Assembly (NCBI GenBank): GCA_017860085.1 | Contig: JAFNAJ010000003.1 | Coordinates: 1-38,404 of the forward strand | Length of the DNA stretch: 38,404 nucleotides | Origin: Acidobacteriota bacterium | Lineage (GTDB): Bacteria > Acidobacteriota > Vicinamibacteria > Vicinamibacterales > JAFNAJ01 | Direction: 5' to 3' | Part shown: positions 1 to 38,404 of the stretch, one piece after another | How positions within the stretch are numbered: position 1 is the stretch's first letter | How the letters are laid out: the number at the start of each line of letters is the position of its first letter | Made by a program: the position numbers and the translations under genes | The notes under the pieces: generated by a model | Databases searched by the model: none | What the model was told of the DNA's origin: nothing | The model's input: only the letters and a program-made list of their open reading frames with translations

Positions 1-357
1 GAGGAGGACAAGCAGAAGCGCGAGCAGGTCGATACCCGCAACCGGGCGGACCAGGCGGTGTACACCGCCGAGCGGATGCTCCAGGATGCGGGCGACAAGT
101 TGTCGGCCGCAGAGAAGGAGCCGGTGCAGGCGGCCATCGACCGCCTCAAGCAGGCGCTCGAGCGCGACGACACGGCGGCGGTCAAGTCCGGCATGGATGC
201 GCTCACCAGCGCGCAGCACAAGGCGGCGGAGGCTCTCTACCGCCAGGCACAGGCCAGCGGACCTGAAGGGCCGTCGGCCGAGACCGGCGGGGGCAGTCGC
301 GACACGGCCCAGGGCGACGTGATCGACGCCGAGGTCGTGGACGAGGAGAAGAAGTAA
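1..357 (+). CDS. dnaK: Molecular chaperone DnaK (Hsp70), C-terminal fragment; the 5' end lies outside the window
   Basis: Frame +1 is open from nt 1 to TAA at 355-357. Translation EEDKQKREQVDTRNRADQAVYTAERMLQDAGDKLSAAEKEPVQAAIDRLKQALE...GDVIDAEVVDEEKK looks like the Hsp70 helical lid and acidic tail. dnaJ follows 6 nt downstream. Confidence 0.85.
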   Translation, partial: EEDKQKREQVDTRNRADQAVYTAERMLQDAGDKLSAAEKEPVQAAIDRLKQALERDDTAAVKSGMDALTSAQHKAAEALYRQAQASGPEGPSAETGGGSRDTAQGDVIDAEVVDEEKK

Positions 358-1440
<1,083 letters not shown>

Positions 1441-1485
1441 CGACCGGGCACGCCGGTCCGCGCGTCGGAAGGCAGCCGGCGACAG

Positions 1486-1944
1486 GTGACGAGCGAGAGG
1501 GTGATGGCCAGACGGCGCGCAGCGGCAACGGGCAAGCCCTACTACATGATCAGCGCGGTGGCGCAGCGGTACGGGATTCACCCGCAGACGCTGCGGATGT
1601 ACGAGCGGGAGGGTCTGCTCACGCCCTCGCGGACCGACGGGAACACCCGGCTCTACTCCGATGAGGACCTCGAACGTCTCGAAACGATCCTCTCGCTGAC
1701 GCGTGATCTCGGCGTCAACCTCGCCGGGGTCGAGATCATCCTGAACATGCGGTCGAAGATCGAGCAGATGCAGCGAGAGGTCAACGAGTTCATGGCGTAC
1801 GTGAAGGCGGAGCTGGCCAAGGGCCTCGGCGACTGGGAGCAACGGCTGAACACCGCCTTGGTGAAGTCGTCGCCGGCACCGCTCGCGCGACCGGCGAGCA
1901 GCGCAACGCCACCACCGGACGGATCATCGAAGCCTCGCCGTTGA
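1486..1944 (+). CDS. hspR: MerR-family heat-shock repressor HspR; start uncertain (GTG 1486, GTG 1501 or ATG 1504)
   Basis: YYMISAVAQRYGIHPQTLRMYEREGLLTPSRTDGNTRLYSDEDLERLETILSLTRDLGVNLAGVEIIL is a MerR/HspR helix-turn-helix. The dnaK-dnaJ-hspR linkage is known from actinobacteria and Deinococcus. Confidence 0.82.
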   Translation: MTSERVMARRRAAATGKPYYMISAVAQRYGIHPQTLRMYEREGLLTPSRTDGNTRLYSDEDLERLETILSLTRDLGVNLAGVEIILNMRSKIEQMQREVNEFMAYVKAELAKGLGDWEQRLNTALVKSSPAPLARPASSATPPPDGSSKPRR

Positions 1945-1985
1945 GCCGGGCCGCGATTCGGCTATGATGTGGCGTCGAGCGCCGC

Positions 1986-2837
1986 ATGAGCTGTCCCCTG
2001 TGTGATGACACCGGCTGGAGAACTGTCGAGGCCGACAGCCGACGGCGTGTCGTGCGCTGCGACTGCTGGCGAGAGGGGCTCGCGTCGCGCCTGCTCGCCG
2101 ACGCGCGCATCCCGCGCCGCTATCAGCACTGCACGCTCGACAACTTCGTGACCTACGGCAACGAGTCGCTCGAGCGCGGTGTCGCGCACGCGCGCCGTCT
2201 CGCCGACGAGTTTCCTGCCCCCGACCGGGGGCTGTTCCTGTTGGGGCCGCCCGGCGTCGGCAAAACCCACCTGGCCGTCGCCGTCCTGAAGGCGGTCGTG
2301 CGCACCAAGGGGGCGCGCGGGCTCTACTACGACACGCGTGAGCTCCTGCGGGTGATTCGTCAGACCTACGACCCGGTGGTCAAGGCGAGCGAGAGCGAGG
2401 TGCTGCGCCCCGTCATGGAGGCCGACCTGCTCGTGCTTGACGATCTGGGAGCCGAGAAGACCTCGGAGTGGGTGGAAGAGACCCTCAACCTGATCGTCAA
2501 CACGCGCTACAGCGAGCGACGGACGACGGTCTTCACGTCGAACTACGACGACAAGCCCGACCCCACCGACCCGGATGCGCTGCTCTGTCGCATCGGCTTC
2601 CGCATGCGGTCGCGGCTCCACGAGATGTGCGAGTTCCTCGATCTCGATGGCGCCGACTACCGCGAGCTGCCGCCCAATGGCGGGCCCGAGGACCTCCAGG
2701 TGCTGTGGAAGCTGCGGAAGAGGCCCGTGCGCCGGGCGCTGCCGTCGAAGGCCGGTGCCCCGGCCAAGGCGCAGCTCCGCGACACCAGGGACGGGCGGCT
2801 CGACCTGAAGTGGCCGGGCGGGCGCGCCGGCACGTAG
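1986..2837 (+). CDS. DnaC/DnaI/IstB-like AAA+ ATPase with an N-terminal Cys-rich (zinc-ribbon-like) segment
   Basis: N-terminus CPLCDDTGW...VVRCDCW. Walker A LLGPPGVGKTHLAVAV. Walker B LLVLDDLGAEK. TTVFTSNY sensor-like motif. Confidence 0.75.
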   Translation: MSCPLCDDTGWRTVEADSRRRVVRCDCWREGLASRLLADARIPRRYQHCTLDNFVTYGNESLERGVAHARRLADEFPAPDRGLFLLGPPGVGKTHLAVAVLKAVVRTKGARGLYYDTRELLRVIRQTYDPVVKASESEVLRPVMEADLLVLDDLGAEKTSEWVEETLNLIVNTRYSERRTTVFTSNYDDKPDPTDPDALLCRIGFRMRSRLHEMCEFLDLDGADYRELPPNGGPEDLQVLWKLRKRPVRRALPSKAGAPAKAQLRDTRDGRLDLKWPGGRAGT

Positions 2838-2852
2838 GCATCACACCCCCCC

Positions 2853-3998
2853 ATGGGTTCCCCAACGAGCGTCACGCCGCTCGCCGGTGTCTACGTCCAT
2901 GTGCCGTTCTGCAGCGCGATCTGCAACTACTGCAACTTCAACCGCGGCCTGCTCGATGCCGACCTGAAGCGGCGCTACGTCGCGGCGCTCGTGCGCCAGA
3001 TCGAGGAAGCGAGCGACGGCACGGGCGTCGACACGATCTACTTCGGTGGCGGCACGCCGTCGCTGCTGGCGGCCGAGGAGATCGAGGCCGTGATCGGCGC
3101 GTGCCGACGGGCGTTTGCGGTGGCTGGCGACGCGGAGGTCACGCTCGAGACCAACCCCGAGACGGTGGAGCCCGCGAGCCTCGATGGGTGGCGCGCGGCG
3201 GGCATCAACCGGCTCAGCCTCGGGGTGCAGTCGTTTCGCGACGACGAGCTGCGGCGCCTCGGCCGGATCCACGATGGGGCCCGAGCCCGGCGTGCGATCG
3301 ACGGCGCACGCGCGGCAGGTTTCGACAACCTGAGCCTCGATCTGATGATGTGGCTGCCAGGCCAGCAGGTCGCGGAGTGGTTCGAGTCGGTGGACGGCCT
3401 GGTGGCGGCTTCTCCTGACCACGCGTCGCTCTACATGCTCGAGCTCTATCCCGGCGCGCCGCTCCGCGACGAGATGGCGAGGAGCGGGTGGTCGCTCGCG
3501 CCCGACGAGGACGCGGCGGAGATGTACGTGGGCGGGTTCGAGCGGCTCGATCGGGCTGGCTTCGAGCAGTACGAGATCTCGAACGTGGCGCGGCCCGGGC
3601 ACCAGTCGCGCCACAACCTCAAGTACTGGACCGACGGCGAGTGGTTGGCCTTCGGGTGCGGGGCCCACGGCACCCGTGCCGGCACGCGCTGGCGCAACCT
3701 CCCGGCCACCGACGAGTACGTGGCGCGCGTCGAAGCGGGCGTGCCCGTCGTGGCCGAATCACGACGGCTGTCGCCGCACGACCGCTTCGTCGAAGCCATG
3801 ATCACAGGGCTTCGCCTGAGCCGCGGCATCGACCTCGACGAGGTGGCCGTGCGCTACGGCGTGGACGTGATGGCGACCTACGGTGACGAGCTGACCCCGG
3901 CCATGGAGGCTGGCCTGCTGGCGCTCGACGGTCGGGGCCTCCGCCTCAGCCGTCAGGGGATGCTCGTCGCCAACGAGATCTTTAGGGTTTTCGTTTAG
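2853..3998 (+). CDS. hemW: Radical-SAM HemW/HemN-like protein (heme chaperone / coproporphyrinogen III oxidase-like)
   Basis: YVHVPFCSAICNYCNF (CxxxCxxC), IYFGGGTPS, GINRLSLGVQSF. The 381-aa length is typical of HemW. Confidence 0.85.
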   Translation: MGSPTSVTPLAGVYVHVPFCSAICNYCNFNRGLLDADLKRRYVAALVRQIEEASDGTGVDTIYFGGGTPSLLAAEEIEAVIGACRRAFAVAGDAEVTLETNPETVEPASLDGWRAAGINRLSLGVQSFRDDELRRLGRIHDGARARRAIDGARAAGFDNLSLDLMMWLPGQQVAEWFESVDGLVAASPDHASLYMLELYPGAPLRDEMARSGWSLAPDEDAAEMYVGGFERLDRAGFEQYEISNVARPGHQSRHNLKYWTDGEWLAFGCGAHGTRAGTRWRNLPATDEYVARVEAGVPVVAESRRLSPHDRFVEAMITGLRLSRGIDLDEVAVRYGVDVMATYGDELTPAMEAGLLALDGRGLRLSRQGMLVANEIFRVFV

Positions 3999-4051
3999 GG
4001 AACGGTACGGTAGAGTATCGCCTCGCCGTCCGACCCGCAGGAGGATCCCAC

Positions 4052-4564
4052 ATGCGTTTCACATCGTCGAGCAGGCAGTCAACAGGGCGCCGCCTCGTGC
4101 TGGCGCTTGCGGTCGTCGTCGCGCTGGCCGGACTGGGCGCCTCAGCGTGGGCGCAGGAGGCACAGCAGCAGGCAGCCCCGCAACAGCAGCAGGCCGCTCC
4201 TGGCCTGACCTTCGGGACCGACGCCGGCATCATCTTCAACATGATCAAGCCGGACAAGACTGCCGACTTCGAAGGGATCATGGCGAAGGTCAAGGAAGCC
4301 CTGGCCAAGAGCGACAACCCGGTTCGCAAGCAGCAGGCGGCCAGCTGGAAGGTGTTCAAGGTGCAGGAACCGGCGCCGAACGGCAACGTGTTCTACCTGT
4401 TCGTGATGGACCCCGCGGTGAAGGACGCCGACTACACGATCTCGAAGATCCTCTACGAGGCCTTCCCGACCGAAGTCCAGGCGATGTACAACACCTTGAA
4501 GGACTGCTACGCGGGCGGCGGTTCCAAGCTGTCGCTGCAGACCGTCCACCACTTCGGTCAGTAG
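4052..4564 (+). CDS. Hypothetical exported protein, 170 aa, no family recognised
   Basis: AGGAGGA Shine-Dalgarno about 7 nt upstream of the ATG. Signal-peptide-like N-terminus RRLVLALAVVVALAGLGASAWA, then a Q/A/P-rich spacer and a globular part with genome-typical codon use. Confidence 0.6.
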   Translation: MRFTSSSRQSTGRRLVLALAVVVALAGLGASAWAQEAQQQAAPQQQQAAPGLTFGTDAGIIFNMIKPDKTADFEGIMAKVKEALAKSDNPVRKQQAASWKVFKVQEPAPNGNVFYLFVMDPAVKDADYTISKILYEAFPTEVQAMYNTLKDCYAGGGSKLSLQTVHHFGQ

Positions 4565-4582
4565 CACCACGTTTCTGGCCTC

Positions 4583-4609
4583 GGGCCCGCCACGTCTGGC
4601 GGCGGGCCC
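4583..4609 (+). terminator. GC-rich hairpin (GGGCCCGCC / 9-nt loop / GGCGGGCCC) downstream of the exported-protein gene; possible intrinsic terminator without a clear U-tract
   Basis: A perfect 9-bp inverted repeat read directly at 4583-4591 and 4601-4609, 19 nt after the stop codon. Confidence 0.35.
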
Positions 4610-4742
4610 GGCACGGCCTTCTGCAGTTGAGCGTCGGGCAGCCGCTCGACGCGACCCAGTCCTCCCTGCCTCTGCGTTCCGACGAAACGCGCCGACCGCG
4701 TCGACGCTGTGCTAGAGTCGTGAGGTTGTCGCTCGGGGTGTC

Positions 4743-5885
4743 ATGGATTTCAGGCTGACGGACGCGCAGCAGATCCTCCGCCGCAGCATGCGCGAGTTCG
4801 CGGAGGCCGAGATGGGGCCTCACGTGATGCGGTGGGACGAGGCTCAGCAGTTCCCCTTCGAGCTCGTGCCGCGTCTGGCCGAACTGGGCCTGCTCGGCAT
4901 CCAGTTTCCCGAGCAGTACGGCGGCGCCCACATGTCGGCCATCGACTACTGCCTGTGCATCGAGGAGCTGGCGCGGGTGTGCCCCGCGATCGCGCTCTCG
5001 GTGGCCGCGCACAACGGGCTCGGGGCGGCGCACATCTACCTGTTCGGCACCGAGGCCCAGAAGACCCGATTCCTGACGCCACTGGCCAGGGGCGAGATGC
5101 TTGCGGCGTGGGGACTCACCGAACCAACGGCCGGGAGCGACGCGGCCGGCACCCGCACGGTGGCCGTGCGGGACGGCGACGGCTGGCGCATCAACGGCTC
5201 GAAGACGTTCACGACCCACGGGAGTGTCGGGGGGGTCATGGTGGCCATGGCCGTCACCGACCGGGCGCGCGGCAACCGAGGCATCTCGGCGTTCATCGTG
5301 CCCCGGGGCACCCCGGGGATGCGTCCGGGCAGGAAAGAGAACAAGCTCGGCTGCCGCGCGAGCGACACGAGCGAGGTCGTGTTCGAAGACTGCCGCGTGC
5401 CGCTCGATCACCTCCTGGGCGAGGAAGGGCAGGGCTTCATCAACGCCATGCAGGTGCTCGACGCGGGCCGGATCGGCATTGCCGCGCTCTCGGTGGGCCT
5501 GGCCCAGGGCGCGTACGAGGCCGCGCGCCGCTACGCCCTCGAGCGTCGCCAGTTCGGTCGCCCGATCGCCTCGTTCCAGGCCATTCAGTGGAAACTCGCC
5601 GATCTGGCCACGCGCATCGAGGCGGCGCGGCTGCTCACGTATCGAGCGGCCTACCTCAAAGATCGCGGATACGCGCGCACGACGCGCCAGTCGTCGATGG
5701 CCAAGCTGTACGCCAGCGAGGTGGCCGTCCGCGCCGCGGAGGAGTGCGTTCAGATCCACGGCGGGTATGGCTTCACGAAGGACTACCCCGCGGAGAAGTA
5801 CTTCCGCGATGTCAAACTGCTGACGATTGGCGAGGGGACGAGCGAGATTCAGCGGCTCGTCATCGCTCGCCAGCTGCTGGCGTGA
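4743..5885 (+). CDS. Acyl-CoA dehydrogenase (short/medium-chain type)
   Basis: 380 aa. [63 protein letters not shown] are classical ACAD motifs. Confidence 0.92.
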
Positions 5886-7261
5886 CCCCAACCCTTTCCG
5901 ATCGCATCGTGGCAGGCGACCCGCGCGCCATCGCGCGAGGCATCAGCCTGATCGAGGACGAGGCGCCCGAAGGCGCCGCGCTCGTGCGCCGCATCTTCGC
6001 GAGCACCGGGCGGGCCTACCTCATCGGGGTGACGGGGCCGCCGGGCGCGGGCAAGAGCACGCTGGTCGATCGCCTCACGGCCGAACTGCGCACCGATGGA
6101 CGAACGGTCGGGATCGTGGCCGTCGATCCCACCAGCCCGTATTCCGGCGGGGCGATTCTTGGCGACAGGGTCCGGATGCAGTCGCACGCAGCCGACCCCG
6201 GCGTGTTCATCCGGAGCATGGCGACGCGGGGGCACCTCGGGGGCCTGGCCAGGGCGACGAGCGAGGCGGCGCTCGTCCTCGACGCGGCCGGCAAGGACGT
6301 GGTCCTGATCGAGACCGTGGGGGTCGGCCAGGACGAGGTCGACATCGTGCGGACGGCCGATGTCTCGATCGTCACCGTCGTGCCGGGGACGGGCGACGAT
6401 GTGCAGGCGATCAAGGCGGGGATCATGGAGATCGCCGACATCTTCGTGGTGAACAAGGCCGACCGCGAAGGCGCCGACCGCATGGCCGCCGCGATCGAGG
6501 CGATGCTGGCGCTGCAGCACTGGGAGCCCGGCGAGTGGAAGCCGCCGGTTCTCCAGACGGAAGCCACGGCCGGCAAGGGCATCAGGGCCCTCCTCGAAGC
6601 CATCGAGGCGTTCCGGCGTCACCAGGCCTCCTCGGGAGAGGTCCGTCAGCGCGACCGCGCCGAGTTCAGGCTCCGCGAACTGCTCGCGCACCGGTTCGTG
6701 CAGCACGTGGAGCAGCGTGTCCTCGAGCCCGGCGAGCTCGGGCACGTCCTCGACGAGATCGCCGAGCGCGTGGTCGACCCGTATACGGCCGCCGACGAGA
6801 TTCTGCGCCGCACGCTGGGTGCAGCGAACGCGGGCCGGCAGCCCGAGGGACCGCGCGCGCGTCTCGACCATGTGGGCATCGCGGTGGCTGACCCAGCCCA
6901 GGCGCTGGCGTTCTATCGAGACGCGCTGGGGTTGGACGTGCACGCGTCCGAGGACGTCGGGTCCCAGCGCGTCCGGGCGCACTTCCTGTCGGCGGGATCG
7001 GCAGCGCTGGAACTCCTCGAAGCCACGGCCGAGGACTCGGCCATCGCGAAGTTCGTGGCCCGGCGCGGGCCTGGTCTCCACCACATCACGTTCGAGGTCG
7101 ACGACATCGTGGCCGCGCTCGCGCGCCTCAAGGCGCGGCAGGTGAAGCTCATCGACGAGTCACCGCGCCCAGGTGCCGAGGCCTGCCTGGTGGCGTTCGT
7201 CCACCCGTCGAGCGCCCACGGTGTCCTCGTCGAGTTGAAACAGCGACCGGCGAGCGCGTAG
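5882..7261 (+). CDS. MeaB/ArgK G3E GTPase (about 5882-6820) fused in frame to a methylmalonyl-CoA epimerase / glyoxalase-fold domain (about 6860-7261)
   Basis: GTG start overlaps the ACAD stop (GTGA at 5882-5885). MeaB motifs: [28 protein letters not shown]-terminal part: [18 protein letters not shown]...[12 protein letters not shown]...[15 protein letters not shown]. No stop codon lies between the two parts. Confidence 0.8.
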
Positions 7262-7306
7262 CTCGGGGCCGCGCATGGTGTCCTCGTCTTCAGCCGTCAC
7301 AGCGTC

Positions 7307-8170
7307 ATGAGCATTCGCATCGGCATCATCGGTGGCAGCGGCCTCTACGACATGGCAGATCTGACCGATCGCGAGGACGTCCAGGTGTCGACGCCCTTCG
7401 GTGACCCGTCGGGGCCCTACGTCACGGGCACCCTTCGGGGGCAGCGCGTGGCGTTTCTCGCACGCCATGGGGTGGGCCATCGACTGATGCCGTCCGAGCT
7501 GAACTTCCGCGCGAACATCCACGGCTTGAAGCAGCTCGGCGTCGAGTGGATTCTGTCGGCGAGCGCCGTCGGGAGCCTCAAGGAGGACTACGCGCCGCTC
7601 GACCTGCTCCTGCCCGACCAGTTCTTCGATCGGACGAAGGGGCGTGTCAGCACGTTCTTCGGCCACGGACTCGTGGCGCACGTGTCGTTCGCGCACCCGG
7701 TCTGCCCGATGCTGCATGGCCTTGCCTACGAGGCGGCCCGCGCGTCAGGCGCGCGCGTGCATCGCGGCGGCACCTACGTGTGCATGGAGGGGCCGCAGTT
7801 CTCGACCAAGGCCGAGTCGATGCTCTACCGCTCGTGGGGCATGGACGTCATCGGCATGACCAACCTGCAGGAGGCCAAGCTCGCGAGAGAGGCCGAGATG
7901 TGCTACGTCACGATCGCGCTCGTGACCGACTACGACTGCTGGCACCCGGATCACGATCACGTCACGGTGGAGATGGTGATTGCCAACCTGACGCAGAACG
8001 CGCGCATGGCGCAGAAGGTGATTGCGAGCGCGGTGGAGCGGCTGCCGGTGAATCGGACGTGCGAGTGCGGCCATGCGCTGGCCACGGCCGTCATCACCCG
8101 GCCCGATGCGGTCCCGGCGCAGGCGCGCCGCGACCTCGACCTGCTCGTGGGCAGGTACCTCAAGGCCTGA
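7307..8170 (+). CDS. mtnP: S-methyl-5'-thioadenosine phosphorylase (MTAP)
   Basis: [34 protein letters not shown], with an MTAP-like length of 287 aa. Confidence 0.88.
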
Positions 8171-8213
8171 CCTCCGCACCCGAGAAACCCTTGGACCCGA
8201 GTAGGTTCAGAGA

Positions 8214-9155
8214 ATGCGCATCATCGTCACCGGTTCGATCGCGTACGACTACCTGATGTCGTTTCCGGGCTCGTTCCAGGAGCACTTCCTGCCGGATCAC
8301 CTCCAGCGGATCAGCCTCAGCTTCCTCGTCGACACGATGGAGAAGCGCCGGGGCGGCTGCGCGCCCAACATCGCCTACACCCTGGCGCTGCTCGGCGAAC
8401 GGCCCGCGATCATGGGCGCAGCCGGCCAGGACTTCGGCGAGTACCGGTCGTGGCTCGAGCGCTACGGCATCGACACATCGCTCGTGCGGCAGATTCCCGA
8501 CAAGTTCACGGCGTCGTTCTTCTGCAACACCGACCAGCAGAACAACCAGATCGCGTCCTTCTACACGGGCGCCATGGCGCACGCGGGCGAGCTGTCGTTT
8601 CGGGACGCAGGCCCGTGCGACCTCGCGATCATCTCGCCCAACGACCCGGGCGCGATGCTGCGGCATGCCGAGGAGTGTCGCGAGCTCGGCATCCGGTACA
8701 TCTACGACCCCGGTCAACAGTGCGCGCGAGCCGGTGGCGACGAACTGAAGGCGGGGATCATCGGCGCCGCCATTCTCATCTGCAACGACTACGAGTTCGA
8801 GCTGATTCGGCAGAAGACCGGACTTGGCGAGGGGCAGGTGCTCGAGCACTGCGAGGCGCTGGTCGTGACGCGAGGCGAGAAGGGGTCGGTCATCTACCAC
8901 GACAGCCGGCGCCTCGAGGTTCCTGCCGTGCCGGCCGTCAGGGAAACCGACCCGACCGGCGTCGGCGACGCGTTTCGCGCAGGATTCATGAAGGGGTTGG
9001 CGATTGGGGCGAACCACGAGGTGTGCGGGCGACTCGGCAGCGTGGCCGCCACGTACGCCCTCGAGCACCTGGGCGGCCAGAGTCACATGTTCACCTGGCA
9101 GGAGTTCCAGGAGCGGTATGCGCGCCACTTCGGGGCCGGGGCGTTTGCAGGCTGA
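8214..9155 (+). CDS. PfkB-family carbohydrate/nucleoside kinase (adenosine-kinase-like)
   Basis: RGGCAPNIAYTLALLG near the N-terminus, C-terminal DPTGVGDAFRAGF (PfkB signature 2), 313 aa. Confidence 0.8.
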   Translation: MRIIVTGSIAYDYLMSFPGSFQEHFLPDHLQRISLSFLVDTMEKRRGGCAPNIAYTLALLGERPAIMGAAGQDFGEYRSWLERYGIDTSLVRQIPDKFTASFFCNTDQQNNQIASFYTGAMAHAGELSFRDAGPCDLAIISPNDPGAMLRHAEECRELGIRYIYDPGQQCARAGGDELKAGIIGAAILICNDYEFELIRQKTGLGEGQVLEHCEALVVTRGEKGSVIYHDSRRLEVPAVPAVRETDPTGVGDAFRAGFMKGLAIGANHEVCGRLGSVAATYALEHLGGQSHMFTWQEFQERYARHFGAGAFAG

Positions 9156-9654
9156 TGCCTGGCGCGCGGGCCTCGTGGCGCTGGTGCTGGCAGCCTCGAC
9201 GACCTGGGCCGCCCTCCTGTGGTGGGCGCCGATCGCGCTTGCCGGTGTGACCGCCCGCGGGAGCGGGGGCCTCGTGCCCCTCGCGTCGTACGCGGCAGGT
9301 CGCACCGTGTGCCACCAGCGGCCGGAGCGGTCGTTCACCGTCGCCGGCATTCGACAGCCCGTCTGTGCGCGCTGCGCCGGGCTCTATCTCGGCGCACCCC
9401 TCGGTGTGGCGTGTGCCATCGCCGTGGCGCGACGGAAGGACCGCCGTCGAGCGGCGCAGATCCCGCCACGCGTGGCGCGCCGCGTGGTCGCGTGGGCGGC
9501 GGCACCGATGCTGGCCACCATCGCCATCGAGTGGAGCAGGGCGGCCCAGCCCGGGAATGGCCTCCGCTTCGTGCTCGCCGTTCCACTGGGCGCTGCCGTC
9601 GGATGGGTGACTGCCGCGGCGACCCTGCGCCAGATTGACGAAGGGCTGGAGTAA
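9118..9654 (+). CDS. DUF2085-like integral membrane protein; start uncertain (ATG 9118 overlaps the kinase gene by 38 nt)
   Basis: CHQRPERSFTVAGIRQPVCARCAGLYLG motif plus several hydrophobic segments. Confidence 0.6.
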   Translation: MRATSGPGRLQADAWRAGLVALVLAASTTWAALLWWAPIALAGVTARGSGGLVPLASYAAGRTVCHQRPERSFTVAGIRQPVCARCAGLYLGAPLGVACAIAVARRKDRRRAAQIPPRVARRVVAWAAAPMLATIAIEWSRAAQPGNGLRFVLAVPLGAAVGWVTAAATLRQIDEGLE

Positions 9655-9669
9655 ACTAGCGCCACGCTC

Positions 9670-10071
9670 ATGGCAGGCCCGACCGCGTCCGTGACTCCCT
9701 CGCTCACGCCCCTCACCGCCGCATTGCTCGCGGTGTGTGCCTGGTTCGTTCCGGGCGTCGGACACCTCTGGCTCAGGCGAACCCAGAAGGGCATCGTGTT
9801 CCTCGCCGTGCTGCCAGTGATGTTCGCCATCGGGCTCGCGCTCCAGGGTCGGCTCTTCCCGTTTCACATACCTGAGCCGCTCGTGGCGCTCGCCGCCCTC
9901 GCCGACCTTGGCATCGGTGCGCTCTACTTCGTGGCCTGGGGACTCGGCCTCGGCGCGGGCAACGTCGTGGCGCCGAGCTACGAGTACGGCAACACGTTCC
10001 TCATCGTCGCCGGCCTGCTGAACGTGCTCGTCGCGCTCGATGCGTACGACATCGCCGTGGGGCGCAAGTAG
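9670..10071 (+). CDS. Hypothetical integral membrane protein, 133 aa (PGVGHLWLRR motif, about 4 TM segments)
   Basis: ATG-initiated ORF. Hydrophobic helices LLAVCAWFV, IVFLAVLPVMFAIGLAL, LVALAALADLGIGALYFVAW, FLIVAGLLNVLVAL. Coding-like GC3 bias. Confidence 0.55.
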   Translation: MAGPTASVTPSLTPLTAALLAVCAWFVPGVGHLWLRRTQKGIVFLAVLPVMFAIGLALQGRLFPFHIPEPLVALAALADLGIGALYFVAWGLGLGAGNVVAPSYEYGNTFLIVAGLLNVLVALDAYDIAVGRK

Positions 10072-10089
10072 CCGTCGCACAGAACGCGC

Positions 10090-10272
10090 ATGCACAGCCA
10101 CCTGCTGCTTCTCGTTGTGTTCTCAGCCCTGACCTCGCTGGTGTTCGCCGTGCTGCAGCGGGACACGCCGCGCGAGCAGGGTCGGCTGTGGCTCCTGCTG
10201 TTCGCCGGGTTCCTGGGCGCGGCGCTGGTGCTGGGCTGGGTCATGTACCCGTTCCCAGGCGGACCAGCCTGA
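10090..10272 (+). CDS. Hypothetical small membrane protein, 60 aa (two predicted TM helices)
   Basis: HLLLLVVFSALTSLVFAVL and LWLLLFAGFLGAALVLGWVMY. No clear SD sequence, so confidence is low. Confidence 0.38.
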   Translation: MHSHLLLLVVFSALTSLVFAVLQRDTPREQGRLWLLLFAGFLGAALVLGWVMYPFPGGPA

Positions 10273-10295
10273 CCCCTCGGGCGCGGCCACTCCCC

Positions 10296-10808
10296 GTGTC
10301 ATCGGTTCAGCCTCAGGATTCCCGCACGCGCGGGCCCCATGCGTGGATCCGTTCGTGGTGGCCGGCTGCCGTCTGGGCCACGGCGATCTTCACAGCGTCC
10401 TCACTGCCCGGGGCAGCCCCGCACGGGCCGGGTTTCGACAAGCTCGCGCACGGTGTGGCATACGCCGTGCTGGCGGTGCTGGTGGCGCGAGGCCTCGCCG
10501 ACCGTTGGCGGCGGGCCGTGACCCCGAAGATGGCCTGGCTGACCGTGCTGATCGCGACGCTCTACGGCGTGACCGATGAGTATCACCAGACGTTCGTGCC
10601 GTCGCGCAGCGCCGAGGGGCTTGACGTGGTGGCCGACGCGGTCGGGGCCTTTGCAGGTGCGGGCGCCGCCTGGGCGTGGGGTTATACTTCCAGTCGAGCA
10701 AAGAGCCATGTCATACGAGAACCTCATCCTCACCCACGAGGGGCCGGTGGCGATCGTCACGATCAACCGGCCGGCCGTCCTCAACGCGCTGAACGGTCGG
10801 ACCATTGA
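10296..10808 (+). CDS. VanZ-like family membrane protein; start inferred at GTG 10296; the 3' end overlaps the next gene by 101 nt
   Basis: AVWATAIFTASSLPG...FDKLAHGVAYAVLAVL...LYGVTDEYHQTFVPSRSAEGLDVVADAVGA matches the VanZ-like pattern (D-E-x-H-Q, R-x-x-x-x-x-D-v-x-a-N/D). Confidence 0.6.
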   Translation: MSSVQPQDSRTRGPHAWIRSWWPAAVWATAIFTASSLPGAAPHGPGFDKLAHGVAYAVLAVLVARGLADRWRRAVTPKMAWLTVLIATLYGVTDEYHQTFVPSRSAEGLDVVADAVGAFAGAGAAWAWGYTSSRAKSHVIREPHPHPRGAGGDRHDQPAGRPQRAERSDH

Positions 10809-11490
10809 CGAGCTGCGGCGGGTCATGCTCGAGGTCCGGCACGACCCGGAAATCCGCGTCGTCATCGTGACCGGGGCAGGCGACCGGGCGTTCGTGGCCG
10901 GCGCCGACATCACGGAGCTCGCCGAGCAGGACCCTGCCGGTGGCCGTGAGATGGCGCTGAAGGGGCAGCACGTGTTCGACCTGGTCGAGCAGCTCGGCAA
11001 GCCCGTCATCGCCGCGATCAACGGCTTCGCCCTGGGCGGTGGCTGCGAGCTGGCCATGGCGTGCACCTTCCGGATCGCCGCGGACACGGCGAAGCTGGGG
11101 CAGCCGGAGATCAACCTCGGGATCATTCCAGGCTACGCGGGGACCCAGCGGCTTGTCCGACTGGCCGGGCGCGACCGGGCGATGGACCTCACCCTGACGG
11201 GCCGGCACGTGTCCGCCGACGAGGCGCACGCGATGGGGCTCGTCACACGAGTCGTCCCCGCGGCGTCGTTGATGGACGAGGTGCGGGCGCTGGCGGCCCA
11301 GCTGGCGGCGAAGCCGCCCCTGGCAGTCCGCTTCGCCATGGACGCGATCAACCGCGGCCCTGACATGCCGTTTCGTGAAGGCTGTGCCCTCGAGGCAGCG
11401 TTGTTTGGCCTTGCCGCGGCCACCGAGGACATGCGCGAGGGAACGCGGGCGTTTCTCGAGAAGCGCAAGCCGGCGTTCCGGGGCCGCTAG
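10708..11490 (+). CDS. Enoyl-CoA hydratase (crotonase family)
   Basis: MSYENLILTHEGPVAIVTINRPAVLNAL, VIVTGAGDRAFVAGADI, AAINGFALGGGCELAMAC, 260 aa. Confidence 0.9.
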   Translation: MSYENLILTHEGPVAIVTINRPAVLNALNGRTIDELRRVMLEVRHDPEIRVVIVTGAGDRAFVAGADITELAEQDPAGGREMALKGQHVFDLVEQLGKPVIAAINGFALGGGCELAMACTFRIAADTAKLGQPEINLGIIPGYAGTQRLVRLAGRDRAMDLTLTGRHVSADEAHAMGLVTRVVPAASLMDEVRALAAQLAAKPPLAVRFAMDAINRGPDMPFREGCALEAALFGLAAATEDMREGTRAFLEKRKPAFRGR

Positions 11491-11990
11491 TGCGCCACAC
11501 GAGCGACGCGCCACCGGTCGCCGACGCCCGGGGCCTTCGCCTGGCCCTCGTGGTCTCTCGCTTCAACTCCGAGGTCACGTCGCGTCTGCTGGACGGGGCC
11601 CGGTCAGCGTTGGCGAAGGCGGGGTCGCAGCCGAGCGCCGTCGAGACGTTCGAGGTGCCTGGCGCCTTCGAGATCCCGTTCGCCGCGCGCGCCGCCGCCA
11701 GCACGGGTCGCTTCGACGCCGTCGTGTGCCTCGGCTGTGTCATTCGCGGCGAGACGCCGCACTTCGAGTACATCTCGTCGGCGGTCGCGCACGGTGTGGC
11801 GGCAGCCTCCGGTGCGACCGGGGTGCCCATCACCTTTGGCGTGCTGACGACCAACACGCTTGAAGAAGCGCTGGCGCGCTCGGAGGAAGGGCCGTCGAAC
11901 AAGGGGTGGGAGGCCGCGTCTGCGGCCATCGACATGGCGAAGCTCGTCCGGCGGATGCACGTGGCCAGGGTGCCGGGCCAGCGCGTGTGA
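11490..11990 (+). CDS. ribH: 6,7-dimethyl-8-ribityllumazine synthase
   Basis: VVSRFNSEVTSRLLDGA, EVPGAFEIPFAA, VVCLGCVIRGETPHFEYIS, ITFGVLTT. The GTG start overlaps the preceding TAG by 1 nt. Confidence 0.9.
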   Translation: MRHTSDAPPVADARGLRLALVVSRFNSEVTSRLLDGARSALAKAGSQPSAVETFEVPGAFEIPFAARAAASTGRFDAVVCLGCVIRGETPHFEYISSAVAHGVAAASGATGVPITFGVLTTNTLEEALARSEEGPSNKGWEAASAAIDMAKLVRRMHVARVPGQRV

Positions 11991-12463
11991 TGTCCGAACC
12001 ACTGTCCCGGGAGGCGCGACGCCGCGCGCGCAGGGCGGCGCTGCAGATGCTCTACGAGTGGGAGGTCGGCGGGCTCGACCTCGACGAGGTGCGCGAGGTC
12101 TACCGCGCCATGCAGCAGACACCGCTCGACGATGAGGAAGAGCGGTTTGCGACAGGCCTGCTGCGCGGCACCGTCTCGCGACTACACGAGGTGGACGCGC
12201 TGATCGCGAGCCAGGCCGAACACTGGCGACTCGAGCGCATGGCGCTCGTCGACCGGGCCATCCTCCGGTTGGCCGTGTTCGAGTTGCTGGCAGCGCCGGC
12301 GACCCCGAGGCCGGTCGTCATCAACGAGGCGATCGAGCTGGCGAAGACGTTCAGCACGGATGCGGCGGTGAAGTTCGTCAACGGGATACTCGACGGCGTG
12401 GCCAAGCGGGTCGCCGAGGGCCCGCCCGACGATGTGCCGGCGCCGCGGCCCGAGACACCATGA
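11990..12463 (+). CDS. nusB: Transcription antitermination factor NusB
   Basis: ARRAALQMLYEWEV..., HWRLERMALVDRAILRLAVFEL, INEAIELAKTFSTDAAVKFVNGILD. Conserved ribH-nusB adjacency. Confidence 0.9.
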   Translation: MSEPLSREARRRARRAALQMLYEWEVGGLDLDEVREVYRAMQQTPLDDEEERFATGLLRGTVSRLHEVDALIASQAEHWRLERMALVDRAILRLAVFELLAAPATPRPVVINEAIELAKTFSTDAAVKFVNGILDGVAKRVAEGPPDDVPAPRPETP

Positions 12464-13962
12464 GCCATCAGGACGTACAAATCGCGCAGCGTCGGGCCAA
12501 CTTCGAGGCCCTCGTCGCCCTCGGCGTCGCGCCCTACCCGAGCGGTTTCGCCCGCACGCATCGCATCACCGATCTCGTTGCCGAGCACGGTGACCGGGCG
12601 GCCGGCGACCTCGAGCAGGCGCACGTCACGGCGGCGGTTGCGGGTCGCATCCTGGGAGTCCGCAGCTTCGGCAAGGCTTCCTTCCTCGTGCTCACGGACG
12701 GGGTGGCCAGGGTCCAGGTCTACATTCGCCAGGATGCCCTGCCCGAGCGCGATTTCGCGGCGTTCAGGCTGCTCGACTACGGCGACATCATCGGCGTGAG
12801 CGGGCGGTTGTTCCGGACGCGGACCAACGAGTTCTCGATCTGGGCATCGGGGCTCGAGTTTCTCGCCAAGTGCTTCGTGCCGCTGCCCGAGAAGTGGCAC
12901 GGGCTGCAGGACGTCGAACTCCGGTACCGGCAGCGCTATCTCGACCTCATCGTCAATCCGGACGTGCGTCGCGTGTTCGAGGTCCGCAGCCGCGCCGTTG
13001 CAGCCATCCGCGAGTTCTACCTGGCGCGCGGGTTCCTCGAAGTCGAGACGCCCATGATGCAGCCCCTCGCGGGGGGCGCGCTCGCGCGGCCGTTCGTGAC
13101 GCACCACAACGCGCTCGACATGGACCTGTTCCTGCGGATCGCGCCGGAGCTCTACCTGAAGCGGCTGGTCGTCGGGGGCATGGAGCGCGTGTTCGAAATC
13201 AACCGGAACTTCCGCAACGAGGGCATCTCGACGCAGCACAATCCCGAGTTCACGATGCTCGAGTCGTACGAGGCTTACGCCGACTACAACGACGTGATGG
13301 CGATGATCGAGGAACTGATCGTCCACGTGGCCACGGCGACGCTCGGCGTCGGGGAGCTCGAGTTCGGGGATTGCCGGATCGCGCTTGGGCGTCCCTTCCG
13401 GCGGCTCTCCCTTCGCGAGGCCGCGGCGGAGCGGGCCTCGGAACGTCTGGGCGAACTCGTCTCACCTTCCGACCTCCGCGTCGCCGACCGGGCGACCCGC
13501 ATCGCCCGCCGGCTCGACGTGGGGGTGGAAGCGAGCGACGGTCCCGGGAAGGTCGCCACGAAGGTGTTCGAGGCACTCTGGCAGGAGTCGCTGGTCGAGC
13601 CAACCTACGTCTACGATTTTCCGACCGAGGTGTCGCCTCTCTCCAAGCAGCGCCCGGACGATCCAGATACCGTCGAACGGTTCGAGCTCTACATCGGCGG
13701 CTTCGAGGTGGCCAACGGCTTCAGCGAGCTCAACGATCCCGAGGAACAGCGCCGGCGCTTCGAGGACCAGTTGCGGCAGCGTCAGGCGGGCGATGCCGAG
13801 GCGCACGCGATGGACCTCGACTACCTCTGGGCCCTGCAACACGGGTTGCCACCGACCGGGGGCGTGGGCGTCGGCATCGACCGGCTCGTGATGCTGCTTT
13901 CCGGCTGCCCCTCGATCAGGGACGTCATCTTGTTCCCCTTGATGCGACCACGCGCGGAGTGA
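12460..13962 (+). CDS. lysS: Lysine--tRNA ligase (class II)
   Basis: 500 aa. RYRQRYLDLI, FLEVETPMMQ, NRNFRNEGIS..HNPEFTMLE, ELNDPEEQRRRFE, PPTGGVGVGIDRLVMLL. Confidence 0.95.
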   Translation: MSHQDVQIAQRRANFEALVALGVAPYPSGFARTHRITDLVAEHGDRAAGDLEQAHVTAAVAGRILGVRSFGKASFLVLTDGVARVQVYIRQDALPERDFAAFRLLDYGDIIGVSGRLFRTRTNEFSIWASGLEFLAKCFVPLPEKWHGLQDVELRYRQRYLDLIVNPDVRRVFEVRSRAVAAIREFYLARGFLEVETPMMQPLAGGALARPFVTHHNALDMDLFLRIAPELYLKRLVVGGMERVFEINRNFRNEGISTQHNPEFTMLESYEAYADYNDVMAMIEELIVHVATATLGVGELEFGDCRIALGRPFRRLSLREAAAERASERLGELVSPSDLRVADRATRIARRLDVGVEASDGPGKVATKVFEALWQESLVEPTYVYDFPTEVSPLSKQRPDDPDTVERFELYIGGFEVANGFSELNDPEEQRRRFEDQLRQRQAGDAEAHAMDLDYLWALQHGLPPTGGVGVGIDRLVMLLSGCPSIRDVILFPLMRPRAE

Positions 13963-13968
13963 CGCCGC

Positions 13969-15204
13969 ATGGGGCTGCCCTTCGAGCTCTACGTGGCGCT
14001 GCGCTACCTGCTGGCGAGGCGCAAACAGGCCTTCATCTCCCTGATCTCGTTCGTCTCCATCCTGGGGGTGGCCGTCGGCGTCATGGCGCTGGTGATCGCC
14101 CTCGCCCTGATGACCGGGCTCCAAGGCGAGCTCCGCGACCGCATCGTCGGGTCGGCCGCCCACGTCTACGTGTGGAAGCTGGGCGAAGGTGGCATCACCG
14201 ATTACGAGTCCGAGGCGAAGGCGCTGATCAAGGTGCCGGGTGTGCTGGGCGCGGCTCCGGCCATGCTGGGCAAGGCGCTCGTCAACACCGAGCGGGCCGA
14301 GGCGTTCATCACCCTCAAGGGGGTGGACGCACGGCTCGAGCGTGACGTGACCGAAATCGCGCGCGCCCTGCAGAGCGGCAGCCTCGACGACCTGGAACGC
14401 AGCTCCGCTGAGGGGCTCGAGGGCATCGCGATCGGCCGGGAGCTGTCGAATCAGCTCGGTGCGGCCGTGGGCGACGTCGTGACCGTGCTCACGCCCCACG
14501 GCTCGCTGTCGCCCATGGGGATGCTGCCGCGCACCCGTCGGCTGCGCGTCGTCGCGGTCTTCTCGATGGGGCTCTACGAGCTCGACGCTGCCTACGGGTT
14601 CGTCTCGCTCCGGGTCGCCGGGCGGCTGCTCGACCGCGCCCATCCGGACTTCATCCAGCTGCGCGTCGACGACATCTACGCCGCGCCTGACATTGCCGAC
14701 GAGATCCCGCGCCGGTTGGGCGAGCGCTATCTGACACAGGACTGGGCCGACATGAACCGGTCGCTGTTCTCGGCCCTGTGGCTCGAGAAGATGGCCATTT
14801 CCATCACGATCGGGCTCATCGTGACGGTGGCCGCGCTCAACATCGTCGCGTCGCTCGTGCTGCTGGTCATGGAGAAGAGCCGCGACATCGCGATTCTCAA
14901 GACGATGGGGGCGTCGGCCGGGAGCGTGATGCGGATCTTCGTCCTGCAGGGGCTCATCATCGGCCTGATCGGCACGGCTGTTGGGGCCGCCGGCGGGCTG
15001 GCCCTTGCGACCGTGCTCGACCGGTATCGCCTGATCCGCCTCCCCATGGACGTGTACCAGGTGTCGTACGTCCCGTTCACGATTCAGCCCCGCGATTTCA
15101 TCATCGTGATCGTGGTGGCCGTGCTGATCTGCCTGGTCGCCACGATCTACCCATCGCGGCAGGCGTCCCGGCTCGACCCCGCCGAGGCTCTGAGGTACCA
15201 GTGA
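13969..15204 (+). CDS. lolC: Lipoprotein-releasing system permease, LolC/LolE family (FtsX-like)
   Basis: ALRYLLARRKQAFISLISFVSILGVAVGVMALV N-terminus, a large periplasmic loop, C-terminal ILKTMGAS...YPSRQASRLDPAEALRYQ. Confidence 0.85.
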   Translation: MGLPFELYVALRYLLARRKQAFISLISFVSILGVAVGVMALVIALALMTGLQGELRDRIVGSAAHVYVWKLGEGGITDYESEAKALIKVPGVLGAAPAMLGKALVNTERAEAFITLKGVDARLERDVTEIARALQSGSLDDLERSSAEGLEGIAIGRELSNQLGAAVGDVVTVLTPHGSLSPMGMLPRTRRLRVVAVFSMGLYELDAAYGFVSLRVAGRLLDRAHPDFIQLRVDDIYAAPDIADEIPRRLGERYLTQDWADMNRSLFSALWLEKMAISITIGLIVTVAALNIVASLVLLVMEKSRDIAILKTMGASAGSVMRIFVLQGLIIGLIGTAVGAAGGLALATVLDRYRLIRLPMDVYQVSYVPFTIQPRDFIIVIVVAVLICLVATIYPSRQASRLDPAEALRYQ

Positions 15205-15881
15205 CGGGTGCGTTCGTGCACGTGGCCGGGCTCAACAAGTCGTTCCGCGCGGGACGCGAGACGATCCACGTGTTGCGCGACCTCGACCTCGAGGTCGGCG
15301 CGGGCGAGATGGTCGCCGTCATCGGCGCGTCGGGCGTCGGCAAGAGCACGCTGCTCCACCTGCTCGGGGGGCTCGACACGGTTGACGCCGGCCGGATCCG
15401 CATCGGCGAGGTCGACGTGACGGCGATCGACGACGCGGAGCGCGTGGCGTTCAGGAATCGGCGAGTCGGCTTCGTGTTCCAGTTTCACCACCTGCTGCCC
15501 GAGTTCAGCGCGCTCGAGAACGCCGAGATGCCGATGCGCATCGCGCGGCAGCCGGCGGGCGAGGCGCGGGCGCGCGCCGAGCGCCTGCTGCGGCGCGTCG
15601 GGCTTGGCGAGCGACTTGCGCACCGGCCTGGCACGTTGTCGGGCGGCGAGCAGCAGCGGGTCGCGCTGGCGCGGGCCTTGGTGATGGAGCCGTCGCTGTT
15701 GCTGGCCGACGAGCCCACCGGCGACCTCGACGAGCACACGGCCGACGCGCTGCACGGCCTGCTTCGCGACGTGCACCGGGAGTGGCACATCACCTCGGTG
15801 ATTGCGACGCACAACATGCGCCTCGCCACGGCGTGCGATCGCGTGCTGAGGCTGGCCGAGGGACGCCTGCACCCCGCGTGA
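15201..15881 (+). CDS. lolD: Lipoprotein-releasing system ATP-binding protein LolD (ABC ATPase)
   Basis: GTGA overlap with lolC. Walker A GASGVGKSTLL, signature LSGGEQQRVALARAL, Walker B LLLADEPTGDLD. Confidence 0.85.
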   Translation: MTGAFVHVAGLNKSFRAGRETIHVLRDLDLEVGAGEMVAVIGASGVGKSTLLHLLGGLDTVDAGRIRIGEVDVTAIDDAERVAFRNRRVGFVFQFHHLLPEFSALENAEMPMRIARQPAGEARARAERLLRRVGLGERLAHRPGTLSGGEQQRVALARALVMEPSLLLADEPTGDLDEHTADALHGLLRDVHREWHITSVIATHNMRLATACDRVLRLAEGRLHPA

Positions 15882-15936
15882 CGGCTGGCCGTCACGCCGA
15901 ACACCTGCCGGCGGCGGCGGTCGCGCCCAAGTCTCG

Positions 15937-15964
15937 TTGTGGCCCCGAGGCCTTGTCTTATAAT
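15937..15964 (+). promoter_or_regulatory. Putative sigma70-type promoter for clpC: -35 TTGTGG (15937-15942), 16-nt spacer, perfect -10 TATAAT (15959-15964)
   Basis: A perfect TATAAT in a very GC-rich 132-nt intergenic region, about 50 nt upstream of the clpC ATG. Motifs read directly; not experimentally supported. Confidence 0.45.
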
Positions 15965-16013
15965 GAAGACGCTGTTTCCCTGACCCGGCAAATCGGTTTT
16001 CACGGGGCTCTCG

Positions 16014-18458
16014 ATGTTCGAGCGGTACACGGAACGGGCGCGACGGGTTCTCTTCTTCGCGCGCTACGAGGCGAGCCAGCTTGGCAGCATCTCCATTGAG
16101 ACCGAGCACCTGTTGCTCGGGCTCATCCGGGAGGGCAAGGGGCTGACGAGCCGGATCTTCGCGCGGTCGCATCTCTCGCTCGAGCAGATCCGCAAGGAAA
16201 TCGAGGGCCGCACCGTCTTCCGGGAGAAGGTGTCGACCTCGGTCGAGATCCCGTTCAGCGCCGAGACGAAACGCGTGCTGCAGTTTGCGGCCGAGGAGGC
16301 TGACCGGCTGCTGCACAACTACATCGGGACCGAGCACCTGCTGCTCGGCATCCTTCGCGAGGAGCGATCGGTCGCGGCGACCATCCTGATGGAGAAGGGC
16401 ATGCGCCTGACCGGTGTCCGCGAGGACATCGTGCAGCTGCTCAACGAGAAGACCTCGCTGTCGAGGGTGAAAGAGACGCCGCTGCTGGCCGAGTTCAGCC
16501 GCGACCTCACCGAGGCTGCGCTCAAGAACGCGCTGGATCCGCTCGTGGGACGCGACAACGAGGTGGAGCGGGTGCAGCAGGTGCTGTGCCGCCGCACCAA
16601 GAACAACGCGGTCCTCATCGGCGAGCCTGGCGTGGGCAAGACGGCCATCGTCGAGGGATTGGCCCAGAAGATCGTCCACGGCGACGTTCCGCACTTTCTC
16701 GCCGACAAGCGCCTGCTGGCGCTCGACATCTCGCTGATCGTGGCCGGCACGAAGTACCGCGGGCAGTTCGAGGAGCGCCTGAAGGCGATCATGAAGGAGC
16801 TCATCGAGAACCCGAACATCATCGTGTTCATCGACGAGCTCCACACGCTGGTGGGCGCCGGGTCGGCCGAGGGGTCGCTCGACGCGGCCAACATCCTGAA
16901 GCCGGCGCTGTCGCGTGGGGAGATCCGCTGCATCGGCGCCACGACCCCGGCCGAGTATCGCAAGTACATCGAGAAGGACCGTTCGCTCGAGCGCCGCTTC
17001 CAGGCGATCAAGGTCGACCCTCCCGGCGAGCGCGAGACCATCGAGATCCTGATGGGGGTGAAGGATCGCTACGAGTCGTTCCACCACGTCGAGTTCACGC
17101 GCGAGGCCATCGAGGCTGCGGTCTACCAGTCGAACCGGTACATCACGGACCGCTTCCTGCCCGACAAGGCCATCGATCTCATCGACGAGGCGGGCGCGCG
17201 GGCCAAGCTCCGCGAGGCCTCGTACAGCGAGGAGTTCGGCGAGATCAACCGGAACATCCGCGTCGCGGTCGAGCAGATGGAGACCGCCGTCTCGCAGAAG
17301 GACTTCGAGCGAGCGCAGTTCTTCCGTGAGCAGGAGGTGATGGCGCGCGAGAACCTCCAGTTCGTGCGCGAGCGCTTCGACGTCAAGTCGAATCAGCGGC
17401 GCATCGTCGTGGGCAAGCAGGAGGTCGATGAGGTCGTCTCGAAGTGGACCGGTGTGCCGCTGACCTCGATCAACCAGGACGAGAGCGACAAGCTGCTGCG
17501 CATGGAGGAGGAGCTCCACCGCCGCGTCATCAGCCAGGAAACGGCCATCTCCGCCCTGTCGCGCGCCATCCGGCGATCGCGGGCTGGACTCAGGGCTCCG
17601 ACGAGGCCGGTCGGCAGCTTCGTGTTTCTGGGTCCCACGGGGGTGGGGAAGACCGAGCTGGCGCGAGCGCTGGCGAACTTCCTCTTCGGCGCCGACAGCG
17701 CGCTCATCCGGTTCGACATGTCCGAGTACATGGAGAAGCACTCGGTGTCGAAGCTCATCGGCTCGCCGCCCGGCTACGTCGGGCACGAGGAGGGGGGGCA
17801 GCTCACGGAGAAGGTGAAGCGCAACCCGTACTCGGTCGTGCTGCTCGACGAGATCGAGAAGGCGCACCCTGACCTGTTCAACATCCTGCTGCAGGTGTTC
17901 GAGGACGGCCACCTGACCGACGGGCTGGGCAACCGGGTGAACTTCAAGAACACGATCATCATCATGACGTCGAACATCGGCGCGCGCTTCATCCAGAAGA
18001 AGGCGTCGATGGGCTTCCAGGCGCCCGACCCCCGGGAGGTCGTCAAGAGCGTCTCGGACATGGTGCTCGGCGAGGTGAGGCGCACCTTCAACCCGGAGTT
18101 CATCAACCGGATCGACGAGATCATCGTGTTCGACCCGCTGTCGGACGATGACCTGCGGCGGATTACGCGGCTGCTCATCGATCAGGTGAACGAGAACCTG
18201 CGCGACCGGCAGCTCCTCCTCGACGTGAAGCCCGAGGTCGTCGACTGGGTCATCGACGTGACCTGCAAGGACCGGTCCTATGGAGCCCGCCCGCTTCGAC
18301 GGGCCATTCAGCGCTACATCGAGGACCCGCTGGCCGAAGAGCTCATCCGCGGGCACCTGCGAGGGGGTGACCTCGAGATCTACCTGGAGGACGGCACCCT
18401 CCACTATCGAATTCCCGGACAGTCGCAGGCCGGCCGCCGGCTAGCCACGAACGTCTAA
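16014..18458 (+). CDS. clpC: ATP-dependent Clp protease ATP-binding subunit ClpC (class I Hsp100, two AAA+ modules)
   Basis: 814 aa. Clp-N repeats [20 protein letters not shown].. and ..[25 protein letters not shown] and [13 protein letters not shown] Walker A motifs. UVR-like [11 protein letters not shown] linker. [11 protein letters not shown]. Confidence 0.9.
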
Positions 18459-18494
18459 CATCCTGTAAACTAATCGCTTGGCCTGCCAGCCGAG

Positions 18495-18519
18495 GCCGCG
18501 GTATCTCTGTGTCCGCGGC
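18495..18519 (+). terminator. Weak hairpin (GCCGCGG / 11-nt loop / CCGCGGC) after clpC; possible terminator or RNA structure
   Basis: A 7-bp inverted repeat read directly, 37 nt after the clpC stop. No U-tract. Confidence 0.22.
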
Positions 18520-18548
18520 GCGCCGACCCCGGGAGGCCGACACGCGAC

Positions 18549-21089
18549 ATGACGACGCGCGACTGCAGAGTGAGCATATGCGGGGCCATATTGGGGCTCC
18601 TGTTGGCAGCGGCGCCCCTGGCCGCCCAGGTGCCAGCCTCGCCCGCCGCCGCGCAGCCCCAGGCGGCTCCCCAGCCGCCCGACGGCTCGCCGCCCGTGGT
18701 CCGCACGATCGAGCTGGCGTTTCCCCGGCAGGGCAACGTCTCGGTCATCGAGCCCCAGACCTACCTGTATTACCTCCAGACGAAGCCGAGCCGGCCGTCT
18801 GACGGCGTCTTCGTTCCGTACGACGAGCAGACGGTGCTCGACGACTTCCGCCGCCTGTGGAACACGAACTTCCTCGACGACCTGTGGATCGAGGTCCGCG
18901 ACGTGCCGTACCCGAACGGCGTCATCGGCAAGTACATCGTGTTCAACATGGAGGAGCGCCAGCGGGTCAAGATTGTCGAGTTCGTCGGATCGAAGAAGCT
19001 CGAGCAGACCAAGATCGACGAGCAGCTGAAGGAGAAGGGGGCGCAGATCCGCCTCGACTCCTTCATCGATCCAGGCCTGATCCGCCGCGTCGAGGGCATC
19101 ATCCGCGAGATGCTGTCCGAGAAGGGGCATCTCGGCGGCGAGGTCACCCACGAGACCCGCGAGGTCTCGGGCGGGCCGAAGCTGGTCAACCTCACGTTCA
19201 ACATCAGCGAGGGGCCACAGTACAAGATCCGCCAGATTGACTTCGTCGGTAACGAAGCCATCAGCGACGGGAAGCTCAAGGGCAAGATGAAGGAGAACAA
19301 GGAGCAGTGGTTCCTTTCCTTCATCACCGGCCGAGGCACGTACCAGGAGAACAAGTTCGAGGAGGACGCGGAGAAGGTCGTCGAGTACTACCGCGATCGC
19401 GGGTACATCGGCGCCCGGGTCGGCCAGCCGGAGGTCCGCACGCTCCAGGACTCGTCCGACAGCAAGATCCGGTGGATCGAGCTGCGTGTCCCGGTGTCCG
19501 AAGGGCGACGCTACCGAGTGGGCAAGTTCGAGTTCGCGGGCAACGAGGTCGTCAAGGGTGAATCGCTGCGCCCGCTCTTCAAGATGAAGGAGGGCGAGTA
19601 CTACGCGGAGAAGAACGTCCGCAAGGGACTCGAGAAGGCACGCGAGGTCTACGGCGCCGGTGGCTACTTCGAGTTCACGGCGTTTCCCGAGCTGCAGCCG
19701 CGCGACCTGGTCGACGTGCAGACGGGCGAACAGGCGCCGCTCCTCGCGGTCGAGGGGGCGGGCCCTCCCATCGTCGACGTGACGATGCGGGTGCAGGAAG
19801 GAAAGCAGTACTTCATCAACCGGATCACGTTCTTGGGCAACACGACCACGCGCGACAACGTGATTCGGCGCGAAATGCGGATCTACGAGAACGGCGTCTT
19901 CAACACCGAGTCGCTGAAGTTCAGCATCCGCCGGCTGAACCAGCTGGGGTACTTCAAGAACCTCGAGGGCGATGCGGTCAATGTCGAGAAGGCGCCGGGG
20001 TTCGACAACAAGGTCGACGTCACCCTCAAGTTCGAGGAGCAGAACCGCAACCAGTTGACGTTTGGCGCTGGCGTGTCCCAGTACGAGGGCTTCTTCGGCC
20101 AGCTCGCCTTCCAGACGGCGAACTTCATGGGGCGCGGCGAGACGCTGAGCCTGGCCATCCAGGCAGGCAGCCGGGCGCGTAACTACCAGCTCGCCTTCAC
20201 CGAGCCCTTCCTGTTCGACCGGCCGATCACCGGTGCGTTCGACGTCTACAGACGCCAGATCCGCTACATCAACCAGTTCACCCAGGAGTCGACGGGCACG
20301 AACCTCGGGGTCGGTTTCCCGCTCCGGGACTTCACGCGCGCGTTCGCCGGGTACAGCTTCGAGCGAGCCCGCGTCAAGGAAATCAACCCGATCTTCTTCG
20401 ACCCGGAGCTCATCGCGAACAACCCATACCTGGCGGAGATCCTCCTGCTGGGGCAGGGCGGGGTCCGGACCATCAGCAAGGTGACCCCGAGCGTCGTGCA
20501 CAACACGATCGACAACCCGATCTTTCCCACCGCGGGGCGTCGGGCGACCTTCTCGATCGATCTGGCCGGGCTGGGCGGTAACACCTCGTTCTACAAGCCT
20601 CGTGCGGAGTACGCGCAGTATTTCCCGCAGAACCGTCGGCTGTCGTTCGCGTTCCGAACCCTGCTCGAGTACGTCGCGCCCTTCGGCAACACCCTCGAGC
20701 TGCCGATCTTCGAGCGCCTGGCGCTCGGCGGCGAGTACAGCGTCCGCGGCTTCGACGTCCGGAGCATCGGGCCCCGCCTCGACACCGGGTTGGTGTACGG
20801 CGGCAACAAGAGCGTGCTGTTCAACTTCGAGTACTTGATCAGCATTGCCGGGCCCGTGCGCCTGGTGCTCTTTTACGATGCCGGGCAGGTGCGGAACCAG
20901 GGTGAGCGGCTGACGCTCGACGAGTTCAAGACGTCGACGGGCGCCGAGGTTCGTTTCTTCATGCCCGTGCTCAACGTGCCGTTCCGCCTCATTTTCGCGG
21001 CGAATCCGCAGCGGTCGGGCGTCCTCGACAACAACCTTCAGCCGCAAGAGGCGTTCACGTTCCGATTCGCCGTGGGCTCGACGTTCTAG
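18549..21089 (+). CDS. bamA: Outer membrane protein assembly factor BamA (POTRA repeats plus Omp85 barrel)
   Basis: 846 aa. Signal peptide ICGAILGLLLAAAPLAAQ. POTRA-like repeats (IRQIDFVGNEAISDGKL, VGKFEFAGNEVV, INRITFLGNTTTRDNVIRRE). C-terminal barrel ending FRFAVGSTF. Confidence 0.9.
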   Translation: MTTRDCRVSICGAILGLLLAAAPLAAQVPASPAAAQPQAAPQPPDGSPPVVRTIELAFPRQGNVSVIEPQTYLYYLQTKPSRPSDGVFVPYDEQTVLDDFRRLWNTNFLDDLWIEVRDVPYPNGVIGKYIVFNMEERQRVKIVEFVGSKKLEQTKIDEQLKEKGAQIRLDSFIDPGLIRRVEGIIREMLSEKGHLGGEVTHETREVSGGPKLVNLTFNISEGPQYKIRQIDFVGNEAISDGKLKGKMKENKEQWFLSFITGRGTYQENKFEEDAEKVVEYYRDRGYIGARVGQPEVRTLQDSSDSKIRWIELRVPVSEGRRYRVGKFEFAGNEVVKGESLRPLFKMKEGEYYAEKNVRKGLEKAREVYGAGGYFEFTAFPELQPRDLVDVQTGEQAPLLAVEGAGPPIVDVTMRVQEGKQYFINRITFLGNTTTRDNVIRREMRIYENGVFNTESLKFSIRRLNQLGYFKNLEGDAVNVEKAPGFDNKVDVTLKFEEQNRNQLTFGAGVSQYEGFFGQLAFQTANFMGRGETLSLAIQAGSRARNYQLAFTEPFLFDRPITGAFDVYRRQIRYINQFTQESTGTNLGVGFPLRDFTRAFAGYSFERARVKEINPIFFDPELIANNPYLAEILLLGQGGVRTISKVTPSVVHNTIDNPIFPTAGRRATFSIDLAGLGGNTSFYKPRAEYAQYFPQNRRLSFAFRTLLEYVAPFGNTLELPIFERLALGGEYSVRGFDVRSIGPRLDTGLVYGGNKSVLFNFEYLISIAGPVRLVLFYDAGQVRNQGERLTLDEFKTSTGAEVRFFMPVLNVPFRLIFAANPQRSGVLDNNLQPQEAFTFRFAVGSTF

Positions 21090-21116
21090 CCCGGCTCGAC
21101 CAACTCCGCTCTGCTC

Positions 21117-21773
21117 ATGAAAGGACAGCCAGGAATGAAACCCGTGCTACTGACCCTTGCGCTCGGACTCGCGATGACCGGCGCGCCCGCGTTCGCCCAG
21201 ACTCCACCAGCCGGCCAGACACCGCCGGCAGCGCCTCCCCAGCAGCCGGCCGCGCCTGCCGCACCGGCGGCGGCCGCGCCACGCCCGTTCCCCGAGGGGG
21301 CCAAGGTGGCCTACCTCAACATCCAGCGGATTGCCAGCGAGTCTGCGGAGGGGAAGGTCGCCACGGCCAGGGTGAAGGCGCTCAACGACAAGAAGCTCCA
21401 AGAGCTGCAGGACCGGCAGAAGGCCATCCAGGCCAGCCAGCAGAAGCTCCAGACGAGCGGCGCGCTTCTGAGCGACCAGGCGCGCGTCCAGCTCGAGAAG
21501 GAGGTCGAGCGGCTGCAGGTGGACCTGCAGCGCGCGACCCAGGACGCGCAGACGGAGGTGCAGGAGCTGCAGCAGGAGCTGCAGCTGGACTTCCAGAAGA
21601 AGCTCGTCCCGATCATCAACGCGGTGGCCGCCGAGCGGGGCCTGTTCATGGTGTTCAGCCAGGCCGATTCAGGCCTGGTCTGGGCCGACACCGGGCTCGA
21701 CCTCACCGAACTGGTCATCAAGCGGTTCGATACGGTGCTGGCGCCGACGGCGCCGAAGCCCCAGGACGAGTAA
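21117..21773 (+). CDS. skp: OmpH/Skp-family periplasmic chaperone; alternative start ATG 21135
   Basis: Signal peptide MKPVLLTLALGLAMTGAPAFAQ. Long Q/E/L-rich coiled-coil region (KLQELQDRQKAIQASQQKLQ...QELQQELQLDFQKKLVPIINAVA). Canonical position after bamA. Confidence 0.8.
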   Translation: MKGQPGMKPVLLTLALGLAMTGAPAFAQTPPAGQTPPAAPPQQPAAPAAPAAAAPRPFPEGAKVAYLNIQRIASESAEGKVATARVKALNDKKLQELQDRQKAIQASQQKLQTSGALLSDQARVQLEKEVERLQVDLQRATQDAQTEVQELQQELQLDFQKKLVPIINAVAAERGLFMVFSQADSGLVWADTGLDLTELVIKRFDTVLAPTAPKPQDE

Positions 21774-21801
21774 GCGCTCGCGGGACGGAGACCCTCTCCC
21801 C

Positions 21802-23043
21802 GTGAGCGCTCCTCAGCCGTTCGATCGCCTCTGCCACCGGTATCCTTCGCTGCTGTTCGACGTCGTCACGGTCCTCGAGCCTGGTCGACGGGTCGAGGCG
21901 GTGAAGAACGTCACCGTCAACGAGGACTTCTTCCAGGGGCATTTCCCTGGGGCGCCGTTGATGCCAGGCGTGTTGATCATCGAGGCGCTCGTGCAGGTGG
22001 CCTCGCTGCTCACGTTGCGTCAGGCCGACGGACGTCGTGAGCGCGTGTGGCTGCGGGGCGTGGATCACGCGAAGTTCCGCCGCCAGGTCGTGCCAGGCGA
22101 CTGCGTGCACCTCGAGGTCGCCCTGGCACGACGGCGGGCGGCGTTGGTTCAGTTGAAGGGCGTGGCTCGGGTTGGCGAGCACGTCGTGGCCGAGGCCGAT
22201 CTGCTGCTCGCGATCGCCCCCCCGGGCACCGAGGTCCACGCATCGGCTATCGTGCACGAGGGTGCCCGTATTGGTGAGGGGACGTACGTCGGGCCTGGCG
22301 CGACCATCGGTCCGCACGTCGTGGTGGGGCGACGCTGCCACGTGGGCGCCTCGGCGGTCGTCGATGGCTGGACCGAGATCGGCGACGACACCGAGATCTA
22401 CCCGTTCGCGTCCCTCGGTCTGCCCCCCCAGGACCTGAAGTACCAGGGAGCGCCGACGCGACTGGTGGTCGGTCGGCACAACATCTTCCGGGAGTTCGTC
22501 ACCGTGCACCGCGGCACGGAGCACGGGGGCGGCATCACCACGATTGGCGACCACAACCTGTTCATGGCGTACGCGCACGTGGCGCACGACTGTCACGTGG
22601 GCAGCCACACGATCTTCGGCAACGGCGCGACGCTGGGAGGGCACGTCACCGTCGAAGACTACTCGACGATCTCGGCCTTCTCGGGCGTGCACCAGTTCTG
22701 CCGCGTGGGACGCCACGCCTTCATCGGCGGCTACTCGGTCGTCACCAAGGATGCGATGCCGTTTGCGAAGTCGGTCGGCAACCGTGCGCGCATCTTCGGC
22801 CTCAACTCCATCGGGCTCGTACGTCGAGGGTTCTCGCCCGACACGGTCCGCAAGCTTCGGCAGGCCTACCGGTATCTGCTCGTGTCGAAGCTCAACACGA
22901 CCCAGGCGCTCGCGCAGATCGAGCAGGATCCCGACCTGCAGTGCGATGAGGTGCGATACCTCGTCGAGTTCATCAGGACGTCGCGCCGGGGCGTCACGCT
23001 GCGTCGCGGAAGCCGTCGGGCGGACGATGGCCCCGACAGCTAG
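21802..23043 (+). CDS. Bifunctional fusion: 3-hydroxyacyl-ACP dehydratase FabZ (about 21802-22215) and UDP-N-acetylglucosamine O-acyltransferase LpxA (about 22231-23043)
   Basis: N-terminal half HRYPSLLFDVV..VKNVTVNEDFFQGHFPGAPLMPGVLIIEALVQ (FabZ hot-dog His/Glu motifs). C-terminal half VHASAIVHEGARIGEGTYVGPGATIGPHVVVG... hexapeptide repeats, then FGLNSIGLVRRGFS (LpxA). Single 413-aa ORF, linker APPGT, no stop codon. Confidence 0.85.
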   Translation: MSAPQPFDRLCHRYPSLLFDVVTVLEPGRRVEAVKNVTVNEDFFQGHFPGAPLMPGVLIIEALVQVASLLTLRQADGRRERVWLRGVDHAKFRRQVVPGDCVHLEVALARRRAALVQLKGVARVGEHVVAEADLLLAIAPPGTEVHASAIVHEGARIGEGTYVGPGATIGPHVVVGRRCHVGASAVVDGWTEIGDDTEIYPFASLGLPPQDLKYQGAPTRLVVGRHNIFREFVTVHRGTEHGGGITTIGDHNLFMAYAHVAHDCHVGSHTIFGNGATLGGHVTVEDYSTISAFSGVHQFCRVGRHAFIGGYSVVTKDAMPFAKSVGNRARIFGLNSIGLVRRGFSPDTVRKLRQAYRYLLVSKLNTTQALAQIEQDPDLQCDEVRYLVEFIRTSRRGVTLRRGSRRADDGPDS

Positions 23044-23061
23044 GGGAGACGGGAGACGAGG

Positions 23062-23898
23062 GTGTCGCGCGTAGGCCTGATCGCCGGCAACGGGCAGTTT
23101 CCGTTTCTCGTGCTCAGTGCGGCGCACCGGATGGGCCACGACGTGACCGTGGTGGCGATCAAGGAGGAGGTGTTCCCGTCGCTCGAGGAGGCCGCGGTCG
23201 CGGCCGGCGCCGGCTACCACGCCGTGTCGCTCGGCGAACTCGGCAAGGCGATCTCGATCCTCAAGAACGCCGGGGCCTCGCAGGCCGTGATGGCCGGGCA
23301 GGTCAAACACACCAAGATCTTCTCGGGCATCGTGCCCGACATGACCCTCCTGTCGGTGCTGATGCGCCTCAAGGCCAAGAACACTGATGCGATCATCGCC
23401 GCGGTGGCCGACGTGCTCGCGTCGCGCGGCATCGAACTGCTCGACTCCACCGTCTTCCTCCAGCCGTTGATGGCCAGCGAGGGACCCCTGACGCGTCGTC
23501 GACCGTCCGCCGACGAGGCGGAAGACTTCGCCTTCGGATACGCGATGGCCGATTCGGTCGCGGGGCTCGACATCGGCCAGACGATCGTGGTCCGCGACCG
23601 CGCAGTCGTCGCCGTCGAGGCCATGGAAGGCACCGATGAGGTGATTGCCCGCGCCGGACGGCTCGCAGGCCCAGGCACCAGGGTGGTGAAGGTCGCCAAA
23701 CCCAATCAGGACATGCGATTCGACGTTCCCGTGGTGGGGGTGCCGACCATCGAGGCGATGAGAAGCGCGGGCGCCAGCGCGCTGTCCGTCGATGCCGGCC
23801 AGACGCTGTTCATCGATGGTGACGCCGTGATCGACGCGGCGAACGCCAGCAGGATTGCCATCGTCGGCCGTCCAAAGACACGCGAAGGCAGGGCCTGA
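23062..23898 (+). CDS. lpxI: UDP-2,3-diacylglucosamine pyrophosphatase LpxI (DUF1009 family)
   Basis: [14 protein letters not shown]-terminus, [38 protein letters not shown]. Position after lpxA. Confidence 0.75.
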
Positions 23899-23901
23899 CC
23901 C

Positions 23902-24873
23902 GTGATCCACGACACTTCACGTGCGCGTGTGGCGGCCATCGGCGTCGGCTACCTCGGCCGACACCACGCCCGCATCCTTTCGCAGCTCGACGGCGTTGAG
24001 CTGGTGGCCGTCGTCGACATCAACCACAAGCGTGCCGAAGAGGTGGCAGCGGCGGCGGGAACCGTCGCGCTGTCCGATGTCGGCGAACTGCTGGGGATGA
24101 GCCTCGACGCCGTGACGGTGGCCGTGCCCACCGAGGCACACCACGCGGTGGCGAGACCCTTTCTGGAGAAGGGCGTGTCGGTGCTCGTCGAGAAGCCCAT
24201 GGCGCGAACGCTCGAGGAGGCCGACGAGCTCATCGTCGCATCGGAGACTTCCGGCGCGACCCTCGCCGTGGGTCACACCGAGCGCTTCAACCCCGCCGTC
24301 ACGGCAGCCCTGTCCCTGGTCTCGAACCCGGGTTTCGTCGAAGTCCACCGCCTGGGCACATTCCCCGAGCGAAGCCTCGACATCGACGTGGTGTTCGACC
24401 TGATGATCCACGATCTCGACGTGCTGCTGGCGGCCGTGCCGGGCGACGTCGTCGGGCTCGAGGCCGTCGGGGTCCCGGTGTTGACGGGCCGCGTCGACAT
24501 CGCCAACGCGCGCGTGCGGTTCTCGTCGGGCTGCATCGCCAATGTGACCGCGAGCCGGATCAGCAGGGATCGCGTGAGGAAGGTGCGGTTCTTCCAGCAG
24601 GATGCCTACATCTCGATCGACTACGCGAGCCAGGAGGTCGAGCATTGGCGGCTGGCCCGCGGCAGCGCCGAGCGCCCTGACATCGTCGGCGGCCGGGTCG
24701 AGGTGATGCGAGACGAGCCGCTCAGGATCGAGATCGCCGACTTCGTGAACGCCGTGCGGACCGGGCAGCGTCCCCGCGTCACGGGGGGCGACGGCCGCAA
24801 GGCGCTGGCCCTTGCTCGACAGGTGAGCGACGCCATCGCGCAGGGTCAGCAGACGCCGAGGGGTGGAAGATGA
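23902..24873 (+). CDS. Gfo/Idh/MocA-family NAD(P)-dependent oxidoreductase
   Basis: Rossmann N-terminus VAAIGVGYLGRHHARIL. EKP motif VLVEKPMA. GHTERFNP. 323 aa. The stop overlaps the next gene (ATGA). Confidence 0.8.
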   Translation: MIHDTSRARVAAIGVGYLGRHHARILSQLDGVELVAVVDINHKRAEEVAAAAGTVALSDVGELLGMSLDAVTVAVPTEAHHAVARPFLEKGVSVLVEKPMARTLEEADELIVASETSGATLAVGHTERFNPAVTAALSLVSNPGFVEVHRLGTFPERSLDIDVVFDLMIHDLDVLLAAVPGDVVGLEAVGVPVLTGRVDIANARVRFSSGCIANVTASRISRDRVRKVRFFQQDAYISIDYASQEVEHWRLARGSAERPDIVGGRVEVMRDEPLRIEIADFVNAVRTGQRPRVTGGDGRKALALARQVSDAIAQGQQTPRGGR

Positions 24874-25712
24874 TGGCCGACGAGGCCGAGCGCCTGTGGG
24901 AGACGCACGACATCCTCGCATTGGGCACACGGGCCGACGAGGCCCGGCGCCAGCGACATGGCGATCGCGTCACGTTCGTGCGCGTCGCCACCCTGGCGCT
25001 CGACACGGCCCGCGAGGCACGGTGGTCGTCCGCGGCCCGCGAGATCCGGATCGCCGGTCGGCCGCACGATGTGACCGCGGCCGAGCAGGCAATCGACTCG
25101 GTCGTCCGCCGCGCCGAAGGCAGGCCGGTGACGGCCTTCTCGCTCGCCGAGCTGCAGGCCCTCGCACCAGACCGTGCGGGCTTCGTTGACGTGCTCAGGA
25201 GGCTGTTCGGCGCTGGCCTCACCAGTGTGGCGTCGGCAGACGTGGACGGCCTCGAAGACTTGCGGCAGCCTGTCGAGGCGGTCCTGGCGGCCGACGGACA
25301 CATCGCGCGCTTCACGGTCGCCCGGGCGACGCACGAAAGCCCCGTGCCGTTGTTCCTGGCGGTCCGCGCCCTCCAGAAGACCACGGGTGCCGTGCGAGCG
25401 TTTGCGCCCCTGCCTCGGTCGGTCGACGGGTCGAGACCCACGACCGGCTACGAAGACGTCAAGTCGGTGGCCATCGCACGACTGCTGCTCGACAACGTCG
25501 GGTCGATCCAGGTGGACTGGGCGTTGCACGGTCCGAAGCTCGCGCAGGTCGCGCTGCTCTTCGGTGCCGACGACCTCGACGCGGTGCCAGTCGAGGACGA
25601 GTCGGCCGACGGGCGTCGGCGCGCACCGCTCGAAGAGGTGAAGCGGAACATCCGGGCGGCCTCACTGACCGCGGTCGAGCGAGATGGTCGTTTCGGAGTA
25701 CTGGAGTCATGA
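24870..25712 (+). CDS. Cysteine-free paralogue of MqnE/MqnC-type radical-SAM enzymes (no CxxxCxxC); function unknown
   Basis: 280 aa, colinear similarity to the product of 26521-27759 (for example ARLLLDNVGSIQVDWALHGPKLAQVALLFGADDLDAV vs ARIVLDNFDNLQASWVTQGGKVGQLSLAFGANDMGSV). Contains no Cys residue. ATGA overlaps on both sides. Confidence 0.7.
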   Translation: MMADEAERLWETHDILALGTRADEARRQRHGDRVTFVRVATLALDTAREARWSSAAREIRIAGRPHDVTAAEQAIDSVVRRAEGRPVTAFSLAELQALAPDRAGFVDVLRRLFGAGLTSVASADVDGLEDLRQPVEAVLAADGHIARFTVARATHESPVPLFLAVRALQKTTGAVRAFAPLPRSVDGSRPTTGYEDVKSVAIARLLLDNVGSIQVDWALHGPKLAQVALLFGADDLDAVPVEDESADGRRRAPLEEVKRNIRAASLTAVERDGRFGVLES

Positions 25713-26500
25713 CCGCCGTCAGGGTGGGGGCCGTCGAGTACCTGAACGCCAGGCCCCTCGTGCACGGACTGGGAGCGGCCGGCCTGTTCTCGGTGCGGTT
25801 CGACGTGCCGTCGCGGTGTGCCGATCTGCTCGCCGCGCACGCCATCGATGTCGGGCTCATCCCGGTCGCCGAGTACCGGGCCGACGACTACGTCATCGTC
25901 CCCGACGTCTGCATCGGGTCGAGCGGCCCGGTCGCCTCGGTGGCCGTCTTTTCACAGAAGCCCATCGAATCCGTGCGATCGATTGCGCTCGACACCAGCT
26001 CGCGCACGTCGGCCGCGCTCGTGCGTGTGCTGTGCGCCGAGCGGTGGGGAATCGCGCCCCTGCCGACGATGCTCCAAGGGGCGGATGCCGCGCTGCTCAT
26101 CGGCGATCCGGCCCTCGAAACCGATCCCGGCCAGTACGGCGTCCTGAAGATCGACCTCGGCGCCGAGTGGAGAGCCCTCACGGGGCTGCCCTTCGTCTGG
26201 GCGTTGTGGGCAGGTCGCGAGTCCGTGATGTCGGCCGATGTCTGTCGAGCGTTGCAGGCGGCGCGCGACCGGGGACGAGAGGCGATCGCGATGATTGCCG
26301 AGGACTACGCGTGCGGCGATTCGAGCAGAGCCCGGCGAGCCGTCGAGTATCTCAGGACGAACATCGGATACGACCTCGATGCCGCACACATTGCGGGGCT
26401 CGAACGTTTCCTCTCGTCGGCCGCCGCGGCCGGCGCGATCCCACGCGCAGGCGGACTCCGGTTGGCCCGACCGGCGGCGACCGCGCCCGTCGGGGGCTGA
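25709..26500 (+). CDS. mqnA: Chorismate dehydratase MqnA (futalosine pathway)
   Basis: VGAVEYLNARPLVHGL, VPSRCADLLAAHAIDVGLIPVAEY, LPFVWALWAG. 263 aa, typical of MqnA (PF02621-like). Confidence 0.85.
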   Translation: MTAVRVGAVEYLNARPLVHGLGAAGLFSVRFDVPSRCADLLAAHAIDVGLIPVAEYRADDYVIVPDVCIGSSGPVASVAVFSQKPIESVRSIALDTSSRTSAALVRVLCAERWGIAPLPTMLQGADAALLIGDPALETDPGQYGVLKIDLGAEWRALTGLPFVWALWAGRESVMSADVCRALQAARDRGREAIAMIAEDYACGDSSRARRAVEYLRTNIGYDLDAAHIAGLERFLSSAAAAGAIPRAGGLRLARPAATAPVGG

Positions 26501-26520
26501 CACGCACGGGTGATCGCAGT

Positions 26521-27759
26521 ATGAGCATCGACACCATCGCCGCAGGGGTGCGGAGCGGCGAACGCATCGGGTTCGACGACGCGCGAGAGCTGTATCGGGA
26601 GGCGCCGCTGGCGTTGCTGGGTGCGTTGGCCCATGGTATTCGCCTGGGGCGGCACCCGGAAGGCGTAGTCACCTACATCATCGACCGCAACGTCAACTAC
26701 ACGAACATCTGCGTCGCGCGCTGCAACTTCTGCGCGTTCTACCGCCCGGTGGGCTCGCCCGACGGCTACGTGCTGTCGTTTGACGAACTGTTCAGGAAGA
26801 TCGACGAAACCCTGGCGGTCGGCGGACAACAACTGCTGCTGCAAGGCGGGCACAACCCTGACCTGCCGCTCGAGTGGTACCTGGACCTGTTCCGTGCTGT
26901 GAAGGCCCGGTACCCGGAGCTTCGCCTGCACGCCCTGTCGCCCCCCGAAGTCGTTCACCTCTCGCGGCTGTCGCGACTGCCCGTGCGCGAGGTCATCGAT
27001 CGCCTGGTGGCCGCCGGTCTCGACAGCATTCCGGGAGGCGGCGCGGAGATTCTCGTCGACCGAGTGAGGAAGCTGCTCAACTGCTATACCAAGGCCACCG
27101 CGGACGAGTGGCTGGGGGTGATGCGCGAGGCGCACCGGGCGGGGCTCCGGACGACGGCCACGATGATGTACGGCAGCGTGGAGACGCCGGACGAACGCCT
27201 CGAGCACATGTTCCGCCTGCGGGAGCTTCAGGACGAAACGCGGGGCTTCACGGCCTTCATCGCGTGGAGCTATCAGCCCGAGCACACCGAGCTGCAGGGG
27301 GTCGAGGCCACCGCGGTCGAGTACTTGCGCACACTGGCCACCGCACGCATCGTGCTCGACAACTTTGACAACCTGCAGGCGTCGTGGGTCACCCAGGGGG
27401 GCAAGGTGGGGCAGCTCAGCCTGGCCTTTGGCGCCAACGACATGGGCAGCGTGATGATCGAGGAGAACGTCGTCCGTGCGGCCGGTGCGAGCTATTGCAT
27501 GGACGAGGTGGAGATCGTCCGCAACATCGAGGACGCCGGTTTCGTGCCGAAGCGCCGGACGATGCACTACGAGATCGTTGGCGATCCCGTGTTTCGCGCC
27601 CGCGAGGTGCCGCGCCGTTTCGGACTCGACGTGGCCAAGCACGAAGGCGAGGCGTCCATCCCAAGCGAGCTGGCGTCGTACCGGGGCAGGAGCCGAGCGG
27701 CTCGTGACGCGCGGCGCAGCGAGCCGCCGGGCGGGGCCCCGACGTCGGCCCCAGAGTAG
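26521..27759 (+). CDS. Radical-SAM menaquinone biosynthesis enzyme, MqnE/MqnC family (aminofutalosine synthase or cyclic dehypoxanthinyl-futalosine synthase); about 50-aa low-complexity C-terminal tail
   Basis: NVNYTNICVARCNFCAFYR (CxxxCxxC at nt 26710-26733), LLLQGG, MMYGSVET, ARIVLDNFDNLQASW. The true start is ATG 26521 inside the longer track ORF 25684-27759. Confidence 0.85.
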   Translation: MSIDTIAAGVRSGERIGFDDARELYREAPLALLGALAHGIRLGRHPEGVVTYIIDRNVNYTNICVARCNFCAFYRPVGSPDGYVLSFDELFRKIDETLAVGGQQLLLQGGHNPDLPLEWYLDLFRAVKARYPELRLHALSPPEVVHLSRLSRLPVREVIDRLVAAGLDSIPGGGAEILVDRVRKLLNCYTKATADEWLGVMREAHRAGLRTTATMMYGSVETPDERLEHMFRLRELQDETRGFTAFIAWSYQPEHTELQGVEATAVEYLRTLATARIVLDNFDNLQASWVTQGGKVGQLSLAFGANDMGSVMIEENVVRAAGASYCMDEVEIVRNIEDAGFVPKRRTMHYEIVGDPVFRAREVPRRFGLDVAKHEGEASIPSELASYRGRSRAARDARRSEPPGGAPTSAPE

Positions 27760-27762
27760 CCG

Positions 27763-29058
27763 GTGCAGGTCCTGATGCCCGGCGAGATTCTCGTCGTGCG
27801 TGCCGCGCACGTCCTGCCGGTGGGCACGCCGCCCGTCCGGGACGGTGCCGTCGCGATTGAAGACCACCGGATCGTCGCCGTGGGGCCGGCCGCGATGGTG
27901 CAGGCGACGGTGAGCGAGCGCGTGTCCGCAGGACGCGTGGGTGGCTCGCCCACCTTGCGGGACCTGGGGTCCGTCGCGCTGCTGCCCGGGCTGGTGAATT
28001 CGCACACGCACCTCGAGCTGTCGTGGCTCAGCGGGCGAGTGCCGCCGGCATCGACGCTGCCCGCGTGGGTGCGAACGCTGCTGGCCGCGCGAAGGGCGGC
28101 AGGTGGCGATGATGCTGCAGCCGTGGGGCCCGCGTTACGAAGCGCTCGCGAGGCTGGAACGGTGGCCGTGGGTGACATCGGCAACGGGACGTCGGCCTAC
28201 GCCAGCTTGACGGAGGCCGTGTTCGACGCGGTGGCGTTCTACGAGATCATCGGGTTCGCGCCCGAGAACCCGGACCGGCTCGTGGATGCGGCCGTCGCCG
28301 AGATCGAGGCGCTGCCCTCGAGCCCGACGGTGCGGCCCGCGTTGGCCGCGCACGCGCCATACTCGGTGCATCCCGACACCCTGCGCCGCCTGGGGCGCGA
28401 GCGCCAGGAGCGCGGACGACGCCCGATGAGCGTGCACCTCGGCGAGTCGGGCGAGGAGGGCGAGTTCCTCGCCTCCGGAACCGGGGCGTGGCGTGCTCTG
28501 CTTGGCGAGCTCGGCACATGGAACCCCTCCTGGAAGGCTCCGGCCACGACCCCGGCGGCTTATCTCGAAGCCCTCGGGTTCCTCGGTCCCGGGGTGCTGG
28601 CCGTCCACGGGGTGCACCTCGGCGATGGGGACCTGGAACGGTTGGCGCGTCTCGACGTGACCCTGGTGACCTGTCCTCGGAGCAACCTGTGGACCGGGGT
28701 GGGCGCGCCGCCCATCGATCGGTTCTATGCGTCCGGAGTCAAGGTGGCAGTCGGCACCGACAGCCTGGCGAGCAACACCGACCTCAGCGTCTTCGCCGAG
28801 TTGGAAACGCTGCGTCGCCTGAGCCGAGACGTGCCGGCATCGCGTCTCATCGAGAGTGCGACGCTGAGGGGCGCCGAGGCCCTGGGCCTCGGGGCAGAGT
28901 TGGGCAGCATCGCCCCGGGCAGGCGTGCTGCGCTGGTGGCGGTCGATGTCCCGCCGTCGACAGTGGACGTCGAGGAGTATCTGGTGGGCGGGATTCCCCC
29001 GGATCGAATCCGATGGGTGACCTCGCCCGAGAGCTGGCGACTGGACAGGCCGTGCTGA
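27763..29058 (+). CDS. Amidohydrolase-superfamily deaminase (candidate aminodeoxyfutalosine deaminase); alternative start ATG 27775
   Basis: LLPGLVNSHTHLELS (HxH metal motif), AVHGVHL, VAVGTDSLASN. Located between mqnE/C and mqnP. Confidence 0.72.
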   Translation: MQVLMPGEILVVRAAHVLPVGTPPVRDGAVAIEDHRIVAVGPAAMVQATVSERVSAGRVGGSPTLRDLGSVALLPGLVNSHTHLELSWLSGRVPPASTLPAWVRTLLAARRAAGGDDAAAVGPALRSAREAGTVAVGDIGNGTSAYASLTEAVFDAVAFYEIIGFAPENPDRLVDAAVAEIEALPSSPTVRPALAAHAPYSVHPDTLRRLGRERQERGRRPMSVHLGESGEEGEFLASGTGAWRALLGELGTWNPSWKAPATTPAAYLEALGFLGPGVLAVHGVHLGDGDLERLARLDVTLVTCPRSNLWTGVGAPPIDRFYASGVKVAVGTDSLASNTDLSVFAELETLRRLSRDVPASRLIESATLRGAEALGLGAELGSIAPGRRAALVAVDVPPSTVDVEEYLVGGIPPDRIRWVTSPESWRLDRPC

Positions 29059-29906
29059 CCAAGCTGCGCATCTACGCATCGTTCGTGCGGGTGAACCACT
29101 CGGTGTTCGCCTTGCCGTTCGCGCTGGTCGGCGCGCTGCTCGCCGCCCGCGTGACCCCGCTGACCCTGTCGAGGGTCGGGTGGATCGTCGGGGCGATGGT
29201 CACGGCGAGGAGCGCAGCGATGGGGTTCAACCGCCTCGTTGACCGGCGGTTCGACGCCCTGAATCCGAGGACGGCGATGCGGGAGCTGCCGCGGGGGGTC
29301 ATGTCGCCCCTCGAGGCGTCGGTTTTCGTCGGGGCGGCCTCCTGCGCGTTCGTGTTCTGCGCCTGGAACCTCGGACCGCTCTGCTTCGCGTTGTCGCCCG
29401 TCGCTCTCGCCATCGTGTTCTGGTATTCGCTCGCCAAGCGCGTCACGTGGATGACCCAGTTCTTCCTGGGGCTGGCCATGGCGGTGGCGCCGGTCGGCGG
29501 GTGGCTCGCGGCCGGTGGGGGCATCTCGTGGGAGCCGGTTCTCCTGGCCGTTGCGATCGGGTCGTGGGTGGGAGGCTTCGACGTGCTGTACGCCTGCCAG
29601 GACGTGGAGTTCGATCGCGCGCATGGCCTTCGATCGATCCCCGTGCGGTTTGGCATCCGCGGGGCGCTCGGCATCTCACGCCTGCTGCATGTCGTCACCA
29701 TCTTCACCCTGGCGATGCTCGGCGTGACGGCTGGCCTCGGAGCGGTGTACTTCGGAGGCGTGGTCCTCGTGGCGGCCCTGCTGGCCTACGAGCAGTCGCT
29801 CGTGAGCCCGCACGACCTGTCCCAGGTCAAGCGCGCGTTTGACCTCAACGGCTACGTTGGCATCCTCTACCTCGTGATCACAGGGATTGCGCTCTATGTC
29901 GAATGA
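29013..29906 (+). CDS. mqnP: UbiA-family aromatic prenyltransferase (MqnP-like); alternative start GTG 29052
   Basis: FVRVNHSVFALPFALVGALLA, GFNRLVDRRFDALNPRT (NxxxDxxxD), second Asp-rich region YACQDVEFDRAHG. Multiple TM helices. Confidence 0.8.
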   Translation: MGDLARELATGQAVLTKLRIYASFVRVNHSVFALPFALVGALLAARVTPLTLSRVGWIVGAMVTARSAAMGFNRLVDRRFDALNPRTAMRELPRGVMSPLEASVFVGAASCAFVFCAWNLGPLCFALSPVALAIVFWYSLAKRVTWMTQFFLGLAMAVAPVGGWLAAGGGISWEPVLLAVAIGSWVGGFDVLYACQDVEFDRAHGLRSIPVRFGIRGALGISRLLHVVTIFTLAMLGVTAGLGAVYFGGVVLVAALLAYEQSLVSPHDLSQVKRAFDLNGYVGILYLVITGIALYVE

Positions 29907-30519
29907 GCCTGCCGTCGGTCGCCGCAACGTGGCCCTCGCGGTCACGGGTGCCAGTGGCGCCATCTACGCCGTGCGGACCCTCGCCGCCCTGCTCGAGCAG
30001 GGGTGCGAGGTCGACGTGGTCTTGTCGGAGTTCGGCCGCCGGCTGTTGCGTGACGAAATGGGGGAGGCGGCGGCGGTCGACCGGCTGCCGGCGTTTCTCG
30101 AGGAGCGCTACGGCGCGGGCGTGCGGAAGGGGAGCCTCGTCTTGCACAGCAACCGCGACCTCGGTGCCAAGCTCGCCAGCGGCAGCCAGCGGTGCGAAGG
30201 CATGGCGATCGTGCCCTGTTCGATGAAGACGCTGGCGGGTGTCGCCCATGGGCTCTCGCGGACGTTGGTGGAGAGGGCCGCGGACGTGATGCTCAAGGAG
30301 CGGCGCCGGCTCGTGCTCGTGCCCCGGGAAACGCCCATGAGCCTGCCCCAGCTGCGCAACATGGTGACGTGCGCCGAGGCAGGGGCGATCGTGCTGCCGG
30401 CCATGCCGGCGTTTTACCACCAGCCTCGGACCATCGACGATCTGGCCGACTTCGTCGCCGGCAAGATCCTGTCCGTGCTCGGCTTCGAGCACCACCTGTA
30501 CCCGTCGTGGAAGGGCTGA
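29896..30519 (+). CDS. ubiX: UbiX-family flavin prenyltransferase (MqnL-like)
   Basis: VALAVTGASGAIYAVRTL, IVPCSMKTLAGVAHG, RRRLVLVPRETP. The track ORF begins at TTG 29887; ATG 29896 is preferred. Confidence 0.85.
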   Translation: MSNEPAVGRRNVALAVTGASGAIYAVRTLAALLEQGCEVDVVLSEFGRRLLRDEMGEAAAVDRLPAFLEERYGAGVRKGSLVLHSNRDLGAKLASGSQRCEGMAIVPCSMKTLAGVAHGLSRTLVERAADVMLKERRRLVLVPRETPMSLPQLRNMVTCAEAGAIVLPAMPAFYHQPRTIDDLADFVAGKILSVLGFEHHLYPSWKG

Positions 30520-31310
30520 ACCACGCGGGGCCGGACAAGCACCCGCACGCGATCGCGGGGATGTTCGACGCCATCGCGCGGCGATACGACTTCCTCAATC
30601 ACCTGCTGAGCGGCGGGCTCGACCGGCGCTGGCGCGCGCGTGCGGTGCGCGAGCTGGCGTTCCAGGGGCACGAGGTCGTGCTGGATCTCTGTACCGGGAC
30701 GGCCGACCTCGCGATTGCGGCGATCGAGGCGCGGCAGGGCGCGGCGCGGCGCGTGCTGGGCGTCGACTTTGCGGGCGAGATGCTCCGGATCGGGCAGCAG
30801 AAGCTGCGGGCGGCCTCGCACGATGGCAGGGTCCCGCTCGTGCGCGGCGATGCCGTGCGCCTGCCGGTGGCATCGGCCTCCGTGCACTGCGCGATGGTCG
30901 CGTTTGGCATCCGCAACGTGGTCGACCCGGCCGCCGCCTGTGTCGAGGTGCACCGGGTGCTACGTCCGGGTGGGCGTTTCGCCGTGCTCGAGTTCGCCAT
31001 GCCCAGGACACCGGTGCTGCGCAGCGTGTATGCCTGGTACTTCCGTCACGTGCTGCCGAGGATCGGGCGCGCCGTCTCGCGGCACGACGCGGCCTACGAC
31101 TACCTGCCGGCATCGGTTGGCACGTTCTTCCCTCCGGAGACGTTCATCGCCATCGTCGAACGTGCCGGGTTCACGCGCGTTCGTGCCATCCCCCTGACCT
31201 TCGGCATCGTCTATCTCTATGTGGCGGAGAAGCCCCGGGCCACCGGGGAAACGGCCGGAGGGATGGGCCGCGGGGGCGCTTCGAACGGGCCGGCTGCTAC
31301 AATGATGTGA
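30507..31310 (+). CDS. ubiE: Demethylmenaquinone/ubiquinone C-methyltransferase (UbiE/MenG)
   Basis: MFDAIARRYDFLNHLLSGGLDRRWR, SAM motif VLDLCTGTADLA, FGIRNV, RVLRPGGRFAVLEF. Start inferred at GTG 30507 inside track ORF 30192-31310. Confidence 0.85.
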   Translation: MEGLNHAGPDKHPHAIAGMFDAIARRYDFLNHLLSGGLDRRWRARAVRELAFQGHEVVLDLCTGTADLAIAAIEARQGAARRVLGVDFAGEMLRIGQQKLRAASHDGRVPLVRGDAVRLPVASASVHCAMVAFGIRNVVDPAAACVEVHRVLRPGGRFAVLEFAMPRTPVLRSVYAWYFRHVLPRIGRAVSRHDAAYDYLPASVGTFFPPETFIAIVERAGFTRVRAIPLTFGIVYLYVAEKPRATGETAGGMGRGGASNGPAATMM

Positions 31311-31317
31311 TCGGCTC

Positions 31318-32280
31318 ATGTACTTCGATTTTGACGACAGGCGTCCGGACACCCCGACGCTCGACGCCCCGATGTCACGCCGCGAGGCGGGCGTGCTCTC
31401 GGTGTTCCTGCACCTGGTCGTCCTTCTGGCCCTGATCTACGCTCCCAGGATCCCCTGGGTGCAGGCCGCGATGGTGCGCGCGCAGCAGGCCGTCGAGCAG
31501 CGGGTGGCCCAGCAGATCGAGCGCCTGCAGCGAGACCAGCCACGCTACGTCTTCGTGCAGCCGCGGATCGACACCCCGGCCCCGGCGCCACCGCCCAGGG
31601 CGTTTTTCTCGGATCAGGACCGCGTGGCGCGATCGGTCGAGCGCGCACCCGTGCCGGAGAATGAACTCCCGTTCTCACGGGGCAACACGACCGAGTTCGT
31701 CGAGTCGCAGCAGAGCGCTCGCGCGCGCGGACAGGGTCCGGCGCCAGAGCCGGGCGACGCGGCAGCCCAAGGTGACCAGGCCCAACGTTCGAACGGCGGC
31801 AGCACGGCCTACCTGGGCACCCGGCCAGGCGCCTCGACGAACCCGGGAACCGCGCGCGCCGCGGGGGGGAACCTGGGCGACGCGCTCCGCAATCTCGATC
31901 GCTACGTCCAGGACCAGAACTTCGACAACCGACAAGGGACTGGAGCGTTCGGCCCGGCCATTCAGTTCGACACCAAGGGCGTCGAGTTCGGCCCGTGGAT
32001 CCGCCGCTTCGTCGCTCAGATCAAGCGTAACTGGTTCATCCCGATGGCGGCCATGTCGATGAGCGGCCACGTCGTGATTACCTTCAACGTCCACAAGGAC
32101 GGCCGCATCACCGACCTGACGATCGTCGGCCCGTCGTCGGTGGACGCGTTCAACAACGCAGCCTTCAACGCCTTGCTGCAGTCGAACCCCACGCAGCCGC
32201 TGCCGCCGGAGTACCCGTCCGACAAGGCGTTCTTCACGGTCACCTTCTTCTACAACGAGTCGCCGCCGCCGTCGCAATAG
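31318..32280 (+). CDS. TonB-family protein (N-terminal TM anchor, low-complexity linker, TonB C-terminal domain)
   Basis: TM AGVLSVFLHLVVLLALIY. Linker with PAPAPPP. C-terminus WIRRFVAQIKRNWFIP..GHVVITFNVHKDGRITDLTIVGPSSVDAFNNAAFNAL. Confidence 0.7.
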   Translation: MYFDFDDRRPDTPTLDAPMSRREAGVLSVFLHLVVLLALIYAPRIPWVQAAMVRAQQAVEQRVAQQIERLQRDQPRYVFVQPRIDTPAPAPPPRAFFSDQDRVARSVERAPVPENELPFSRGNTTEFVESQQSARARGQGPAPEPGDAAAQGDQAQRSNGGSTAYLGTRPGASTNPGTARAAGGNLGDALRNLDRYVQDQNFDNRQGTGAFGPAIQFDTKGVEFGPWIRRFVAQIKRNWFIPMAAMSMSGHVVITFNVHKDGRITDLTIVGPSSVDAFNNAAFNALLQSNPTQPLPPEYPSDKAFFTVTFFYNESPPPSQ

Positions 32281-32306
32281 AGGCGACGGCTCCGGCGAGG
32301 ACTCCC

Positions 32307-32399
32307 GTGCCGACGCGCGTGCAGCAACTGGGCCTGATCGTCGCCTTGACCCTGCTCGGTCTGCTGCTCGTCGCCCGCCTGCTCCTGGCGAGCGGATGA
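32307..32399 (+). CDS. Candidate 30-aa single-pass membrane micropeptide (VPTRVQQLGLIVALTLLGLLLVARLLLASG)
   Basis: GTG start preceded by GAGGA at 32297-32301 (5-nt spacing). One hydrophobic helix. The stop overlaps the miaA ATG (ATGA at 32396-32399). Below the size cutoff of the ORF track. Confidence 0.3.
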   Translation: MPTRVQQLGLIVALTLLGLLLVARLLLASG

Positions 32400-33340
32400 G
32401 TCACGTCTCCCCGGTGGTCGTGGCCATCGTCGGGCCGACGGCGACGGGCAAGAGCGCGCTCGGCATCGCGCTGGCGCAGCGCTTCGGCGGCGAGGTCGTC
32501 AACTGCGACTCGACCGCCGTCTACCGCGGATTCGACATCGGGACCGACAAGGTCGCGTCAGATGAACGCCAGGGGGTCCCGCACCATCTCATCGACATCG
32601 TCGAGCCCTCCGAAACGTACTCGGCCGCCCGGTACGCCCGCGATGCGGCGGCGATCATCCACGACATCGTGACCCGCGGGCGGCTGCCGATCGTGGTTGG
32701 CGGCACCGGTCTGTACTACCGTGCCCTCACGCGCGGTCTCTTTCCAGGCCCGGCGAGGGACGACCGCCTCCGCGGCCGTCTCGAGACCGTGGCTCGCCGC
32801 CACGGCGTGGAGCGCCTGCACCGGCTGCTGCGCGAGAAGGACCCGGCATCGGGGGCGCGCGTCCTGCCGCGCGACCTCAAGCGCATCGTGCGGGCGCTCG
32901 AGGTGTACTACCTGACGGGGCGTCCGATCTCCGACCACTTCGCCGACACGCGATCGCCGCTCGAAGGGCACGAGGTCGTGACGCTGGCCATCTCGTTGTC
33001 GAGCGCGCTCATAGGCGAACGGGTCGCGCGGCGAGTCGACCTGCAGTTCGACCGCGGCATCGTGCAGGAGGTCCGACGGCTGCTCGACGCCGGCGTGCCG
33101 GACACCGCGCACCCGTTCTCGGGCCTGGTCTACAAGCAGGTGCTCGAGTTCCTGCACGGCGTGCGCGACGAGGCCGCCACGCGCGCGCTCATCGTGCAGG
33201 AGAACCGTCGTTACGCTCGACGGCAGTTGATCTGGTTCAGGAAAGAGCCTAATCTACTCTGGCTGCACGAGCCAGGCGAGGCCTCGTCGACAATCGAACG
33301 CGCGGTGGCCGCGCTTCGCGAGAGGGGAGTGGTGCGCTAG
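32396..33340 (+). CDS. miaA: tRNA dimethylallyltransferase
   Basis: VVAIVGPTATGKSALGIALA, NCDSTAVYRGFDIGTDK, PHHLIDIV, GGTGLYYRAL. Confidence 0.95.
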   Translation: MSHVSPVVVAIVGPTATGKSALGIALAQRFGGEVVNCDSTAVYRGFDIGTDKVASDERQGVPHHLIDIVEPSETYSAARYARDAAAIIHDIVTRGRLPIVVGGTGLYYRALTRGLFPGPARDDRLRGRLETVARRHGVERLHRLLREKDPASGARVLPRDLKRIVRALEVYYLTGRPISDHFADTRSPLEGHEVVTLAISLSSALIGERVARRVDLQFDRGIVQEVRRLLDAGVPDTAHPFSGLVYKQVLEFLHGVRDEAATRALIVQENRRYARRQLIWFRKEPNLLWLHEPGEASSTIERAVAALRERGVVR

Positions 33341-33595
33341 ATGTCGCAGGTGAATCAGAAGCCATCCGTGGCTGTGCCCAACATCCAGGATGGGTTTCTC
33401 AACCACGCCCGGCGAGACCGCTCCTCGGTGGTCCTTCGACTCATGGACGGGACGAGCTTCGACGCGCGCATCAAGACCTTCGACAAGTTCGCGATCATCG
33501 TCGAACACGAGGGCGCCGACGTGATGATCTTCAAGCACGCGATCGCGTCGATCCGCACGTCGCGAGCCACCGGCAGCGTCCACCCCGAGTCATAG
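33341..33595 (+). CDS. hfq: RNA chaperone Hfq
   Basis: NIQDGFLNHARRDRSSVVLRLMDGTSFDARIKTFDKFAIIVEHEGADVMIFKHAIASI (Sm1/Sm2 motifs). Conserved miaA-hfq order. Confidence 0.9.
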   Translation: MSQVNQKPSVAVPNIQDGFLNHARRDRSSVVLRLMDGTSFDARIKTFDKFAIIVEHEGADVMIFKHAIASIRTSRATGSVHPES

Positions 33596-33598
33596 TCC

Positions 33599-34810
33599 GT
33601 GACGCAGCACCTCGCGCCAGCCCGGGCCATCGTCCTCGTCCTCGACGGTGCCGGCATCGGCGAGCTGCCCGACGCGGCCGACTACGGCGACGAGGGCAGC
33701 AACACGATTGGCAACGTGGCCCGCACCGCGGGGCTGAAGGTTCCCACGCTCGCTCGCCTCGGGTTGTCGCGCCTCGTCGATCTCGGGGATGCGTCGATCG
33801 CTGAGCGGCCGACCGGCGCGTTCGGCCGCATGGCGGAGGCCTCGCCTGGCAAGGACTCGGTCACGGGGCACTGGGAGATCACCGGCCTGAGGCTCGACCA
33901 GCCCTTCCCCGTGTTCCCACAGGGGTTTCCCCCGGAGATCCTGCGCCCGTTCGAGGCGCGGATTGGACGGACGGCCCTTGCCAACAAGGTGGCGTCGGGC
34001 ACGGCCATCATCGAGGAGCTGGGCGACGCGCACGTCGAGACCGGCCAGCCGATCGTCTACACGTCGGCCGACAGCGTGTTCCAGATCGCCGTGCACGAGT
34101 CGGTGGTTCCCCTCGACGAGCTCTACCGCTGGTGCGAGGTCGCCTTCGAGATCGCGTGTCAGGCGCACGGCGTGGGGCGCGTGATTGCCCGGCCGTTCGT
34201 CGGCGAGTCTGGCGCCTACACCAGGGACTCGGCGCGTCGTCGCGATTTCTCGCTGCCGCCACGCGACGAGACCCTGCTCGACCGGCTCACGCAAGCCGGT
34301 GTGCCGGTCGTGGCCATCGGCAAGATCGAGGACCTGTTTGCCGGGCGCGGCATCAGTCGATCGACCCACACCAGGAGCGACGCAGAAGGTCTCGATGTGG
34401 TCGAGCAGGAGCTTGCCGCGACCCCGCGGGGATTGATCTTCGCCAATCTCGTCGATCTCGACACGATGTACGGCCACCGCAACGACCCGGCCGGGTACGC
34501 GGCCAACCTCGAGCGTCTCGATCAGGGAATCGCCAGGCTCCTCCCGCGGCTCACGCCGCGTGACGTCCTTTTCATCACCGCCGATCACGGCAACGACCCG
34601 ACGACGCCGAGCACCGATCACTCGCGCGAGTACGTGCCGCTTCTCGTAACGGGCGCGTTGGTGCGTCGCGTCGATCTCGGCACACGCCCGACGTTCGCCG
34701 ACCTGGGGCAGACGCTGAGCGAACTCTTCGGGGTTGGGCCTCTGGCCAACGGGACGAGCTTTCTGGGCGATATCCTGGCGTCGGAGCGGACCGGCCGGAC
34801 GGCGCATTGA
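33599..34810 (+). CDS. deoB: Phosphopentomutase
   Basis: IVLVLDGAGIGELPDA..YGDEGSNT, GKDSVTGHWE, YTSADSVFQIA, FANLVDLDTMYGHRND, ITADHGNDPT. Confidence 0.9.
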   Translation: MTQHLAPARAIVLVLDGAGIGELPDAADYGDEGSNTIGNVARTAGLKVPTLARLGLSRLVDLGDASIAERPTGAFGRMAEASPGKDSVTGHWEITGLRLDQPFPVFPQGFPPEILRPFEARIGRTALANKVASGTAIIEELGDAHVETGQPIVYTSADSVFQIAVHESVVPLDELYRWCEVAFEIACQAHGVGRVIARPFVGESGAYTRDSARRRDFSLPPRDETLLDRLTQAGVPVVAIGKIEDLFAGRGISRSTHTRSDAEGLDVVEQELAATPRGLIFANLVDLDTMYGHRNDPAGYAANLERLDQGIARLLPRLTPRDVLFITADHGNDPTTPSTDHSREYVPLLVTGALVRRVDLGTRPTFADLGQTLSELFGVGPLANGTSFLGDILASERTGRTAH

Positions 34811-34814
34811 GATC

Positions 34815-35885
34815 ATGTCCATACGCGAGCAGCTCGAGGCCAGGGAGCGTCAGTTCCTTGCCCCACAGGCCGCATTCAGCGACGCCACCCGGGGCCGCGT
34901 GCGGCCCGAGCCCGAGGACCCCATCCGGCCAGCCTTCCAGCGCGACCGAGACCGGGTCGTCCACTCCAAGGCGTTCCGTCGCCTGAAGTACAAGACCCAG
35001 GTCTTCTTTGCGCCGACGGGCGACCACTATCGCACGCGTCTCACGCACACGCTCGAGGTGTCCCAGATTGCGCGCACGATCGCCAAGGTGCTCAGGCTCA
35101 ACGAGGAGTTGACCGAGGCCATCGCCCTCGGCCACGACCTGGGCCACACGCCGTTCGGCCACGCGGGTGAGCACGTGCTGAAGGCGCTCGTGCCCGGCGG
35201 TTTCAACCACTACGAGCAGAGTCTCCGCATCGTCGACCACCTCGAGCGCGATGGTCAGGGGCTCAACCTGACCTGGGAGGTGCGTGACGGCATCGCGCGC
35301 CATTCCAAGGGCAGGCACGGCCTCCCCGTCGGCGCCGACCCCGAGCACCGGGCCGCCACGATCGAGGGGCAGATCGCGCGGGTGGCCGACATCATTGCCT
35401 ACGTCAACCACGACATCGACGATGCGGTGCGAGCGGGCATCTTGCGGGAGAGCGACCTGCCCGCCGGCCCCGTGGCGGTGCTCGGCGCAACGGGCTCGGC
35501 GCGAATCGGCCGGATGGTGACCGATGCCGTCGAGCAGACGCTGGCGGGGGGGCTGTCGGAGGTCCGCATGACCGACGAGGTGCTCTCGGCGACGCTCGAC
35601 CTGCGGAGCTTCCTGTTCGGGGCGGTGTACGAAAATGCCATTGCCACGGCCGAGTTCTCGAAGGCCGAAGGCATTCTCGGGGGGCTCTGGGAGCGCATCC
35701 GGGCACGTCCGCAGGAGTTCCTCGACCCCGTCATCCTCGAGCGGGATGGCCTGGATGCGGCGTCGCGCGACTTCCTTGCCGGAATGACCGACCGGTTCGC
35801 CGTGCGGCTGTACGAGCGGTTGTTCATCCCCCGTCCCTGGATCGAGGTCGGCGGGGAGCCCCGCCCAATTCAGGAAAGGCTCTAG
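34815..35885 (+). CDS. dgt: dGTPase-like HD-domain triphosphohydrolase
   Basis: FQRDRDRVVHSKAFRRLKYKTQVF, RTRLTHTLEVSQIART, GHDLGHTPFGH, ADIIAYVNHDIDD. ATG 34815 inside track ORF 34734-35885. Confidence 0.85.
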   Translation: MSIREQLEARERQFLAPQAAFSDATRGRVRPEPEDPIRPAFQRDRDRVVHSKAFRRLKYKTQVFFAPTGDHYRTRLTHTLEVSQIARTIAKVLRLNEELTEAIALGHDLGHTPFGHAGEHVLKALVPGGFNHYEQSLRIVDHLERDGQGLNLTWEVRDGIARHSKGRHGLPVGADPEHRAATIEGQIARVADIIAYVNHDIDDAVRAGILRESDLPAGPVAVLGATGSARIGRMVTDAVEQTLAGGLSEVRMTDEVLSATLDLRSFLFGAVYENAIATAEFSKAEGILGGLWERIRARPQEFLDPVILERDGLDAASRDFLAGMTDRFAVRLYERLFIPRPWIEVGGEPRPIQERL

Positions 35886-35899
35886 ACCGTGGCTCGGCA

Positions 35900-35941
35900 A
35901 TGGCGCTTGGCCGGTGGGCGTTGGCGCTGGCCGGCTGGTGC
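35900..35941. repeat. Two tandem imperfect 21-nt direct repeats (TGGCGCTTGGCCGGTGGGCGT / TGGCGCTGGCCGGCTGGTGCC) in the dgt-yceD intergenic region
   Basis: Read directly. A third TGGCGCT core lies at about 35994-36000. The region is flanked by complementary TGGCTCG (35889-35895) and CGAGCCA (35955-35961). Confidence 0.4.
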
Positions 35942-36007
35942 CAGCCTGCCGCCGCGAGCCATGCGCGTCGGGGGCCGTCGGCGCGGAGGAGCGGTGGCGC
36001 TGAGGGG

Positions 36008-36016
36008 TGGTATAAT
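36008..36016 (+). promoter_or_regulatory. Putative extended -10 promoter element TGgTATAAT for the yceD-rpmF-plsX-fabD operon
   Basis: Perfect TATAAT (36011-36016) preceded by TG at 36008-36009, 40 nt upstream of the yceD ATG, in otherwise GC-rich DNA. No good -35 element, which extended -10 promoters tolerate. Confidence 0.45.
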
Positions 36017-36055
36017 CACGGTTTTGCGTGCCGCTGGCTGGAGGCGGCAGGGCGT

Positions 36056-36592
36056 ATGCTGCTCGACCTGACGCGAATCCAGGGCCCCAGGGCGCACGTG
36101 GAACGTGCCTACGGGCTCGACCAGTTCGACGCCCGTGGCGACGACTTCCGGGTCGTCGAACCCATCGGTCTGGTCTTCGATGTCGAGAAGAAGGCCGACG
36201 TGTTTCGGCTGGTGGGTCGGGTGACCACCGCGTTGGAGCTTGGGTGCAGCCGTTGCCTCGAGCCCTTCCGGCTGCCGGTCAACTCCGCGTTCGATCTCCG
36301 ATACCTGCCCCAGGCGACCAACCGTGGCGGAGAGGAAGACGAGGTAGGGGAGGACGCCCTCGACGTGGCGTTCTACGAGGGGGAGGCGATCGACCTGGGC
36401 CAGATGCTGCGGGAACAGTTCTACCTCGTGCTCCCGATGAAGCCGTTGTGCCGTCTCGACTGCCGGGGGATCTGCCCGGTTTGCGGCGCGAACCGGAACA
36501 CAGTGGAATGCGGCTGCGAGGCGAAGTGGGAGGATCCGCGGTTGGCACCTCTCAAGGGGCTGCGCGGCCACCCCGACGATCGCGAGCCCTGA
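36056..36592 (+). CDS. yceD: YceD/DUF177 family protein (large ribosomal RNA accumulation protein)
   Basis: GCSRCLEPF ... LREQFYLVLPMKPLCRLDCRGICPVCGANRN. Conserved position upstream of rpmF. ATG 36056 inside track ORF 35900-36592. Confidence 0.8.
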   Translation: MLLDLTRIQGPRAHVERAYGLDQFDARGDDFRVVEPIGLVFDVEKKADVFRLVGRVTTALELGCSRCLEPFRLPVNSAFDLRYLPQATNRGGEEDEVGEDALDVAFYEGEAIDLGQMLREQFYLVLPMKPLCRLDCRGICPVCGANRNTVECGCEAKWEDPRLAPLKGLRGHPDDREP

Positions 36593-36615
36593 GCCGAGGC
36601 GGAACGAAACCAGAG

Positions 36616-36633
36616 CCGGACGCTCGCGTCCGG
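36616..36633 (+). other. Small stable hairpin (CCGGACG / CTCG loop / CGTCCGG) between yceD and rpmF
   Basis: A 7-bp perfect inverted repeat with a tetraloop, read directly, 25 nt upstream of the rpmF ATG. Function unknown (attenuator, processing site or stabiliser). Confidence 0.25.
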
Positions 36634-36658
36634 TTGAGCGTGTACGAGGACGACAACG

Positions 36659-36841
36659 ATGCCGAATCCGAAACGACGTCATTCGAAGACTCGCGGCGCC
36701 AAGCGGCGCACGCACGACGCGCTTGCGCCGGTCGGTCTGGCCGAGTGCCCGCAGTGCCACGAACTGCGTCCACCGCACCGCGTCTGTCCCAACTGCGGCT
36801 TCTACCGTGGCCGACAGGTGCGCGCGGTGAAGGAGGACTGA
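36659..36841 (+). CDS. rpmF: 50S ribosomal protein L32 (zinc-ribbon form)
   Basis: MPNPKRRHSKTRGAKRRTHDAL...CPQCHELRPPHRVCPNCGFYRGRQV. Confidence 0.95.
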   Translation: MPNPKRRHSKTRGAKRRTHDALAPVGLAECPQCHELRPPHRVCPNCGFYRGRQVRAVKED

Positions 36842-36860
36842 GCTCGCCAGAGCGCGGCCC

Positions 36861-37868
36861 GTGATGCGGATCGCCGTTGACGCGATGGGGGGCGATTTCG
36901 GCCCTGCCATCATCGTGGAGGGTGCGGTGCTGGCCGCGCGGCAGGCGGGGTGCTCGTTGCTGCTGGCCGGGCCGCGCGACGTCCTCACCCAGGAGTTGGC
37001 CAGGCACGAGGGTGCGGGGTCGCTCGACGTGCGAATCGCCGATGCTCCCGACGTCGTGTCGATGGACGACGCGCCGTCGAGCGTGCTGCGCGCCAAGCGC
37101 GGCGCCTCGGTGAGGGTTGCCGCCGAGGCCGTGAAGGCCGGTGAGGCGGAGGCGCTCTTCAGCGCCGGGCACACGGGGGCCACGCTGATGGCCGCGCACG
37201 TCACGCTTGGCCTGCTGGCGGGCGTCGATCGCCCGGGACTGGCCGCGGCCGTGCCCACCTTGTCCGGGACCGCGGTGTTGCTCGACGTCGGGGCCAACGT
37301 GGAATGTCGGCCCCAGCACCTCGTCCAGTTCGCCGGTCTCGGCAATGCGTATGCACGCGTGGCGCTCGGCATCGGCGAGCCCAGGGTCGGCCTGCTGTCG
37401 ATCGGCGCCGAGGAGAGCAAGGGCAACGACCTCACCCGCGAGGCCCACCGCCTGCTGAAGACCGCCCCGATCAGGTTCATAGGCAACGTCGAGGCCCGCG
37501 ACGTGTTTGCCGGCCGGGCCGACGTCATCGTGTGCGACGGGTTCACGGGGAACGTGGCGCTGAAGGTCAGCGAAGGCATGGTCGAGGCGATGGAGCAGAT
37601 GCTGCGAGCCGAGCTGTCGCGTACCCTGGCGACCAGGGTCGGTTTCCTGCTGGCGCGGCGCGCGTTTCGCGCGTTTCACCGGCGTCTCGAATACTCGGAG
37701 TACGGTGCGGCGCCGCTGCTTGGGGTGGCTGGGCTGTGCTTCGTCGGCCACGGCCGGTCGTCGGTGAAGGCGATCCGCAGCGGCATCGCCATGGCTGCGC
37801 GCCTGGCTGGAGAGGGGCTGTTGGACCGGCTGGCGGCGGAGTTGGCCCCGGCTGGGCGGCCCGCCTGA
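36861..37868 (+). CDS. plsX: Phosphate acyltransferase PlsX; start GTG 36861 or ATG 36864
   Basis: MRIAVDAMGGDFGP, FSAGHTGATL, VCDGFTGNVALK, APLLGV. Confidence 0.9.
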   Translation: MMRIAVDAMGGDFGPAIIVEGAVLAARQAGCSLLLAGPRDVLTQELARHEGAGSLDVRIADAPDVVSMDDAPSSVLRAKRGASVRVAAEAVKAGEAEALFSAGHTGATLMAAHVTLGLLAGVDRPGLAAAVPTLSGTAVLLDVGANVECRPQHLVQFAGLGNAYARVALGIGEPRVGLLSIGAEESKGNDLTREAHRLLKTAPIRFIGNVEARDVFAGRADVIVCDGFTGNVALKVSEGMVEAMEQMLRAELSRTLATRVGFLLARRAFRAFHRRLEYSEYGAAPLLGVAGLCFVGHGRSSVKAIRSGIAMAARLAGEGLLDRLAAELAPAGRPA

Positions 37869-37883
37869 GGAGTGCGTGTTGTC

Positions 37884-38404
37884 ATGATCGCGTGCCTGTT
37901 CCCCGGACAGGGATCTCAGCGTGTTGGGATGGGCAAGGCTCTCGCCGAGGCGCATGCCGTCTGCCGGACGACCTTTGACGAGGCTGACGCGGCGCTGGGC
38001 GAGCCCCTGTCTCGGTTGTGTTTCGAGGGCCCGGAAGACCAGCTCCAGCTGACCGAGAACACCCAGCCGGCCATCCTCGCGGTCAGCGTGGCGACCTGGC
38101 GGCTGCTGGCCCAGCAGGGTCTCCGCCCGGCATTCGTGGCCGGCCATAGTCTCGGCGAGTACTCGGCCCACGTGGCCGCCGGGACGCTGGCGTTCGCAGA
38201 TGCCCTCCGGATCGTCAGGCGGCGCGGCCGCTACATGCAGGAGGCTGTGCCAGTTGGCGAGGGAGCGATGGCTGCCGTCCTGGGGCTGGACGCCGACGAG
38301 GTCGAGGCGGCGTGCGTCGACGCGGCTGAGGGCGACGTGGTCAGTGCGGCGAACATCAACGCGCCCGGACAGATCGTGATCGCCGGCAGTCGGGCGGCGG
38401 TCGA
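37884..38404 (+). CDS. fabD: Malonyl CoA-ACP transacylase, N-terminal part; continues beyond the window
   Basis: My own translation from ATG 37884: MIACLFPGQGSQRVGMGKAL...TENTQPAILAVSVA...VAGHSLGEYSAHVAAG...GAMAAVLGL. The frame stays open to the window end. Not in the ORF track because no stop codon is reached. Confidence 0.9.
   Translation, partial: MIACLFPGQGSQRVGMGKALAEAHAVCRTTFDEADAALGEPLSRLCFEGPEDQLQLTENTQPAILAVSVATWRLLAQQGLRPAFVAGHSLGEYSAHVAAGTLAFADALRIVRRRGRYMQEAVPVGEGAMAAVLGLDADEVEAACVDAAEGDVVSAANINAPGQIVIAGSRAAV

Follow-up and report, generated by a model that had tools for sequence, protein, structure and literature searches.

A putative cluster-less descendant of the radical-SAM enzyme MqnE in the menaquinone operon of Vicinamibacteria

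What does a cysteine-free protein built like a radical-SAM enzyme do in a menaquinone operon? The question is raised by an open reading frame directly upstream of mqnA in an acidobacterial genome of the order Vicinamibacterales (contig JAFNAJ010000003.1, assembly GCA_017860085.1), from which a stretch of 38,404 nucleotides, hereafter the window, was analysed. We refer to the encoded protein as X (Table 1). The original prediction, made from the nucleotide sequence, described X as an intact and translationally coupled paralogue of the neighbouring radical-SAM enzyme that has lost its iron-sulphur cluster and serves either as a non-catalytic partner or in new chemistry. The reading frame itself is as described: it is uninterrupted, encodes no cysteine (and 33 arginines), overlaps both neighbouring genes by ATGA and has the codon usage typical of the genome, its GC3 of 0.84 comparing with 0.84-0.91 for the neighbouring genes. 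The motif pairs quoted for X and the product of 26521-27759 are also real, with IRIAGR facing LLLQGG and a short variable loop lying opposite CxxxCxxC. That no role had been described for such a protein likewise held up, as PGAP labels X a "hypothetical protein", X stays below the cutoff of every NCBIfam model, and our literature search returned nothing relevant on a role for X, on a cluster-less MqnC or MqnE paralogue or on a pseudo-radical-SAM counterpart.

Table 1. Coordinates of X, its parts and the surrounding genes in the window
Feature	Position	Strand	Remarks
Gfo/Idh/MocA oxidoreductase	23902..24873	+	upstream of X; last gene of the lpx block
ATGA overlap	24870..24873	+	start codon of X / stop codon of the Gfo/Idh/MocA oxidoreductase gene
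X	24870..25712	+	280 aa, ATG start, no cysteine; putative cluster-less descendant of operonic MqnE, predicted pseudo-radical-SAM TIM barrel
N-terminal helix and strand β1 (residues 15-39)	24912..24986	+	D23, R26, H30, T35, R38 and V39 invariant
Short variable loop (residues 40-57)	24987..25040	+	replaces the ~45-aa CxxxCxxC loop and helix α1 of MqnE
Strand β2 EIRIAGRP (residues 58-65)	25041..25064	+	counterpart of MqnE EVHIVGGLHP, the GGE-type SAM motif
CofH_C-type C-terminal region (residues 190-275)	25437..25694	+	PTTGYEDVK, IQVDW, GPKLAQVALLFGADDLDAV, GRRRAPLEE, VERDGRF
ATGA overlap	25709..25712	+	stop codon of X / start codon of mqnA
mqnA, chorismate dehydratase	25709..26500	+	PF02621, 181.7 bits
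mqnC, cyclic dehypoxanthinyl futalosine synthase	26521..27759	+	radical SAM enzyme with CVARCNFC, motif at 26701-26733
Amidohydrolase, aminofutalosine-deaminase type	27763..29058	+	PF01979; NF006269 141 bits, below the family cutoff of 320
mqnP-type UbiA prenyltransferase	29013..29906	+	start codon uncertain
UbiX-family flavin prenyltransferase	29887..30519	+	
MenG/UbiE-type methyltransferase	30540..31310	+	start approximate

The genes downstream of X identify the operon. The closest solved relative of the window's MqnA is the chorismate dehydratase SCO4506 (1.3e-33), and the next product is an MqnC, scoring 488.8 bits against TIGR03699 (cutoff 428.1), 347.8 bits against the MqnE model TIGR03700, which is below its cutoff, and 76.2 bits against PF04055 (Radical_SAM). 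The deaminase-type amidohydrolase gene is kept across the X clusters of relatives. A gene for a UbiD-type menaquinone decarboxylase separates the Gfo/Idh/MocA gene from X in 34 other loci, and the insertions in relatives' clusters hold genes for UbiD, a Yip1-like membrane protein, amidohydrolase, DinB, glycosyltransferase and similar proteins; no gene for MqnB, MqnD or MqnE was found within them.

Profile searches with PF04055, TIGR03699 and TIGR03700 established that X is significantly related to the MqnC/MqnE/CofH group. X matches TIGR03699 at 2.5e-24 (85.7 bits, below the cutoff of 428.1) and TIGR03700 at 1.5e-23 (83.3 bits, below the cutoff of 434.55), and Pfam CofH_C (PF19288) matches the C-terminal region at 36.2 bits, above its cutoff of 27; PF04055 gave no match to X at E ≤ 1. 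The proposed end-to-end colinearity with the neighbouring enzyme stood in the profile alignment, where X 88-290 runs colinear with MqnC 125-353 in addition to the N-terminal helix, but not in BLASTP, which returned a single significant segment over the C-terminal ~90 aa (32% identity, E = 2e-11). The AF2 model of X is a confident (βα)8 barrel (pLDDT 94, pTM 0.92), and its Foldseek matches are MqnE, HydE, PylB, BioB, ThiH and HydG (E from 7e-18 to 1e-6), the best being MqnE of Pedobacter heparinus (6XIG/6XI9, E = 7e-18, TMq 0.80).

X and MqnE have in common full-length homology, the barrel fold and the slot upstream of mqnA, as well as the motifs R..xH in the N-terminal helix (R26 and H30 of X), AF.PL, W, AQ..L..GADD.D and ERD; the stretch HGxxTTFVRV of X resembles HGDAAYFVRN of MqnE. 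The CofH_C-type region is the most conserved part of X, and much of it is common to the operonic MqnE (GPRLAQVGLSFGADDIDG, IERDTVF). X is nevertheless ~90 residues shorter and lacks the cysteine motif. BLASTP against the operonic MqnE places a gap at residues 40-57, a stretch that is variable within the X family, and X has gaps at all of the MqnE columns T79, N80, C82, C86, F88, C89 and F91. Overall, X retains 29 of the 93 conserved MqnE positions. The cluster loop and the MqnE motifs HxVxG (GGE-type), PGGGAE and TMLYGHxE have been lost to deletion or replacement; we take the latter three to be SAM-binding from general knowledge rather than from the 6XI9 coordinates. Strand β2 retains E58 and P65, with Arg in place of His and without the second Gly. 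Basic residues invariant in MqnE are swapped as well (H123R, H245L, R250A, H301S, K303Q), and since these are plausible substrate contacts, X may no longer bind the ligands of MqnE. The claim that X cannot ligate a [4Fe-4S] cluster is borne out by the lack of any cysteine, the gapped motif columns and the absence of the motif from all 235 full-length relatives. Given the loss of the cluster loop and the SAM motifs, X should be incapable of radical chemistry and, judged from its sequence, would not form a 5'-deoxyadenosyl radical; its present job must be something else. [quoted passage not shown] With cofactor residues lost, purifying selection and a conserved predicted fold it conforms to the pattern of a pseudoenzyme, though it may have gained a non-radical activity.

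From which enzyme does X descend? The original prediction named the neighbouring radical-SAM enzyme, which is MqnC; profiles, BLASTP and operon position point to MqnE instead. MqnC belongs to the same superfamily and operon and has the same C-terminal CofH_C domain, but it is an intact radical SAM enzyme and more distant from X than MqnE is (61-85 versus 80-126 profile bits). A profile built from X scores 118-126.6 bits on operonic MqnEs (126.6 on that of locus L169), 80-97 bits on Vicinamibacterales MqnEs (one at 94.5) and 60.8-85 bits on MqnCs, the neighbouring MqnC scoring 60.8; the group means are 90.5 for MqnE and 72.4 for MqnC. BLASTP aligns X colinearly from residue 9 to 278 with an operonic MqnE (E = 1e-24). 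In neighbour-joining (NJ) bootstraps, X was placed within the MqnE clade in 64% of replicates and never within MqnC; the smallest mean distance of X was to the operonic MqnEs, with which it formed a sister group in 17.5% of replicates, a weak support. We therefore discarded a duplication of the neighbouring mqnC as the source of X.

The operonic MqnEs, the closest radical-SAM relatives of X, come from seven loci (L169, L159, L155, L152, L167, L148 and L178) of a related lineage named "[Vicinamibacteria bacterium]". These loci read mqnE-mqnA-mqnC(-deaminase-mqnP-menG), lack X and carry mqnE in the slot that X occupies elsewhere. Positional counterparts of X with CxxxCxxC, which would have counted against the original prediction, thus do exist in this lineage, but they are true MqnEs outside the X family. 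Sequence and position together point to common descent of X with MqnE. The gene overlaps, offered earlier as a sign of partnership, are real: in 57 of 74 loci the end of X runs into mqnA (a possible NTGA overlap in 46, another overlap in 11). An overlap of mqnE with mqnA is, however, ancestral to mqnE-mqnA operons, so that the coupling of X to mqnA was inherited from that junction and is weak evidence for a new partnership between X and MqnA.

The X family, as defined here by 235 full-length members and 80 genome loci, is confined to one lineage, all named members and all 80 loci belonging to Vicinamibacteria/Acidobacteriota. CxxxCxxC is missing from every full-length member, half of which contain no cysteine at all, and from all 83 X loci inspected for it, so that the motif-free region is no assembly error. 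The survey of synteny advocated for X placed it inside the mqn operon across the whole lineage, adjoining mqnA on its upstream side wherever the contig suffices, in 80/80 loci and in the members that diverge most, and invariably accompanied by an mqnC two genes further on. An alignment of 58 X sequences at ~50% identity has 40 invariant columns, and the dN/dS of X, about 0.06-0.27, is in the range of MqnA and the deaminase.

Several precedents bear on how such a protein might be employed. PsgB (TIGR04419), a curated HemN-related family of non-iron pseudo-SAM proteins, is described as having no iron-sulphur site and sets a precedent for cluster-less members of the superfamily, but it belongs to a HemN/HemW-like branch with a context other than the futalosine pathway, and TIGR04419 is absent from the NCBIfam matches of X at E ≤ 1. 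The heme chaperone HemW (TIGR00539) uses a radical-SAM-type barrel for ligand binding and hand-over, the kind of role proposed for X, but retains its cysteine motif and cluster and differs from X in subfamily and ligand. The window itself also encodes a HemW, at 2853-3998. HisZ, a catalytically dead paralogue of histidyl-tRNA synthetase, is the regulatory subunit of HisG, in a complex shown experimentally. Being a dead paralogue of a pathway-related enzyme, under selection and partner of the first enzyme of the pathway, HisZ provides a model for X, although its fold and pathway are unrelated and the pairing of X with MqnA is drawn by analogy with it.

We tentatively favour the reading, to which we give somewhat less than even odds, that X descends in place from the operonic mqnE and is now a non-catalytic accessory of the early futalosine pathway, our best guess for its function being a ligand- or partner-binding subunit. 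Under this model, the slot upstream of mqnA-mqnC would originally have held a working radical-SAM MqnE, as it apparently still does in the related Vicinamibacteria lineage. Vicinamibacterales and relatives, the lineage with X, have a second MqnE gene away from the operon, a few kb from mqnD and on a different MqnE branch, and the operonic copy would have shed its CxxxCxxC loop and SAM-binding motifs. What was retained would be a stable (βα)8 barrel under purifying selection, translated from the mRNA position of its ancestor and overlapping mqnA. The job kept would be a non-catalytic one that the ancestral MqnE already performed or that could easily evolve from it, with X binding a pathway metabolite, a partner protein or both on the former active-site face. 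As an accessory or regulatory subunit, X would most likely pair with MqnA, the first enzyme, as HisZ serves HisG. Conservation in X is concentrated, in the AF2 model, at strand ends and loops on the catalytic side of the barrel, an arrangement that would fit a new enzyme equally well. Residual rate correlations, 0.33 for X and MqnA against 0.02 for X and MqnC, lend weak support to a link with MqnA. They are too weak to point to a partner, and the strongest value (0.42) is that for X and the unrelated upstream gene. Apparent fusions of X to MqnA or UbiD (P0222, P0234, P0266 and P0268) proved to be frameshift artefacts and do not serve as Rosetta-stone evidence; no fusion of MqnE to MqnA was found among 20 mqnE-mqnA operons. 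By itself, the MqnA of S. coelicolor already forms an active homodimer (PMC9672406), which speaks against this reading, and the window MqnA, inspected by eye, seems to keep the Asn, Ser and Tyr residues mutated in that study.

Alternatively, X could have no function as a protein, its frame being kept for translational coupling to mqnA or persisting as a slowly decaying relic. The stop/start overlap with mqnA is indeed widespread and inherited, the operonic copy would have become redundant beside a separate MqnE, and X is the fastest-evolving protein of the neighbourhood (mean distance 0.81). Coupling, however, preserves an open frame and not an amino-acid sequence, and the low dN/dS, the invariant columns and the confident predicted fold argue so strongly against decay that we consider this highly improbable. 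Consistent with this, and as a check for decay had demanded, X is neither sporadic nor broken, no disrupted copy being found in the 80 loci beyond frameshift errors in long-read MAGs that hit all genes there. X might instead act as a prozyme, a dead paralogue that joins the stand-alone MqnE or the neighbouring MqnC in a heteromer and stabilises, activates or protects it, possibly from oxygen as the hosts are mostly aerobic. Dead paralogues that activate live ones are an established pattern, exemplified by the AdoMetDC prozyme of trypanosomatids, and both the full barrel fold common to X and MqnE and the constant company of MqnC would suit such a role. We nevertheless regard it as unlikely: there is no evidence of MqnE or MqnC oligomers with an interface open to X, the residual rate correlation of X with MqnC is nil (0.02), identity over the same set of genomes is 74-81% for MqnC and a much lower 44-57% for X, and the stand-alone MqnE gene lies at a distant locus.

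Could X carry out a pathway step of its own? The suggestion that X covers a step missing from the cluster is not supported for MqnE or MqnD. The MAG UBA2161 encodes X on DCWN01000026.1 (locus L051) and, on DCWN01000017.1, a true MqnE and an MqnD-type protein (TTHA1568, 222 bits), and X is therefore no substitute for either. MqnZ (Ravcheev & Thiele 2016), a PF01048 protein, is unrelated to X. A refitted MqnE barrel might still catalyse an ionic, non-radical step on a futalosine-type intermediate, for example the hydrolysis of futalosine as a stand-in for MqnB, or some side reaction. The ancestral barrel, which once held aminofutalosine, would have been refitted with acidic and basic residues; X-specific invariant polar residues (R38, E58, R60, D126, R147, R183, D216, K223, D234/D235/D237 and R250/R251) lie on the predicted catalytic face, selection on X matches that on MqnA and the deaminase in strength, and the cluster has an aminofutalosine-deaminase-type gene but no MqnB, the only phosphorylase in the window being of the MTAP type. 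On the other hand, X matches no known catalytic motif or hydrolase family, and the operon also exists in a related lineage with a true MqnE instead of X, so that there is no obvious missing step for X to supply. In the available part of the per-genome Table S1 of PMC13386864, whose rows are of unproven taxonomy and include none of seven Vicinamibacteria assemblies looked for, some rows suggestively read MqnC=2, MqnD=1 and MqnE=1, and rows with MqnC=2 and MqnB=0 share an accession block with a gp6 Acidobacteria MAG, which is a lead only; MqnB=0 with MtnN=0 is, however, also common there in rows with MqnC=1. Taken with these counter-arguments, a new enzyme seems to us rather doubtful, though less so than a prozyme.

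Whatever its present task, X appears to record the change of a radical SAM enzyme into a cofactor-free protein, made in place, and as a related lineage still shows the intact form, the steps of this change can be reconstructed. Many X members are named "aminodeoxyfutalosine synthase" or "ThiH" in IMG/KO, so that a pathway reconstruction may mistake a dead protein for MqnE or for a second MqnC. Soils harbour Vicinamibacteria widely and in abundance, and every X locus examined has the gene inside the menaquinone operon. It is possible, if not probable, that X is an unrecognised component of the futalosine pathway in Vicinamibacterales, be it a new ionic enzyme (for instance a non-homologous futalosine hydrolase) or an obligatory regulatory subunit of MqnA that senses intermediates. 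Should X turn out to be a new enzyme or to have a regulatory role, the futalosine pathway, which in other bacteria is under study as a target for antibiotics, would gain a further component.

X, the cysteine-free relative of MqnE under study, is a real 280-aa open reading frame that starts at the first ATG past an in-frame stop, contains no cysteine and 33 arginines, and has a GC3 of 0.84 (0.84-0.91 in its neighbours). The original prediction took the neighbouring radical SAM gene for MqnE or MqnC. The product is indeed a radical SAM enzyme, and since its score with TIGR03699 (488.8 bits) lies above the family cutoff (428.1 bits), it is MqnC and not MqnE. The PF02621 protein encoded directly after X best matches the chorismate dehydratase SCO4506. 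A FabZ-LpxA fusion like that of the window is also called in those Vicinamibacteria loci for which gene tables were returned.

Features of the window, with X and the mqn genes in their operon order
Feature	Coordinates	Remark
HemW	2853-3998	TIGR00539, 281.6 bits
MTAP-type S-methyl-5'-thioadenosine phosphorylase	7307-8170	
PfkB-family kinase	8214-9155	
Fused FabZ-LpxA gene	21802-23043	Upstream of X; FabA/FabZ dehydratase and LpxA-type hexapeptide acyltransferase in one 413-aa ORF
LpxI		Upstream of X
Gfo/Idh/MocA oxidoreductase		Upstream of X
ATGA overlap	24870-24873	X start with Gfo/Idh/MocA stop
X	24870..25712 (+)	
ATGA overlap	25709-25712	X stop with mqnA start
MqnA		Downstream of X; PF02621, 181.7 bits
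MqnC	26521-27759	After MqnA
MqnC C-terminal tail	27580-27759	Residues 354-412; ~59 residues, low-complexity, Arg/Ala/Pro-rich, past the family-model end
Amidohydrolase, aminofutalosine-deaminase type		After MqnC
MqnP-type prenyltransferase		After amidohydrolase
MqnP ORF, first ATG	29013	Uncertain start; would overlap the amidohydrolase gene end by 46 nt (29013-29058)
MqnP ORF, candidate alternative GTG starts	29052-29103	
UbiX		After MqnP
MenG/UbiE methyltransferase		After UbiX
Phosphopentomutase	33599-34810	

Profile searches confirmed the predicted kinship of X with MqnC (2.5e-24, 85.7 bits) and MqnE (1.5e-23, 83.3 bits), at scores far under either family cutoff; the sole Pfam match on X is a C-terminal CofH_C domain, and the Radical_SAM Pfam model does not match it. 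The end-to-end alignment with the neighbouring MqnC that had been predicted is borne out by profile alignments, which are colinear across nearly the full length, but not by BLASTP, which aligns the C-terminal 90 residues only (E = 2e-11). A search of 5.8 billion proteins revealed a large family of 280-310 aa with X-like architecture, and 249 clusters were recovered at E <= 1e-30 from 1.84 billion cluster representatives. CxxxCxxC occurs in none of 235 full-length family members and in none of the 83 X copies in the fetched loci, with half of the proteins in either set lacking cysteine altogether. The loss is therefore a family trait, which rules out the alternative of an assembly error.

A confident AlphaFold2 model of X built from a 58-sequence alignment (pLDDT 94, pTM 0.92) comprises eight β/α units and a C-terminal hairpin. 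Its best PDB match is Pedobacter heparinus MqnE (6XIG/6XI9; E = 7e-18, TM 0.80 on query), also the sole solved relative by sequence, followed by HydE, PylB, BioB, ThiH and HydG. Of 93 columns conserved to 90% or more among 66 MqnEs, X retains 29, including the N-terminal helix (R26, H30), E58, P65, A-G-L, Q169, P-L (180-181), A201/R204/D208/N209, W217, A-Q (225-226), L229, G232, D234/D235/D237 and E-R (270-271). Lost or replaced are the entire T-N-x-C-x3-C-x-F-C-x-F block, H-x-V-x-G after β2, P-G-G-G-A-E, K207, T-M-L-Y-G-H-x-E, H245, R250, H301, K303 and the G-T after the DD.D motif, which excludes SAM and cluster binding of the canonical kind. Several of the changed residues are basic in MqnE, and the pocket may no longer bind an MqnE ligand. 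Residues invariant specifically in X (T35, R38, V39, D126, R147, T192-G193, D196, Q214, D216, G221, K223, R250-R251, P253, E256, R259 and R274) map mostly to strand ends and loops at the catalytic face of the modelled barrel. Of the traits tested for membership of the radical SAM, MqnE and MqnC groups, X has fold and descent alone; it matches the broad concept of a pseudoenzyme.

The 80 best genome loci with X all belong to Vicinamibacteria/Acidobacteriota MAGs, two of them with evidently wrong bin labels, and the most divergent members are Vicinamibacterales too, with unchanged gene order. The order X-mqnA-mqnC-deaminase-mqnP-(ubiX)-menG is held wherever the contig is long enough, although about 15 loci have no UbiX in the cluster. 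In 34 loci (L021 6469-7941, L047 6426-7892 and 32 others) the gene next upstream of X, following the Gfo/Idh/MocA gene, encodes a menaquinone decarboxylase of the UbiD type (TIGR03701, 602 bits), which is absent from this position in the window; X therefore sits within the mqn cluster. Identity across loci is 44-57% for X, 46-59% for MqnA, 43-52% for the deaminase and 74-81% for MqnC. In close pairs (dS < 1) the dN/dS of X is 0.06-0.27, a range equal to that of MqnA and the deaminase, and 40 columns of the 58-sequence alignment are invariant. Together with the kept synteny, these values show that X is a selected protein, retained as predicted, and not a decaying relic. Three records (L013, L035 and P0356) have gene order and sequence typical of Vicinamibacteria under the labels Bifidobacteriaceae, Alphaproteobacteria or Acidimicrobiales; these MAG contigs were probably binned or labelled wrongly. 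In several long-read MAG loci (L003, L014, L020, L029, L030, L036 and others) all genes of the region are split across frames in tblastn, which points to assembly indel errors, not pseudogenes.

Neither the window nor the 8-10 kb around X in any of the loci encodes MqnE, MqnD or MqnB. A GC-rich DNA pattern for HG...TNxCxxxCxFC, used to scan contigs from metagenomes, picked out, among other matches, MqnE-type genes on contigs with Vicinamibacteria-like tetranucleotide usage (r > 0.97). A search with one such protein (L110) led to NCBI [quoted passage not shown], with CxxxCxxC in 120/120 among the matches listed. The identical protein P0299 is encoded on DCWN01000017.1 of MAG UBA2161 (GCA_002328835.1), which also carries X (DCWN01000026.1, L051). 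About 6 kb upstream of this mqnE lies the gene for a 275-aa PF02621 protein that, among solved structures, is closest to AF1704 (1ZBM, 274 bits) and to the MqnD-type TTHA1568 (222 bits). This coexistence in one MAG, backed by one metagenome sample with both loci, rules out X as a stand-in for MqnE or MqnD. In marine Vicinamibacteria-type genomes (L222-L231), mqnD and the stand-alone mqnE also lie ~6 kb apart (e.g. L224 3053-3880 and 10001-11107), with a TonB-dependent receptor gene and an uptake operon of the ABC iron-siderophore/cobalamin type between them; nadA and Fe-S assembly genes of the NifU/IscA type flank the pair.

The X profile scores 61-85 bits on Vicinamibacterales MqnCs, 80-97 bits on their MqnEs and 118-126 bits on the MqnEs of L169, L159, L155, L152, L167, L148 and L104, which make up a third group. 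These loci read mqnE-mqnA-mqnC, continued in L169 by deaminase-mqnP-menG; this is the X operon with a working MqnE in the position of X. The closest database relatives of these operonic MqnEs are "MqnE [Vicinamibacteria bacterium]" (motif in 120/120 among the matches listed). BLASTP aligns X (residues 9-278) with the L169 MqnE from end to end in one piece (29% identity, E = 1e-24), with a 27-residue gap at the CxxxCxxC loop, and GPKLAQVAL.FGADD.D and VERDGRF of X are nearly identical to GPRLAQVGLSFGADDIDG and IERDTVF in operonic MqnEs. In neighbour-joining trees MqnC is monophyletic without X in all bootstraps, 64% of replicates place X within the MqnE clade, and the stand-alone Vicinamibacterales MqnE clusters with other MqnEs (L102, L129), not with X. 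The mean distance of X is smallest to operonic MqnEs (1.71; 1.93 to Vicinamibacterales MqnEs, 2.17 to their MqnCs); its branch is long and its exact sister group weakly resolved (17.5% bootstrap). Likely, once a second MqnE had become available, the operonic copy shed its radical machinery yet stayed.

X is a barrel derived from MqnE that lacks the cofactor, is under selection and occupies the mqnE slot of its operon; a separate MqnE and an MqnD exist besides it. That it has no protein function is highly improbable, being contradicted by both dN/dS and fold. We tentatively prefer a non-catalytic role, kept or gained, in the early futalosine pathway: X would bind a metabolite and/or partner at the former active-site face and would then be an accessory or regulatory subunit, with MqnA as the most plausible enzyme served, in the manner of HisZ with HisG. 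Selection at the protein level slightly favours such a role, as does the related lineage that runs the operon without X, so that no core step seems to require X. A new ionic enzyme, for instance a futalosine hydrolase, is a less probable reading; neither MqnB nor MTAN was found in the window, only the MTAP-type phosphorylase. Less probable again is a prozyme-like partner of MqnE or MqnC.

As to an MqnA subunit, the X stop and mqnA start may form an NTGA overlap in 46 of 74 loci and overlap otherwise in 11. True mqnE-mqnA junctions in other lineages are equally tight or overlapping (e.g. GTGA in L159), and the coupling is therefore inherited, not new in X. Streptomyces coelicolor MqnA alone is an active homodimer (PMC9672406), and the window MqnA, judged by eye, seems to retain the Asn, Ser and Tyr residues that the study mutated.

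Radical SAM folds that do no radical chemistry have precedents in "HemN-related non-iron pseudo-SAM protein PsgB" (TIGR04419), a curated NCBIfam family of cluster-less radical SAM homologues that appears in the NCBIfam match list of the window HemW, and in the heme chaperone HemW itself. Our literature searches turned up no account of any MqnE or MqnC relative without the cluster. Rows of Table S1 of PMC13386864 give MqnC=2, MqnD=1 and MqnE=1 for GCA_003220225.1, GCA_003223215.1, GCA_003223245.1, GCA_003224085.1 and GCA_001766815.1; if these are Vicinamibacteria genomes, the counts would fit X being taken for a second MqnC. PGAP names the family hypothetical; JGI/IMG names many members "aminodeoxyfutalosine synthase" or "2-iminoacetate synthase ThiH", which are mislabels, so that a dead protein may enter automated pathway reconstructions as MqnE.
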